Below are positions 1-64,000 of a DNA stretch of 64,000 bases, one piece after another. The stretch comes from Candidatus Poribacteria bacterium (GTDB taxonomy: Bacteria > Poribacteria > WGA-4E > WGA-3G). Each line of letters opens with the position of its first letter. Position 1 is the stretch's first letter. The notes below the pieces were generated by a model. That model ran no database searches and was not told the origin of the DNA. It saw only the letters and a program-made list of their open reading frames with translations. The position numbers and the translations under genes were made by a program. The stretch covers positions 1 to 64,000 of the forward strand of contig CBDBFU010000012.1 in NCBI GenBank assembly GCA_965205025.1, read 5' to 3'.

Positions 1-1230
1 TTTTTTAATTCGGTAAATTTTATTTTTGTGCTATCCTCTTGTTCAAGGAGGTATTTTATTCATGGCAAAACATCATAAACTTGAACTCAGTGAAACTGAA
101 CGACAAAAACTCGTTGAACTCCGTGATAAAGGCGAACCGGCTTATCTACGAGAACGCGCTGCTGCCCTTTTGAAAATAAGCGAGGGGTTTTCCCCTCACA
201 AAGTCGCCCGAAAAATGCTCTTGAAAGAACGCGATCCTGATACGGTCTATTCGTGGCTTCACCGATACAATGAAAACGGTATTCAAGGTTTATTCTATAC
301 ACCCGGTCGTGGTCGCAAACCTGCTTATTCCCCTAAATCCCCCGAAGAAGCAGAGGCGGAGGTCTATAATACTATCGCACAGGGACCTGAACAACATAAT
401 CCGCATCAAACACGATGGACACTCCGATCCCTTGGAAACATCGTCCCTTGGCTCAGTGATGTGTCTGTGCCGGGTATTCACAAAATCCTTAGTCGACTCG
501 GTCTCAGCTATAAACGCGCTCGCTTATACATACATAGTCCGGATACAGACTATGCCCAAAAAATAGACAGGGTCCAGCAAGTTTTGGAAGAGACCCGTCA
601 ACATCCACAGACCTGTGTTGCGCTTTACCAAGATGAGTTCTCGTTTTATCGCAACCCTACCATAGCAAAAGACTGGGCACAAACAGGCACGAAAACACCT
701 TTAGCCCGTCAGAGCTACAGACACAACCAAACGTGCTATGGGATCGGGGCTCTGAACCCACATACTGGAGATGTTGTTTACCAGCAAGTTTCACGCTGCA
801 CTGCTGAAGCACTTCATTCTTTTTACACCGAGATTTGCCAACGCTACGCAAACAAGCAACGGATATATTTGATACAAGACAATTGGTCAACCCACTTTCA
901 AGCTAACTTATTGGAAGCACTTCTCCCGCAAACAGCATCGTTTGTGAAACCGAAGCCACCGAATTGGACAGGTAAACCCTCAGAGAAAATCGGAACACTA
1001 CAAAAACTTCCGATTGAGATAATACAACTACCGACTTATGCGCCGTGGACGAACCCGATTGAAAAGTTATGGCGATGGGTGCGTCAATCGGTTTTACATA
1101 ACCATCGTCATTGCGATGATTGGGAAATCGTGAAAGACAAGGTGATTAGTTTTATGTCGCAGTTCATAGGAGGATCACAGATGCTGCTACGCCAGATCGG
1201 ATTATTACCGAATTAAAAAATTAATCTTCA
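1..1230 (+). mobile_element. IS630-family insertion sequence (left end slightly cut by the window edge)
   Basis: Inverted repeats TTTTTTAATTCGGTAA (1-16) and TTACCGAATTAAAAAA (1205-1220). The right end continues TTAATCTTCA and is followed by TA. Encloses the transposase ORF. Confidence 0.85.
62..1216 (+). CDS. IS630-family transposase (single uninterrupted ORF)
   Basis: N-terminal HTH region (..W..RYNENGIQGL..PGRGRKP), then DDE motifs YQDE, LIQDN and LPTYAPWTNPIEKLW. GGAGG RBS before ATG 62; the ORF track starts at GTG 26. Confidence 0.92.
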   Translation: MAKHHKLELSETERQKLVELRDKGEPAYLRERAAALLKISEGFSPHKVARKMLLKERDPDTVYSWLHRYNENGIQGLFYTPGRGRKPAYSPKSPEEAEAEVYNTIAQGPEQHNPHQTRWTLRSLGNIVPWLSDVSVPGIHKILSRLGLSYKRARLYIHSPDTDYAQKIDRVQQVLEETRQHPQTCVALYQDEFSFYRNPTIAKDWAQTGTKTPLARQSYRHNQTCYGIGALNPHTGDVVYQQVSRCTAEALHSFYTEICQRYANKQRIYLIQDNWSTHFQANLLEALLPQTASFVKPKPPNWTGKPSEKIGTLQKLPIEIIQLPTYAPWTNPIEKLWRWVRQSVLHNHRHCDDWEIVKDKVISFMSQFIGGSQMLLRQIGLLPN

Positions 1231-1279
1231 TATGGCATTCATACCGTTGATTCCTGGATTCCGATCTTAACTACTTTAC

Positions 1280-1497
1280 GTAAGATAATTAACATTCAAA
1301 CAACTCCAAATCAATGGATTAGAAGAAAAGTAAAAGACACAAAAATACATCATTCATGCAAATTCTCGTAACCTTAAGAAAGTGGCTATAAACCCAGTAT
1401 AGGACTAGCGGGATAAGGGATTTATTGATGTCACACCATGTGACAAAAAGTGTAACATTTTAAACATTGAAATAACATATATATTACTATTGTGAAT
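1280..1497. repeat. Dispersed non-coding repeat, copy 1 (homologous to about 37180-37410)
   Basis: Shared blocks AATCAATGGAT, AGAAAAGTAAAAGACACAAAA, GTAACCTTAA.AAAGTGGCT, AAACCCAGT, ATGTCACACCATGTGACAAAAAGTGTAAC and CTATTGTGAA. Confidence 0.8.
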
Positions 1498-1605
1498 AAG
1501 TTGAAAGGAGGGGATTTACAGTATAATAATTCATTGGTTGAATATAATGAACACTTAAAGGTGTGTAAATATAGTAAACTCTGGATTTAATTAGACACTT
1601 TACTA

Positions 1606-1647
1606 GTAGGAGCGACCTCCCGGTCGCGACCAGGAGGTCGCTCCTGC
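1606..1647. repeat. GTAG-type REP-like inverted doublet
   Basis: GTAGGAGCGACCTCC-CGGTCGCGACC-AGGAGGTCGCTCCTGC. A related copy is at 50969-51010. Confidence 0.7.
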
Positions 1648-1939
1648 AGAAGAGGTGTGGGACGCAAACGTAAGTTGAGACAATAGAAATGTTGTAATCA
1701 GATGATAACCAAAGATGCATTTACATCTGCTTAAGTTATATAACAATTAACATATGTGATTCACGGAGATTGGATGCATTTAAAATTTATAAACCCTTAC
1801 AGAATAAGGGTTCGTAAAATTGCTCCGTGAAGGTTTCCGTGAAAGTGCAACCATCTCAAAACGAAAAATTTTAACACTTTTAGTCATCTTATTATAGTGT
1901 ATCTTATAACTACGCATCGTTTGTGCTGATATAATTCCA

Positions 1940-2066
1940 CTTCGTAGGGGGTCTCCCCACCCGATATTTGTATCGCAATCTTCCTGATTCCGTCTTGCGG
2001 TATAGCACAAACTAACAGTTTATACTACAAAATTTACGCATATAGTGACAAATTATTTACACACCC
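1940..2066. repeat. About 130-bp REP-containing repeat ending in TTTACACACCC (copy 1)
   Basis: Close match to 4297-4427. Contains GTAGGGG..CCCC and GCACAAACT..AGTTT hairpins. Confidence 0.8.
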
Positions 2067-2070
2067 CTTA

Positions 2071-2099
2071 TTGACATTCAGATTGAGAGTAAGTATACT
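2071..2099 (+). promoter_or_regulatory. sigma70-like promoter upstream of the peroxiredoxin gene
   Basis: TTGACA-17 bp-TATACT. Confidence 0.65.
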
Positions 2100-2183
2100 T
2101 ATAGAAACAGGTCGTTATCCGTTATTAAAATAAAATCTATAACGGCAAATCTAATACAAATAACAATTTAGAGGAATTAAAAG

Positions 2184-3193
2184 ATGTATCATTTTAGATC
2201 TACTCGTTATTCATGTATCATCGTTTTAATTACAACACTTTTGATTCCATTAGTTTTAGCGGAGAATGAAGTGGAAAAAAAATAAAAAGCTTGAATGTCG
2301 GGATGGTTGCTCCTGATTTCACACTAAAGGATGAAACAGGAACAGAACGGAATCTCACAGAATTCTTAGGTAAGAAGAACGTAGTACTTGCTTTTTATCC
2401 AAAAGATTTTACAGGTGGTTGAACTGCTGAACTACAATCGCTCCGGGATAAATTGAGCGAAATAGAAAAAACAGAAACTGTTCTCTTTGGTGTGAGTGTT
2501 GACCCTGTTGATTCACACAAGAAGTTTAAAGAGGATGAGAAATTCGGTTTTTCATTACTTGCCGATACTGAGTTTGATGTCAGCAGACAGTATAGTGGGA
2601 TAATGGAAAGGTTCAACGCTTCAAATAGAGTCACCTTCATCATTGATAAGGCTGGATATATTCGAGCAATTGATAAAGAAGTGAAGGTAAGAACACATGG
2701 TGAAGATGTTGTAAAAATGCTTGGTAGTGTCCTCCCAAAAATAGAAGTAGGAGAGATGGCACCAGACTTCATTGCTACTGATAGTGAAGAAAAACAGTAT
2801 CAACTCAGCAAATTTAAGGATAAAAAGAATGTAGCATTAGTCTTCTATCCACGTGATTTTGGTCGTGGCTGAACGGCTCAAGTCTGCTCGCTCCGTGATG
2901 AGTCGAGTAATCTTGATGAGTACAATGTACAAGTATTTGGAATCACCTCAAATGATGCTGAATCACATCAGAAATTCTCAGACGAAAATAAATTAAACTT
3001 CCCACTGTTGTTAGACACTGATAGAAATCTTGCCTTATTGTATGGTGCAACTGACAAGTTAGAAGGAAGATTCAATCGTATCACAATAGTAATAGATAAA
3101 TCTGGGAAGATAATCCAGATTGACAAAGATGTAAATCCAGGAACACAAGGGCCAGATATAGTAAACTTTATGAAGTCGCATAAAACGAACTAA
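2184..3193 (+). CDS. Tandem two-domain BCP/PrxQ-type peroxiredoxin selenoprotein (two in-frame UGA = Sec), probably exported
   Basis: One frame from 2282 to TAA 3191-3193, interrupted only by TGA at 2420-2422 (FYPKDFTGG-U-TAELQSLRD) and 2870-2872 (FYPRDFGRG-U-TAQVCSLRD). It joins the track ORFs 2453..2872 and 3008..3193. A signal-peptide-like ORF from ATG 2184 is offset by one base at the A8 run 2275-2282. Confidence 0.85.
2438..2460 (+). promoter_or_regulatory. Candidate bacterial SECIS hairpin 1
   Basis: TCGCTC-CGGGATAAATT-GAGCGA: 6-bp stem starting 16 nt after the UGA. Confidence 0.6.
2886..2908 (+). promoter_or_regulatory. Candidate bacterial SECIS hairpin 2
   Basis: GCTCG-CTC-CGTGAT-GAG-T-CGAGT: stem with a bulged U. 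TCGCTCCG starts 16 nt after the second UGA. Confidence 0.6.
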
Positions 3194-3795
3194 TGATTCA
3201 GAAGACATTCTCGGGTTTTCCCGAATGGGTAGCGTTGGGCACGTCTGTTGTTTTTAGTCCGTTTATTGTTCCAATTGTTACGGCTGTTATTGTTATTCAA
3301 AAATATGCAATGACACGTCAGGATGTATTACTCTGGTTAGGGATTGTTACTTTATTTGTCACAGTTCTCCCAATTGTTGGTATAGTTCTCTTAGTTAGGT
3401 TTTCTAAGGTAGGAAATTTGCATCTTCCTGCCAAAGAAGAAAGACTGATTCCCCTATGTTTTATAGTACTCAGTATGATCTCTGGAACTATAATCCTATA
3501 CAAGATTGGTGCGACTGAAAAGATAATCCTTGCCTGTATTGCGTATATAGCAAATAGTATAGTTTTCTCTGCGATTACGCCACTCTGGAAAATCAGTTTC
3601 CATACCAGTGTGACAACCGGCTGTATAATGGTGCTGGTATTCCTTGTGAATACCAGTTTCATTTGGTTATTTCTACTCATCCCTCTAATTGCATGGGCAA
3701 GGATTTATAGAGAGCGACACACCTTCCTACAGACGGCTGTAGGCACGCTATTGGCAATAATCAATACCGCTCTCGTTTTCCATTTCTTGCAGTAA
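3193..3795 (+). CDS. Integral membrane protein, PAP2-like superfamily
   Basis: About 6 TM segments; KISFHT and AWARIYRERHT motifs. TAATG overlap with the upstream peroxiredoxin. Confidence 0.65.
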   Translation: MIQKTFSGFPEWVALGTSVVFSPFIVPIVTAVIVIQKYAMTRQDVLLWLGIVTLFVTVLPIVGIVLLVRFSKVGNLHLPAKEERLIPLCFIVLSMISGTIILYKIGATEKIILACIAYIANSIVFSAITPLWKISFHTSVTTGCIMVLVFLVNTSFIWLFLLIPLIAWARIYRERHTFLQTAVGTLLAIINTALVFHFLQ

Positions 3796-3939
3796 GTGAT
3801 TGTAAACTACTATTATATAAGCAAAATCTACTTTAATAAATTATGTGACTCTGTACCAGCACTAATGAATCCTTGCTATTTTAGTATGTGAAATGTATAA
3901 TTTATATATCTAATGATATTATTAACTAAGAGATTATAT

Positions 3940-4137
3940 ATGCACAATACATCAGAATCCATTTTGGAAGCATTCAATCAACTACCTGAATTAGAAAAAC
4001 ATGCTATTGGTTCTGAAATCATCAAACAGGTGGCTTTGTTGGATTTTCCACCTGTATCAGAGGACGAACTCACGGAAATTGCGGATATGGTTTTCCTAAT
4101 GCATGATGAAGCAGAGAAGAAGGATGCCGAATCCTAA
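3940..4137 (+). CDS. Small acidic protein, putative type II antitoxin
   Basis: Short acidic ORF (track start 3913) whose end overlaps a MazF/PemK-like start. Confidence 0.5.
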   Translation: MHNTSESILEAFNQLPELEKHAIGSEIIKQVALLDFPPVSEDELTEIADMVFLMHDEAEKKDAES

Positions 4138-4201
4138 TCGCGGAGAAGTATAGTTAGTTGACCTTCGACTAATCACCTATTACAATACCTACTATTTATA
4201 G
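4124..4201 (+). pseudogene. MazF/PemK toxin N-terminal remnant
   Basis: ATG CCG AAT CCT AAT CGC GGA GAA GTA TAG TTA GTT GAC CTT = MPNPNRGEV*LVDL. Matches the RGEVWLVDL PemK start with TGG changed to TAG; the rest of the gene is absent. Confidence 0.6.
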
Positions 4202-4236
4202 CTTTCATTAGATATTCCTTTCACATTCTGTATATT

Positions 4237-4427
4237 GGGTGTGTAAAGTTTTTATCACCATAGGTGTTAATTTACTCATTAGACTCTTCTCTTCCTCTTC
4301 GTAGGGGCGGGGTCTACCCGCCTGATATTTGTATCGCAATCTTCCAGATTGCGTCTTGCGTTATAGCACAAACTAAAAGTTTATGCTACAAAATAGACGC
4401 ATATAGTGACAAATTATTTACATACTC
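4237..4427. repeat. MITE-like unit bounded by GGGTGTGTAAA / TTTACATACTC (copy 2 of the 130-bp repeat)
   Basis: Terminal inverted motif; 4297-4427 matches 1940-2066. Confidence 0.7.
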
Positions 4428-4569
4428 TGTATATTCATTTTGTTTGTATATCTTACCACTTTATGATATACTATCAGTGTGTTATTCCAACTTCATCATA
4501 CTTTTCTGTATATACCTTGGACAGACATTTTCCATGTTGTGGAATGAATTATAAGAAAGGAAACAGATT

Positions 4570-5316
4570 ATGTCAGGACACTCTAAATGGTCAACAATTA
4601 AACATAAAAAAGCTGCAAACGATTCAAAACGAGGTAAATTATTTTCAAAATTAGTCAAAGAGATTACTGCTGCAGCACGGTTAGGTGGTGGTGATGTTGA
4701 CATGAACCCTCGTTTAAGGACCGCTATCGCAACTGCCAAATCAAGCAATGTTCCAAATGATAACATTGAGAAAGCAATCCTCCGGGGAACTGGTGATCTT
4801 GAGGGTGAATCAATTGAAGAAGTTGTCTATGAAGGATATGGACCAGGTGGTGTAGCCTTAATGATTGAGGTGATAACGGATAACAAGAATCGCGCAATCG
4901 CTGAAATACGACACACATTAGGTAAATATGAAGGTAGGATTGGAGAACGAGGATGTGTTGCATGGGGATTCGACAAATGTGGTTTGATAGTTGTTGACGC
5001 AAATACTATTGAAGAGGATGACTTGTTCTTGGTAGCAGCAGATGCTGGGGCAGAAGATATAACATCTTTGGAAGAGGCGTTTGAAATTATTACACCTTTT
5101 GATCAGTTTGACAATGTTGTTACTGCTATTCAGTCCACCGATGCAGACGTACAATTAGCAGAAGTGAGTATGATCCCCCAGAACACAATAAAACTTGAGG
5201 GAAAACAAGCAGAACGAATGCTGAAACTGATGGATGCCCTGGATGAACTTGATGATGTACAAAAGGTCTATGCAAACTTTGATATCCCTGATGATATTCT
5301 CGAAGCTGCAGCATAA
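4570..5316 (+). CDS. yebC: YebC/PmpR family regulator
   Basis: MSGHSKWSTIKHKK start, YEGYGPGG, DDVQKVYAN; upstream of ruvC. Confidence 0.97.
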   Translation: MSGHSKWSTIKHKKAANDSKRGKLFSKLVKEITAAARLGGGDVDMNPRLRTAIATAKSSNVPNDNIEKAILRGTGDLEGESIEEVVYEGYGPGGVALMIEVITDNKNRAIAEIRHTLGKYEGRIGERGCVAWGFDKCGLIVVDANTIEEDDLFLVAADAGAEDITSLEEAFEIITPFDQFDNVVTAIQSTDADVQLAEVSMIPQNTIKLEGKQAERMLKLMDALDELDDVQKVYANFDIPDDILEAAA

Positions 5317-5327
5317 TTAGGGATACC

Positions 5328-5867
5328 TTGATGATAATTCTTGGAATCGACCCCGGAATCGCAAATACAGGTTACGGTATCGTCAAATCTATATCCAATA
5401 AAATACAGCCACTCCACTATGGTCATATAAAAACCAGCCCCAAAGAATCATCTGAACTACGATTAAAAATTATATACGATACAATATTAGAACTCATTGA
5501 ACAGTTTAAGGTTGAAGAGGTGGTTATTGAAGATATTTTTTTCAATAAAAATATCAACAATGCATTTGTTGTCGGTGAAGTAAAAGGAATAGTAAAATTA
5601 GCAGGTGCTAATACAAAATCACCCGTAACTACATATACTCCCTTACAAGTTAAACAATCCGTTGTTGGGTATGGTAAGGCGGAGAAAATACAAGTACAGA
5701 GAATGGTTCAAGCCTTATTAAAATTAAAAGAATTACCTAAACCTGACCACGCTGCGGATGCTTTAGCTTTAGCAATTTGCCATGCACGTTCTCACAAACT
5801 CCTACACTTAAAACAATCAATTTCAACAAAACTCGCTGAGAATAAAAAGGATAACTCTTCAGTATGA
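5328..5867 (+). CDS. ruvC: Holliday junction resolvase RuvC
   Basis: ILGIDPG..TGYG, YTPLQVKQSVVGYG, DHAADALALAICH. Confidence 0.97.
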   Translation: MMIILGIDPGIANTGYGIVKSISNKIQPLHYGHIKTSPKESSELRLKIIYDTILELIEQFKVEEVVIEDIFFNKNINNAFVVGEVKGIVKLAGANTKSPVTTYTPLQVKQSVVGYGKAEKIQVQRMVQALLKLKELPKPDHAADALALAICHARSHKLLHLKQSISTKLAENKKDNSSV

Positions 5868-6460
5868 TAGCTTATGTCAATGGCACTCTTTCTGATATAG
5901 GTGAAAAAGAGGTCGTAGTAGATGTTAACGGTATAGGTTATTTGGTTGAAGTTGCACCCCGAACAGTTGACGAATTACCTACTGTCGGCGAACCAATATC
6001 GTTTTACACACATTATAGTCAGAGTAGAGATAACGACATAAAACTCTACGGTTTTACTTCACGAGATGAATTAAGGATTTTTGAATTAGCTTTAACTGTA
6101 AAAGGCGTGGGACCATCATTAGCACAGAACATTGTCACAAGGCTATCCCCACCCCAATTCCAGCAAGCTGTTATGCGGGATAATATACCTGTCTTGATGC
6201 GTGTTCCTCGGGTAAGCAAAGAAATTGCACAGTTATTAATCTTAAAATTAAAAAAGAAAATAGCAAAAGTAAAATTAGAAGAGAAGGTTGAAGTTGTTGC
6301 CGCTGGTTCAGACCAACAATCGGTCATAGATGTCCTAATCAATCTTGGCGCATCAGCTATTGAGGCTGAACAAGCTGTCGAAAAAGCACACAAAACACTT
6401 GGTGAATCCGCTGAACGAGATTCCTTAATGAAAGAAGCACTCAAATATATCCGAAATTAG
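5864..6460 (+). CDS. ruvA: Holliday junction branch migration protein RuvA
   Basis: MIAYVNG, DVNGIGY, LYGF, VKGVGP; synteny. Confidence 0.95.
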   Translation: MIAYVNGTLSDIGEKEVVVDVNGIGYLVEVAPRTVDELPTVGEPISFYTHYSQSRDNDIKLYGFTSRDELRIFELALTVKGVGPSLAQNIVTRLSPPQFQQAVMRDNIPVLMRVPRVSKEIAQLLILKLKKKIAKVKLEEKVEVVAAGSDQQSVIDVLINLGASAIEAEQAVEKAHKTLGESAERDSLMKEALKYIRN

Positions 6461-6533
6461 ATAATGGAACATAATCTAATTTCAATACATAATTTCCAAA
6501 GACCGCACAGAGTACATACGATTAGGAATCATA

Positions 6534-7535
6534 ATGGAAAATTACGATATTCACGATACTACTGAAGATGAATTCGGATATAGTCTACGTCCTGAATCAT
6601 TGAGTGAATTTATCGGACAGGATCAAGCCAAGGAACAGTTGCGAATTCACATTGAAGCAGCAAAAACACGGGGTGATGTGATTGAACATGTCTTACTCGT
6701 CGGTCCTCCAGGACTTGGAAAAACAACACTCGCAAAAATCATCTCAAATGAATTCGGAACTAACTTCAAACAAGCAATTGGAACTGAAATGGACCGTCTC
6801 GTCTTAGCATCAATATTGACGCAGCTTGAGAAAGGAGATATATTATTTATTGACGAAATACATAGAATGAAGGTAAATGTACAAGAATCCTTATATCCAG
6901 TTCTTGAGGATTTTGTCCTTGATTTATCTATTGGTCATGGTCCGGGTTCTGATGTTGTTCAGGTCGATGTGTCTCAATTTACTCTTGTCGGGGCAACAAC
7001 AAGGGAAGGCTTGTTGGCTGGACCCTTCCGTGCAAGGTTTGGAATTCATATTCATCTTGATTATTATGAACCAGAAGATTTACAACAAGCTATCCGTATT
7101 AACAGTGGTAAACTGAATATCGAAATCGATGAAGATGCAGAATATGCATTGGCACTACGTTCACGCGGAACGATGCGGACAGCAAATAAACTCCTAGCAA
7201 ACGTTCGAGACTATGCAGAGGTAAAGAGTGGTGGCGTTCTGACACTTGAAGTAGTTGAAGAAGCATTGGAGTTTTTTGGTATTGATGAGCGTGGATTAGA
7301 TTCTCAAGACTATGCATATTTTCAAGCACTTATTGAGAAATTTAAAGGAAGGGCTGGAAAAAAGGCTTTGGCAGTTGCATTGAGTGAAGATGAAACAACT
7401 ATCTCTGAAGTATATGAACCACATTATTTAAAAGAAGGATTTATAATGCTAACACCAAGTGGACGCATAGCAACTGATGCAGCATATAAATATTTTGGAT
7501 ATACAACACATAGCCAACCTTCTCTGTTTGATTGA
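6534..7535 (+). CDS. ruvB: Holliday junction helicase RuvB
   Basis: SLRP...EFIGQ, GPPGLGKTT, FIDEIHR, TLVGATT. Confidence 0.96.
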   Translation: MENYDIHDTTEDEFGYSLRPESLSEFIGQDQAKEQLRIHIEAAKTRGDVIEHVLLVGPPGLGKTTLAKIISNEFGTNFKQAIGTEMDRLVLASILTQLEKGDILFIDEIHRMKVNVQESLYPVLEDFVLDLSIGHGPGSDVVQVDVSQFTLVGATTREGLLAGPFRARFGIHIHLDYYEPEDLQQAIRINSGKLNIEIDEDAEYALALRSRGTMRTANKLLANVRDYAEVKSGGVLTLEVVEEALEFFGIDERGLDSQDYAYFQALIEKFKGRAGKKALAVALSEDETTISEVYEPHYLKEGFIMLTPSGRIATDAAYKYFGYTTHSQPSLFD

Positions 7536-7589
7536 TGGTCACCTATCCTAAGAATCCATCCTTATGTTTTCATTTCTATTTGTTATAAA

Positions 7590-8618
7590 ATGAAACTGAC
7601 AGATTTCAATTACGATCTACCTTCAGATAGGATTGCACAAACCCCATTGGAATGTCGTGATGATTCTCGACTCATGGTGGTGGATAGAGAAACTTGTGAA
7701 TTTAAACATACGCGATTTAACAGGATAGGAGAGTTTTTACCCAGTAATTCTCTATTGGTTTTGAATGATACCAAAGTCATTCCCGCAAGGTTAATTGGGA
7801 ATAAAAGCGTTACAGGTGGTAAAATTGAATTACTGCTGATTCAAGTAGTACAAAAAGACACATGGGAAGTTCTTGCTAAACCGCGACGAAGTTTGAAGGT
7901 TGGGATAGAGTTAACTTTTGGTGATGGAGTATTAGTAGGTAAGGTATTGGATTTATTGGATAATGGACATTGTCTTGTAGATTTTTCATACGAAGGTGAT
8001 TTCTTTACTCTCCTCTCTAAGATCGGGTTGATTCCTTTACCGCCTTACATACGTCGTCAAGCCAATGAAGAAGATAAGGTTCGTTACCAATCCGTTTATG
8101 CATCATCAGAAGGGGCAATTGCTGCGCCAACTGCTGGTTTGCATTTTACCAACGATCTATTAGATACATTAAAATCTCAAGGGATTGAAATTGCAAAATT
8201 AACACTACATGTAGGCATTGGTACATTCCAACCCGTCAAAGTTGAAAATGTGGAATCCCATAAAATGCATGCAGAGTATATTAACCTATCAAGTATAGAA
8301 GCTCAACGAATTCAATCCGCACGTGATAATGGGAAAAAGATCATAGCAATTGGTACAACTGTCGTACGTGCGTTAGAATCAGCATTTCAATCAGGTACAG
8401 TTAACCGATTTGATGGATATAGTGAGTTATTCATTTATCCTGGTTATAATTTTAAGGTGGTAGATGTATTATTAACCAACTTCCATCTACCAAAATCAAC
8501 ATTACTCATGCTCGTAAGTGCTTTTGCTGAAACTTCACTTATTCAGAAAGCTTATGAGGAAGCATTAAACCATCAGTATCGATTCTATAGTTATGGTGAT
8601 GCAATGCTTATTATATAA
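7590..8618 (+). CDS. queA: SAM:tRNA ribosyltransferase-isomerase QueA
   Basis: IAQTP, PLPPYI, AAPTAGLHF, TNFHLPKSTL, YRFYSYGDAM. Confidence 0.97.
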   Translation: MKLTDFNYDLPSDRIAQTPLECRDDSRLMVVDRETCEFKHTRFNRIGEFLPSNSLLVLNDTKVIPARLIGNKSVTGGKIELLLIQVVQKDTWEVLAKPRRSLKVGIELTFGDGVLVGKVLDLLDNGHCLVDFSYEGDFFTLLSKIGLIPLPPYIRRQANEEDKVRYQSVYASSEGAIAAPTAGLHFTNDLLDTLKSQGIEIAKLTLHVGIGTFQPVKVENVESHKMHAEYINLSSIEAQRIQSARDNGKKIIAIGTTVVRALESAFQSGTVNRFDGYSELFIYPGYNFKVVDVLLTNFHLPKSTLLMLVSAFAETSLIQKAYEEALNHQYRFYSYGDAMLII

Positions 8619-8639
8619 AAAAGAAGGGAGACTTAGTTT

Positions 8640-8948
8640 ATGGAAGGTAATCCTCTATTTAGTATGTTATTTATGCTGGTCCCTATGGTTGCGATCGTTT
8701 ATTTCCTTATGATTCGACCAGAAAATAAAAGGCGTAAAAAACATCAGAATATGCTACAAAATCTGACAAAGGGTGATGAAATTGTTACCAATGGTGGTCT
8801 TCACGGGAAGATATTGGGGATCAGTAATGATAAGAAGGTAGTGGTTATCTCGGTTGGAGAGATGAATAATCAGGAAGTTAAGGTGAATATTTCACACAGT
8901 GCTATAGCATTTGTGAAGAAAGGTGGAGAGTTAATAGAAGGTGAATAA
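8640..8948 (+). CDS. yajC: Preprotein translocase subunit YajC
   Basis: YFLMIRP..K, L.KGDEIVTNGGLHG. Confidence 0.93.
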   Translation: MEGNPLFSMLFMLVPMVAIVYFLMIRPENKRRKKHQNMLQNLTKGDEIVTNGGLHGKILGISNDKKVVVISVGEMNNQEVKVNISHSAIAFVKKGGELIEGE

Positions 8949-9590
8949 CTAAGAGACACTTAGTTGGTAACAGATACCTTGATAAGACAGTAAATTGGTG
9001 CGGGTCAGGTCTGGTAAGCATAGAAGGTCGTTGTTGCTCAGATCAATTCGCGCCGATTGATTATTGGGTTCAATCAGTTTGATTGAAGCACCATCTTTTT
9101 CGTTCTGAAATCGAAAAAAACAGATACTTTCACCCACACTCTCATTCAATATCTTTGTTTCATCTATCTTAATGTCATATTGAGATGTATCTTCATTTAG
9201 AAAAAGATTAGATATTACTGCGGTCGTATCCAAATGTGAAGTCTTTCTAACAATAGCAATTTCAATACTCTCATCAGTTGTAATTATTTCATAAGTTGTA
9301 TGGTGAGGTATAAACGCTACTGATGCTTTTCCAGAAAAAACATTAGACCTATTCCCCAATAAACCTATTGCTTTGTTTCCATTATGACCAACTAATAATT
9401 TACACTTTCCACCCAGTGTAACCAAGACAACTTGGCAGTCATCTGTATTGCCAGAAAAGGTTGAATCAGGAGTAAGATTGAGTAAACCAAATTCCAGCGA
9501 TTCAATCCCATACTCGCCTCTACTTAGAATTTGGTTGTATCCATCCATTAAAAGATCATTGTTACTAATATGCATCCGATTAAAAATCAC
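8949..9590 (-). CDS. IolB-like (5-deoxy-glucuronate isomerase-like) cupin, divergent
   Basis: The N-half resembles IolB (FGLLNL, LGGKC, GNRSNVFSG, AFIP). The C-half lacks recognisable catalytic His motifs. Confidence 0.55.
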   Translation of the reverse strand: MIFNRMHISNNDLLMDGYNQILSRGEYGIESLEFGLLNLTPDSTFSGNTDDCQVVLVTLGGKCKLLVGHNGNKAIGLLGNRSNVFSGKASVAFIPHHTTYEIITTDESIEIAIVRKTSHLDTTAVISNLFLNEDTSQYDIKIDETKILNESVGESICFFRFQNEKDGASIKLIEPNNQSARIDLSNNDLLCLPDLTRTNLLSYQGICYQLSVS

Positions 9591-10158
9591 TTAGCTGTTC
9601 TATAAGGCTTGCCAAAGGTAGTCCTACGACATTAAAATAACAACCTTCTATTCGATTAACAAAAGCAGCACCTCGTCCTTGAATTCCGTATGCTCCTGCT
9701 TTATCCAATGGTTCACCACAATTTACATATTCCTCAATTTCCATTGGGTTAAGTTCTCTAAAATGTACCTTTGTTACCTCATTCCATGTTACTTCTTTAC
9801 TGAGTTCAACATTAATTAAACAAACACCTGTCACGACTTTGTGTTTTTTACCACTAAGTTTTTTAAGAATACTACGTGCATGTTCTGGATTATCTGGTTT
9901 ACCTAATAATTCGTTTTTATATGCTACTAATGTATCCGCACCTATAATTACCCCTTCAGTATAACGTTCTGCCACAGATTTTGCTTTCATAGACGCAAGT
10001 TGTTGTGTGGCGGATGCGGGGGTGACAGAACCATTAAAAGATGGTTCTTCAATATCGCTTGGATAAATCTCGAATGTTAGTCCGATTTGAGATAAAAGAT
10101 CAGCACGCCGCGGGGAAGATGAGGCTAAAATCAAACGTGTTGATTTAATATTGGGCAT
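9580..10158 (-). CDS. maf: Maf family dTTP/UTP pyrophosphatase
   Basis: LILASSSPRR, IGADT, LGKP, DKAGAYGIQG, NVVGLPL. Confidence 0.95.
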   Translation of the reverse strand: MPNIKSTRLILASSSPRRADLLSQIGLTFEIYPSDIEEPSFNGSVTPASATQQLASMKAKSVAERYTEGVIIGADTLVAYKNELLGKPDNPEHARSILKKLSGKKHKVVTGVCLINVELSKEVTWNEVTKVHFRELNPMEIEEYVNCGEPLDKAGAYGIQGRGAAFVNRIEGCYFNVVGLPLASLIEQLSDF

Positions 10159-10164
10159 ATGTAC

Positions 10165-10440
10165 TTATTTTAGGCAATACCATTGATCACGATTCTTATC
10201 TTGTACTTGTAGGAGATTTGCATCTATTAACTCTGTAATTCCAGAATCAATATCTGCCTTAGAAAAACCTACTTTCCCAAGAATCTCGTCTCTATTTGGT
10301 GTCCGAAACCATTCTGGCTTTTCGAGTGAATCAGACTTCCCCCGAAATACATCAAGGGCACTATACAAGCGCAAAGTTCTTGATGATAATCCGAGTAGAG
10401 GATTCATATTTGCATAGAACTCAGTTGTTTGTTTTTCCAC
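10165..10440 (-). CDS. Hypothetical protein (possible winged-helix)
   Basis: 91-aa ORF with a GAGG RBS, co-oriented with maf and 6 bp from it. Confidence 0.6.
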   Translation of the reverse strand: MEKQTTEFYANMNPLLGLSSRTLRLYSALDVFRGKSDSLEKPEWFRTPNRDEILGKVGFSKADIDSGITELIDANLLQVQDKNRDQWYCLK

Positions 10441-10775
10441 TTTATTATCCTCATGTCTTGTATTTATTATGTTCTTTCAAGAAATTGAACGTGATTCAAT
10501 AATATAAGGTTACATTTAAACTTACAAAAATTCAATTATAGTATATTCAAAATCAATTTATTGATACTTTTATGGTCTAATTATGTGATAGAATCTATAT
10601 TTCAAGTATACAAAGGTTTTTATTTCAAATATAGTTACATTCTGATAAAGGTCTTTTCTGTCAATTGAATGCTTCTGTTGAGTAATGCATCTGTCTTGAT
10701 TCTAAGGTTTTATTCTGATATACTGATTACATTAATCAGTAACGATATTAGAGAGTATAGGATTATATTTAATAG

Positions 10776-12995
10776 GTGATGATTATGTCTCGTTATAGAA
10801 ATAGACAACGTTCATTAAATGCTCTCCTCATCGCTGGTATTGCACACATGTGTTTTGCTATCTCAATTACTATATATTATTACAAGCATACAATTAATGA
10901 AATTGAAGATGTTGTTGGTGTTGAATTAATCGACATGAAAGCACTTGAAAGACAACAACGCAGGCTTAAACGTCAACCCAAAAAACTCAATACCCCACAA
11001 AAGACAAAAGAACTTACTGAATATAGTCCAAGGAATATATCATTATCTGCTACTTCAAATCCAATTGATGAGACAGTCCGTCCTTCTGAGGAAATTCTCT
11101 TGAATAGTGCTACAGAAACTGTTTCTGATTCAATAACAGATCTTCCAGATGTAACAACACACGCTGAACAACTCAATAGTAGCACTACTGCCTTACCAAA
11201 AGCAGTGGCAAGTCCATTTGAAATTACATCAGGTGCTGGTGAAAAGAGTCTAAGACAACGGGTTAAAGGAGATGGTGAGAGTGGTTTTCATAGATTTAAT
11301 TCTACTGGAACATCAGAAATTGGTGGAATTGGTGATGGATTAGGACAAGAAACTGGAGGTGGAAAGGGTGATGGAGCTGGAAGTGGGGATTCGACGAATC
11401 CTTTTGCCGAGGCACTAAAACGAATTGCTGACCACATCATCGGTACACGGACTCTTGAAAAAGTCAATATAGTCTTTGTCCTTGATACAAGTGCAAGTAT
11501 GCAAGATAACATCCAACAGGTGGCGAAGAATCTATACAGCATGACAGATGAATTTGATCTAATAAACCTTGAATATCATATAGGGATGACAGAATTTAGT
11601 GTACGACGAGAAGGACAAGAATTAAATACTCGCTCACTTGTACCGGATGTTGGAATCGTAAAACGTAGAATGGAAAAAACCCAACTAAGTGGAGATGAAA
11701 ATGCACTTGACGCTCTGATGGAAACATTGACATTTATTGATTTTCATCTTGATGCAGATAAATTCATTATTCTGGTAACTGACGAACCAGCAACAAGTAT
11801 GCGAAAAAACGAACCCTTGGAAACTATTCGCGAAAAAGTAATTGACCAATGTAAATCACAAGAAATCCGTGTAAACATTCTCGGTTTCCCAGAACCTTTT
11901 CAGGAAAAATTATCGCAGAATACTGGTGGAATTTGGCAGGAAATTCCTGGTGGAACCAGAAATCCTGGGTCTCTTCCAACCAATCGCGTTGGAAATCAAA
12001 AGCTGCTAAAAACCTTTCGAAATATCGCTACAGACATTCGTAGAAACGGTGGTAAATTACTCTTTAGTCTTGATTTACAGTTCGATATAGAAATTGAAGG
12101 TGATGATATACCCTTAAAACAAATTAGTGATGCATTTAGAAAAAATGGAGTAGATTTAAAGAACGATACATTCCGTTCTCATCATGTAGATATAATTGAG
12201 AGAAAAAAGAATGATTTGTGGGTAATCACGGATTACGACATTGGTCAGGTTTTTACAGTTCGCAGGTTTGGGAATAAACTACATGTATACGCAGGAATTA
12301 CACCAGATAATTGGAGTTTTTTAGCAAATACTACAGCAACAACACAGCAACAAGGGAAAAGATGGACGATTAAAGATGAGACAAACAACCAAATCTATAC
12401 ATTAAAGCATGAGAAAGACAGACTAAATGTCTATACTGGGGGACACCCCGGGACAGCATCCAACAATGCATCTGAACCCATTGTAGACATAGTAATTATG
12501 TTAGATTACAGCAGGAGTATGGGAGGAAAATCCCAAGCACTCATGCTTGGAATAAGTACACTTATTGGAAATCTATCAATTTTACCTATCCAATATAGAA
12601 TTGGACTAATACGGTTTGCTGAAGCTAAAGATGCAATTAAAGTAATCGATGGTGCTGTTGTTACACAGATGCCAATCAACGAAGTGATAATTGAAACACT
12701 GATGCAAGACCCGTTTGGTGGAGATGAGCATCTAACAGATGCAATTGTTGAAGGATTACCTAAGATGAAGTTCAGTCCGTACGCACGACGTTTTATATTA
12801 ATTCTGACAGATGAACCAACTACAGGTAAATACTCCACTGAACAAGCACTTGAAACATGTAAGTCTTTAGGTATTACAGCGTATGTGGTAGGACATCCAA
12901 AAGAAGACGATTTTCAGTCCACACTTGCCAAAGAAACTGGTGGACTATTCTTTACTATGCCTAAATATACACCGAAATCATATCCAAATCAATAA
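10776..12995 (+). CDS. Membrane-anchored protein with two von Willebrand factor A domains
   Basis: N-terminal TM, Gly-rich linker, MIDAS motifs VFVLDTSAS and IMLDYSRS, each followed by ILV/LTDEP. Confidence 0.85.
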   Translation: MMIMSRYRNRQRSLNALLIAGIAHMCFAISITIYYYKHTINEIEDVVGVELIDMKALERQQRRLKRQPKKLNTPQKTKELTEYSPRNISLSATSNPIDETVRPSEEILLNSATETVSDSITDLPDVTTHAEQLNSSTTALPKAVASPFEITSGAGEKSLRQRVKGDGESGFHRFNSTGTSEIGGIGDGLGQETGGGKGDGAGSGDSTNPFAEALKRIADHIIGTRTLEKVNIVFVLDTSASMQDNIQQVAKNLYSMTDEFDLINLEYHIGMTEFSVRREGQELNTRSLVPDVGIVKRRMEKTQLSGDENALDALMETLTFIDFHLDADKFIILVTDEPATSMRKNEPLETIREKVIDQCKSQEIRVNILGFPEPFQEKLSQNTGGIWQEIPGGTRNPGSLPTNRVGNQKLLKTFRNIATDIRRNGGKLLFSLDLQFDIEIEGDDIPLKQISDAFRKNGVDLKNDTFRSHHVDIIERKKNDLWVITDYDIGQVFTVRRFGNKLHVYAGITPDNWSFLANTTATTQQQGKRWTIKDETNNQIYTLKHEKDRLNVYTGGHPGTASNNASEPIVDIVIMLDYSRSMGGKSQALMLGISTLIGNLSILPIQYRIGLIRFAEAKDAIKVIDGAVVTQMPINEVIIETLMQDPFGGDEHLTDAIVEGLPKMKFSPYARRFILILTDEPTTGKYSTEQALETCKSLGITAYVVGHPKEDDFQSTLAKETGGLFFTMPKYTPKSYPNQ

Positions 12996-13009
12996 TATAG
13001 AGGAATTTA

Positions 13010-13528
13010 ATGTCAACTTCTACAAGCACACAACAACACAGAGAAATTGCAGCTGAAGAAGGTCCAGTATCTGTTGCCATAGTAACAGTAAGCGATTCCC
13101 GTACACCAGAGACAGATACTAACGCTGCTTTTCTACGTGAGCAACTTGAAGCAGAAGGTAATGGTGTCACTGCATATCAAATTATCAAAGATGAACCTGA
13201 TCAAGTGTCAGAAGTCTTAGATAAAATGGCAGATACCAATGCTCAAGTGATTATATTTAATGGTGGTACTGGAATCGCACCCCGCGATACTACCTTTGAT
13301 GTTCTTGATCGTAAATTAGAAAAGACCTTACCCGGGTTTGGAGAACTATTTCGAATGTTTAGTTATGATCAGGTAGGGGCTGCTGCAATGTTATCTCGTG
13401 CTACCGCTGGTGTCTATAGAGGGAAAGTTGTTGTCTCTACACCTGGTTCAAATGCTGCAGTTCGCTTAGCATGGGAAAAACTTATAGGTCCAGAACTTCA
13501 ACACTTAGCTTGGGAAGTTGGTCGTTAG
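13010..13528 (+). CDS. moaB: MogA/MoaB family molybdenum cofactor biosynthesis protein
   Basis: [34 protein letters not shown]. Confidence 0.9.
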
Positions 13529-13554
13529 GAATAGTCTGTCTCTCAAGACTAAAA

Positions 13555-14424
13555 CTATAATACCTCTCTTGTAAATGTGTATACACCTCTTAACCAAGAA
13601 CCATAATATAGGTTATTTGCATAACAAAAGTATAATACCTTGAGACCTATTACACATACCATACTTATAGCAAGTACACCAAGTAAAAAATAATCCAATC
13701 TTTTCATCAGAGAATCTCTGAGCGAAGTCCTCTGTGATGCGGTATCAGGTGAAAATCCACGACTTTCTACCGAATCCCCAAGGTTTGATGCATGCCTTAT
13801 ATTTCCTGCTATTATAGGTCTAAAACTGTTTACTGCTCCACGAAATACTTTAAAAAGATTAAGTTGGAGGTAACGAAATCCGCGTAATCTTTGGGAACGT
13901 ATTACAGTAGATGCCTCATTTGCTATCACAGGAATAAAATGAAGAGCAGTTGTTACCATAAATGCAAGTGCCCCAGGCATGCGTAACTGTCCGAACGCAA
14001 GCAATAGATCACGGGGTTGTGTAGACCAAACAATATAACAACCAAGAACGAGAGTCGTGTTGAACCTTAATGACTGGATGATTCCGTGATACATTCCCTC
14101 ACGATAAATTCGGATACCTCCTGTCCACTTTCCAATTATCGGTATCTCTGCTGGAATAATTGTAAATAAAACCGTCCGAGGATAAATGTTATAGAACATA
14201 CCTTGACTATAAATCAAACCCCAAGTAGTTAAGAATAAGAATATCACCAGTAATCTATACTGCTTAAGTGTAGGTTTTGACAGTAAAAGAAGGATCAGAC
14301 TTGATAAAAAACAGAAGATTAAGGCGGTAGGACTATCAAGGAGAATAACCAAAATACCAAAACACATCATGATGAGTATTTTAGTGCGAGTGTCAAGTTT
14401 TGTATTGGTTTTAGACATATTCAC
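13555..14424 (-). CDS. Energy-coupling factor transporter T component (EcfT/CbiQ)
   Basis: LDTRTK start, ALHFIP, QRLRG and ESRGF motifs. Confidence 0.85.
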   Translation of the reverse strand: MNMSKTNTKLDTRTKILIMMCFGILVILLDSPTALIFCFLSSLILLLLSKPTLKQYRLLVIFLFLTTWGLIYSQGMFYNIYPRTVLFTIIPAEIPIIGKWTGGIRIYREGMYHGIIQSLRFNTTLVLGCYIVWSTQPRDLLLAFGQLRMPGALAFMVTTALHFIPVIANEASTVIRSQRLRGFRYLQLNLFKVFRGAVNSFRPIIAGNIRHASNLGDSVESRGFSPDTASQRTSLRDSLMKRLDYFLLGVLAISMVCVIGLKVLYFCYANNLYYGSWLRGVYTFTREVL

Positions 14425-14618
14425 TACAATTCATTTATACAATAATGATTTTCAGTGTCATACTAAATGTTTGTTAGACCATTTCTAATAATTAGTGTCT
14501 CTTTAATGTAGCAACAAACTTCCAGTTTGTGCGGTATTTCAAGACAGGTGTAACAATTCTTCATGAGATATACATTTATAAAAATGGTATTACAATCAAA
14601 TATCTCTAAATAACAAAA

Positions 14619-16025
14619 TCAGGTGTGTTTCCTCCACTGACCATCTGTAACTCTGTCAATCAACAAACGTGCTTTTTGACTCTCACAAACCTGTTTCTCT
14701 ATTTCAATTGGATCCCACTGTTCTAACAGTTGGGATTCAAGTGAATCACAGATCTCCTGATATTCACCATTATTCGCAAGATTATTGAATTCCTCAGGAT
14801 CTTCAGATATATCATATAATTCAGGAGGATCTCCAAGACTATAATTGTATTTATACTTCCCTTTTCGTAACATTGCCATGGGACGTTGTACACCGTGGGC
14901 AAGATATTCAGAAAAAGCAGAATCTTTCCAATTCGAATCAGTTCCGTGAATCAAAGACAATAAACTATCTCCATCCAACTGGCTGGTAACCTGTTCTCCA
15001 GAAAAGTCAATCAGCGTAGCAGTCAAATCAACAAGAGACACAACTTCATCAATCCTACTACCTGCATGAAGACGATCTGGGAACATAATCTGCAGTGGTA
15101 TACGAACAGAGGCTTCATAGAAGTTTGACTTACGCCACATACCGTGTTCACCATTCATCTCACCGTGATCACTGGTATAAATTACTATCGTATTTTCTAA
15201 CTGACCTGTCTCCTTAAGCGCTTGAAGAAGATTTCCAATCTTTTCATCCAGATATGTAATCAATCCATAATAACCCACCCGTGCACGACGCACTAATTCC
15301 TCTGGAAAATCTATACATCCAAACATACTTCGCATACGTTGGTATACAGGATGTTGGTTCTCTAAATGTCCATCTGGTATATTTGGCATGTCAATTTCAT
15401 CAATTGGATACAGATCCCAAAATCGTTGTGGTACAACAAGCGGAAAATGTGGTGCGATAAAAGATACGTTTAAAGCCCAAGGTTGATTCTTCCTATCGGT
15501 TTCACGCAGATATGTTATAGCCTGTTCTTCAACAAGGTCATCTATTTCAATTTCTTTTGTTGTACCTGGTCCTGCTTCTGCCAATCCTTGCCATGGACGG
15601 GCTGCAGGTGGCGTACCTTTCTCCCAATCAGTTAATCCGTGTTGTCGTTCAGCATGTAGATCCCGTGCAAGTTGTGCCCGAAACCCGTGCAATTGATCCA
15701 TTCCTCCATAGTGCTGTTTACCTGACAATACAACATCATAGCCAGCAGAACGTAAGTAATGTGCCCATGTTACTGCATCAGGACGTAATGGTGCCGCATT
15801 ATCCCATGCCCCAATCTTATGGATATACCTACCTGTCATAAAAGACATTCTTGACGGCATGCAGAGGGGTGAATTGCAATATGCATTCGTAAAGGTAACC
15901 CCATTTTCAGCAAGTCTATCCATATGTGGCGTTTGCACAAGTGGATGTCCATAAGGACCACTATACATTGGGGCATGTTCATCTGACATGATGAGGAGGA
16001 TATTCGGAAGTTGGTTTGCAGACAT
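14619..16025 (-). CDS. Formylglycine-dependent sulfatase (choline-sulfatase-like)
   Basis: PNILLIMSDEH, CMPSR (CxPxR), SGKQH, TSDHG, ELYD..DP.E..NL. Confidence 0.92.
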   Translation of the reverse strand: MSANQLPNILLIMSDEHAPMYSGPYGHPLVQTPHMDRLAENGVTFTNAYCNSPLCMPSRMSFMTGRYIHKIGAWDNAAPLRPDAVTWAHYLRSAGYDVVLSGKQHYGGMDQLHGFRAQLARDLHAERQHGLTDWEKGTPPAARPWQGLAEAGPGTTKEIEIDDLVEEQAITYLRETDRKNQPWALNVSFIAPHFPLVVPQRFWDLYPIDEIDMPNIPDGHLENQHPVYQRMRSMFGCIDFPEELVRRARVGYYGLITYLDEKIGNLLQALKETGQLENTIVIYTSDHGEMNGEHGMWRKSNFYEASVRIPLQIMFPDRLHAGSRIDEVVSLVDLTATLIDFSGEQVTSQLDGDSLLSLIHGTDSNWKDSAFSEYLAHGVQRPMAMLRKGKYKYNYSLGDPPELYDISEDPEEFNNLANNGEYQEICDSLESQLLEQWDPIEIEKQVCESQKARLLIDRVTDGQWRKHT

Positions 16026-16410
16026 GGGTTTATAGACTATTGGTTATTGCATTACGGGCACATTATTTCTTCAAAGATATTTCTATATCTAATAAGTCTT
16101 ACAACATCATCACGTATCTGATCTATCCAATTATTCCATTTCTCCAATCGTTGTTCCATGACTATTCCTTTTATGTAGATGCTTAATGTTCCATACTTTG
16201 GAAGGCAAATTCAATTCTAATATAGCATCTAATCTGAACTTGATCTCTAACATGATGTGTTCTAAGTCATCAATTTTAAATAAGGTATTGTATGTTTTAA
16301 ATCTTACCATGCAAAGTTGAGTATGTCAATCAATGCCAATTCAACGTGACCCATTTACGGTAATATGATATACTGATAAAAAATCTAAATTATGTGGAGA
16401 TTATATCAAA

Positions 16411-17346
16411 ATGAGTAATGAATGGGTTGTTTATGAAGGAAACAATGGACCTGGAAAAGGTAAACATATTGTACTGGTAAGTGGTGATGAAGAATACCGA
16501 TCAGAAGAAGCACTACCGATGTTAGGAAAAGTATTAGCAACACACCACGGTTTTAAATGCACTGTATTGTTCGCAATTAACCCAGATACAGGTGAAATCG
16601 ATCCTGAAGACCAGACGAATATTCCAGGACTTCATCATTTGGAATCCGCGGATATGATGATATTGTTCACACGTTTCCGTGAGCTACCCGATGAACAGAT
16701 GAAATATATCATTGACTATACGAATGCAGGGAAACCTGTAATGGGTCTACGGACTGCAACACACGCATTCAACTATAGTCGTAACCAAGATAGTCCTTAC
16801 GCAAAGTATAGTTTTAACAGCCAAGACTTTGACGGTGGATACGGTAGACAAGTTCTTGGCGAAACTTGGATTAACCATCACGGACACCACGGACATGAAA
16901 GTGCACGGGGTGTAATAGATGAGTCGAATAAAGACCATCCTATACTAAAAGGGGTTACCGATGTATGGGGTCCGTCAGATGTATACGGTATAAAAGAACT
17001 GACTGGTGATTCACAGGTATTAGTTCACGGACAAGTGTTAGTAGGTATGGAACCAACTGATGAACCGAAAGCAGATACCATTACAATGCCTATGGCATGG
17101 ATCAAAACCTATACTGGGGATACAGGGAATACTTGTCGAGTATTCAATACAACAATGGGAGCATCGGTAGATTTAGAGAGTGAAGGCCTTCGTAGACTTC
17201 TTGTGAATGGATGTTATTGGTGTATGGGGATTGAAGAGGCAATTCCAGATGAGAGTGTAGTAGATTATGTGGGAGATTATTCTCCAACATTCTTCGGTTT
17301 TGGAACATATCAGAAAGGTCTTAAACCCTCTGACCATTCATTGTAA
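16411..17346 (+). CDS. ThuA-like (class I glutamine amidotransferase-like) domain protein
   Basis: GKHIVLVSGDEEYRSEE, GLRTATHAF, RVFNTTMG. Confidence 0.8.
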   Translation: MSNEWVVYEGNNGPGKGKHIVLVSGDEEYRSEEALPMLGKVLATHHGFKCTVLFAINPDTGEIDPEDQTNIPGLHHLESADMMILFTRFRELPDEQMKYIIDYTNAGKPVMGLRTATHAFNYSRNQDSPYAKYSFNSQDFDGGYGRQVLGETWINHHGHHGHESARGVIDESNKDHPILKGVTDVWGPSDVYGIKELTGDSQVLVHGQVLVGMEPTDEPKADTITMPMAWIKTYTGDTGNTCRVFNTTMGASVDLESEGLRRLLVNGCYWCMGIEEAIPDESVVDYVGDYSPTFFGFGTYQKGLKPSDHSL

Positions 17347-17413
17347 TTCAATCAATTACATCCCGATGATAGTCAAACCCAGTTGATATTATACGAACTT
17401 TTATAGTTGAATT

Positions 17414-17458
17414 AAAAGAGTCGGACTGGTTATATACATATACCAGTCCGACTCTTTT
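17414..17458. terminator. Bidirectional intrinsic terminator
   Basis: AAAAGAGTCGGACTGGT-loop-ACCAGTCCGACTCTTTT between convergent genes. Confidence 0.85.
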
Positions 17459-17469
17459 GAATGTTGGAA

Positions 17470-18234
17470 TTACAATGAAAGAATTCCACCTTCAACAAGC
17501 ATGGGTGCACCGGTCATATATCTTGATTCATCTGAGGCTAAATAGACTGCCGCCCAAGCTATATCTTCCGGTTCACCAATTCCTAAAGGATGTAAATCTG
17601 TGATTTCCTTGTTAATTCCTTCTGGGTCGTCCTGTTGTTCTAAGAATTCCTTATACAGTTCCGTATTTATAGTTCCTGGACATAAACTATTTACTCGGAT
17701 ATTGTCCTCAGCATAGCGAACAGCCATACTGCGGGACAGGTGTACAACAGCAGCTTTAGAGGATGTATAGGCAGGATGCATTGGAAAGCCAACAAACGCC
17801 GATTCACTCGCCATATTTATAATCGATCCACCACCAGCATCTCTCATCAAGGGGATAATTGTTCGTGAAACAAGAAAAATGCTTTTCACATTAACATTGT
17901 ATTGTCGATCCCAATCTGCCTCTGTGATTTCCTCTAATTCACCTACTACAGCAATTCCGGCATTATTAAACAAAACATTTGGATTGCCATATTTTGACTC
18001 AACTTGACGAGATGCATTCTCTATCTGAGCTGAATCTGTCACATCACATTCACAGAAAATCGCATTTCCACCGTTTCCATTAATACTGCTGACAACCGTT
18101 TCACCACGTTCACTATTCACATCCCAAATCGCAACGTTTGCACCTTCATTGGAGAATAATTCTGCACTTTTCGCCCCGATTCCTCGGGCTGCCCCTGTAA
18201 TTATGGCAGTTTTTCCTTCAAGTCTATTTGACAT
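17470..18234 (-). CDS. Short-chain dehydrogenase/reductase
   Basis: TGAARGIG, NNAG, YTSSK, IRVNSLCPG. Confidence 0.95.
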   Translation of the reverse strand: MSNRLEGKTAIITGAARGIGAKSAELFSNEGANVAIWDVNSERGETVVSSINGNGGNAIFCECDVTDSAQIENASRQVESKYGNPNVLFNNAGIAVVGELEEITEADWDRQYNVNVKSIFLVSRTIIPLMRDAGGGSIINMASESAFVGFPMHPAYTSSKAAVVHLSRSMAVRYAEDNIRVNSLCPGTINTELYKEFLEQQDDPEGINKEITDLHPLGIGEPEDIAWAAVYLASDESRYMTGAPMLVEGGILSL

Positions 18235-18276
18235 GTGTATTCCTGATTTTATTTTGAGTGAGTCTTGCCACTACGA

Positions 18277-19086
18277 TTACAATTCCTTTAAAATCTTAAC
18301 CCATCGTGTCCATGCATCTTTTGTTGCTTTTTTCTGTGCTTCATTGGCATTCTCATCCATACCACGTCTTAAGAACGCATGTCCAACATCTTTGTAGATT
18401 ACTGGTTCATACTTTACACTTGCTGCATCTGCAGTCTCCTTTGTAGAATCAATTGTAGCATTAATTCTATTATCATTTTCACCATAAAAACCGTAAACAG
18501 GTACAGATATATTTGCTACATCTTCCACTGATGGTGCAGAACCGTAAAATACAAACGCTGCTGCAATCTCATCTGATGCAACAGCATATTGGAAAGATTT
18601 ACTACCACCCCAACAAAATCCAGATACACCTACCTTATCACTTGTTGATGGAAGATCATGTACATATTTAAACACCGCATCCAAGTCAGTTTTAACGCGT
18701 TCTGCTGATAATCCACGAATAGCACGTCGCACCTCATCACCAGAATCAAAACTTTCTGTTCCACCACCATCTGGTCCCATACCTGAAAGTAGATCTGGAC
18801 ATATTGCGACAAATCCTTCAGCAGCAAGTCTATCTGCAACAAGCCTTATCCAATCGGTTAAACCAAAGATCTCATGTATTACTATAATAGCCGTTGCTGG
18901 TTCTTTCACTTCTGGGTATACAATAAATGAATTTACCTTGTGATTATCTGAAGTAACAATTTCTACCCATTCACCATGTCGAGGTGACTTCTCTAACTCA
19001 TCCTTAATACTGTCGGCATACAGATTTCCAATTATAAATTGAGTTGTCAGTAATACTGTTAGCATTAAAATTGGACTATATTTCAT
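18277..19086 (-). CDS. Dienelactone hydrolase family protein (secreted)
   Basis: Signal peptide, IHEIFGL, GFCWGG, GHAF. Confidence 0.92.
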   Translation of the reverse strand: MKYSPILMLTVLLTTQFIIGNLYADSIKDELEKSPRHGEWVEIVTSDNHKVNSFIVYPEVKEPATAIIVIHEIFGLTDWIRLVADRLAAEGFVAICPDLLSGMGPDGGGTESFDSGDEVRRAIRGLSAERVKTDLDAVFKYVHDLPSTSDKVGVSGFCWGGSKSFQYAVASDEIAAAFVFYGSAPSVEDVANISVPVYGFYGENDNRINATIDSTKETADAASVKYEPVIYKDVGHAFLRRGMDENANEAQKKATKDAWTRWVKILKEL

Positions 19087-19106
19087 AATTTCTCCTTAGA
19101 TTAAGA

Positions 19107-19685
19107 TTAGTATTTTAACCTGGGTTCCCACCCATCAGGTCCATTTGCCAGTAGATCAAATAGATGCCATGTTGGACAAAATAGGTCCCCAGGACCAAAA
19201 TACGCATTTTGTATATTGAATATTCTACCATCAGTTTTGCTATGAAAAGTTGATACTCCTGGCAACCAACCTTCCTCACCTCTGAAACCTAAATCCTCAG
19301 TAAAGGTAGATCCGTCACTTGAATATATCTTAAATTGCCAACCTCTTTTCACGGCAAATTCATTCTGTGTATCAGGGGTGTCAGGTGACACCACTACAAA
19401 TCCGGCACGGTTTTCCAAATGTGGTAGCAAACCATTGAATCCATCTGCCCACATTGTACAATATGGACAACTTACACCCATATTATGAACAACAATCAGA
19501 TCTGTCTTATTCCCAAACAGTTCAGATAGTCTAACTTCCTTACCACTAACACTTTTTAATTTATAATCCTGAACTGATTGATGTTTAAGTTGACTTTTTA
19601 ACTCGATTAATTTCTTCTGTTTTTCAAAAAGATACCTCTCTAAACTATTAATTTCATCCTTTAAAGACTTCTCATCACTTGTCAT
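19107..19685 (-). CDS. DUF899 family thioredoxin-like protein
   Basis: LSELFG.K.DL.V.HNMG..CPYCTMWADG, PGVSTF. Confidence 0.8.
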   Translation of the reverse strand: MTSDEKSLKDEINSLERYLFEKQKKLIELKSQLKHQSVQDYKLKSVSGKEVRLSELFGNKTDLIVVHNMGVSCPYCTMWADGFNGLLPHLENRAGFVVVSPDTPDTQNEFAVKRGWQFKIYSSDGSTFTEDLGFRGEEGWLPGVSTFHSKTDGRIFNIQNAYFGPGDLFCPTWHLFDLLANGPDGWEPRLKY

Positions 19686-19726
19686 AATATTCCTTAATTT
19701 AAACTCTGAGAGTACAATTTAAAAAA

Positions 19727-19753
19727 TCGTCTCCTATTTGAAATTGGAGACGA
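19727..19753 (-). terminator. Probable intrinsic terminator of the ECF operon
   Basis: TCGTCTCC..GGAGACGA hairpin with an A-run on its left (U-tail on the minus strand). Confidence 0.55.
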
Positions 19754-19821
19754 CTATTTTACATGTGAACCTACCAACAACTAAGTAGGAAGTTTAATGA
19801 AGTTAATTTTTTTCGTGTGAA

Positions 19822-20826
19822 TTACTGGAGTATAGACTCAACTATCTTTTCCATTTCAATTGATGGTATTGGACCTGCTAAGAAGAATCTAATATCCTTA
19901 TTTGACCAACTGTATGCGTTAGTTGAACCCCTGGAATGTTTAAATACAGTTGAGTCACCTACTACAATTTCAGTCCACCCTCTATGGTCACGATCGTCAG
20001 ATTTGTCCTGTTTAAGGGTTTCAAATATATTAAAGTCCAACAACCCGTCTGTATACTTTAAACGAACGGGATGTCTCCCTCTATAACTATGTTTATATAC
20101 CCGTTGTAGTTGAAAACCTGATGGTAAGTATGTAGGTTGGATTAGTTTTTTCTTAAGAATCTTATTCGCATCATCTATAGAAATGACATCATAAGTTCTC
20201 GGTCTAACTCTTATTTCTTCAGAAAATTCACTCCATTTCTTTGACACGGTATCAGGATCAAAACTAATACGTGTATAAACAAACATACCGCGTAACACGC
20301 TTGCAGCGTCTAAATCCTCTAATTTTAGGATAAGGCGGTTTTTATGTGCAAAGTAAATATATTTTGTTGGTCTACCCTCAAATTTGGGTTTAATAATTAA
20401 TATATCTGTCTTATATCCCGCTATTTTTTCACCCCATTGCTTATGTTCCAACTCATAATTCTCTGCAATTAATTTGATTTCAGATATAGAAAACTGACTC
20501 CGTTGACGTTCCCACCTTTCTTCTCTATCACGACCTCGTCTCCTGTCTCCCCCTCTTCTCTCGGGACGATTGTCTTCATCAATTGGCTTTTCTTTACCAA
20601 GAATTGATATAATCTTACGGTATGTATCTGCCCCGTTTTCATGAATCACTACTTCTTCCACAGTCCGAGAGTCATTAGTTCTAAGTCTTACACCTACATA
20701 ACTAAGTTCATGTTCTGCTTCTACGATTCCCTTTAGTATATCAATATCGGCAGATAAAGTTAGACATAATGTAAGAGAAATTGATAATGAAAAAATGAAA
20801 AGTAGCGTTTTTTTCTGTCTTGGCAT
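19822..20826 (-). CDS. RseB/MucB-like periplasmic sigma-E regulator
   Basis: Signal peptide, LSYVG, ENY, EKIAG, PTYLPSGF, YTDGL..F.IFE; follows the anti-sigma gene. Confidence 0.75.
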   Translation of the reverse strand: MPRQKKTLLFIFSLSISLTLCLTLSADIDILKGIVEAEHELSYVGVRLRTNDSRTVEEVVIHENGADTYRKIISILGKEKPIDEDNRPERRGGDRRRGRDREERWERQRSQFSISEIKLIAENYELEHKQWGEKIAGYKTDILIIKPKFEGRPTKYIYFAHKNRLILKLEDLDAASVLRGMFVYTRISFDPDTVSKKWSEFSEEIRVRPRTYDVISIDDANKILKKKLIQPTYLPSGFQLQRVYKHSYRGRHPVRLKYTDGLLDFNIFETLKQDKSDDRDHRGWTEIVVGDSTVFKHSRGSTNAYSWSNKDIRFFLAGPIPSIEMEKIVESILQ

Positions 20827-20855
20827 AGTTCCACCGAAGAATAAGGTAATCCTTA

Positions 20856-21368
20856 TTATTCACCCAAGTAGAAATTGAATAACGTATCCGTATCTTCTAT
20901 AATTTCCTCAGTATCCACTGTTTGATTACTAATAGGTACGACTACATTGGATTTTAACGGGTTATTAGATATCTCTTCTGTTTGAAATCCAAAATAGTAT
21001 TCAAGGAGTTCGTCATATTGTGGATTAGGAGCAGGATTCACATAGAATAAAGCAATGATAAGACAGATAGTTGAAAATGCAGTTGCACCAACTGTAAAAG
21101 GACGAAATATCCATTGTCTTACAACTGAAAGTATACCTTTCTTTGATGCTGCTTCAGTTTCCTGTATCTTTGCCAATACGGCATTCTTCATCGACGGTGC
21201 CGAATGTATAAGTCCAGCAATTTGTTGCTGGTTAAGCTGGAAATCTTCCAACAATTTCATACATTCCGGACAAGTTGTAAGATGCTTATCAACTACTCTA
21301 CGTTCTTCTGATGTCAATTCATTATCAAGATATGCAGATAATTGGTTTTGGATTTTTTGATGTTTCAT
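20856..21368 (-). CDS. Anti-sigma factor with zf-HC2 zinc finger
   Basis: LSAYLDNEL, HLTTCPEC (HxxxCxxC), single TM. Confidence 0.9.
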   Translation of the reverse strand: MKHQKIQNQLSAYLDNELTSEERRVVDKHLTTCPECMKLLEDFQLNQQQIAGLIHSAPSMKNAVLAKIQETEAASKKGILSVVRQWIFRPFTVGATAFSTICLIIALFYVNPAPNPQYDELLEYYFGFQTEEISNNPLKSNVVVPISNQTVDTEEIIEDTDTLFNFYLGE

Positions 21369-21413
21369 ATTTCTAAATATGGTTATATATCATTGTATAA
21401 GTTAAAACATATA

Positions 21414-22034
21414 TTACAAATCAATTCGTTCAAGTTCAGTTCTTAATGCCTTCCGTGCTTCATGTAAACGGGATTTCACTCGACCAAGTGTACAATCAAG
21501 TATTTCAGCTATTTCTTCATAAGAAAGTTCACGTAATTCCCTTAGGATGAGAATAGTACGATAACTCTCCTTTAATTTATCAAGTGCCTGATGAAGTATC
21601 TGATTTCGTTCACTCTGAATTACCTCTTGTTCAGGTGTGACATTATCAAGCGGAATCCAAGGTTGACTGTCATCAATTTCCATAGGCTCGGTTTTACGTC
21701 GTTTACGTTGATCAATAAGATTAAGACACTTATTCTTTACAATTTTGTATAACCAAGTAGAAAACTGGGATCGGAATTGAAACTTGTTTATATTTTGCCA
21801 TACAGATAGGAAGACATCTTGTGCGACATCCTCAGCATCTTCATGGTGACCAAGTAACCCATAAGCAATGTTGTAAACCCAGTGTTGATATTGTACAACT
21901 AATGTTCCCATTGCAGATGTATCTCGTTCTTGGCATCGTAAAATAACATCGCGTTCCTGTTTACTGTCAAATTCTTCCACTTGGGTAAATTCCGAATAAG
22001 TTTCCATATCAGCAGTAAGGGTAGTAACAGACAT
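21414..22034 (-). CDS. ECF RNA polymerase sigma factor (RpoE/SigW-like)
   Basis: DAEDVAQDVF, FSTWLYKI, LSYEEIAEIL...GRVKSRLHEAR. Confidence 0.95.
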   Translation of the reverse strand: MSVTTLTADMETYSEFTQVEEFDSKQERDVILRCQERDTSAMGTLVVQYQHWVYNIAYGLLGHHEDAEDVAQDVFLSVWQNINKFQFRSQFSTWLYKIVKNKCLNLIDQRKRRKTEPMEIDDSQPWIPLDNVTPEQEVIQSERNQILHQALDKLKESYRTILILRELRELSYEEIAEILDCTLGRVKSRLHEARKALRTELERIDL

Positions 22035-22102
22035 TAATCTCCTCCAGAATTCTCGTGCATATCACTTAGTATCTCATTTATTTTATCTTCTCTATAACTA
22101 TG

Positions 22103-22131
22103 TGACATAACACAATTCGAATTGTTCGTTC
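22103..22131 (-). promoter_or_regulatory. Candidate ECF-sigma promoter (autoregulatory)
   Basis: Minus strand GAACGAACA-N14-ATGTCA; same motif and spacing at 24682-24710. Confidence 0.65.
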
Positions 22132-22153
22132 CTTTTGGAGAATAAAGAATGAG

Positions 22154-24646
22154 TTAGTTATTTTTCCGATTTTGCTTACCTGGTGTCATCTCTAATACCT
22201 GAAATGGACCAGTTGCATTAGGAATTCTTCCTATGGCACTGTCTCTTTTTAAATCAGTAAATGAAATTGAATCTATCACTTTATTGCCACGCTCATCAGT
22301 ATCCACTAACATTACCAATTCCCCTTTACGAGATAATTTGAAATTCGCATGGAGACCTTCTTTAGCTTTTCCATCTTCATCTAACCATACGATAATATAT
22401 CCATTTGGTGGTATACTGGAATTATCTGGAAATTTCCATTTTGTAAGATTATCCATTTTATCGGTTAGGTACATCCCAGTTAGCGATACGGTTGTATCCG
22501 TGATATTGTGTAGTTCTAACCAATCCTCATAGTCACCTTGTGGATCAACAATACTTTTTGTATTTGCCGCCATCAACTCATTAATTACAACAGATACTTC
22601 ATCTGCTTTTGGGGTGACGACAGTATATTCAAATGGATTGAATTCAGTCCGCGTGGGCAAAAATGTTGTTGTACCGTGTGTTTTTACAGCGTTTGCCTCA
22701 ACATAATAATAAACTATGCTACCAGCAGGAAAACCAGGTATAGATCCAACATAACTCTCATTATGTGGAGACATTACAATATTATTAAAAACGCCATTCT
22801 TATCAGTGCTATAATATAATAATACGGTATCTGGCACAACCACTTTATCAATATTAGTAATGATATCAACAGTTTCACCAGAAAGAGGATTCTCTGGAGT
22901 TGAAACAGATATTATCTTTGGTGTAGGTTTGTTTAGTTCCGGATGATTCAATAGATATCCTCGCCTTCTGGTAATATATTGCTTAAAACTTGGAGTGCGT
23001 CCACCTTGTTCTCCTTCAACGCTATTCTCAAAATCATCGTAACTATATAATTTCTTATCATCTTGCTGAACTTCTGAGTCTATAAGGGCATGATATTCCA
23101 AAATAACGGGTTCTATTTTATTCCAATCAAGCCAATCATTCATTACAGTTTTTACATGAGCAATATATCTTGCTTTCCATTCTGGAACTCCAATCAGTCG
23201 GCTGATTACTGGTCGCAAAGGATTATCTGCATGAGTCAGTGGAGTAGCCATACTATCTTCTAACTCACCCCATGACCAACCTCGAGGACCGCCTCCCCCA
23301 GGTCCACCACCGCCTCCACCACCACGAGGGGCACGACCAAACCTAAAAGTTTCATTATTATCATGGGAGATTAGGTGAAATCTATCATTAGGATCTTTAT
23401 ATAAACTAAAATCACCACCTTTATGAATATAACTATCATCATCCATAAACACATTCGATACGGCAAGTTGCCATAGGGCACGGTCTATATTAAAAATCGA
23501 TGAAAGATCTGATTTTAATTTACTATTAGGGGTTTCTGCGTCTAACATTCTACAGAGTTCTATCAACTTTTCCCACGGGTTTTCAACGTTACCCGTTTTT
23601 AATTGATATGTATTCTGATAACGGGTAACATCATCACCAGTATAAGTCAATGCACCTCCACCCGGTCCTATTTTCCATCTGATACCATCTCTGGTATCAA
23701 ACCACTCTTCAAGGAAATCTTTGTTATACTGTTGAAGATTGATATAAATTCCCCAATTCTCACCATTTATCACCAGTTTTACCAAATTGGTTTTCATTGC
23801 GGGAATATAGTCTCGGGCAATTCGATTGTAAAGTACTTCTCGAATAAAAGAACTATCTACATGTCCATTGAGTAAATTCAGTGTTTTATATCCAAATAAT
23901 CGTTGACCATCATTTCCATAGTCAATAGCTATATTAAAAGATTTCTTAGCTGATCTCACGGTAAAGTAGGATGATGTCCCTCGTGCTCTTACACCAACTT
24001 CAGAATAAACTTTTCCGTCTACAACCAATTCAGCTGGAACTTCCACATCTGTCCGATAAAATGCATTGAGTTGAGAATACCAATCTTCATCATGAAACCT
24101 AAGATACAGTGTACGAAGAGTAAGAGCGTCATAAAAGGATGGCGAGTTTGAAGGGCTTGAAGCAATACTCTCTTTTATGTCACTTTCTATATTACCTTTT
24201 GGAGTTCCTGCTACCTGATCAGGTTGATATGCGTCACCTCGAGACTGAAGTGCTGCTTTTCGTTCATCTCCTGTAAGTTTCCCATTCTTATCAGTATCAA
24301 ACTTCGATACTATTTTTACTGCAGGACGGGGTCCCCCTCTTCCTCTCCTGCCACCAGGAGGTCCTCCCCCAATTCCTTGTGGTGGATTGTTACCAGCCTC
24401 TACTATAAGGTTACCTCCCATTCTTTTTATCTCTTCATCACTTAGTTTGGTTCCTGAAAATGTTTCAATATTTACTACTTGTAGCATTAAGGCGTTTTCT
24501 TCTGGAGTGAGTGTGCCATTCCCATCAAAATCAAATCGCTTCTCGTCGTCAGTTAGTTGAGCAGTTGTATTACTCTCTTGAGCATAAACATTAGTTATCT
24601 GCCAAAATAATATACATAGAATTATAAAAGTTCTTATTAGTTGCAT
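22154..24646 (-). CDS. Secreted CotH-family kinase with EF-hand-like motifs and C-terminal lamin-tail domain
   Basis: Signal peptide; DFDGNGTLTPEE and DTDKNGKLTGDE; VGVRARGTSS, KKSFNI, INGENWGIY; INELMAAN..DWLELHN (LTD). Confidence 0.88.
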   Translation of the reverse strand: MQLIRTFIILCILFWQITNVYAQESNTTAQLTDDEKRFDFDGNGTLTPEENALMLQVVNIETFSGTKLSDEEIKRMGGNLIVEAGNNPPQGIGGGPPGGRRGRGGPRPAVKIVSKFDTDKNGKLTGDERKAALQSRGDAYQPDQVAGTPKGNIESDIKESIASSPSNSPSFYDALTLRTLYLRFHDEDWYSQLNAFYRTDVEVPAELVVDGKVYSEVGVRARGTSSYFTVRSAKKSFNIAIDYGNDGQRLFGYKTLNLLNGHVDSSFIREVLYNRIARDYIPAMKTNLVKLVINGENWGIYINLQQYNKDFLEEWFDTRDGIRWKIGPGGGALTYTGDDVTRYQNTYQLKTGNVENPWEKLIELCRMLDAETPNSKLKSDLSSIFNIDRALWQLAVSNVFMDDDSYIHKGGDFSLYKDPNDRFHLISHDNNETFRFGRAPRGGGGGGGPGGGGPRGWSWGELEDSMATPLTHADNPLRPVISRLIGVPEWKARYIAHVKTVMNDWLDWNKIEPVILEYHALIDSEVQQDDKKLYSYDDFENSVEGEQGGRTPSFKQYITRRRGYLLNHPELNKPTPKIISVSTPENPLSGETVDIITNIDKVVVPDTVLLYYSTDKNGVFNNIVMSPHNESYVGSIPGFPAGSIVYYYVEANAVKTHGTTTFLPTRTEFNPFEYTVVTPKADEVSVVINELMAANTKSIVDPQGDYEDWLELHNITDTTVSLTGMYLTDKMDNLTKWKFPDNSSIPPNGYIIVWLDEDGKAKEGLHANFKLSRKGELVMLVDTDERGNKVIDSISFTDLKRDSAIGRIPNATGPFQVLEMTPGKQNRKNN

Positions 24647-24681
24647 GTTTTCTCGTTTCTCCTAATTCCTTTTTCAGAATA

Positions 24682-24710
24682 TGACATTCTTCAGATTGTG
24701 ATGTTCGTTC
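24682..24710 (-). promoter_or_regulatory. Candidate ECF-sigma promoter upstream of cotH
   Basis: Minus strand GAACGAACA-N14-ATGTCA. Confidence 0.65.
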
Positions 24711-24713
24711 TTT

Positions 24714-25364
24714 TTAAACTTTATCAATTTTTACATCTGTGATTTCCTCTACTTCAGAAAGCTCTTTGAAGAACCTAATCCATTCTGATGGATCTGTCAT
24801 TTTTACACGGAAATTAAGCTCTACAACCTGTGATCTCTTTATCCTTTTATCTATTAAACTATCATTCATAGTATATTTATCGAATATTGATCGATAAGTT
24901 GTCTCTATGTTTAAGTTAGGTGGTATACAAAATTCAAGGGTGAATTCGTTATCTTTGGAAAAATGTCGATTCCAATAAAACATACATAAAAGGATTACTC
25001 CAATTACGAATGTTGCAAGAATTGCAACTGCCGGATTATCAGCACCAACAGCCATCCCAGCAGCTAAGGCATAGAAGACAAATCCTATATCTCGAGGATC
25101 TTGAATTGCAGTCCTAAAGCGAATAATTGATAATGCACCTACTAAGGCAAATGCACGAGCAATACTATCATCAATGATAATCATTACCACAGATATCAAC
25201 ATACATAGCATGATTAATGTATCTGTGAATGATTTATCTGGACCTCGTAAATGAGTCCACTGATAGATTATAACAATAAAACCGGCTAATACATACGCAA
25301 GTATTAATTTTAGTGTATAAATACCAAGTGTGATAACTGACGGAAGTGTGAAAAACTCTGACAA
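24714..25364 (-). CDS. DUF4956 family membrane protein
   Basis: SIARAFALVGALSIIRFRTAIQDPRD. Confidence 0.88.
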   Translation of the reverse strand: MSEFFTLPSVITLGIYTLKLILAYVLAGFIVIIYQWTHLRGPDKSFTDTLIMLCMLISVVMIIIDDSIARAFALVGALSIIRFRTAIQDPRDIGFVFYALAAGMAVGADNPAVAILATFVIGVILLCMFYWNRHFSKDNEFTLEFCIPPNLNIETTYRSIFDKYTMNDSLIDKRIKRSQVVELNFRVKMTDPSEWIRFFKELSEVEEITDVKIDKV

Positions 25365-25405
25365 AATGTGTATACCTTTGTAGGTAGTTGATTCAATGGA
25401 CTCTT

Positions 25406-25717
25406 TTATATATTACTGCCATTTGGACTGAAAACAACTGCTCTGACATTACCCTCAAGTTCCACACTTCGAACATTTACGTCTGCTATATTTACGTTTT
25501 CTATATCTCCCCACCAAGTGTCTACTTTCCAGAGTCTTACGTATCCATCAGAGTCTCCTGTGGCGATATTCCCACCATCGGGACTGAAATCAACAGAAAT
25601 ACTATCACTATAAAGGTCATATAACTTAGTTTGAGCAGAAGTATTTTGAAATGCGGCGGTTGAAATAAGTACAACCAAAGTCAAAAAAATAAAGTTGCGT
25701 AGAATTGTTCTTGGCAA
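25406..25717 (-). pseudogene. Truncated secreted WD40 protein (signal peptide + about 1.5 repeats)
   Basis: GGAGG RBS, signal peptide, SVDFSPDG..IATGDSDGYVRLW; stops in the next repeat. Confidence 0.65.
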
Positions 25718-25727
25718 AATTCCTCCT

Positions 25728-26058
25728 TTAAATTAAGCGGGTGAAATCGCCTGCAGTTGCTTGTTCCTCCAACGTTTCTAATACGATCAAAATATCTTCA
25801 CGATACACCGCACCATCTTCGTTAACATCTCCCTGTCCGAAGGTGGCATTGAAGACACCGAAATTCACTGGAACGATGACTAAATCTATCACATTCACGA
25901 TCCCATCACCATTGACATCTGCTGATCTGCTGGTTCTCTCAAATGCCGCGTGAACAGTATAATCTCCAGTTTCCGCCTCATAACTTTCAACGCGGAAGTA
26001 GTATGTCCCCAGTGAGACTTCAGCGCGTTCATAGTGAGTTGGGTTGCGGTCTCTGCCA
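25728..26058 (-). pseudogene. Start-less fragment with a dockerin-like double Ca-binding repeat
   Basis: Minus-strand frame ...GTYYFRVESYEAETGDYTVHAAF..SADVNGDGIVNVIDLVIV...GDVNEDGAVYREDILIV. An upstream in-frame stop and no start codon before the domain. Confidence 0.7.
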
Positions 26059-26082
26059 TATTACAACATCTGATACAGTTTG

Positions 26083-28881
26083 TTAATCATCTGTTTGTGA
26101 CAGATCCCACAGCAGCACTGTGCCATCCCAACTCCCACTTCCGAGGGTGTTTCCATCAGGACTGAACGATACGCTAAAGACCGTACCTGTATGCCCTGTG
26201 AGTGTGTGAAGGTGTCTACCCGTGCTCACATCCCAGAGACGGATGGTGTTATCCGAACTCCCACTTGCGAAGGTGTTTCCATCAGGACTGAACGCCCCGC
26301 TATCAACATCGTCCGAATGCCCTGTGAGTGTGTGAAGGTGTCTACCCGTGCTTACATCCCAGAGACGGATGGTTCTATCCGAACTCCCACTTGCGAGTAT
26401 GTTTCTATCAGGACTGAACGCCACGCTATCGACATCGTCCGAATGCCCTGTGAGTGTGTGAAGGTATCTACCCATGCCTACATCCCAGAGACGGATGGTG
26501 TTATCCGTCCCACTTGCGAAGGTGTTTCCATCAGGACTAAACGCAACACTTCTGACGGCACCTGTATGCCCTGTAAGTGTGTAAAGGTGTCTACCATTAC
26601 TCGCATCCCATAGACGGATGGTGTTATCCCAACTCCCACTTGTGAGGGTGTTCCCATCCGGACTAAACGTTACGCTACTGACCCCACCTATATGCCCTGT
26701 GAGCGTGCGAAGGTGTCTGCCACTGCTTGCATCCCATAGATGGATGGTTTTATCCCAACTCCCACTGGCGAGGGTGTTTCCATCAGGACTGAACGCCACG
26801 CTATCGACATCGTCCGAATGTCCTGTGAGCGTGTGTAGGAGTCCACCCGTGCTTACATCCCAGAGACAGATGGTGTTATTCACACTCCCACTAGCGATTG
26901 AGATTCTATCCGGACGGATGGTGTTATGCACACTCCCACTTGCGAGGGTGTTTCCATCAGGACTGAACGATACGCTACTGACCGGCCATGTATGCCCTGT
27001 GAGCGTACGAAGGTGTCTACCACTACTCATATCCCATAGACGGATGGTTTTATCCACACTCCCACTTGCGAGTGTGTTCCCATCAGGACTGAACGATACG
27101 CTAAAGACTGCACCAGTATGCCCTGTGAGCGTGCGAAGATGTCTACCACTACTCGAACCCCATAGACGGATGGTGTTATCCCAACTCCCACTTGTGAGGG
27201 TGTTTCCATCAGAACTGAACGATACGCTATAAACTCTGCCTGTATGCCCTATGAGCGTGCGAAGATGTCTGCCACTGCTCGCATCCCACAGACGGATGGT
27301 GTTATCCACACTCCCGCTCGCGATTGTGTTTCCATCAGGACTGAACGATACACTAAAGACCTGATGTGTATGTCCAGTGAGGGTGTGTAGGTGTGTTCCA
27401 GTGCTCACATCCCAGAGACGGATGGTGTTATCCCAACTCCCACTTGCGAGGGTGTTCCCATCAGGACTGAACGATACGCTATTGACACTTCGTGTATGTC
27501 CAGTGAGTGTGCGAAGATGTCTGCCACTACTCGCATCCCATAAACGGATGGTTTTATCATCACTCCCACTTGCGAGGGTGTTCCCATCAGGACTGAACGA
27601 TACGCTAAAGACATTACCTGTATGCCCAATGAGGGTATGCATGTGTGTTCCAGTGCTCACATCCCATAGACGGATGGTGCGATCCGAACCCCCACTTGCA
27701 AGTGTGTTCCCATTAGGTGAGAATGCCACGCTATTGATCCGATGTGTATGCCCTGTGAGTGTACGAAGAGGTCTGCCACTACTCACATCCCAGAGACGGA
27801 TGGTGTTATCCCAACTCCCACTTGCGAGGGTGTTCCCATCAGAGCTGAAAGATACACTATTGACCTCACCTGTATGCCCTGTGAGCGTGCGAAGATGTCT
27901 GCCACTGCTCACATCCCAGAGACGGATGGTTTTATCATAACTCCCACTTGTGAGTGTGTTTCCATCAGGACTGAACGATACGCTTCTGACCACCCCTGTA
28001 TGTCCGGTGAGTGTGCGAAGATGTTTGCCACTGCTCGCAACCCACAGACGGATGGTTTTATCATAACTCCCACTTGTGAGGGTGTTTCCATCAGGACTAA
28101 ACGCTACGCTACTGACCCCACCTGTATGTCCGGTGAGCGTGCGAAGATGTTTGCCACTGCTCACATCCCATAGACGGATGGTGAAATCCGCCCCCCCACT
28201 TGCGAGGGTGTTTCCATCAGGACTGAACGCTACGCTATTGACCATACCAACCATATGACCTGTGAGTGTGTGAAGGTGTTTTCCGTTTCTCACATCCCAT
28301 AGACGGATAGTGTTATCACCACTCCCACTGGCGAGTGTATTTCCATCAGAACTAAACGCTACGCTATAGACCCAACTTGTATGCCCTTTGAGCGTGCGAA
28401 GATGTTTTCCATTTCTCGCATCCCATAGTCGGATAGTGTCATCACCACTCCCACTGGCGAGTGTGCTTCCATCAGAACTGAACGCTACGCTATTGACCAC
28501 ACCTGTATGCCCTGTGAGCGTGCGAAGATGTTGTCCATTCCTAACATCCCAGAGACGGATAGTGTCATCACCACTCCCACTGGCGAGTGTATTTCCATCA
28601 GAACTAAACGCTACGCTATAGACCATACCTATATACCCTGTGAGTAGGTCAAGTTCTTTACCTGTCTGAGCGTTATAAATCCAAATACCAATCCTACTGG
28701 CAACTGCAAGGAGTGTGCCATCAGGTGAATACTTTACTTCCCTTATAGTCCCTTTACCGAGACGCGCTTTTACCCCTTCGGGGAGATGCCATTGGGGTGA
28801 ATCTTGGGCATAACTGAATGGTAGATAGACCGTTGAACCAAAAAGTAGTGTCAAAATAATAGTAAAAAGTGTTCTTTTCAT
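26083..28881 (-). CDS. Secreted WD40-repeat protein (21 repeats)
   Basis: Signal peptide, QWHLPEGVKARLGKG leader, 21 repeats of about 42 aa (TLTGH..V.SV.FSPDGNTLASGS.D.TIRLWD). Confidence 0.95.
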   Translation of the reverse strand: MKRTLFTIILTLLFGSTVYLPFSYAQDSPQWHLPEGVKARLGKGTIREVKYSPDGTLLAVASRIGIWIYNAQTGKELDLLTGYIGMVYSVAFSSDGNTLASGSGDDTIRLWDVRNGQHLRTLTGHTGVVNSVAFSSDGSTLASGSGDDTIRLWDARNGKHLRTLKGHTSWVYSVAFSSDGNTLASGSGDNTIRLWDVRNGKHLHTLTGHMVGMVNSVAFSPDGNTLASGGADFTIRLWDVSSGKHLRTLTGHTGGVSSVAFSPDGNTLTSGSYDKTIRLWVASSGKHLRTLTGHTGVVRSVSFSPDGNTLTSGSYDKTIRLWDVSSGRHLRTLTGHTGEVNSVSFSSDGNTLASGSWDNTIRLWDVSSGRPLRTLTGHTHRINSVAFSPNGNTLASGGSDRTIRLWDVSTGTHMHTLIGHTGNVFSVSFSPDGNTLASGSDDKTIRLWDASSGRHLRTLTGHTRSVNSVSFSPDGNTLASGSWDNTIRLWDVSTGTHLHTLTGHTHQVFSVSFSPDGNTIASGSVDNTIRLWDASSGRHLRTLIGHTGRVYSVSFSSDGNTLTSGSWDNTIRLWGSSSGRHLRTLTGHTGAVFSVSFSPDGNTLASGSVDKTIRLWDMSSGRHLRTLTGHTWPVSSVSFSPDGNTLASGSVHNTIRPDRISIASGSVNNTICLWDVSTGGLLHTLTGHSDDVDSVAFSPDGNTLASGSWDKTIHLWDASSGRHLRTLTGHIGGVSSVTFSPDGNTLTSGSWDNTIRLWDASNGRHLYTLTGHTGAVRSVAFSPDGNTFASGTDNTIRLWDVGMGRYLHTLTGHSDDVDSVAFSPDRNILASGSSDRTIRLWDVSTGRHLHTLTGHSDDVDSGAFSPDGNTFASGSSDNTIRLWDVSTGRHLHTLTGHTGTVFSVSFSPDGNTLGSGSWDGTVLLWDLSQTDD

Positions 28882-28898
28882 TTTTATTGTTGTGTTAC

Positions 28899-29063
28899 TT
28901 ATTTCCTTATTAACATTTTACGTGTTGCGTTGAAATCCTCTGCTGTGAGTGTATTAAAATAGACACTACTCACGACAGGTTCACCGAGTGCATTTTTGCC
29001 ATCCCAGTAAGCAGCACGGCTTCGGGTCTGATAAATACCAATGTTCTAATGCCCTAAATCCAG
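28899..29063 (-). pseudogene. Remnant of a FlgD-Ig/T9SS-like C-terminal sorting domain
   Basis: LDLGH*NIGIYQTRSRAAYWDGKNALGEPVVSSVYFNTLTAEDFNATRKMLIRK*, with an internal TAG at 29046-29048. Confidence 0.75.
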
Positions 29064-29128
29064 TATATATTAGATTGACTATATGTAATACTCTTAGTAT
29101 GGAAGGATTGAAAGGTTCATTTTGATAA

Positions 29129-29245
29129 ATGAAGTTAAAAAAATAAAATAGGTAATTTGGACCCAGAGCTGGTAGGTGCGGTTTCCTAACCGCACCGGAT
29201 TCTACAAGAAACTGGAAATTACCTGAATAAATTCTTTAACTTCAT
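29129..29245. mobile_element. MITE with IS630-like ends (copy A)
   Basis: ATGAAGTTAA...TTAACTTCAT terminal repeats; internal GTAGGTGCGGTTTCCTAACCGCACC hairpin; nearly identical to 33524-33641. Confidence 0.85.
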
Positions 29246-29338
29246 AAATCAAAATTACATTTCTAATCAACAAATTACGAAATCTGATTATACCAAAATT
29301 TGACAAAATATCCAACAATTTGTTGCAGAAATATAACA

Positions 29339-30904
29339 TCATCTTTCCTTGCGAATGAGTAAACCAACAAATATAGCAGAAAAAACGAGAATTACAAATG
29401 CATAAGGGGCAGCTTGTGCAAACATTGCCTCCTCAGTATAATCCCATACATTTACCGCTAAGGTTTCGTATTCAGGTGGTCTAAGCAGTAGAGTTAACGG
29501 AAGTTCTTTCATTGTCGCAAGAAATACAAGGGCAATAGCAATTAACATGCCACGAAGTAGAATCGGTAACAGAGTTCTGAGAAATGCCATTATAGGTGAA
29601 CAACCAAGCGAACGCGCGGCTTCCTCTAAGTACGGTGATGCTTGATAGAGTGGACTTCGTACTGGACCTATAGCTTCAGCAAGAAAATGAAGCATACAAG
29701 CAGTGATTAGTACTAAAACCGTAGCATCTGTATTAACAAAAAAGATAATTGATAGAGCAAATGCCAAAGGCGGAATAGCATAAACTATATAAGGGATACG
29801 CGCAATTGTGTTTGAAAAGCGAGTGGAATACCGTACATTGATATACGCAAACGGTACAGCCATTAAAGCACAACCTAAGGCTACCGGAATAGCAATACTT
29901 ATTGAACCAAGAAATGCCTCAATAATTCCTTCTAATGACGAAACTTCAAATCCTCTGAACAACCATAAAATTACTGCTAAGGTGGGAATACAAACTGTAG
30001 CTAAAAATAATACACACAAATAAGTATAACCTACATACTTCCATCTTCGTAAAGGTATGATAGATGGAGTACGGGACGTACCATGTCCCGCTTTATGAAG
30101 GTCTACCTTATATAACATACGTGCTTCAAGACACAGAAGACATCCCGTAATCGTTAGTAGGATCAAGGCAAGCCAGGATGCATAATTGTGTTCAAATAAT
30201 AGTTTATATTCGACAAATAACGCATAACTAAATGTCTCATAACGCATTAATGAAACAACACCAAAGTCCCCAAGAACATGTAGACAGATGAGTAATCCTG
30301 CTGCATAAAATGCTGGACGTAGTTGGGGCAGTATGACATGAATGAAAACTCTCCATTGACCATAACCAAGACTTCGGGCAGATTCTTCAACACTTGGGTC
30401 TAAACCTAAGAGAGCAGTCCGTAAATTTAAAAAGAGATAAGGGGTTGTATAGAAGGAGAGAGCGATCAATGCACCCCAATAACCATGCAGACGAGGTATA
30501 TTCCAACCAAAAAACGATGCGAATATTCCGTTGTAACCACCAAGTGCTAATAATGCATAAGCTATGACATAACCAGGAATGGCTAATGGTAGAGTGCAAA
30601 AAACACTAAAAATACGCTGGTATTTGATATCTGAACGACTCGTTAACCAAGCTGCAGGAGTTGCTAATAAGATATCCGATAGAAGAACTCCAATCGTAAG
30701 TAACACTGTATTTAGAAAGAGTTTTGCATTACGCCATCGAAATAAATTCTCTACAAGTGTACTACTCTCCAATTGAAATGCTTTAGCTATCAGATATCCT
30801 AAAGGAATAAGTCCACAAATACAGATAACGACTGCAGGAATGAAAATATACCATCTCTGACCAATGTATGAAATGCTGTGTTGCCTATTGATGATGCACC
30901 TCAA
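29339..30904 (-). CDS. Fe3+ ABC transporter permease (FbpB/FutB-like)
   Basis: Two EAA motifs (EESARSLG, EEAARSLG), PLAIPGYV, MKELPLTLLL. Confidence 0.9.
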   Translation of the reverse strand: MRCIINRQHSISYIGQRWYIFIPAVVICICGLIPLGYLIAKAFQLESSTLVENLFRWRNAKLFLNTVLLTIGVLLSDILLATPAAWLTSRSDIKYQRIFSVFCTLPLAIPGYVIAYALLALGGYNGIFASFFGWNIPRLHGYWGALIALSFYTTPYLFLNLRTALLGLDPSVEESARSLGYGQWRVFIHVILPQLRPAFYAAGLLICLHVLGDFGVVSLMRYETFSYALFVEYKLLFEHNYASWLALILLTITGCLLCLEARMLYKVDLHKAGHGTSRTPSIIPLRRWKYVGYTYLCVLFLATVCIPTLAVILWLFRGFEVSSLEGIIEAFLGSISIAIPVALGCALMAVPFAYINVRYSTRFSNTIARIPYIVYAIPPLAFALSIIFFVNTDATVLVLITACMLHFLAEAIGPVRSPLYQASPYLEEAARSLGCSPIMAFLRTLLPILLRGMLIAIALVFLATMKELPLTLLLRPPEYETLAVNVWDYTEEAMFAQAAPYAFVILVFSAIFVGLLIRKER

Positions 30905-30917
30905 TCACAGCTTTTAC

Positions 30918-31919
30918 CTACATTATGCCGACTTTACGAAGGAGTTTTACTGTACCTTCAATATCATCCATTTCATTTAGATCGAATTTCGGTACTATTT
31001 TTAGCAATTCATCCAAAGACACCAAATTAGGGTTTGGTATGACACCATCAATGACAGGATATTCAAAAACTTCACTAACGAAGTATTGTTGTGCTTTGTA
31101 TGAAAGTAGATACTCAATCAATTTAAGGGAAGTTTTCTTGTTCTTACTATTCTTTAATAATCCTATTCCGGCTACATTTACCAGATTCCCAGGATCTTTA
31201 ACTTTAAAGAATGTTTGTGATACAGGAAATTTTGAATTACTCTTTTTAAACCGAAAAAGGTAATAATGATTTGGTAAACCAAGGTCTATTTCACCAGCAG
31301 CAAGTGCTTCAATTATAGGAGTGTTCTTTGGGTATGCAATTGTTCCATTCTTCTTCATATCACGTAACCATTTTTCGGTTTGTTTATCTCCAACCTGTCC
31401 TCGCATAGCTGTTACAAAGGCTTGGAACGAAGCGTTTAGTGGTGCCCATCCAACTTTACCTTTCCAATTCCGTTTAGTTAAATCAAAAATACTATCTGGA
31501 AGTTTATCTGTAGTTAGTCTATCAGATGAATATGCCAATACCCGTGCTCTACCACTGGTGGCAACCCATAAACCATCTCCATGCTTAAATGTTTCTGGTA
31601 CCTTAGAGAGTATATTCTTGGGAAGTTTTTCAAAGAGACCTTTCTTACTCACTGCACCCAATGCTCCGGCATCTTGTGCCCAAAATAACGCAGCTGGACT
31701 TTTTTTTCCTTCGGTAATGAGTTTCGAGGCTAATTGAGTGGTATTTGCAAAACTTACAATTACCTCTATTCCAGTATCTTTTTCAAACTGCTCAATTATT
31801 GGTTCAACAAGACTCTTACTACGACCAGAATAGAGTGTGATTGTTTCTGATTGAATTGATCCTAAGATTAAAAACATAACCAAACTATGTATTATAATAT
31901 ACATTCGTTTTTTTTTCAT
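30918..31919 (-). CDS. Fe3+ ABC transporter substrate-binding protein (FbpA/FutA-like)
   Basis: LYSGR, SGRARVLAY, NHYY, FEYP. Probable start ATG at 31919 after a GGAG RBS (track start 31973). Confidence 0.9.
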   Translation of the reverse strand: MKKKRMYIIIHSLVMFLILGSIQSETITLYSGRSKSLVEPIIEQFEKDTGIEVIVSFANTTQLASKLITEGKKSPAALFWAQDAGALGAVSKKGLFEKLPKNILSKVPETFKHGDGLWVATSGRARVLAYSSDRLTTDKLPDSIFDLTKRNWKGKVGWAPLNASFQAFVTAMRGQVGDKQTEKWLRDMKKNGTIAYPKNTPIIEALAAGEIDLGLPNHYYLFRFKKSNSKFPVSQTFFKVKDPGNLVNVAGIGLLKNSKNKKTSLKLIEYLLSYKAQQYFVSEVFEYPVIDGVIPNPNLVSLDELLKIVPKFDLNEMDDIEGTVKLLRKVGIM

Positions 31920-32150
31920 ATTTAACTCCTCATATTTTAATTGAAAGTAATTTAAGGTAATTATTTTATCCACAATATATGGATCTATTTTCTGAGTACA
32001 GACAGTTTTCTATGAAATATGTTCATGGACATAATTATTGATATGTCTATCAAGGTAAAATGTCTATATTGTTTGCTACTTCATAAATTTGTCAGTACGA
32101 ACCATGATTTCCTATTACGAAAATCGTATGAACCTACAAGCGGATGTGTC

Positions 32151-32205
32151 ATTGAGACTCAATTTCATAATTGTAAGATCTTTGTAGGATTGAGAAATTA
32201 TCATA
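32151..32205. promoter_or_regulatory. Possible Fur-box-like sites upstream of the iron ABC operon
   Basis: TGAGACTCAATTTCA and TGAGAAATTATCA resemble TGATAATnATTATCA; degenerate and in AT-rich DNA. Confidence 0.3.
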
Positions 32206-32385
32206 CCTTTTAGATGATACCTTTTAGATGGAATTATGTCAAATTATTTCCATTATACATTCTATTGATAGTATGAGAATTACATTGATATAAATCAGTA
32301 AATATGTAATTAATATATACCACCCATAGATAATTACAGTTTTGAGTATGTTTTTTCACTAAGTTTAGAATACATCATAATTCTT

Positions 32386-33378
32386 ATGGATAATAAACGT
32401 GCAATAGGTAGATTTTACACACGGGGTAATCCGTTTAAATTACATCCTTTCAGAAATTGGGTATCTAAAGCAAATATAGAAGAAAAAACAATATTAGAAC
32501 CCTTTGCTGGCGCAAAAGACATACCAAATTTAATTGATTCTGCAAAACTAAAATACAATGACTGGAAATTATACGATTTACATCCTGGAGCAAATGGGAT
32601 ACAAAAACGCGACACACTGACTGATTTTCCTATAGGATATAAGGTATGCATAACAAATCCTCCTTGGTTAGCGCGGAATTCGGCCACTCGTAGAGGTTTG
32701 TCATATCCAAAAGCTACTTCTCATGACGATATATATAAATATGCACTTGAATTGTGTATTAATAATTGTGACTGGGTAGCAGCAATAATTCCTGAAGCCT
32801 TTATCAGGAGTAATTTGTTCGAAGAGCGATTGAGTGATTTTATTTCATTAGTTCCAGAAAAACATCATACGACGTCAAAAAATGGTAACCACCTTAATAA
32901 TGTAAGCAGAATGTTTGAGGATACTGAACACCCTGTTGGATTGGCACTATTTACACCAAATGAGACATCCGATGTAATGATATGGCGTAATAGCCAGCAA
33001 CTTGGAAGGCTAAGAGAATTGGAGGAATACCTACCACAACCATCTCGTAACCGAAATATAAGATTTAATGAACCTAACGGAAATCTTGGTCTTGTGGCAA
33101 TAGATAATACTGTATCACCATCTATTAGGTTTTGTCCTCCAAAAGAATTAAGTGAATATACTGTACGTTATCACGGTCGTTCAATAACTAAAATTTTGGT
33201 GCCATGGGAAGTGGATGTAGAGGAGTTAAATTCTCGTCTTAACTACATTAGGCAAAAAACGCATGATGTTTTTCTAACTGCATTCAAAGGATTACGACGA
33301 GACGGATTCTATCGCAGACGATTAGACTGGGGATTAGCACGTTCAATAGTTGATGAAAATAATCTTAAAGAAAATTGA
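32386..33378 (+). CDS. Orphan amino-DNA methyltransferase-like protein
   Basis: G.FYT (motif X), LEPFAGAKDI (motif I), TNPPW (motif IV). Confidence 0.7.
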   Translation: MDNKRAIGRFYTRGNPFKLHPFRNWVSKANIEEKTILEPFAGAKDIPNLIDSAKLKYNDWKLYDLHPGANGIQKRDTLTDFPIGYKVCITNPPWLARNSATRRGLSYPKATSHDDIYKYALELCINNCDWVAAIIPEAFIRSNLFEERLSDFISLVPEKHHTTSKNGNHLNNVSRMFEDTEHPVGLALFTPNETSDVMIWRNSQQLGRLRELEEYLPQPSRNRNIRFNEPNGNLGLVAIDNTVSPSIRFCPPKELSEYTVRYHGRSITKILVPWEVDVEELNSRLNYIRQKTHDVFLTAFKGLRRDGFYRRRLDWGLARSIVDENNLKEN

Positions 33379-33515
33379 TATATTCTCATAGATTTTAGAG
33401 TAAAGAGAAACTACAAATCTAAACTAAATCGTTGTATTCTCATATAATACCATTTTCAATTGATACACTTACATTATGATTTAAGTGAAACAGGAACAAT
33501 CATATACAGATTTAT

Positions 33516-33711
33516 AGTCCCGTATGAAGTTAAAAAAAATAAAATAGGTAATTTGGACCCAGAGCTGGTAGGTGCGGTTTCCTAACCGCACCGGATTCTA
33601 CAAGAAACTGGAAATTACCCGAATAAATTCTTTAACTTCATTAGGGACGAAATGTCTATAGAAAACATCAAACATACACTCTTGAGTCCCGTAGGGACGA
33701 AATGTTTATAG
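33516..33711 (+). repeat. GAGTCCCGTAGGGACGAAATGT(C/T)TATAG direct-repeat pair (first unit interrupted by a MITE)
   Basis: Same unit as at 48105-48186 and 58068-58150. Confidence 0.8.
33524..33641. mobile_element. MITE with IS630-like ends (copy B), inserted into a GTCCCG-TA-GGGAC repeat
   Basis: Flanks AGTCCCGTA and TAGGGACGAAATG rebuild the repeat with TA duplicated. Confidence 0.85.
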
Positions 33712-33829
33712 CACAAAACACATAATCCGTGAAAACAACAAATACAAATAGTTAACTGGCACAAGTCGTTAAACTATTATATGTTTAGCAAAGGGATATT
33801 TCATGATTTCATGAGTAGAGGAATACGAA

Positions 33830-34822
33830 ATGAAAGTATTAGTCATCGGAGGAACAGGAAATATTAGTCGTGGCATAGTCGCGGCTCTACTGGAACGGAA
33901 TTACGAAGTCGTACTATTCAATCGTGGACAACATGTCGACAAACCACCACAAGATCTTCGAATAATTCAAGGAGACCGACAAAACCGTGAGGATTTTGAG
34001 GAAAAAGTTGCAGCTGAGAACTGGGATGCTGTCATAGACATGATCAGTTTCAATGCTGAAGATGCGGCATCATCGCTCAGAGCTTGCAAAGGGAAAGTAG
34101 GACATTTCATACACTGTTCCACAGTTATGACATATGGACCTCCTTTCAGTGGTATTAACATACCTGAAACCGGTCCCCTACAAGGAGTATCTGGATATGG
34201 GTTGGGTAAAATAGCTGCGGATAATTTACTATTAGATGCACATAAAAATGATGGTTTTCCTGTAACAATCTTCAAACCATCCTATACACACGGACCTGGA
34301 ATGAATCTCTTAAGACAGGTAGGAGGAGATGGAAGTTGGATAGATCGGTTACGTAAAGGGAAACCTATCCTATCTGCCGGTGATGGATTGAATTACTTTC
34401 AATTTTTGGCATCACGAGATGCTGGTGATGCATTTGCAAATATCCTTGGTAAAACGCAATGTTTTGGTCAAATATATAATATCGTTCATCCACAAGCACG
34501 AACATGGGATGAATGGCATACAGCAGCTGCAGATGCACTCGGTGTTAACATAGAAATAGTACATGTTTCACAAGAAACACTTATTGCCATCTCACCAGAG
34601 CGGTTCAGTGGTTTGAGGGGGAATTTTGGACATACGCAGATATTTAGTCATGAAAAATTGGCTTCAGTATTACCCAATTTCTATCCAAAGATTCCTGTCA
34701 TACAAAGCGTAGCAGAGAATATTGAATGGATGGACAAACACAATCGAATTCCAGACAGTGATACAGATAATGTTGAAGATAGAATTATTGAAACAATTCG
34801 AAACTTACCGAGAATTAAATAG
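33830..34822 (+). CDS. NAD-dependent epimerase/dehydratase family protein
   Basis: VLVIGGTGNIS, FNRG, YGLGK. Confidence 0.9.
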   Translation: MKVLVIGGTGNISRGIVAALLERNYEVVLFNRGQHVDKPPQDLRIIQGDRQNREDFEEKVAAENWDAVIDMISFNAEDAASSLRACKGKVGHFIHCSTVMTYGPPFSGINIPETGPLQGVSGYGLGKIAADNLLLDAHKNDGFPVTIFKPSYTHGPGMNLLRQVGGDGSWIDRLRKGKPILSAGDGLNYFQFLASRDAGDAFANILGKTQCFGQIYNIVHPQARTWDEWHTAAADALGVNIEIVHVSQETLIAISPERFSGLRGNFGHTQIFSHEKLASVLPNFYPKIPVIQSVAENIEWMDKHNRIPDSDTDNVEDRIIETIRNLPRIK

Positions 34823-34838
34823 ATATAGGTGAAGTAAG

Positions 34839-35642
34839 ATGCAAATAAAATCCGCATTAGATTCAGAAAGACTTGATCATGTTGAGAACGATCTCCGAGA
34901 ATTGGGATACCATATAATCGAAAATGTCATCTCACCTGAAGAAGCAGATGAAGCACGGGAAGTGATATGGAAATTGATTGATGAAGATATAGAAAATGGA
35001 CAGGATCATAGTTACGGAGATGGTAAAATTCGACGGGTTTGGGCAATTGTCGGTAAATCTCCCATTTTCAGATATTTCATCCAACATCCAACAGTGATTG
35101 CAGTCTGGAAACGTATGCTTGGAGAGGATGTAATTGCTTCTACTTTTACCGCGAATGTTGTCGGACCTGGGGCACCTGCTGGCGGATGGCATATTGACTA
35201 CCCATATTGGGCAATGCAATCTCCATTTCCAGCTGGTTCAATGACAGGACAAACAGTCTGGATGTTAGATGATTTTACAATTGAGAATGGAGCGACAGCT
35301 TGTATTCCAGAATCTCATAAAACCCTTAGACGACCCGAATTAGGTGAAGCAGAAGGAATGGAGAGTGTTGTTGCTACCGCTCCAAAGGGATCAATAATGT
35401 TTACTAATGGAGCTATTTGGCATCAGTCTCGACCAAATAATACAGATTCTCCACGAGTAGGGTTACTTGGAATGTATAACAGATCTGTAATCTATCCCCA
35501 AGAAGATATGCCACGCCAATTGACTGATGAAGAATTGATGGAAGAGAGTGATGTCCTCAAACAATTATTAGGCAGAACTATTCCATTCCGTGATCCAGAT
35601 CATGGTAGAAATTGGCATCGTACAGAAGATGGATTTCGTTAA
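34839..35642 (+). CDS. Phytanoyl-CoA dioxygenase (PhyH) family 2OG-Fe(II) oxygenase
   Basis: WHID, LDDFTIENGAT..IPESH, IWH...N. Confidence 0.9.
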   Translation: MQIKSALDSERLDHVENDLRELGYHIIENVISPEEADEAREVIWKLIDEDIENGQDHSYGDGKIRRVWAIVGKSPIFRYFIQHPTVIAVWKRMLGEDVIASTFTANVVGPGAPAGGWHIDYPYWAMQSPFPAGSMTGQTVWMLDDFTIENGATACIPESHKTLRRPELGEAEGMESVVATAPKGSIMFTNGAIWHQSRPNNTDSPRVGLLGMYNRSVIYPQEDMPRQLTDEELMEESDVLKQLLGRTIPFRDPDHGRNWHRTEDGFR

Positions 35643-35788
35643 GTGCAGATGAAATATAGTGAAAACTTAGTATAATCAATGTATGTCTAATGAGATGAAT
35701 TCATTGAAAGAAATTCATGCAGACATAAACCCTTCTCCTCTGCGTAATCAGTGATTCAGAAAAAACACCTCTTTGTACCACAAACTTT

Positions 35789-35917
35789 ATGAGGATTAAG
35801 TTTTAAATTCGGTAATTCCCATTTTCCCAAACTCGGTAGGCGGGGAATGCCATAAGGCATTCATACCGTTGATTTGGCGGTTTCCTAACCGAACCGAATT
35901 ATTATTTTAATCTTCAT
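35789..35917. mobile_element. MITE with ends matching the IS630 at 1-1230 (copy C)
   Basis: ATGAGGATTAAGTTTTAAATTCGGTAA...ACCGAATT..TTAATCTTCAT; sits between CACAAACT and AGTTTGTG. Confidence 0.7.
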
Positions 35918-36384
35918 TTAGTTTGTGATCTTACTCCTACCCTCTCCAAACACTCTTATCCGCGTAATCTGTGTAATCTGTGATTCAGAGAACTCAAACA
36001 TACATAAAAATAAACTAATATCATTAAATTAACACTTATTAACACCAAAGGTGACAAAATTATTTACACACCCAAACGTAAGGGTGTGTAAAGTTTATGG
36101 CATTAATTTACGGAATAGAAGCGGATCAAATACTTTTTTTAGTATAAACTATATCAAAATCTAATTTTACACTTTTCCATAAGTCTTTAAATTAATTGAA
36201 GAAAACACAAATACCTAACAACTAACACACATATATCACAATAATATAAAATAAATTAAATATAATTGTCAAAATATAAACAAAATGTTATAATACTATA
36301 TCGTTCACTAATTGTAAACTAAAGATAACACATTACTTGGAAGATACGAAATATTGTTTATACCGTGAAGTGTAACTATTTTCT

Positions 36385-36508
36385 ACAGGACTTACGCATT
36401 TCATCTTAAAGTCCCCCTGATAAGGGGGATTTAGGGGGTTAAAACAATGAAATGACGGCTTTTTAAGTCAAATTTTACCTATTTCTACTTAAGTTGCGTA
36501 AGTCCTGT
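36385..36508. mobile_element. MITE with ACAGGACTTACGCA terminal inverted repeats
   Basis: Perfect 14-bp TIR; internal TCCCCCTGATAAGGGGGATTTAGGGGG. Confidence 0.75.
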
Positions 36509-36584
36509 TCTAATTATTTGGGCTTCTAAACTTTATGCCAAATTAAACCAAATCCACTATCTGGGAAATAGGAAAATCCATGTT

Positions 36585-36697
36585 ATACCATTTCTAATTG
36601 AAAATGCCTCTTTTTGTACCACAAACTTTCAGTTTGTGACCTGAAAATGACTACCATAATAACCACCTAATGAGACAATAATTTATAGAAATGGTAT
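36585..36697. mobile_element. MITE with ATACCATTTCTA terminal inverted repeats
   Basis: ATACCATTTCTA...TAGAAATGGTAT with an internal CACAAACT/AGTTTGTG hairpin. Related ends at about 14476-14590 and 58002-58215. Confidence 0.65.
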
Positions 36698-37179
36698 TAG
36701 AATTACAACTAAAACATTCAGAATTATCACCTTTTGAGAATCGTCCTCAAAACATATTTATTCAAAGCCTAAAAAAGCGGATACTGAGGAATATCAATGT
36801 GAATTCAACCGAATATTTTTTTAGTTTTTCAAATTTTAAAATTTTACATCGATTCATCAAATCCTTTGTTATCCCAACCCACAACAGGGTTTTCGGCTCA
36901 TTAAAAAATCATTTCTTAAAAAGCAACTCAAAAAACTTGAAAAACTCAAAAAACTCAAAAAACTTAAAATTAGACCGACTTCAAACAAAACAGACTATCA
37001 TGCACAACAGTAAACTACACTGTATCTCATTACTACGAATCGTCCATACAGATATAATTCTCTTCATAGAATTGGTGTTTCCCTGTCCGTTGGTTCAAAA
37101 TATTGCAAATGGCACGTACAAAGAATCCTCCGAATCTATGATTTATCGAATATATTCTAATACCATGTCAAAATGGATG

Positions 37180-37410
37180 GATAAGAAACTTCACATTCAA
37201 ACAATCCTAAATCAATGGATCAAAAGAAAAGTAAAAGACACAAAATTCAACCCCCACTTTATAATTTTTACAAATTATTGTAACCTTAAAAAAGTGGCTC
37301 TAAACCCAGTGTAGTACTGACGGGAGAGGGGTTTTATCAATGTCACACCATGTGACAAAAAGTGTAACTTTTTTGAACATATTAATAATATTTATATAAC
37401 TATTGTGAAC
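37180..37410. repeat. Dispersed non-coding repeat, copy 2 (homologous to 1280-1497)
   Basis: Same conserved blocks as copy 1. Confidence 0.8.
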
Positions 37411-37683
37411 AACTAAAAACTGTAAACTAATAACTATCAACTATAAGCTAATCACCCTATGATCCGTGACATTCATGCCAAACACTTTACACCGTTTATT
37501 TTCCATACCTTGATAATTCCTAAAGAATGTGATAAATTAACCCAATAAGTGATATAATTCAGTATCTATTGATGGATTTCATACAACTGACATTTCTATA
37601 TGAAATTCGATTTAATAGTTCATATAAAACAGTTATCATACCTACATAATAAGTACATCATAGATTTAGTTTAGGAGCGTTAT

Positions 37684-38739
37684 ATGCCGGTTGTTTCTCA
37701 CATTGTTCTGAGAAAGTTCGTATGCGATATATACAAAGCTGCAGGTGGTACCGAAGAAGATGCCAAAATTGTTAGTGACCATGTCGTTGATTCAAATTTA
37801 GTTGGACACGATTCACACGGGGTAATCAATGCTCCAAACTATATCGGTGGCATGGCAGGTGGACCATCTGTTGATAAGATGGAGATTGTCAGAGAAAGGG
37901 GAGCAGCAACTGTAATAAATGTTAATGGTGCATTAGGAATGGTAGCTGCGCGAAAAGCTATGGAAATGGCTGTGCAAAAAGCTGGATCATGTACAATCGG
38001 AGCGGTTGGACTCCATAGATGTGGACACGCGGGGCGGATGGGTGAATATCCACCAATAGCAGCAAATGCTGGAATGATCGGTATTGTTTTACTAAATGGT
38101 GGAGGACGATTTATGCATCCACATGGGGGTACTTCACGTAGATTACCTCCCAATCCAATTGCTATTTCAGTTCCCCGTGCAAATGGTGAACCACTCCTAC
38201 TTGATATGACACTCAGTGTGGTAGCAGGGGGTAAACTCCTTGTTCAATCTGCACGCGAAGAACCGATTCCAGAAGGATGGATGATAGATTCTGATGGTAA
38301 GGCAATCACTGACCCTGATGTATTTCGAGATCGTCCACAGGATACCGCAGTAATGCCGCTTGGAGGTTTTCAGTTCGGTCATAAAGGGTTTGGACTTGGA
38401 GTTATGATTGATGCTATTGCTGGGGGTCTATCATGGGCAGGTTGTAGTCGTGAATCACCAACACGTGGAGCAAGTGGTATTGTAATGTTTGCAATAAAAA
38501 TAGAAGATTTTATTGACTTAGTAGATTATCAACAAGAAATCGAATATCTTATTGAATGGGTAAAATCATCTGCAACATTACCTGGAACTGAAGAAATTTA
38601 TGTTCCTGGGGATTTTGAACAACGAAGTCGTGAAAAAAGAGAAAAAGAAGGGATACCCATTGAAGAACCTACTTGGAATAAACTTGTTGAATCAGCCGAA
38701 CGCTATAATGTACCTATTCCTACCACGCTCTTCTCTTAG
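37684..38739 (+). CDS. Ldh_2 family (malate/L-lactate/ureidoglycolate) dehydrogenase
   Basis: GHDSHG, GHAGRMG, NPIA, GHKGFGL, YVPG. Confidence 0.92.
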   Translation: MPVVSHIVLRKFVCDIYKAAGGTEEDAKIVSDHVVDSNLVGHDSHGVINAPNYIGGMAGGPSVDKMEIVRERGAATVINVNGALGMVAARKAMEMAVQKAGSCTIGAVGLHRCGHAGRMGEYPPIAANAGMIGIVLLNGGGRFMHPHGGTSRRLPPNPIAISVPRANGEPLLLDMTLSVVAGGKLLVQSAREEPIPEGWMIDSDGKAITDPDVFRDRPQDTAVMPLGGFQFGHKGFGLGVMIDAIAGGLSWAGCSRESPTRGASGIVMFAIKIEDFIDLVDYQQEIEYLIEWVKSSATLPGTEEIYVPGDFEQRSREKREKEGIPIEEPTWNKLVESAERYNVPIPTTLFS

Positions 38740-38799
38740 AATCTAACATAGATGGATAGGTAATCTCATAATCTACAATAACCTAATTAGGAGATTCCA

Positions 38800-39393
38800 A
38801 TGAAACATATAACTCTATTAGCAATTCTGTTTATTGTAGTTTTAGGATGTGCAGTCCTAAATCAACCAACAATTGAAATACCTTTTACAAAACTCAGTAG
38901 TGTTACAAATCCCAAAATGGTTGATGGAAATTTAAACACAGTCAGTACATTCATTGCAACAGGACATGTTGAGAAAAAATATCAGAATGTACGAGTTACA
39001 CCTGGTCGATTCATTCAAAGCGAAAGAAGATATACTACTAATGTAATAGGACGTCGTACCGTAGCAGAGATAAAACTTGATGAACCCACATATATCTCCT
39101 TTGTTGAGGTATATCCTGCTTCTCGTATACCTAATTTAGCCTTAATTACAACATCTGAAGATCCTCCAAGATTTGATACAAATTTCGATGTAGTTCGTGA
39201 TAAGTATCATTTCAATGTAGAGGGAACAAAACCTGTGAAATTCGAGATTAACCGTGAGATTTTATACCTGCGATTGACAGCAGATGGAATTGAAGATAAA
39301 TTTAACTCTACACGAGAACGGGATAGAGATAAAAGTGTACATATACCACTTAAGGGAGCTTCAATAAGAGAGGTAAAATTTTATGCTCGATAG
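38800..39393 (+). CDS. Uncharacterised lipoprotein (paralog 1)
   Basis: Lipobox VLGC; shares motifs with the next ORF. Confidence 0.8.
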   Translation: MKHITLLAILFIVVLGCAVLNQPTIEIPFTKLSSVTNPKMVDGNLNTVSTFIATGHVEKKYQNVRVTPGRFIQSERRYTTNVIGRRTVAEIKLDEPTYISFVEVYPASRIPNLALITTSEDPPRFDTNFDVVRDKYHFNVEGTKPVKFEINREILYLRLTADGIEDKFNSTRERDRDKSVHIPLKGASIREVKFYAR

Positions 39394-40009
39394 AAAATTA
39401 TACATAATCACTACTGCAGTATTCATACTGGCTTTTACTCTACAAGGTTGTGCGATTCTTCAAAATGCACCTGTAATGGAGGTACAACCATCACGACTAA
39501 CATCTTCTAACCCCAATATGGTAGATGGTGATTTATCCACAATTGGAACTTTCTTGGCAAAAGGTAAGATTCGTAAGAAGTATTTTGCTGCAAGAACACT
39601 TCAAGCCTTATCTAACCGTAATAATTATCAAGTAGAAATTGACGGAACACTAAAAACAGATACTTTAATCAAACTGGATAAACCTACATATATCGCATAT
39701 ATTGAAGTCCATACTGCATCGGATATTCCAAAACTTGCTTTGGATTTTACTGCAGAAGAGAAATCTCCTCAATGGAATAATTCTTTTATTCAAGTACAAC
39801 AACACAGACATACTGATGTTAAAAACCACAAAATTATAAGATATGATATTAGACACAAGATTCTATATCTACGGATCACAGCAGATGGAATTGAGGATAT
39901 ACAAAATAAGACTCGTTCAAATATTTCTAACAGTATATATAGGAATGAAACGATTACTCCTTTGAAGGGTGGTAAAATACGAGAGGTAAAATTCTACGAA
40001 CGCCAATAA
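39383..40009 (+). CDS. Uncharacterised lipoprotein (paralog 2)
   Basis: Lipobox LQGC; NP.MVDG, IKLD.PTYI, ILYLR.TADGIED, PLKG..IREVKFY shared with paralog 1. Confidence 0.8.
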   Translation: MLDRKLYIITTAVFILAFTLQGCAILQNAPVMEVQPSRLTSSNPNMVDGDLSTIGTFLAKGKIRKKYFAARTLQALSNRNNYQVEIDGTLKTDTLIKLDKPTYIAYIEVHTASDIPKLALDFTAEEKSPQWNNSFIQVQQHRHTDVKNHKIIRYDIRHKILYLRITADGIEDIQNKTRSNISNSIYRNETITPLKGGKIREVKFYERQ

Positions 40010-40144
40010 TATAGTACTTGTTTTATATTTCATATTTAGGTATAATATCTCTGTCATTTCAAGCTGAACGATCTGTTTGCTTTACTCAATAACTACATAA
40101 TTAAACGACGATATTAACTTTGCTTTAATCTTATTCAGAATAGT

Positions 40145-41194
40145 GTGAATTTACACATTAATCTTAGGAGGATAAAATTCCATTTGGAAAAACAAAAAAT
40201 AAAGGGTGTTCCGATTCAGAACAACGCTGAAGTTCAAGCCTTATTTGGCAATAGTGACGAATTCTTAAAAATAATAGAGGACGATTTTGACGTTCGCGTT
40301 GTTTTAAAAAGTGATTCCATTGCTGTTCTTGGGGATAATCAACAACAGGTAAATAGAGTCATATCAGTATTGGAATCATTACTTTACCGAATACGGAAAG
40401 GTGAACGAATACTTACAACAGATATAAATTACCTTATCCGTGCATCTGAGTCTGATGATACAGACACTTTAGATCAAAGTTCGACTGAATCTATTCCCGT
40501 TTTTTCGAAACGAGGGGTAATTCGTCCAAAGACCTCTGGACAAAAAAGGTATGTTGAGGCAATCAAAAACAACGATCTCGTATTCGGAATAGGTCCAGCT
40601 GGGACAGGAAAAACATATCTCGCTATGGCAATGGCTGTTTCCGCCCTAAAAAATGGACAAGTGAGTAGAATAATTCTAACCAGACCCGCTGTTGAAGCTG
40701 GAGAAAGACTCGGTTTTCTACCGGGTGATATTGCAGCAAAAGTTGACCCATATCTACGACCATTATATGATGCATTGTATGATATGATGCCTCCTGATTC
40801 ACTTGATAATTATATCGAACGTAATATTATTGAAGTTGCTCCTATCGCATTTATGCGTGGAAGGACATTAAACAATTCATTCGTCGTTCTTGATGAAGCA
40901 CAGAATGCAACGATTGAACAAATGAAGATGTTTCTTACACGCCTCGGTTTCGATTCAAAAGCAGTCGTTACCGGTGATATAACACAAACTGACCTACCTA
41001 CACACAAGACCTCTGGACTCGCAGACGCTCAAAATGTACTCGATGGTATCAAAGGTATCCATTTCATCTACTTTTCTAAGGAGGATGTAGTACGACATGA
41101 ATTAGTTCAGCGAATCATTGAAGCTTATGAACAAACTACTCCTCCACCTGAAATGAAAGAAATATTAACCGAAACCAATGAAACTGAAGGGTAA
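40145..41194 (+). CDS. phoH: PhoH family ATPase
   Basis: GPAGTGKT, RPAVEAGERLGFLPG, FMRGRT, DEAQN. The true start is likely TTG 40184 after GGAGG. Confidence 0.95.
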   Translation: MNLHINLRRIKFHLEKQKIKGVPIQNNAEVQALFGNSDEFLKIIEDDFDVRVVLKSDSIAVLGDNQQQVNRVISVLESLLYRIRKGERILTTDINYLIRASESDDTDTLDQSSTESIPVFSKRGVIRPKTSGQKRYVEAIKNNDLVFGIGPAGTGKTYLAMAMAVSALKNGQVSRIILTRPAVEAGERLGFLPGDIAAKVDPYLRPLYDALYDMMPPDSLDNYIERNIIEVAPIAFMRGRTLNNSFVVLDEAQNATIEQMKMFLTRLGFDSKAVVTGDITQTDLPTHKTSGLADAQNVLDGIKGIHFIYFSKEDVVRHELVQRIIEAYEQTTPPPEMKEILTETNETEG

Positions 41195-41199
41195 CGACT

Positions 41200-41637
41200 T
41201 TGATCGACGTTACCAATGATAATAATAATATCTACATTGATGTTGAAGTGGTCTATAATGCAATCAGAATTACACTAAAAGCACATAGTCTTGATGAGTA
41301 TGAAGTAAGTGTTCTGCTAACTGATGACAGACACATTAGAGAATTAAATCGAGATTATCGTGGAATAGACTCACCTACCGATGTGTTGGCTTTTGCCATG
41401 CATGATGATCAAGAAAGTAAAAAACTAAATCCCAATATCCTTGGGGATATTGTTATATCTCTCGATACAGCAGAACGACAAGCAAAGGCAGCACAACATT
41501 CATTTAATAAAGAAGTAGTAGTTCTTACAATTCACGGAATACTTCATCTGATTGGATATGATCATAAAACACATGAAGAAGCAAATATAATGTTTGAAAA
41601 ACAGAATTACCTGTTAAAGAGTATTTGGAACGACTAA
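41200..41637 (+). CDS. ybeY: rRNA maturation RNase YbeY
   Basis: LNRDYRG.D.PTDVLAF, HGILHLIGYDH. Confidence 0.95.
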   Translation: MIDVTNDNNNIYIDVEVVYNAIRITLKAHSLDEYEVSVLLTDDRHIRELNRDYRGIDSPTDVLAFAMHDDQESKKLNPNILGDIVISLDTAERQAKAAQHSFNKEVVVLTIHGILHLIGYDHKTHEEANIMFEKQNYLLKSIWND

Positions 41638-41732
41638 TCATAATCTATTTTAAATCTATCTGTATGTTCAACGAAGTTAACACTGAGTATTCTAATTGTA
41701 TTTATCATACATAATTAAATGATATTGGAGGT

Positions 41733-43028
41733 GTGAATTCACGTTTGGATGACCTACATTTAGCTACAAGATTAGTTCTTTTGGGAATACTGTTGATATT
41801 AAATGCTCTATTTTCTGCTGCTGAAGCATTGCTTGCTCGGTTGACACGTACTGATATTTTGGAATTTGCTGAGGAAGGTGGCAAAAGGTACGAGGTGTTA
41901 ACATCTCTATTGCGGTACCCCCGTCGATATTCATTAACTATTATCACAGCAAAAACCTTATTGATAGTTGCCAGTGTCTTGCTGATAATACAGTTTCCAT
42001 TACACCCATTAATAGAAGTTGGTATTGCTGCTTTCCTACTAGTAGTTTTTACTGAGTTATTCCCTAAAAACTACGTCCAAGGGAGTCCAAGTGGGGCTAC
42101 TATTCGAGCATTGCGTGCTTTACGTGTCGTATATTGGGGTGGATTTTTGATACTAACCCCATTAAATTACATTGTTAATATACTTGTGCGTATTTTTGGA
42201 GGAAAAAGTGCTTCAGCACATGATAGTCTTGTATCACCAGAAGTATTAGAGACACTGGATAACGTTGCAGATAGTCAAAATATATTAGAACCCGATGACC
42301 GTGAAATGATTTCAAGGATATTGGATTTACCTGACAAAGTCGCCCGTGAAATCATGGTTGCTCGAACGGATATGGTTTGTCTTGATCTTTCAACTCCTGA
42401 AGAGGAAGTATTACAGACTACTATTGCATGTCGACATACACGTATACCTATATATGAAGAAACTATTGATCAGATCGTCGGGATACTACATGTCAAAGAT
42501 ATGTTGGATTGTTGGGCAGAGGATAAACCAGTAAACCTGCATCATCTTATAGTAGATCGACAACCATTTTTTACACCAGAAAGTAAAAAGATCTCTGAGT
42601 TGTTTAGAGAATTACGCGAACATAAACAACACATTGCAATTGTCGTTGATGAATATGGGGGTACGGCTGGAATCATAACTCTTGAGAATATTATTGAAGA
42701 GATTGTCGGAGAAATACAAGATGAAGATGAAGTAGACGAACAAGAGGAATATATACAAATTAGTTCAGATGTTTACTCTGTTGACGCAAGATTAAACCTT
42801 GTTGAATTGAATGAAAAGCTTGAGACCGAACTTGAAGCAGAAAATATAGATACAATTGGTGGATTTCTTGTTGACCACTTCGGAAGAGTTCCTGACCAGG
42901 ATGAAGTATTTACATATAGAGGAATTAACTTTACCATATTAGAGTCCGATGAACGAAGAATTCAAAGAATACAAATTCAGATGCCTAAAACAACATCTGT
43001 TTCTGATGATATTGAGGATAAGACTTGA
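41733..43028 (+). CDS. HlyC/CorC (CNNM-CBS) family transporter
   Basis: FSAAE, ELFPK, HTRIPIY, VVDEYGGTAG, CorC C-terminal domain. Confidence 0.92.
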   Translation: MNSRLDDLHLATRLVLLGILLILNALFSAAEALLARLTRTDILEFAEEGGKRYEVLTSLLRYPRRYSLTIITAKTLLIVASVLLIIQFPLHPLIEVGIAAFLLVVFTELFPKNYVQGSPSGATIRALRALRVVYWGGFLILTPLNYIVNILVRIFGGKSASAHDSLVSPEVLETLDNVADSQNILEPDDREMISRILDLPDKVAREIMVARTDMVCLDLSTPEEEVLQTTIACRHTRIPIYEETIDQIVGILHVKDMLDCWAEDKPVNLHHLIVDRQPFFTPESKKISELFRELREHKQHIAIVVDEYGGTAGIITLENIIEEIVGEIQDEDEVDEQEEYIQISSDVYSVDARLNLVELNEKLETELEAENIDTIGGFLVDHFGRVPDQDEVFTYRGINFTILESDERRIQRIQIQMPKTTSVSDDIEDKT

Positions 43029-43054
43029 CATCTCTGTATAAAGAGATGTATAAT
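43025..43054 (+). promoter_or_regulatory. sigma70 promoter for tRNA-Pro/recO
   Basis: TTGACA-18 bp-TATAAT, 11 bp before the tRNA. Confidence 0.75.
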
Positions 43055-43065
43055 TTACACGATTA

Positions 43066-43140
<75 letters not shown>

Positions 43141-43194
43141 TAAAATCCTTCCTAAATAATAGTGTGTTAATAAAGTTCTACACACATTAGAAAC

Positions 43195-43989
43195 ATGCTT
43201 GTTCATAAAACACCTGCAGTTGTAATTCGCACCTATCCATTTCAAGATTCCCATAAAATAATCACTTTCTATACACCCGAATATGGAAAAGTTAAAGTCG
43301 TTGCTTACGGTGTAAAAAGTCCTAAGAGCAAACTTAGTGGTAGTTTAGAACTACTTAACCACGGAATGCTCCTTTTTAATTATAAAGAAAATAGGGATCT
43401 TCAAAGTCTCACTGGTTTTGATTTAATTGAAGGTTTTGATGGAATTCGTTCCGATTTTACACGGATCACATACGGATGCTATTTTGCTGAGTTAGTTGAT
43501 GCAATTACGATTGAAGGGGATGCAAATCCTGATATCTTTAATTTATTGATATATACATATCAATTCTTATCCGAAATTGATGATGTGCCATTGCTGGCAA
43601 GAGTTTTTGAAATAAAGTTTTTGGAACTTGCTGGTTTTTCTCCACAACTTACTCAATGTGCCAATTGTAGTTCAGAGGTGACTGCATTCCTACCTAAAAA
43701 ATTGAAATCAAATTATTCTGGATCACCAGAAATTGTATTTAGTGTTGGACACGGAGGCGTTCTATGCATTGAATGTCATCATAGGGATACCAATGCTTTC
43801 TCAATTGCTCCTGGAAGTTGTGAACTTTTAAAGACATTAAGATCATCTGACCTAACTATGCTAAATCGGATTCGTGCTTCATCTCGTAATCATCGTGAAT
43901 TGAAATTATTACTTAGTAGTTTTATTCAATACCATACTGAACGAAATATTAAAAGTCTAAAATTTATTGAAAACGTGTTAGATACATAA
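43195..43989 (+). CDS. recO: DNA repair protein RecO
   Basis: YGKVKVVAYG, GFSPQL..CANC...GGVLC..C; synteny with phoH-ybeY. Confidence 0.93.
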   Translation: MLVHKTPAVVIRTYPFQDSHKIITFYTPEYGKVKVVAYGVKSPKSKLSGSLELLNHGMLLFNYKENRDLQSLTGFDLIEGFDGIRSDFTRITYGCYFAELVDAITIEGDANPDIFNLLIYTYQFLSEIDDVPLLARVFEIKFLELAGFSPQLTQCANCSSEVTAFLPKKLKSNYSGSPEIVFSVGHGGVLCIECHHRDTNAFSIAPGSCELLKTLRSSDLTMLNRIRASSRNHRELKLLLSSFIQYHTERNIKSLKFIENVLDT

Positions 43990-44046
43990 GGTTTACCCCC
44001 TTACTATATGTACAGCTGCATGTTATTCAGAGAAAGGAGTTAAATA

Positions 44047-47000
44047 TTGAAAGTTGATAACATTTTCAAAATACTGCTATTATCTCTCATTTTAATTTTT
44101 ACTATTTTTATATTCAATATCCATTATATCAATGCTGCAACAATTGGTAAAATATCTGGCATAATAACTAATGAAGCTAATAATGCACCTATAACCAATG
44201 CTATTGTAACGATTGTTGGTACAAATACTACCGCCACAACAAATGAATCTGGATATTATGTAATGACGAATATCCCACCCGGTGGGTATGATGTCAAAGT
44301 TGAAATTACTGGATACCGGACCAAGACTGTTAAAGCAAATAGAGTTTTTGCAGGTCTAACTACCACAATAAACTTTACATTAGAAGCTACAGAAGTTGCT
44401 GAGTTAGAAGGTGTAATAGTTACTGCAGCTAAACCTCTGATAAAGAAAGATGTAACACAAACAACTCGAATTGTTGAAGCTGATGAAATTGCATCTATGC
44501 CGCGTGATACCGTAAACGGAATATTACAAACTCAACCGGGTGTGGCTGTGTTAAACTCGTCAGGTTCATTGCATGTTCGAGGTGGTAGATCGATGGAGAT
44601 AAAATACCTTATAGATGGTATACCTGTTAATGATCCCATAGGAAGGGGTTTAGGACTGCAAATTAGTACTAATGCTCTTGAACAGATGGAAGTTATCACA
44701 GGGGGATTTAACGCTGAACATGGTGATGCACAATCAGGTATAATTAATCTAATTACAAAGGTTGGTACACAACATTTTTCTGGTAGATTTAGGTATCGGG
44801 TAGGACAGTGGAATGAACACCATGGTGATCCATTATTTGGTCCGTGGTTGGACCCAGATAACGATTTCCGTCCAGTTGCACTTGAACCCTTTAGAGGTAT
44901 TTTCATTGGAAAACCGTTTGATTATCAGACACCTTATCGTGGAGACGACACTACTGTGGAGGAATTGGCAAACAAAACAGGAGATGAAAAGGTGGAATTC
45001 ACTGAAATCTTTCCCGGTGTCTATGCCGATAGGATAGAGAATCCTCTTCAACCTGTAATAGATCCTGAAACTGGTGAATCTAAGGTTGATGCAGATACTG
45101 GTGAAGTAATTATGATGCCTCAACCCTTCAAAGATTCAGACGGAACAGTCATCGATTATGAGAAGAAACAGGTAACACTACTTGATGGTTATATTGTTGA
45201 CTTAGAGGAATATAGTAACCTGTATAATGATACAAGAAAATATGACTTATCACCAAGTCATATTGGGGAATTTGCACTTAGTGGACCAATATGGGATAAT
45301 CGGTTGACATTTTCATTTGCAAGTCAATTACGTAGGGATACAAGCTATCTACCAAATAATGATGGGTCAGGATATACACTTCAAGGAAAACTGAAATTTG
45401 AGGTAACACCTGAAATCAAAATCACTGGAAGTGGACTCTTTGATAAACGGGAATTCAACAACTATGGTGGTGGTCTTCGGTATTGGCATCAAGCAGTTGA
45501 AGTAGACAATAGAGATGGTAGAAGCCTTTCTGTTCAACTCTCCCATAACTTGTCCTCTGGAACATTCTATACCGTTACATTCGGACAATTCCATCGAAAC
45601 TTCAGTAGTCATCAACCAGGTAAAATTTGGGATCCTCTGAATAAGACTTTTGAGGAAAATGCCTACGACCCAAAGAAATCTTTTGAACAGAATCAATCTG
45701 AAGGACGTATTAGAAATCCTGCTCAACAAGCATATAACGATTCAACCTTCTCCATTGCTGGTGATAATAATTCCTGGACCGATCGTACTTCCACCACATC
45801 ACTTGTTAAAGGGGTTTTCGCAAGTCAAGTGACAGAAAACCATCAAGTACAAACAGGTGTCGAATTCTCAACAAACCATCTTTACAATCTCGGTGCAACA
45901 AACTATGGAAGTTCAAATCTCTATATGGAGTTTTATGATGTTACTCCTACATCCTTTAGTCTATATTCACAAGATAAGATGGAATATGCAGGGATGATTG
46001 TCAATGCAGGTTTAAGGTATGATCTATATAAGCCAGACGGTATTTCTCCTGAAGATCCACTGGATCCTCTTGAACTGAATGACGATGGTACAATCAAACT
46101 GGATAAGAGCGTATATAATGTAGGATTACCTATTATAAAAAACCCTGTTGAGCCAACTACAAAGCATATGGTCGCTCCCAGACTCGGTATTTCCTTCCCA
46201 ATTACGGATCGAGCAAAATTACATTTTACTTATGGACATTACTATCAGATTCCAAGAGGCGATGATCTGTATGAGAATCTAAGCTTTGACATGCGCGGTG
46301 CTATCAGAAGAAGAGGTAATCCTGATATGGATCCAGAAAAGACTATTGCTTATGAAGTCGGTGTAATCCAACAATTTACTGAGGATCTCACTGTTGATAT
46401 TACTGGTTTTACAAAAGATGTGGATAACCTCGTCAGTAGTGTTCATGTTGATATTACGAATGATTATAGTTATTTCATTAACGACATATACGGAAGAGTA
46501 CAAGGTTTTGAACTCTTAATTCGAAAATGGCGTACTGGAAACAGTCCAGTTTCGGGGATGATTAGTTACACTTATTCAGTTGCTAAAGGAAAAGGTTCCA
46601 GTAGAAATTTAGGATACCTTACATATTACCGACAGCAACCTGAAGTAACAGAAAGTCATCCTTTGAATTGGGATCAACGTCATATTGTTTCTGCTGCCTT
46701 AGACATTCAACTACCATTTACTTCTGCTGTGAATCTGGTAGGGAGATATGCCAGCGGTTTACCTTACACCCCGAATCCAAGAGCACCCATTAAACCTGCA
46801 ATCAACTCAAAGCGGTATCCTGCAACATACAACGTTGATGCATTGGTTAGTAAACGAAGTACTATCGGTGGATTTACATATACTTTCTTTGCAGATATTA
46901 GAAACATCTTTAATACAAAGAACTTAGACAATTTACTGGATGCAGTTACCTATGACCGGTATGGTATTCCACTTACCGCACAGAAACATACCAGTCCTAT

Positions 47001-47052
47001 ATCATGGAGTTCACCGCGCTTGATTATGGTGGGTGTGAGTCTGGATTTTTAA
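44047..47052 (+). CDS. TonB-dependent receptor with N-terminal carboxypeptidase-like regulatory domain
   Basis: GKISG...GYY...PPG.Y; plug LHVRGGR...GGFNAEHG.AQSG; APRLGISFP; C-terminal Phe. Confidence 0.93.
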   Translation: MKVDNIFKILLLSLILIFTIFIFNIHYINAATIGKISGIITNEANNAPITNAIVTIVGTNTTATTNESGYYVMTNIPPGGYDVKVEITGYRTKTVKANRVFAGLTTTINFTLEATEVAELEGVIVTAAKPLIKKDVTQTTRIVEADEIASMPRDTVNGILQTQPGVAVLNSSGSLHVRGGRSMEIKYLIDGIPVNDPIGRGLGLQISTNALEQMEVITGGFNAEHGDAQSGIINLITKVGTQHFSGRFRYRVGQWNEHHGDPLFGPWLDPDNDFRPVALEPFRGIFIGKPFDYQTPYRGDDTTVEELANKTGDEKVEFTEIFPGVYADRIENPLQPVIDPETGESKVDADTGEVIMMPQPFKDSDGTVIDYEKKQVTLLDGYIVDLEEYSNLYNDTRKYDLSPSHIGEFALSGPIWDNRLTFSFASQLRRDTSYLPNNDGSGYTLQGKLKFEVTPEIKITGSGLFDKREFNNYGGGLRYWHQAVEVDNRDGRSLSVQLSHNLSSGTFYTVTFGQFHRNFSSHQPGKIWDPLNKTFEENAYDPKKSFEQNQSEGRIRNPAQQAYNDSTFSIAGDNNSWTDRTSTTSLVKGVFASQVTENHQVQTGVEFSTNHLYNLGATNYGSSNLYMEFYDVTPTSFSLYSQDKMEYAGMIVNAGLRYDLYKPDGISPEDPLDPLELNDDGTIKLDKSVYNVGLPIIKNPVEPTTKHMVAPRLGISFPITDRAKLHFTYGHYYQIPRGDDLYENLSFDMRGAIRRRGNPDMDPEKTIAYEVGVIQQFTEDLTVDITGFTKDVDNLVSSVHVDITNDYSYFINDIYGRVQGFELLIRKWRTGNSPVSGMISYTYSVAKGKGSSRNLGYLTYYRQQPEVTESHPLNWDQRHIVSAALDIQLPFTSAVNLVGRYASGLPYTPNPRAPIKPAINSKRYPATYNVDALVSKRSTIGGFTYTFFADIRNIFNTKNLDNLLDAVTYDRYGIPLTAQKHTSPISWSSPRLIMVGVSLDF

Positions 47053-47193
47053 CTCAATCATTGGTGCATATTAGATACTCCTTTAACAGAATATCTATTT
47101 ATGAATCATAAGGTTATCATGGATGTAAATACCCTTTCTAAATTGAAATTCTAATTTGATAGAATCAAAATATCATTAATACTGGGGATTAAA

Positions 47194-47859
47194 ATGGATG
47201 AAAAATGTATTATAAAGACGGATTTAGAAGCCGTTATTGAAGGTATAAAAAGGTTGGGACCGAAAGTTCGAGGATTTGGATCTGTAGATCCAGCATGGGG
47301 AAGACCACCAGCCGTACTTGTAATAGACTGTGTCCTATCGCTTAATCGAAGATATGATAGTTTTGTTGTTCCTCGAATAGAGAATTTCATGGAAAAACAC
47401 CCTGATATACAGAGTGTTAACGAATTAAGGATTTTAATTGCAAAATATCCTACTCCACATGACTTTATGCATCAAGAACTTAATTATAATTATGAAGAGC
47501 GTGCAAATACACTACTGAAGGTTGTTGATTTTCTATCTCAGATTATTCGAAATGCTTCAAATATGCAAGAAGACGAAGCTCTTAAGCAATGGGCAATAAA
47601 GGCAAAAGTTGAAGAATACCAAGCTCTTAATATAGTAGGTTTTGGTATTGCGGGTTTTCAATATCTTCGTATGTTATTTGGAGCAGATACATCAAAACCT
47701 GATGTACACATAATCAGATTTGTATCAAACCTAATTAATCGTAATGTTTCACCTATTGAAGCACTAAATCTATTGGAAGCATCCTCAGCATACTTAGAAC
47801 TTTCTGTTCGTGATGTTGACACCTTTATTTGGGAGATTAGTGCAAGACCACAGCGATAA
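47194..47859 (+). CDS. HhH-GPD-like (DNA glycosylase fold) hypothetical protein
   Basis: VIDCVLS, I.GFG.A...YLRML.G....KPDVH..RF, D..IW. Confidence 0.6.
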   Translation: MDEKCIIKTDLEAVIEGIKRLGPKVRGFGSVDPAWGRPPAVLVIDCVLSLNRRYDSFVVPRIENFMEKHPDIQSVNELRILIAKYPTPHDFMHQELNYNYEERANTLLKVVDFLSQIIRNASNMQEDEALKQWAIKAKVEEYQALNIVGFGIAGFQYLRMLFGADTSKPDVHIIRFVSNLINRNVSPIEALNLLEASSAYLELSVRDVDTFIWEISARPQR

Positions 47860-48048
47860 GTGGTTGTGGCAAGTATTGATTTCACATCCAAAACAAAATA
47901 TAGAAATTTCTGGACACCAATCCTTGAAGGAAAATATGGACTAATGCTCGAAGGTAAAAATGATAGAGATGATTGGGATGAAATCCGAGAGGAATTGGTT
48001 CCCATGGGAACTGATATTTACAATATAATTGACAAATCTGGTCTATAG
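47860..48048 (+). pseudogene. Internally deleted fragment of a DUF4268-like gene
   Basis: FWTPILEG and GKN...DWDEIRE.LV.MGTDIYN.ID.SGL match two separate parts of 48286..49095. Confidence 0.75.
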
Positions 48049-48104
48049 AGGAATTAACCATTAGCGTCAATTTTAGGATATAATGCCCTTGCTTTTGGTA
48101 AACT

Positions 48105-48186
48105 GAGTCCCGTAGGGACGAAATGTCTATAGAAAAACGTGTTTGTCCACTATCTTGAGTCCCGTAGGGACGAAATGTCTATAGAA
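48105..48186 (+). repeat. Repeat-spacer-repeat unit (period 52)
   Basis: Two identical GAGTCCCGTAGGGACGAAATGTCTATAGAA copies around a unique spacer. Confidence 0.85.
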
Positions 48187-48285
48187 TACCTATTGAAGTA
48201 AATTGACTTTTCCGAATGCTAATAATGTAAACTAATCAAATAGAGTTGGTATTATCTATTAACTTCGATTCAAATAAGGACATTA

Positions 48286-49095
48286 ATGAATCTCCAAAAG
48301 AATATACCATTAACAGATATATACACCAACGAAGAAGAATTCTCAGCAGATCTCGCAGAAAATCTGGACGCATTCAAAGTTGGTAATTTTGAAAATCCTA
48401 AGATAGAAGTCAATGTTGATGCTCTTAAAGCAGACATAGTTGCTGAAGGAGAAGATGGAACTTTGGTGGTTGAAAATCAGTTTGGTAAAGCAAATTGGGA
48501 TCACTGGGGTAGACTTGAGGCATATGCGCGGTTTTTAGAGGTGACGGTCGCTGTACTTGTAGCTGAAGATTTTGTAGACCTGATGATTACGACATGTCGT
48601 TTACGTAACAACGAAAGTGAGGTTAATTGGTATCTAATTGAAGTTAAAGCAAATTCACATTGTGAATTGTCTTTTCGACATGTTGCCCGGCCATCAATAG
48701 ATCCAGATGTTGAATATAGTGAGTTTTGGCAGCCAATTCGTGATGGCTTGTTTGGTGAATTATTCACAGGAACTCCAGTTCCTATAAATCAAGAAAGATC
48801 TATAGGGAAGCAATATAAGCGTATACGATTAACTTTAAATCTACTCAATGATAGCTGCTATATCCAACTAAAATTTCGTGGATCTGATAGGGATGAACGA
48901 AGGGAAGATGTAATGAAGTTATTTCAAGAGTCTGAATACGATTATACATATCGTGATTCTGCAAAATTTTCCTCAGTTATATTCACAGTCATTAACAAAG
49001 GTAAAAATCATCAAGAAGATTGGGATGAAATACGAGAAAAATTGGTTACTATGGGAACTGATATTTACAATAAAATTGACGAATCTGGTCTATAG
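48286..49095 (+). CDS. Putative PD-(D/E)xK nuclease-like protein with DUF4268-like C-terminus
   Basis: EEEFS..L.ENL, ADI, VVENQFGK..WDH.G.L..YA; C-terminal YSEFW...DWDEI. Confidence 0.65.
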   Translation: MNLQKNIPLTDIYTNEEEFSADLAENLDAFKVGNFENPKIEVNVDALKADIVAEGEDGTLVVENQFGKANWDHWGRLEAYARFLEVTVAVLVAEDFVDLMITTCRLRNNESEVNWYLIEVKANSHCELSFRHVARPSIDPDVEYSEFWQPIRDGLFGELFTGTPVPINQERSIGKQYKRIRLTLNLLNDSCYIQLKFRGSDRDERREDVMKLFQESEYDYTYRDSAKFSSVIFTVINKGKNHQEDWDEIREKLVTMGTDIYNKIDESGL

Positions 49096-49131
49096 AGGAA
49101 TTAACCATTAGTACAAATAAAGAAGAAGGAA

Positions 49132-50140
49132 ATGACAATGGACAAAACCTATAACGTTGCAATCATAGGATGTGGTGGGATTTCACATATGCATGCCGGA
49201 TGGTATGTAAATGAACCAAGAACAACTATAGCTGCAATCTCCGATATTGATGAAGAACGATTAAAAGCTTACGGCGAAAGATATGAGGTAGAAAAACAAT
49301 ATACCGATTTTGTCAAAATGCTCGAAACAGAAGATATTGATCTTGTATCAATTTGCACCCGTCCAAAACACCATGCCCCTTTAGTGATAGAAGCAGCAAA
49401 ACATGGTATAAAAGGCATTTTATCCGAAAAACCTATGGCTGAAAACCTTGGACAAGGTAGAGAAATGCTTGATTCCTGCCAACAACACGGTGTGAAACTG
49501 GCAATTGACCATCAAGTTCGATTCAGTGCTCCCTATCAGCATGCACGTCAAATGATTGCTGATGGTGCAATCGGTGACATTTTTCGAATTCATGGTATTT
49601 GTGGTGGAGGTGACCTTAAGGACAACGCTACACATACTGTAGATCTTATGTTGTATGTTTATGGGGATCGTCCTGTCAGTTGGGTAATTGGTCAAATTGA
49701 ACGTATCGGTACTCCAACGAAATATGATTTACATTCTGAAGATTTCGCAGTTGGTTACTTCAAATTTGAAGACAATGCACGCGGGATCATAGAATCTGGT
49801 AATGATACTGCCCCGGGTTATCACCATATCTATTGCTACGGTACAGAAGGTGAAATTGAACTCGCCGCACCGGGTGGACCAGGGATTTCGATACAGAACA
49901 CAGGAAACAGGTGGAGAATGGATGTCTCCTGAACTACCATCGGAAGTCACACCAGTGCATGACATGATTGATGCTATTGAGGAAGACAGAGAACACAGAT
50001 CAAGTGGTTATCAAGGATATGCAACCCTTGAACTACTGATGGCAATATATCAATCCTCTCGAACCAGACGTCGCGTTCAACTACCTATGGAAGAGATGGA
50101 ATCCCCCTTAACATTGATGATTGAAGATGGTTGGGTATAA
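49132..50140 (+). CDS. Gfo/Idh/MocA oxidoreductase (frameshift near 49882)
   Basis: IIGCGGI, EKPMA, H.VD. The C-terminal A...LE...AIYQS..V.LP is in another frame; removing one G from AGGG (49881-49884) joins the two. Confidence 0.85.
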
Positions 50141-50173
50141 AGAGTATTAATCTAAACAAAGCATAATAGAATT

Positions 50174-50818
50174 ATGGATATAGATCAATTCCTCTCAATT
50201 TTTAAAATCGTTTGTCCAATATTATTCGGTACAATGTCAACTGATTTATTAGTAATTGCACTTAGAGGAATCATTACAAGACGACCTTTCTTAGTCTCAT
50301 ATAGGTGGCTGCTATATTTAAAGTTTGTTTGGTTTATACCATGTATTCTATTATTCTTATTTCTTCCTGTAATATCCTCATTCTTACTCTTATTCAAGTG
50401 GTTAATGCCCGTTGTTTTTACTGTTGGTCTGGTGATTGGTTGTTTTGTGTTAAAAGGTTATTCTGCTTATGGTGTTTCAGACATCACTTTTCGTGAAGCA
50501 TTAATCACTACACTTGATAAACTACAGTTGTCTTATGAAGGAACTCTCTCATCAATACGACTAACATCAATACGACTTACATCTGTTGATGCGGATCTAC
50601 AGGTAGCTGTCGTTTCTTGGCTGGGATCTGGAATGATCAAGATCAAACAACGGGAACATAGAACATTACTAACACAAATTGTATCTGAAATGAATACTTA
50701 CTTCCGTATGTCATCTACACCATCAAACCTTATTCTATGTATAATCGAATTGGTTTTTGGAATCCTGATGTTTAGTGTCGGTGTTGGGTTGACATTCTTA
50801 TTGTTTAAAATACCATAA
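50174..50818 (+). CDS. Uncharacterised membrane protein (paralog 1)
   Basis: 4 TM segments; highly similar to 51098..51712. Confidence 0.8.
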   Translation: MDIDQFLSIFKIVCPILFGTMSTDLLVIALRGIITRRPFLVSYRWLLYLKFVWFIPCILLFLFLPVISSFLLLFKWLMPVVFTVGLVIGCFVLKGYSAYGVSDITFREALITTLDKLQLSYEGTLSSIRLTSIRLTSVDADLQVAVVSWLGSGMIKIKQREHRTLLTQIVSEMNTYFRMSSTPSNLILCIIELVFGILMFSVGVGLTFLLFKIP

Positions 50819-51097
50819 ATCTATTCTCAATACCTTCACCAATTATCCTGGATTTAGTTCAGGCTGTGTGTGATGAATAGCACCGATAGAACAGAGGAGT
50901 TGTGTGATTTACTCAATAACAATAGGTTCAGGTTTTTATGGATTGAATATTATTGGAAACTATCTTCTGTAGGAGCAATCTCCCGGTCGCGACATGGAGA
51001 TTGACCCTGCCAAATCTCCACAATCAATGCGACAGTATATTTTAGAAATGGTATTACTATTAAATAGTTTTAATCTCAACAAAGCATAATAGGAGTT

Positions 51098-51712
51098 ATG
51101 AATATGGATCCATTCCTCTCAATTTTTAAAATCGTTTATCCAATATTATTCGGTATAATGTCAACTTTTTTCTTAGTAATTGCACTTAGAGGAATCATTA
51201 CAAGACGTCCTTTCTTGATCTCAAGCAGGTGGCTGCTATATTTAATGTTTGTTGTTTTTATACCAACTATACTATTGTTCATATTTCTTCCTGTCACATC
51301 CTCATTCTTACTCAAATGGTTTAACCCTGCGGTTTTTACTGTTATTCTTGTCATGATGTGTATAATGTTAAAAGGTTTTTCTGCTTTTGGTGTTTCAGAC
51401 ATCACTTTTCGTGAAGCATTAATCACAACACTTGATAAACTACAGTTGTCTCATGAAGAAACTCTTTCATCAATTCGACTAACATCAGTTGAAGCGGATC
51501 TACAGGTATCTATCCACTCTTGGATAGGAACTGGAATGATCAAAATCAAACAACGGGAACATAGAACATTACTAACACAGATTGTATTAGAAATGAATAC
51601 TCACTTCCGTATGTCTGCTACACCATCAAACCTTACTCCCTGTATATTATATTTGGTTTTGGGAATTCTTATGTTGGGTGGCGGTGTTGGATTGGTATTC
51701 TTATTGACTTAA
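51098..51712 (+). CDS. Uncharacterised membrane protein (paralog 2)
   Basis: Tandem duplicate including the upstream AACAAAGCATAAT leader; AGGAG RBS. Confidence 0.8.
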   Translation: MNMDPFLSIFKIVYPILFGIMSTFFLVIALRGIITRRPFLISSRWLLYLMFVVFIPTILLFIFLPVTSSFLLKWFNPAVFTVILVMMCIMLKGFSAFGVSDITFREALITTLDKLQLSHEETLSSIRLTSVEADLQVSIHSWIGTGMIKIKQREHRTLLTQIVLEMNTHFRMSATPSNLTPCILYLVLGILMLGGGVGLVFLLT

Positions 51713-51835
51713 ATTGTATGAATCTATTTTCTATAAGTGTTTAAAAATCAATACTCAATCATTGTAATTCGTATATGAAATATATATGATCATAATTAAC
51801 CTATACCAGAGTACAGTCAAAATTATATAAAAAAT

Positions 51836-53660
51836 ATGAAGGAAGTTACACTGATAAAGGTCATATTAATATGTATACTGATTAGTGCGGGTCTATTGGT
51901 GTTTCGAAACCTTGGACACAGCAAGATTCATTTTTGGGATGAAGCATTTCATGCTATTGTTGCACGCAACCTAACAAAACATCCAATAAAGTTTACACTC
52001 TATGATCAACCATGGTTGAAATATGACTATAAGGGATGGGGAGAAAATCATATATGGCTGCATAAACCACCCGTTGCGATGTGGGAAATCTGTATATCCC
52101 ATTTCATCTTTGGAATAAATGCTTTCGCTCTTCGGTTTCCTTCGGCAATAAGTCTTGTATTGTGTGCATGGTTAACATATAGAATTGCTTCTGATCTTAT
52201 AGATAAACGGACTGGATTAATTGCTGCATTTTTTCAAGCATTTAATCCATTTCTGTTTGAATCTGTTCACGGCTACCGTTTTTCTGATCACATTGATATA
52301 GCTTTACTACTATGGGTGCAAGTATCATGTTGGTTTTTACTTCGAGCAATTCGTACAGGAAAAAATAGGAATTACATATTATCTGGCATCGCAATGGGGA
52401 TAGCCTATCTTTCCAAGAGTTATCTTGCCTTGATTACTATCGGAATTGCCTTTGTTGTTTGGTTTGTGGAATGGTTCAAACAAATACGGTATAACAGGAA
52501 GAATGAATCTGATAATAATGAATCAAATGAAACGGATTCAATTGAGAATTTATCCTATATACCAACTGCACATATCAGGCTAAAGGATTTAGGGATACTC
52601 TTCTTAAGTGGTATTGTTACTGTTGCACCATGGGTAGTTTATTGTCTGATTTTTCATACTAAGGAATATATATGGGAACATAAACGAGTTATTGATCATC
52701 TAAATACGAATGTAGAGAATTGGGCGGCAGCATGGGATAGACCATTATTTGAATATATGCCTTTGTTCTATCCATTCTTCTATGCTATTATCTTTGCTAT
52801 TGTTCTGTGTTTAATTGTTGTATTGATTAGACGATGGCGATTACCAGAATTATTTCTGTTAGCATGGGCAATTGGGGTTATCGTACCACATACATTGGCA
52901 GAAACAAAGACTCCTTCTGCAACGATGATAGCCGTTCCACCATTACTGATCTGTTTGGCTTTTGTAATTAGTAAAGCATGGGAAAGAAGGGATTGGTTAT
53001 ACACCAGTATTTGGGGATCGTCAATGCTATCATTAGTTATAATTACTTATATAGCATCCAAGTACAACGGGAAATATTCGTTTCGTAATATACTACCAAT
53101 TGAAGGGATCAAAGGGTTTTGCACCTTTTGTCGCCAAACATATATGGATAGTGGAACAGCTTATCGGATTTACTCTTATCCTTATAGTAATCTTACTGAT
53201 TGACAATCTAATTCGTCGGTTGGATTGGAATAGATGGGCATGGACAGGACTACGAATTATCGCACTCATACTTACTGTTTTCTACGCAGGAAAATATGTG
53301 CATACAGCATACAATGTAACAAGTAGGAATGTTCAAATTCCATTATATGTTAAAAGTGGAGAAAGAATCCAACGAGAGCTTCCAGAGAATGCATGTTTTT
53401 TCACTGATGATGAACGCACTGGAGCACACTTCGATTTAATGTACTATGCAGATAGATCTACATATCAGATAAACAACGTCCATAGGAAAACACCACGTAA
53501 TTACATATCACAAGCAAAAGAGGCACGGAGTGCTGGAGCGATTCCATATTTATATTCTGTAAAACAGACAGATTATAAATACCCACTAATTATTGATGAA
53601 GAAATAGATATTGGAAATGGGAAAAAACAAAGGTATAGAATCTATGAAATTGTGGAATGA
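51836..53660 (+). CDS. ArnT/PMT-like (GT39/GT83) membrane glycosyltransferase (frameshift near 53100-53125)
   Basis: FWDEAFH..VA, HKPP, ALRFPSA, LSK motifs. The overlapping ORF 53100..53660 continues with TM and periplasmic segments. Confidence 0.8.
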
Positions 53661-53790
53661 CCATTTTTATTATTTTGATAGTCTTTGTTAAAATTGACAA
53701 AAGTTTAGTTCTTAGTTGATTTATTAATATAGATGATTTTATTTTTAATCATGAATTTTATTCATTAATAATATAGTTGTCTTCACCAAT

Positions 53791-56790
53791 TTGGAGGTGA
53801 TCGGTTCTATGAAACTAATAAGTTATTCGATATTATTATTATTGTTTTTAGTTCTCATTACAATGACTCTAAATGCAGCAGTAGACTGGAAAGCTTTAGA
53901 TGTAGGAAATTTATCATCAGCTGTTTTTAACACAACTGTCGTCGGTTATCCGAGTAATCCCACAGCTAATCCTTCCGGATGGTGGCCCGCAGGTACAAAC
54001 GATTCATACATTTTTGAGGGAGATATATGGATTGGTGCAAAAAAGAACGGAGAAGTAGGTGTTGCTGAATCAGATGGTAGACAAAGTGAAATATGGCCTA
54101 CCGATGATGCACCAGAGGTGGTTTCTAAAAAACCTGGAGTGACTTCAAAAGGAACACCTACGAATCAATCTATTTGGTTCAAATGTTCTGACACCAATCC
54201 TGAAGCAAATAAAGGATTAATACTCGGATTAGAGATTGAGGTTAATGGATTCCAATGGAGTTATGCTCCACTGTATGACTTCTTCATCCTTGAATATAAT
54301 GTGAAGAACATAGGGGAAGACACCCTTGAAGACCTATTTATGGCGTTTAGGTATGATGTTGATATTTCAAGTAATGAAACAGGCACAGCCAGTTATTCAG
54401 CAGATGACTTTGTGGCACTTGATCAGACACCAGATAGTCTAAATCCAGATGACCATCCAAACCGATATCTATCATACGGTTTCTCGAATGCTTCAGCACC
54501 AGGATATATTGGTTTACGTGTTCTCAATGCCTATATTGGTGATGATGCTGAAGATGATTCAGCTACAATTCCTTTCACAGCTCATAAGAGAATTACAATC
54601 GATACCGATCCATCAACAGATGCAGAGATGTATGCATTAATCAGTACTCCAGGTGTGGAACCCCTTCCTGCTAACTATGATGATCAACGTTTTATACAAT
54701 CATACGGTCCAGTCGAATCTTTTGCACCAGGAGATACTTTTAACGTCATCATCGCAGTAGCAATTGGAGAAGGTTTGGCAGGTTTGCAGGCCTCATCAGA
54801 TTGGGCACAGAAACTGTATGATGATGATTATATTGCTCCTGCTCCACCACCATCCCCTCTTGTGACTGCCTATCCTGCAGATGGTCAAGTATCTCTGATA
54901 TGGGAGAGTACTGATCGTTGGGTGACTGATGGTGTAAATAAGAGTATAGAAGAATATATTGACCCAACTGATTCAGAGAAGATATTTGAAGGTTACAGAG
55001 TTTATAGACGTGATACTTCTTACGATGAGAGTACAGGTAAACCTGTAGAAAATTGGGAAATGTTGATGGAATTCGACAAACCAAGTGCTACAGGTAATTT
55101 CTTCACTGTTTCACACGTTGGAAAGCTATCAGAAGCAACTATTGAGAGTATGGGAGTCGAACCATCTTTTGCAGACTTCTTTAAGAATGCCACATACGCT
55201 ATAAAGTTTAATTCAAGTACGGATTTTGAAATCATCAATACTACTTTATGGGAAGTCTTGGCATTTAACGAATCATTCCCAGGTGATGGTGGGGGGTATG
55301 TTGTCGTAAAAGATCCAAATTCAGGTGAGCCATTTCCTGATGGTACATATCGGTCTGGAGAACTAATCTATTTTGGCGGACTCTATGTCAAGATTACTGA
55401 TGGCCCCTCAGGTCCACCAGTTGCAGGAGATATTTTTCGTGTTGTTTCTACTCCGTCAATTGCGTTAGGTGAAGACGCAGGTATAAAAAATTTCTATACT
55501 GACGAAGGTCTGATCAATGGACTTCAATACACTTATGCAGTCACCTCCTATGATACAGGAAATCCTAAGAAAGCATTGCCTTCAATGGAAAGTAGCCAGA
55601 TTGAAACGATGGTTCATGTAGTTCCACGTTCACAACCTGCTGGGTATAGAGAACCGACAGTAAACGTAGAAATGCCCGATGCTGTGACTGTAACGATCGA
55701 ACCAATGGTCTTAGCACCAAAGAAAGTAACGGGACATCAATACAAGATGGTCTGGTATGGTGCAAAGCAAACTGGTCCGGGGGCATACATAACAGGACCA
55801 GGTTATCAACCACCCTCTTATGAGATAATCGACACAGTCACTAACCAGACTGTCGTAGAAAAACAAATCTTTGACTGGTATGATGCTAACCATTATGCTG
55901 CTTTTGAAGCACTATCACCGATGTTTGATGGTATCATCTTGAAAATGAAAGGTGTTGATATAACCTATGACACTCCTGATGAAAACCCAATTAATGACGT
56001 TAAACTTACTGCAGGTTCAGTTACGGATTGGTCAGTAAAGATTGAATCCCCAGGTGCAGGTGAAAATACTTGGCCAAACATTTTCTGGGCTACATATTAT
56101 CGTCCACATATATACACTATTACATTTATTGACGATACACATGTTAAAGTTGTCGATGAGGATATGGATGAAGAAATCGAATTTAATGACCAACGGGCAG
56201 ATGGATATGCCATTCTAACAGGTTCAGGTTGGAGCGATGAATACATACCGGCAGATACACAGGGTTATTTTAGAATCTTCATCCGTGGAGCGTATGTCTA
56301 TATTTTTGATCCTAACGGAGAATTATCCACCGGAGACGTTTTCACGGTAGATATGGGTGGAATTAGTGCACCCCAAGATGGGGACGAAGTTCTAATTTCA
56401 ACACAAGGTGAATCACTTGATTCTGAGAATATCAAGGATGACCTTGATGATATACGTGTGGTGCCAAATCCGTATTTTGTCACTAACAAAACTGTTACAG
56501 CAGAAGGAACGGATCAAGTTTTCTTCACCCATCTCCCACCACGATGTACAATCAGAGTATACACATTAGCAGGTGAATTAGTACGAGAAATAAAACATGA
56601 AAGTACAACACTCTTCAACCCAGATGAACGTTTAGCACAAGGGGATAAGGGAGGTACAGCAGAATTCGATCTGCTTAACCGCTACAATCAAGCACTTGCA
56701 AGTGGTGTGTATATATTCCATGTTGAAGCGATAGATGAAAGCAATGCAGTTATTGGAAATAAGATAGGTCGTTTTGCAATTATACGATAA
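53791..56790 (+). CDS. Large secreted acidic protein with T9SS-like/FlgD-Ig C-terminal domain
   Basis: Signal peptide; FEGYRVYR and YTYAVTSYD (FN3-like); IRVVPNPY...FTHLP..CTIRVYTLAGELVREI...LASGVYIFHVEA. Confidence 0.85.
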   Translation: MEVIGSMKLISYSILLLLFLVLITMTLNAAVDWKALDVGNLSSAVFNTTVVGYPSNPTANPSGWWPAGTNDSYIFEGDIWIGAKKNGEVGVAESDGRQSEIWPTDDAPEVVSKKPGVTSKGTPTNQSIWFKCSDTNPEANKGLILGLEIEVNGFQWSYAPLYDFFILEYNVKNIGEDTLEDLFMAFRYDVDISSNETGTASYSADDFVALDQTPDSLNPDDHPNRYLSYGFSNASAPGYIGLRVLNAYIGDDAEDDSATIPFTAHKRITIDTDPSTDAEMYALISTPGVEPLPANYDDQRFIQSYGPVESFAPGDTFNVIIAVAIGEGLAGLQASSDWAQKLYDDDYIAPAPPPSPLVTAYPADGQVSLIWESTDRWVTDGVNKSIEEYIDPTDSEKIFEGYRVYRRDTSYDESTGKPVENWEMLMEFDKPSATGNFFTVSHVGKLSEATIESMGVEPSFADFFKNATYAIKFNSSTDFEIINTTLWEVLAFNESFPGDGGGYVVVKDPNSGEPFPDGTYRSGELIYFGGLYVKITDGPSGPPVAGDIFRVVSTPSIALGEDAGIKNFYTDEGLINGLQYTYAVTSYDTGNPKKALPSMESSQIETMVHVVPRSQPAGYREPTVNVEMPDAVTVTIEPMVLAPKKVTGHQYKMVWYGAKQTGPGAYITGPGYQPPSYEIIDTVTNQTVVEKQIFDWYDANHYAAFEALSPMFDGIILKMKGVDITYDTPDENPINDVKLTAGSVTDWSVKIESPGAGENTWPNIFWATYYRPHIYTITFIDDTHVKVVDEDMDEEIEFNDQRADGYAILTGSGWSDEYIPADTQGYFRIFIRGAYVYIFDPNGELSTGDVFTVDMGGISAPQDGDEVLISTQGESLDSENIKDDLDDIRVVPNPYFVTNKTVTAEGTDQVFFTHLPPRCTIRVYTLAGELVREIKHESTTLFNPDERLAQGDKGGTAEFDLLNRYNQALASGVYIFHVEAIDESNAVIGNKIGRFAIIR

Positions 56791-56828
56791 TGTTTTTGTT
56801 CATAGACAACGCTTTATAGGAGTGATAC

Positions 56829-57971
56829 ATGTATAATTCTATTTTTGGTGAACATATAGAAGATAATAATACCAACCTAAGAAAGATAGTTAACATGAAG
56901 ATTGGCACTTTTACATTTTTGCTTTTTATCATCTTTGCACTGTTTATATTTTACAATGTTCCAAGCCATGCTACTACAAATGTAGGGACTGCAGGAGCAC
57001 AGTTTTTGAAGATTGGACCAGGTGCAAGGGTTGATAGTCTTGGAGGGACGTTTGGTGCAATTGCCAATGATGTTACAACAATCTATTGGAACCCTGCAGG
57101 GTTAAGCCAACTTAAGAAGACCAGTTTTTCTGATACACATACACTCTGGATTGCAGATATTCAATATAATTATCTTGCTTTTGCTACCCCAATTGAGAAT
57201 GTAGGAACTCTTGGGGCGAGTGTTACATTTCTAAATGTACCAGACATAGAAATCACTACCCTCGCAAAACCAGATGGTACAGGTCTTATGTATTCTGCCT
57301 GGGATTCCGCTGTTTCGTTGGCATACTCCAGACAACTCTATGAAAAAGATTCTGGTGCTAAACTATCCTTTGGTATAAATACTAAATACATACACCAGCA
57401 AATTCATAGAGAGAAAGCAACGGGAGTCGCATTAGATGTTGGTACATTGTATCATACTGGATGGCGTAGTCTAAGGATAGGTATGTCATTTTCAAACTTT
57501 GGTCCAGAAATGAGTTTCAGTGGACCGGATCTTGAGACAGGCGTAGAAGAAGCAGGAGATGAACGAAATGCTGAATATCATCCATTTCCAGATACAACCA
57601 ATCCAGCACGAAAAGCGGAATTAAAAACCATCGAATATCCACTACCTTCTAATTTTAGACTCGGTATTGCTTATGATCTTATTGATTCTGATGCCAATCT
57701 TCTTACAATCGCACTTGATGGTAACCACCCAAATGACAACAGTGAACGACTTAACTTTGGTATGGAATACTGGTATAAGAGGATGGCAGCGATTCGCGCA
57801 GGGTACAAACTTCGATTGGGTCCAGATAGAGTTGATGATCAAGAAGGAATTACTCTCGGTTTAGGAATACACCTAAAATTCTCTGAAACTACGCTATCTC
57901 TTGATTATGCATTTGCTGATTTTGGTCATTTACAACAAGCACATAGAATTAGCTTAGGACTCAACTTCTAA
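56829..57971 (+). CDS. PorV/PorQ (UPF0164)-like outer-membrane beta-barrel
   Basis: GTAGAQFLKIGPGAR, IYWNPAGL, HRISLG, terminal Phe. The start is probably ATG 56895. Confidence 0.85.
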   Translation: MYNSIFGEHIEDNNTNLRKIVNMKIGTFTFLLFIIFALFIFYNVPSHATTNVGTAGAQFLKIGPGARVDSLGGTFGAIANDVTTIYWNPAGLSQLKKTSFSDTHTLWIADIQYNYLAFATPIENVGTLGASVTFLNVPDIEITTLAKPDGTGLMYSAWDSAVSLAYSRQLYEKDSGAKLSFGINTKYIHQQIHREKATGVALDVGTLYHTGWRSLRIGMSFSNFGPEMSFSGPDLETGVEEAGDERNAEYHPFPDTTNPARKAELKTIEYPLPSNFRLGIAYDLIDSDANLLTIALDGNHPNDNSERLNFGMEYWYKRMAAIRAGYKLRLGPDRVDDQEGITLGLGIHLKFSETTLSLDYAFADFGHLQQAHRISLGLNF

Positions 57972-58067
57972 AATCACAGATATGGCATTAATTAACATAT
58001 TATACCATTTTCACTTGAGATATAAATTACGTCTTACAACTAATAGAACCAATTAGATGTAGAGTTA

Positions 58068-58150
58068 GAGTCCCGTAGGGACGGAATGTTTATAGAATAG
58101 ACAACTTCAACATAGATTGAGTCCCGTAGGGACGGAATGTTTATAGAATA
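58068..58150 (+). repeat. Repeat-spacer-repeat unit (period 51)
   Basis: Two identical GAGTCCCGTAGGGACGGAATGTTTATAGAATA copies around a 19-nt unique spacer. Confidence 0.85.
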
Positions 58151-58242
58151 ACTTTTGACCTAAATTGACTCTTTCGATCTACTATTAATCTAAACTGATT
58201 AAGTAGAATTGGTATTACTTTCTAACTGAATATACTTCAAAT

Positions 58243-59667
58243 ATGATTTCCAAACCGAATATCGTTTACCTACTTGCAGATCAAATACGTGCTTCTTCAC
58301 TCCCTATATATGGTGAGGAACAAATTCAAACACCACATATTGATCGACTTGCAGAAGAGGGCACAGTATTTTCTAACGCAATAGCAACTGCTCCAGTATG
58401 TACTCCATACAGATCCATGCTATTGACAGGAAGACACCCACAGACAACTGGACACCTTATTAATTTTGTAAGGACAAGACATGATGAAATTGGTATTGGT
58501 GATGTCTTCAGTAGAAATGGATATAATACAGCCTGGATTGGAAAATGGCATCTTCACACGGGTTCATTTCCTGAAATAGGGGGTCGTGATTATGTACCTG
58601 AAGGACGGGATAGACTTGGCTTTCAACATTGGAGAGGTTACAATTTTCATACCGATTATTTCAATGGTACCGTAAACCTTGATGATTGGCGTAATGAAAG
58701 ATGGGAAGGTTATGAAACTGATGCGTTGAATCAATATGCCTTCCAATTTATGGATCAGCAGAATGAAGATACACCTTTTTGCATTTTTATCTCTCCACAC
58801 CAAGCACATTCCACACCTTATGAATATGCACCTCAAGAATACTATGATAGACTCCCATCAGACCTACATCTTCCAGAAAACGTGCCGAATTCGGTAAAAG
58901 AGCAATCCTTAAAAGTATATCGACACTATCTGGCAATGACTTTGGCAGTAGATGATATGCTTGGTGATTTAATGTCATATCTTGAGAAAACTGGTCGTGT
59001 TGAGAATACACTGCTTATCTTTGGATCGGATCACGGTACACAGGGTGGTGCACAAGGTATCAACTTCTGGGCAAAGAAAAAACCTTACGAGGAATCCATC
59101 AAAGTTCCACTCATTATGAGACTTCCAGGTGTATTTGAACGAAACAGAATCTGTGATACTCTTACCTCACCTGTCGATCTGTTCCCGTCTCTTTGTGGTT
59201 TATGCGATATTCAACCCCCAAGAACTGTTGAAGGTTATGACCTATCTGCATCATGGCGAGGTGAACCAAATGCTTTTGAACAGAACGCAGTACTAACTAT
59301 GAACTTTGGCGCGACTTATGATTATCTGGTTGATGGTGACGAATGGCGTGGAGTTCGTACAAAAACACACAGCTATGCCCAATGGTTGGATGGGAAACGG
59401 ATGTTATATAAATTGGAAGAAGATCCGCTTCAAATAAATAACCTAATTGACAGTGCAGAAGCCAAACCATTGATAAATGAAATGGAGAATACTCTAACAG
59501 AATTGATGAATGTTCGGAATGATAAACTGCAACCTGCCACTAATTATACGGATTGGTATGATGCTCAACGTCGTATCATTCGAAATGCTCACGGTCCTCT
59601 TGGTAACCCTGAAGATGAACCGGATTGGTCTCTGTTGTCAAATTTTACATTCCCTAATTATGGTTGA
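58243..59667 (+). CDS. Formylglycine-dependent sulfatase
   Basis: PNIVYLLADQ, CTPYR, GKWHL, SDHG. Confidence 0.93.
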   Translation: MISKPNIVYLLADQIRASSLPIYGEEQIQTPHIDRLAEEGTVFSNAIATAPVCTPYRSMLLTGRHPQTTGHLINFVRTRHDEIGIGDVFSRNGYNTAWIGKWHLHTGSFPEIGGRDYVPEGRDRLGFQHWRGYNFHTDYFNGTVNLDDWRNERWEGYETDALNQYAFQFMDQQNEDTPFCIFISPHQAHSTPYEYAPQEYYDRLPSDLHLPENVPNSVKEQSLKVYRHYLAMTLAVDDMLGDLMSYLEKTGRVENTLLIFGSDHGTQGGAQGINFWAKKKPYEESIKVPLIMRLPGVFERNRICDTLTSPVDLFPSLCGLCDIQPPRTVEGYDLSASWRGEPNAFEQNAVLTMNFGATYDYLVDGDEWRGVRTKTHSYAQWLDGKRMLYKLEEDPLQINNLIDSAEAKPLINEMENTLTELMNVRNDKLQPATNYTDWYDAQRRIIRNAHGPLGNPEDEPDWSLLSNFTFPNYG

Positions 59668-59851
59668 GATCCATTATTTTATTCATCAAATTAGGTACTA
59701 ATTCAGTTTACTGTAGTACGAAAGCTAATGTTTGATCTGAATATTAATTTCTGTCTGCTTCGGATGAGATAATCTTTGTAGATAATTTATCCCGTTGAAA
59801 TATGGTAATCACTCCACTGAAATTGAGTCGCCCGTAAGTGAATAGATTCAA

Positions 59852-62245
59852 TCAGGAGATTTTTCTACTGATTGAATCGAAATTCGTACCTTTTGGCATA
59901 ACAAAGAGACATTGTCCATTACTGCGTGCTTCCCATAATTCACCTATTTCCCGTTTTTCTACAGCATCATCAGCTGACCAAAGATGGCTTCCTTTTGACT
60001 CAACAACCAAATAGCGTCCATCAGTCAAAAGACAAACAAAATCAGGATAAAACTTGTCAGTTGAAGTTTGAAGCCAAAAAGAAAATGTCTGTTGTCGTTC
60101 TATATTTCGCACCCAAAACTTGACTAATTGATGCATGTCGATAAATTGGGCACACTGGAATTCTTCACCACCATCTTTCAGATCACCGACAGATGGGTAA
60201 TAATGTTTTTTAAATTGATAAGAACCCTTATATCGAGTATTACAAGGATATCGCTGTGGATCGAAAGAAAAGCAGTGGTCAGGAGATACAACAACTGGTG
60301 TTGCACATTCAGGTAATAATAGATTCCGATATGCATCAGAGTGTGTCTTTTGTCGATAACTATCAATCTTTGTTGCTGCAGCATTTTTGAGAATATATTT
60401 ATTACGGATTAGGACTTCTAGCGAAATACCACGACCATCAACAAGATAATTGACTAATCGTTTAAGAAAGGGAAGTGATTCACTGCGTAATATATCTAAA
60501 TGTACGATAGATCTATCAAGCCAGTCTGCAAGACGTGATGCATCCCAGTTCTTATCAGGCGCGAGGAGAGACATTTGTTGATGTAAAATGCCTATATACT
60601 GTGCCTCAACTCTACCTTCTTCAGAAATACCTATCTCACCCCTTTGTCCTGTTTCAAATTCAGATGGAAATTCTTCTTCTGTAAGTTCGGCGTTACATTC
60701 TGACAATTTCCATATAGTCTCTAAAAATCGAGATGATTCAAAATCCAGAATGTTTTGATCATTTTGAACCATCAACTTTGGTACTCTAAAATATTGACCT
60801 TGTTCAGATGGTGCAGGTTCCTGATTATGTTGTGCAATTCCCTCAAAAAATGGAAAATCCATTTGTTGGTCATTACTTGGGCGGATAAGTTCTGCAGCTT
60901 CCTGCTTCTCAAATCCGTTTTGAACGAGTCCATCAACCAAGGATAAGGCAGCATTAGAGAAATTTTGAGAGGTAACATAAGCATAAGCACAATTTAGTGA
61001 TTCGTGCTTTTTACGCTGTGCTTTCGGTAACCTCATGACCCTACCTAAGATCTGTTCAACGGTAGTTGTGGACTTGATTTCTGCTACAGAGCAAAGTATG
61101 TATGCAAATGGACAATCCCAACCTTCCCTTAATGCTTGTACTGTAATCACATAACGGATTTTGCAATCCTTATCAATAATGTCAACATCGTCAAGATCTT
61201 TATCCTCCCCAGTAGCACGAGCGACATGTTCCTTAGGAATCTGGTGTTCCTCAATCAAACATTGTTCAACAACTTCGACAGTCAGAGTTTCTTTGTTCTT
61301 ACTTTTTGGTTGTGCCTGAATCAGCATAATTGGACGAATGTATTCTCCTGTTTGCTGTTGTTCATTCTTAGCATCCATTTCCAAAGTATTACGCTGTGCA
61401 ATTGCTGAACTAAGCAGTTGTTTCCAATCAGGCATTGTTTCTAATTGGATAGGCATTTTTATCATATCTTCCGCATGCAGTTCTGCTGCAGAGACAGAAT
61501 AGAGTACATTAGATGGATTTGTTGTAGTATCTGGGGTAGCAGTAAATTCTACTATTGCCGATGGATTGAATCGAGCGAGTGTATCAAATGAGAGTGATGT
61601 CCGTGCATTATGTGCCTCATCAACAATCACAAGTGGGCGTTTAACACATAATAGATTCGCAAGAGAGTAGATTGGTTTACCATCTTCATCGTGTTCAAGT
61701 TCTGTCAGTGTATCTTCAGAAAGGTGTGTGAAGTGTCCCATTAGTGCCCCTGACTGTTCATAAACTTTTCTGCCATCTGTGTCTTCAACACGAAAAGCTT
61801 GCATGGTAGATACAATAATCGTAGTTTTAGTATTAAGGACATGTAGCGGAAGAGATAGTGCTTCACTTATAGTGAATACCTCAATGTTATGTCTTGCGGA
61901 TACAAAAGCATCTCTATAGGGATGTTCTCTTGTTTTTAATGCGTTAAGTGTCTGTTCTCGGATTGCGTTTGATGGAGTGAGCCAAAGAACCAACGGATTA
62001 TCGGTTTTTAATAGTTCAGAGGCTGTAATACTGACAGCATGACAGGCAACGAAAGTTTTTCCACCGCCTGTAGGAAGACGTAGACAAACGTAAGGAAGGC
62101 CTGGCAAAGCTTCAACTGCAGCATAGGGTCGCTGTGTTAATTCATAAAATGCCGTGTTAGCATTCTGAAAACCAAGACATTTTTCATAATAGGTTTTTAA
62201 TGTTTCAAGTGTGTGTTCTTGATATTCTTTGAGAGGTAGGTGCAT
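59852..62245 (-). CDS. Type III restriction enzyme Res subunit (SF2 helicase + PD-(D/E)xK)
   Basis: PTGGGKT, DEAH, TATP, ALREGWDCP, QILGR, FYPDFV..VESKG. Confidence 0.88.
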   Translation of the reverse strand: MHLPLKEYQEHTLETLKTYYEKCLGFQNANTAFYELTQRPYAAVEALPGLPYVCLRLPTGGGKTFVACHAVSITASELLKTDNPLVLWLTPSNAIREQTLNALKTREHPYRDAFVSARHNIEVFTISEALSLPLHVLNTKTTIIVSTMQAFRVEDTDGRKVYEQSGALMGHFTHLSEDTLTELEHDEDGKPIYSLANLLCVKRPLVIVDEAHNARTSLSFDTLARFNPSAIVEFTATPDTTTNPSNVLYSVSAAELHAEDMIKMPIQLETMPDWKQLLSSAIAQRNTLEMDAKNEQQQTGEYIRPIMLIQAQPKSKNKETLTVEVVEQCLIEEHQIPKEHVARATGEDKDLDDVDIIDKDCKIRYVITVQALREGWDCPFAYILCSVAEIKSTTTVEQILGRVMRLPKAQRKKHESLNCAYAYVTSQNFSNAALSLVDGLVQNGFEKQEAAELIRPSNDQQMDFPFFEGIAQHNQEPAPSEQGQYFRVPKLMVQNDQNILDFESSRFLETIWKLSECNAELTEEEFPSEFETGQRGEIGISEEGRVEAQYIGILHQQMSLLAPDKNWDASRLADWLDRSIVHLDILRSESLPFLKRLVNYLVDGRGISLEVLIRNKYILKNAAATKIDSYRQKTHSDAYRNLLLPECATPVVVSPDHCFSFDPQRYPCNTRYKGSYQFKKHYYPSVGDLKDGGEEFQCAQFIDMHQLVKFWVRNIERQQTFSFWLQTSTDKFYPDFVCLLTDGRYLVVESKGSHLWSADDAVEKREIGELWEARSNGQCLFVMPKGTNFDSISRKIS

Positions 62246-62339
62246 TGTTTTTGTTTTGGGTTACATCTATTCATTCTTCAGTTTTCTGGTTGATTACATA
62301 GAATCACAAGGTTATTGTTCTCAGATTTCTTTATTTCTT

Positions 62340-63437
62340 TTACACATTAGAGAGTAGATTTATAAGATCTCTATTTATATAGTAAGATTCTCTTCCTGTC
62401 TTAACCCGATCAAGTATGCCAAGGTCTGTAATTTCGTTAAGATATTTCGTCGCAGTTACCCGACTACACTTCAATTCTTTCTCAACTATATTAATCTTAC
62501 AGTAGGGCCATTTGAATAGTAAATCGACAAAACCTTCTCGCTCAACCGCTTTCGTTTTACCTTGAGCTCGTATGGTAAAATTATTAATGAGGTTGTTAAT
62601 TTCTTCTATCATAAGTGCGGTTTCCCTTGATGTTTGTTCTACTGCTGCTAATACATACAGTATCCACTGTTCCCATTCCCCTTCTTCTGTCACTTCACGT
62701 AAGTATCTGTAATACTCAGAACGATTTTGGATAAAGAACCGACTGAGATATAATATTGGAACATCAAGCAATTCTTGATGCATCAGATACAAGATATTGA
62801 GGATACGTCCTGTACGTCCATTTCCGTCTGTGAATGGATGTATTGCTTCAAATTGGTAATGCATGACCGCCATTTTTACAAGTGGTTCGATTCCGTCTCT
62901 TTCATCATTGATGAAGTGTTCAAGGTTAGTTAACAACCTGATAATGTTATCGTATCCAGTTGGAGGGGTATATATGATTTCATTTGTCGTAGGGTTTTGA
63001 ATCTTGACATCATATTTACGAACATCCATCTGGACATCCAATACACGCGTACATATTTGCTCAAAGAGTGGTGTATTAATAATGGGTCGGTCCCTCATGT
63101 TATACATTCCTGTCCATAGTGCCTCACGGTAACGTAGTACCTCTTTTGTGTTTGGTGTTATTTGGATTTTTTCAGATGACATAGCGCGGTATAGTTCATC
63201 ATTGGTAGTCACTATGTTTTCAATTTCCGAACTCCTACGGGCTTCCTGTAGCGGTAATGTATGCACTAAGACAGCTTCGTTTGGCAATGTTCTCATCAAG
63301 GCATTTACTCTGGCAAGCTCAGCCATAGCGGTGATACAAGTTTTAAGTATGTTGTAGGATTCAAGTTCAGCTGCAGGTGGGAGTATAGGAATATCGTTCC
63401 ACGGAGTATTTTGATCAAACCCAGGTTTAAGCATCAT
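62340..63437 (-). CDS. Fic family adenylyltransferase (SoFic-like, C-terminal HTH)
   Basis: Inhibitory SSEIEN motif; HPFTDGNGRTGR. Confidence 0.93.
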   Translation of the reverse strand: MMLKPGFDQNTPWNDIPILPPAAELESYNILKTCITAMAELARVNALMRTLPNEAVLVHTLPLQEARRSSEIENIVTTNDELYRAMSSEKIQITPNTKEVLRYREALWTGMYNMRDRPIINTPLFEQICTRVLDVQMDVRKYDVKIQNPTTNEIIYTPPTGYDNIIRLLTNLEHFINDERDGIEPLVKMAVMHYQFEAIHPFTDGNGRTGRILNILYLMHQELLDVPILYLSRFFIQNRSEYYRYLREVTEEGEWEQWILYVLAAVEQTSRETALMIEEINNLINNFTIRAQGKTKAVEREGFVDLLFKWPYCKINIVEKELKCSRVTATKYLNEITDLGILDRVKTGRESYYINRDLINLLSNV

Positions 63438-63456
63438 GTTTCACAACCTTCTTAAC

Positions 63457-63638
63457 TGACATGCATAGTTTTTCACAATTTCTATACATATTATAGGTAA
63501 TATGTATAAATTCTTTACATATCATAGTTGACATGTATAGTTTTTCGCAATTTCTATACATATTATAGGTAATATGTATAAATTCTTTACATATCATAGT
63601 TGACATGTATAGTTTTTCGCAATTTCTATACATATTAT
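63457..63638. repeat. 72-bp tandem repeat (about 2.5 copies) directly upstream of fic
   Basis: TGACATG starts at 63457, 63529 and 63601; units are near-identical. Confidence 0.9.
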
Positions 63639-63674
63639 GAATATATCCATTGCAATTAGTTGTCAAATTATCCT

Positions 63675-64000
63675 TTACACCAAATTATATGGCATCTGTC
63701 TGAAGGTAATCTGCAGTTGCTTTAGAGTAGTCTCGGTTAGTTGTGTGCCACCACAATGAATAACCTTTCTCCCGTCATGACGCGGTATACGGTCAATGAG
63801 TTCTTCATTAAGGATATCATCATTGTTTAGAAGATAGACTCCGACTCCATCTACGCTACCTAAGAAAGAGTGTTGATGTCTTTGAGAGACTACTGAAGAT
63901 GAATACGACCGTCCATTCCCTTCTATAAGAGCAACGGTAGTGTCTGTTGTAATTGATGTACCTGTTTCTTTAAAAAAGAGGTATTGTGCCATTTCATGAA
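63675..64000 (-). CDS. C-terminal part of a probable type III Mod methyltransferase (continues beyond the window)
   Basis: A.YLFF.ETG...GVYLL...KVI......L...ITFRQMPY resembles Mod C-termini; lies upstream of res. Catalytic motifs would be outside the window. Confidence 0.6.
   Translation of the reverse strand, partial: HEMAQYLFFKETGTSITTDTTVALIEGNGRSYSSSVVSQRHQHSFLGSVDGVGVYLLNNDDILNEELIDRIPRHDGRKVIHCGGTQLTETTLKQLQITFRQMPYNLV

Follow-up and report, generated by a model that had tools for sequence, protein, structure and literature searches.

The stretch of DNA analysed here (hereafter the window) comprises 64,000 nucleotides of a contig from a Candidatus Poribacteria bacterium. At this locus lies a gene for a tandem peroxiredoxin in which the peroxidatic codon of each of the two domains is TGA, followed directly by a gene for a PAP2-like membrane protein. 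The features of the locus, in window coordinates, are the following:

2170..2175, + strand: AGAGGA, a Shine-Dalgarno-like motif 8 nt ahead of ATG 2184; the same GAGGAA motif precedes the start in relatives
2184..2285, + strand: 33-codon ORF for the signal peptide, closed by TAA; it lies in frame 0 and, in the window, is not joined to the frame of the enzyme
2275..2296, + strand: two extra, frame-breaking bases, one A of an A8 run (2275-2282) and the T at 2296
2297..2668, + strand: peroxiredoxin domain 1, BCP/PrxQ type, with P-x3-T-x2-U and the conserved Arg (Pfam residues 10-133 of P0001)
2420..2422, + strand: UGA 1, predicted Sec codon for the peroxidatic residue of domain 1; TGA in 59/59 orthologues
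2438..2460, + strand: SECIS-like hairpin 1, UCGCUC / 11-nt loop CGGGAUAAAUU / GAGCGA; the loop begins 21 nt past the UGA
2747..3142, + strand: peroxiredoxin domain 2, BCP/PrxQ type, with P-x3-G-x2-U-x4-C and the conserved Arg (Pfam Redoxin residues 160-291)
2870..2872, + strand: UGA 2, predicted Sec codon for the peroxidatic residue of domain 2; TGA in 59/59 orthologues
2886..2908, + strand: SECIS-like hairpin 2, GCUCGCUC / loop CGUGAU / GAGU(C)GAGU, with one bulged base; the loop begins 21 nt past the UGA
3191..3193, + strand: stop codon (TAA) of the tandem gene, which shares its last base with the start of the following gene (TAATG)
3193..3795, + strand: PAP2-like membrane protein of 200 aa, whose start codon (ATG 3193-3195) overlaps the TAA of the tandem gene

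The enzyme is encoded in frame 2 of the window, where the stretch 2270-3193 holds only two stops, TGA 2420 and TGA 2870. When TGA is translated as U, 2270-3195 gives 307 residues with zero further stops, and the two putative Sec codons (TGA 2420-2422 and TGA 2870-2872, residues 51 and 201) each fall at the peroxidatic position of a BCP/PrxQ-type domain. The translation scores 224.8 bits against Pfam AhpC-TSA (PF00578; cut-off 26), in two stretches covering residues 10-133 and ~160-291, and 189.2 bits against the BCP thiol peroxidase model of NCBIfam (NF006960; cut-off 140), also in two stretches. These scores and the translation bear out an earlier note, made from the sequence alone, which had described two BCP/PrxQ-like domains with TGA at both peroxidatic positions; all of the motifs it quoted (PKDFTGGU-TAELQ, PRDFGRGU-TAQVC, NRVTFIID and NRITIVID) are found in the translation. 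AlphaFold2, run on a 59-row alignment of orthologues, predicted two Prx folds (pLDDT 92.4, pTM 0.90), and structures of Bcp1 and AhpE were matched by each domain of the predicted model (target TM-score 0.82-0.89).

One point at the 5' end of the gene was missed in the earlier note: 2184-3193 is not one open frame in the window, for ATG 2184 lies in frame 0 and runs into TAA 2283-2285, and the enzyme is in frame 2. What separates the signal-peptide ORF from the enzyme frame is a pair of additional bases, at 2275 and 2296, and the closest orthologues differ from the window by the same measure, the window having 2 extra nt. Contigs from two sequencing runs belonging to two studies (X1, depth 14, and X2, depth 2) lack exactly these two bases and match the window at each of the remaining 1199 positions of the 1201-base span 2100-3300; a piece from a third run (X3) begins at 2297, outside both 2275 and 2296. 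The X1 and X2 contigs may share the source sample of the window, and the depth of X2 is only 2. Once the two bases are removed, the gene becomes a single ORF of 335 codons plus stop with Sec predicted at residues 79 and 229, as in relatives, and the one polypeptide of ~336 aa that had been proposed holds at ~335 aa, as the independent contigs support. The frame break is thus most likely the product of two single-base insertion errors of assembly.

Two other readings of the frame break were considered. The break could be real in this strain, in which case the gene would be a pseudogene or would yield a cytoplasmic protein with a shortened N-terminus, initiated at TTG 2291 or ATG 2303. Both extra bases are, after all, present in the window sequence itself, the contigs without them could come from a co-occurring, near-identical strain (X2 being only 2 deep), and forms without an evident signal occur in one member of the order (L043) and in genus g3. 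We consider this quite improbable, since X1 and X2 both lack the two bases and are otherwise identical, the gene shows no decay elsewhere, and a Shine-Dalgarno-like motif is absent before 2291 and 2303 but is present, as AGAGGA, before 2184. Alternatively, a programmed -1 ribosomal frameshift or transcriptional slippage at A AAA AAA T (2276-2283) might join the signal peptide to the enzyme, and such a shift on the A run would indeed reach the enzyme frame. However, none of the orthologues examined requires a shift; the slippery site and the two-frame arrangement are not conserved in relatives, which have one continuous frame and interrupted A runs (GAAAAGAAGAAA and GAAAATAATAAA in the closest). 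Moreover, the window differs from them by two separate insertions rather than one, and both are absent from the independent contigs, which makes recoding at this site extremely improbable. The assembly, on the preferred reading of two insertion errors, carries single-base indels able to mimic frameshifts.

From ATG 2184, the translation has a basic N-terminus and a hydrophobic stretch of ~15 residues, followed by VLA-EN. An in-frame Met with a hydrophobic 15-mer (KD >= 1.8) precedes domain 1 in 55 of the 59 orthologues. By this hydrophobicity rule only, the signal-like N-termini support the suggestion that the protein is probably exported, and we infer export of the tandem protein on that ground.

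Both TGA codons are kept in every one of 59 distinct orthologues (51-95% identity), which argues that two conserved TGAs are far more than chance, and in three more loci, too, stops stand at the two sites. The tandem gene with two TGAs is the best match in 36 of the 40 genomes of relatives, which span four families of one order, and the named records of the full-length tandem form are all titled Candidatus Poribacteria, with one exception. Of 42 loci in other phyla that encode single-domain homologues, 40 have Cys at the aligned position and 2 have TGA. The homologue search that had been proposed, for Cys or TGA at the aligned sites, therefore gave TGA throughout the 59 orthologues and Cys at 40/42 outgroup loci. 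Coding also continues past both TGAs. In all three segments set off by the TGAs, third codon positions vary 2-4 times more than the first two: mean entropy at positions 1/2/3 is 0.56/0.35/1.39 in the segment between the TGAs and 0.70/0.42/1.34 in the one that follows TGA 2870. A metatranscriptome run (X20) yielded a contig ~89% identical to the window over 2199-3299 that continues into the next gene and has no change at 2420-2422 among the differences listed (to 2680), although DNA carry-over is possible and this is a hint only. The small shares in sponge, coral and marine runs are not counted as habitat evidence.

The machinery for selenocysteine is complete in the genome itself. SelA was found at 518.8 bits and SelD, itself with an in-frame TGA, at 364.4 bits; tRNA-Sec scored 78.5 bits and was found by ARAGORN too, and SelB adjoins it. 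All four of the genes that had been put forward as a check on the Sec reading (selA, selB, selC and selD) are thus present. It could still be argued that the two TGAs do not encode Sec: an alternative code might assign them to Trp or Gly, or they might act as terminators with separate or dead ORFs downstream. Gene calls can be cited in favor of either version, as some callers put W at both sites of orthologues and others yield split fragments. The splitting of the gene by callers, which had been anticipated, is seen in P0122, the piece between the two TGAs. Nevertheless, TGA is not reassigned in this organism, because 240 of 1385 long open frames in its own genome end in TGA, as does this very gene in 9 of 59 orthologues; ruvC, for example, ends with TGA in an ATGA overlap at 5864-5867. 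The fragments, for their part, lack half a domain, and the coding signature runs on past both TGAs. With both sites aligned to the catalytic Cys of homologues and the full Sec machinery in the genome, a meaning other than Sec has next to no credence.

Bacterial SECIS elements follow a rule by which the loop lies 16-37 nt from the UGA and carries a G early in the loop. SECIS-like hairpins with the same spacing follow both TGAs. Hairpin 2 has a predicted free energy of -18.1 kcal/mol (z -2.1), and an RNAalifold consensus was obtained for it; 99.8% of 424 cells are paired across the alignment and 2 pairs (5 cells) change on both sides. None of 500 shuffles reached 99.8% pairing, and slid controls gave 25-39%. 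Hairpin 1 has a predicted free energy of -8.4 kcal/mol (z -1.9), with 89.9% of 306 cells paired (51 distinct rows) and 2 pairs (4 cells) that change on both sides and are still paired. RNAalifold on 31 or 59 sequences gave no consensus for hairpin 1 across families, and the site-2 register, when forced on site 1, gave pairing of only 69.5%, no better than shuffles; we therefore report a 6-bp stem with an 11-nt loop for site 1. This stem and loop are invariant within the genus, where most pairs are without variation. The core UCGCUCCGKGAU is common to both hairpins and also encodes the conserved Ser-Leu-Arg-Asp.

The synonymous sites just after the TGAs are nearly frozen. The mean codon entropy in the 10 degenerate columns right after the TGAs is 0.51 bit vs 1.68 in 78 others (Mann-Whitney p = 7e-7, with windows picked after seeing the data and sequences that are kin), and the Leu codon after the TGAs is CTC in 58/58 and 59/59 sequences. 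An Rfam scan of 2000-3400 at E <= 10 returned no SECIS family, only snoRNA and sRNA matches at chance level. The single-domain Sec-BCPs of other phyla (L093 and L094) are without the Poribacteria hairpin sequence.

Taken together, the locus very probably encodes one exported protein of ~335 aa with two duplicated BCP/PrxQ-type domains and Sec at both peroxidatic sites, the UGAs being recoded by hairpins. The two domains would have arisen by duplication. SelB and tRNA-Sec would recode each UGA through its own hairpin, which starts 15-18 nt downstream, and after export each domain would reduce peroxide to give a selenenic acid. Domain 2 could then resolve through the Cys five residues on, forming a Se-S bond in the manner of the C-x4-C mechanism of PrxQ, and domain 1, without a resolving Cys in this genome, would be expected to need an external thiol reductant. 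On this evidence, the tandem gene appears to specify a real, lineage-specific double selenoprotein.

The two active sites differ in this genome. In domain 1, Thr, Sec and Arg are each kept in all 59 orthologues, as is the full P-x3-T-x2-U motif, and the residue at U+5 varies (Q 20, R 20, C 11, K 3, N 3, E 2). The claim that domain 1 has no resolving Cys therefore stands for this genome, which has Q at U+5, but fails lineage-wide, with Cys in 11/59. Domain 2 retains Sec, Arg and the Cys at U+5 in 59/59. Of the P-x3-T/S-x2-Cp motif it keeps P and U (for Cp), but at U-3 there is Gly in 36 orthologues and Thr in the other 23. As to the other active-site features in the earlier note, U-x4-C in domain 2 is universal among the orthologues, the conserved Arg is present in both domains in all of them, and the replacement of Thr by Gly in domain 2 is seen in this genome and in 36/59. 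The BCP/PrxQ subfamily also has 1-Cys members.

Since Gly takes the place of the usual catalytic Thr in 36/59, domain 2 may not be a normal peroxidase in this genus. One could imagine, along the lines of the possible intramolecular redox relay raised in the earlier note, that the domains have split roles, with domain 2, its Thr lost in the genus, reducing the selenenic acid of domain 1 through its U-x4-C pair as a built-in resolving or reducing module. The distribution of residues fits such a division: Gly replaces Thr in domain 2 of 36/59 and Thr is retained in domain 1 of 59/59; a resolving Cys is missing from domain 1 in 48/59 and present in domain 2 in 59/59. The pTM of 0.90 suggests a fixed mutual placement of the domains in the predicted model, and related two-domain proteins join BCP to a thioredoxin-like CxxC domain (P0128 and P0265). 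On the other hand, domain 2 has the full P-x3-T-x2-U motif in 23/59 and Arg in 59/59; this suggests a functional peroxidase for a large part of the lineage, and we regard split roles as rather unlikely. A stronger version of the idea, in which the tandem is a self-contained, two-selenium redox machine of the cell envelope, with domain 1 (1-Sec) attacking peroxide and the Sec-x4-Cys of domain 2 resolving or reducing it, seems unlikely. If such a relay were true, one exported chain would hand oxidising equivalents on internally and rely less on periplasmic thioredoxin. No bacterial peroxidase before it would have shown an intramolecular relay from Sec to Sec, and its conservation would extend over a phylum of sponge symbionts, which may be exposed to peroxide from the host.

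Downstream, the overlap of the tandem gene with the next one (TAATG) was confirmed. The identity of its 200-aa product as a PAP2-like membrane protein is supported by an Atlas feature search, which leads to PAP2-like clusters at 0.97; the Pfam match to PAP2 is weak, at 17 bits, below the cut-off of 27.2. A homologue lies directly 3' in 36 of the 59 orthologous loci and in 0 loci of other families; the linkage with the tandem gene holds at genus level only.

How does this protein compare with known systems? Both of its domains score as BCP/PrxQ (NF006960; PF00578) and have the Arg, domain 1 has the P-x3-T-x2-Cp motif (with U for Cp), domain 2 has the Cp-x4-Cr spacing, and each domain superposes on S. 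solfataricus Bcp1 (3drn) and on AhpE/BcpB with a target TM-score of ~0.85. It differs from this family in having two domains per chain (no PDB match listed spans both; query TM-score ~0.45), putative Sec in place of Cys at both sites, an N-terminal export signal and, in its genus, Gly for Thr in domain 2. With PrxU (Eubacterium acidaminophilum type; NF040737) it shares a predicted peroxidatic Sec in a TxxU motif, but PrxU has a single domain and one Sec, and the window protein has two of each; at 106.3 bits against a cut-off of 270 for the PrxU equivalog, it is not a member of NF040737. Closer in layout are the exported two-domain Prx-like proteins P0134, P0135 and P0189 and the Poribacteria paralogue L131, which have a signal-like N-terminus, two Prx-fold domains and a similar length, and whose C-terminal domain appears to be an active BCP with a ...T/S-SLRD motif. 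Their N-terminal domain, in contrast, is without the peroxidatic residue, which leaves one active site, not two; this site is Cys in P0134, P0135 and P0189, and L131 has a single Sec. Fusions of BCP to TlpA/thioredoxin-like CxxC domains (P0128, P0265 and P0032) are also exported two-domain redox proteins of similar length with BCP first, but their second domain is a CxxC thioredoxin-like reductase rather than a peroxiredoxin, and they have no Sec.

Few bacterial proteins have more than one selenocysteine, and two Sec in one bacterial polypeptide require two recoding signals. A 2026 inventory of 119 prokaryotic selenoprotein families and subfamilies found only 'a small subset' with 2-3 Sec, and Table 1 of that review lists 'Peroxiredoxin (Prx), PF00578, TxxU, 1 Sec' (PMC13188914). 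The 119 families and subfamilies of the table include no tandem in which two complete peroxiredoxin domains each have their own Sec (PMC13188914). MbdU, the methyltransferase/UXPK-star fusion, TsoB and the UxxU Prx-like thiol:disulfide oxidoreductases resemble the window protein in having two Sec per bacterial polypeptide (PMC13188914); in the window protein, by contrast, the predicted sites are 150 codons apart and are duplicates that include the hairpin core. A literature search on Poribacteria selenoproteins and bacterial double-Sec peroxiredoxins, with the supplementary tables of PMC13582414 (1) and PMC5649159 (4) outside its scope, found no description of such a protein.

The tandem gene would have arisen when a whole Sec-peroxiredoxin domain was copied along with its recoding hairpin; the two copies have long been kept, with orthologue identity down to 51% across four families of one order. 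Standard gene callers turn this tandem gene into three broken pieces or translate it by the wrong genetic code. The gene may provide a natural test case for two SelB-dependent recoding events in one bacterial message, for the reason why Sec is retained at both sites, and for the role of an exported peroxidase with a double active site in sponge symbionts.

The tandem gene is read in the third forward frame, which is open save for two TGAs and encodes 307 residues when TGA is taken as U:

2270-3193, forward strand: tandem gene, open frame with two peroxiredoxin domains
2420-2422, forward strand: TGA 1, peroxidatic site of domain 1
2870-2872, forward strand: TGA 2, peroxidatic site of domain 2

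PF00578 (AhpC-TSA/Redoxin) matches this translation at 224.8 bits over residues 10-133 and approximately 160-291, and NF006960 (BCP-type thiol peroxidase) reaches 189.2 bits (cut-off 140), also in two stretches. In both domains a TGA stands in the place of Cp, the peroxidatic residue of the P-x3-T-x2-Cp motif, and the catalytic Arg lies downstream, in agreement with the two BCP/PrxQ domains that an earlier note had described. Identity between the two domains is about 40-45%. The protein differs from PrxU, a known Sec-peroxiredoxin family, against whose profile it scores 106 bits, below the cut-off of 270. An AlphaFold2 model from a 59-row alignment has a pLDDT of 92.4 and a pTM of 0.90, and the PDB matches listed for it each cover one domain (e.g. 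Bcp1, 3drn; AhpE, 1xvw).

The selenocysteine machinery that the earlier note had wanted checked is present in the same genome (5.66 Mb, 38.5% GC): SelA (518.8 bits), a tRNA-Sec (78.5 bits with Infernal, ARAGORN agreeing) that adjoins SelB, and SelD. Since the SelD gene also contains a TGA, the selenophosphate synthetase is probably itself a selenoprotein:

C4:104148-105074 of this genome, reverse strand: SelD gene (locus L012) with one in-frame TGA

In 36 of 40 relatives' genomes, spanning four families of one order, the best match is a tandem gene carrying both TGAs in frame (51-93% identity); the exceptions are G009 and the three genomes of g3, a genus of the same order, and the gene of G039 has an extra TAA. 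Relatives' loci were pooled with those from named records, leaving out 8 exact duplicates and 3 motif-filter misses, and all 59 distinct orthologues have TGA at both aligned sites, one of the two patterns (Cys or TGA) for which a homologue search had been proposed; by tblastn the 3 left-out loci have stops at both sites too. At the aligned position, single-domain homologous loci of other phyla have Cys in 40 of 42 cases and TGA in 2. Mean entropies at codon positions 1/2/3 are 0.37/0.33/1.37 before the TGAs, 0.56/0.35/1.39 between them and 0.70/0.42/1.34 after them. Third positions are thus far more variable in all three segments, indicating protein-coding selection throughout, and the lack of downstream conservation that would have spoken against the earlier note is not seen. 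Of this genome's 1385 open frames that reach 400 codons or more, 240 are closed by TGA, which also terminates the tandem gene itself in 9 of 59 orthologues and ends ruvC in the window:

5864-5867: ruvC stop within an ATGA overlap, TGA as a true stop

The 'W' found at both sites in database proteins is a gene-calling artefact, and the protein fragments P0122, P0125, P0212 and P0240 are gene-calling products, as expected from the earlier statement that gene callers split such genes.

Upstream, an ATG at 2184, preceded by an AGAGGA motif, opens a reading frame closed by the TAA at 2283-2285:

2184-2285, forward strand: signal-peptide-like ORF, 33 codons plus TAA, in a frame other than the enzyme's

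Comparison with the two orthologues nearest to it shows two surplus bases in the window, one A of an A8 run and the T at 2296. When Logan contigs from four sequencing runs were compared with 2100-3300, two runs belonging to two studies had contigs that spanned the entire stretch: X1 (1609 nt, depth 14) and X2 (2669 nt, depth 2). These contigs differed from the window solely by the absence of these bases, although they possibly derive from the window's own sample and contigs lose rare variants. Without both bases the window holds a single ORF, 335 codons long without its stop, in which residues 79 and 229 are Sec. An in-frame Met followed by a hydrophobic 15-mer is found in 55 of 59 orthologues, the exceptions being the window, L043, L046 and L080. 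Because the X1 and X2 contigs lack both bases and the relatives' signal-like N-terminus is in frame, an artefact of assembly is the most likely cause of the frame break. There is no support for a programmed frameshift, as none is needed in the relatives, whose A runs are broken up. The start proposed at ATG 2184 holds for its signal-like character, but it is out of frame in the window as given and joins the enzyme after removal of the two bases. Two 1-base insertions (2275, 2296) lying within 22 nt, as compared with contigs that are otherwise identical, suggest that the assembly carries indel errors, and apparent frameshifts elsewhere in this genome need read support before interpretation.

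Both TGAs are followed by SECIS-like hairpins (2438-2460 and 2886-2908) whose apical loops begin 21 nt past the UGA. The RNAalifold consensus of hairpin 2 has 8 pairs, one bulge and the loop CGKGAU; pairing is kept in 99.8% of 424 cells (53 distinct rows), with 2 pairs altered on both sides (5 cells). Neither its pairing nor its covariation score was equalled in any of 500 shuffles, and pairing in slid controls is 25-39%. Hairpin 1 has a 6-bp stem (UCGCUC/GAGCGA) and an 11-nt loop, with 89.9% of cells paired and two compensatory pairs; RNAalifold found no consensus for it across families. Its register seems to be shifted between families, as the site 1 sequence of other families fits a site-2-like fold. 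Independently of any fold, synonymous sites after both TGAs are nearly frozen. The Leu just after the TGAs is CTC in 58/58 and 59/59 sequences, while the other Leu columns displayed use 4-6 codons, and ten degenerate columns just after the TGAs have a mean codon entropy of 0.51 bit versus 1.68 bit in 78 others (Mann-Whitney p = 7e-7, which overstates the case because the windows were picked post hoc and the sequences are related). The core UCGCUCCGKGAU is common to both sites, which fits duplication of a Sec-BCP along with its hairpin. Many short contigs of other organisms pile up in one place only, with summed depths up to ~1679, a nucleotide stretch common to many related genes in the communities of X1-X3 and X20 (a metatranscriptome):

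2838-2919: pile-up of X1-X3 and X20 short contigs, spanning ...FYP-x-DF..., the UGA and hairpin 2

Judged by sequence, both active sites appear complete, with predicted Sec. The asymmetry between the domains pointed out earlier is confirmed: domain 2 has a Cys five residues past Sec (U-x4-C) in 59/59 orthologues, domain 1 has one there in 11/59 and Gln in the window, and Gly replaces the catalytic Thr of domain 2 in 36/59, this genome included. The protein would be exported to the cell envelope. Each domain would reduce peroxide via a selenenic acid, resolved in domain 2 as an Se-S bond and requiring an external thiol in domain 1. The intramolecular relay suggested in the earlier note is compatible with this asymmetry and seems to us unlikely.

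The 38 loci with full-length matches in the genome collection are titled Poribacteria (37, Candidatus or uncultured) or 'uncultured bacterium' (1); the remaining 42 are single-domain and come from many phyla. When 1.84 billion representative proteins were searched by profile, the best 150 matches, nine of which were examined, gave no other double-active-site tandem. These nine are Poribacteria fragments, two-domain proteins with a degenerate N-domain, or BCP fusions whose partner is a thioredoxin-like domain rather than a second peroxiredoxin. P0134, P0135 and P0189, like the tandem, are predicted exported two-domain proteins, but their N-domain is degenerate, having lost the peroxidatic residue, and they have one Cys site. 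In L131, a tandem paralogue and second copy in G014, Ser stands in place of Sec in domain 1, where the Arg is missing too, and domain 2 probably remains active. Exported two-domain peroxiredoxin-like proteins with one predicted dead domain thus occur in and beyond Poribacteria. Genus g3 has a single-domain Sec-BCP (L128-L130, ~153 aa, U-x4-C) in which a signal peptide is not evident; the part towards the N-terminus is closest to tandem domain 1 and that towards the C-terminus to domain 2. This form may be ancestral, or it may have arisen when the two UGA-hairpin regions, which are near-identical, recombined and collapsed the tandem. Several more peroxiredoxin-like matches per Poribacteria genome contain one in-frame TGA, frequently within long open frames (~280-450 aa), which suggests a large set of putative Sec-containing redox proteins in this lineage:

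G000:C25:51035-51439, in a relative's genome: example of a single-TGA peroxiredoxin-like match

Around the gene lie further features:

26-1216, forward strand: IS630-like transposase, 396 aa, DDE_3 and HTH domains
1948-2085 and 4309-4446: direct repeat copies, 138 nt, 86% identical
3913-4137, forward strand: 74-aa ORF

The TAA of the tandem gene shares a base with the ATG that starts a 200-aa membrane protein, in line with the earlier note's coupling to a PAP2-like protein; the PAP2 assignment has a score of 0.97 with PAP2-like clusters in the Atlas, but a sub-threshold Pfam match (17 bits). This neighbour lies directly downstream in 36/59 loci, all near relatives, and is absent from the tandem loci of other families, so its association with the enzyme is not conserved. 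The direct repeat flanks the cassette of peroxiredoxin, PAP2-like gene and 74-aa ORF, and is a dispersed repeat: blastn gives 20 matches spread over 10 of this genome's contigs, 5 of them reaching 100 nt or more. The transposase adjoins a tandem orthologue in 1/59 loci, the window's own, and the ~970 nt between it and the peroxiredoxin gene hold no convincing ORF. The 74-aa ORF has no Pfam match and a homologue in only 2/59 loci, and is possibly not a genuine gene.

Precedents exist both for Sec-peroxiredoxins and for bacterial proteins with several Sec residues; the tandem form adds a new and well-supported variation on them. It is absent from the 119 families and subfamilies in Table 1 of a 2026 review, where peroxiredoxin appears with one Sec (PMC13188914), and the literature passages retrieved on Poribacteria and selenocysteine or selenoproteins mention only sel genes and a [NiFeSe] hydrogenase. 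The tandem gene offers a useful natural system for the study of double recoding.
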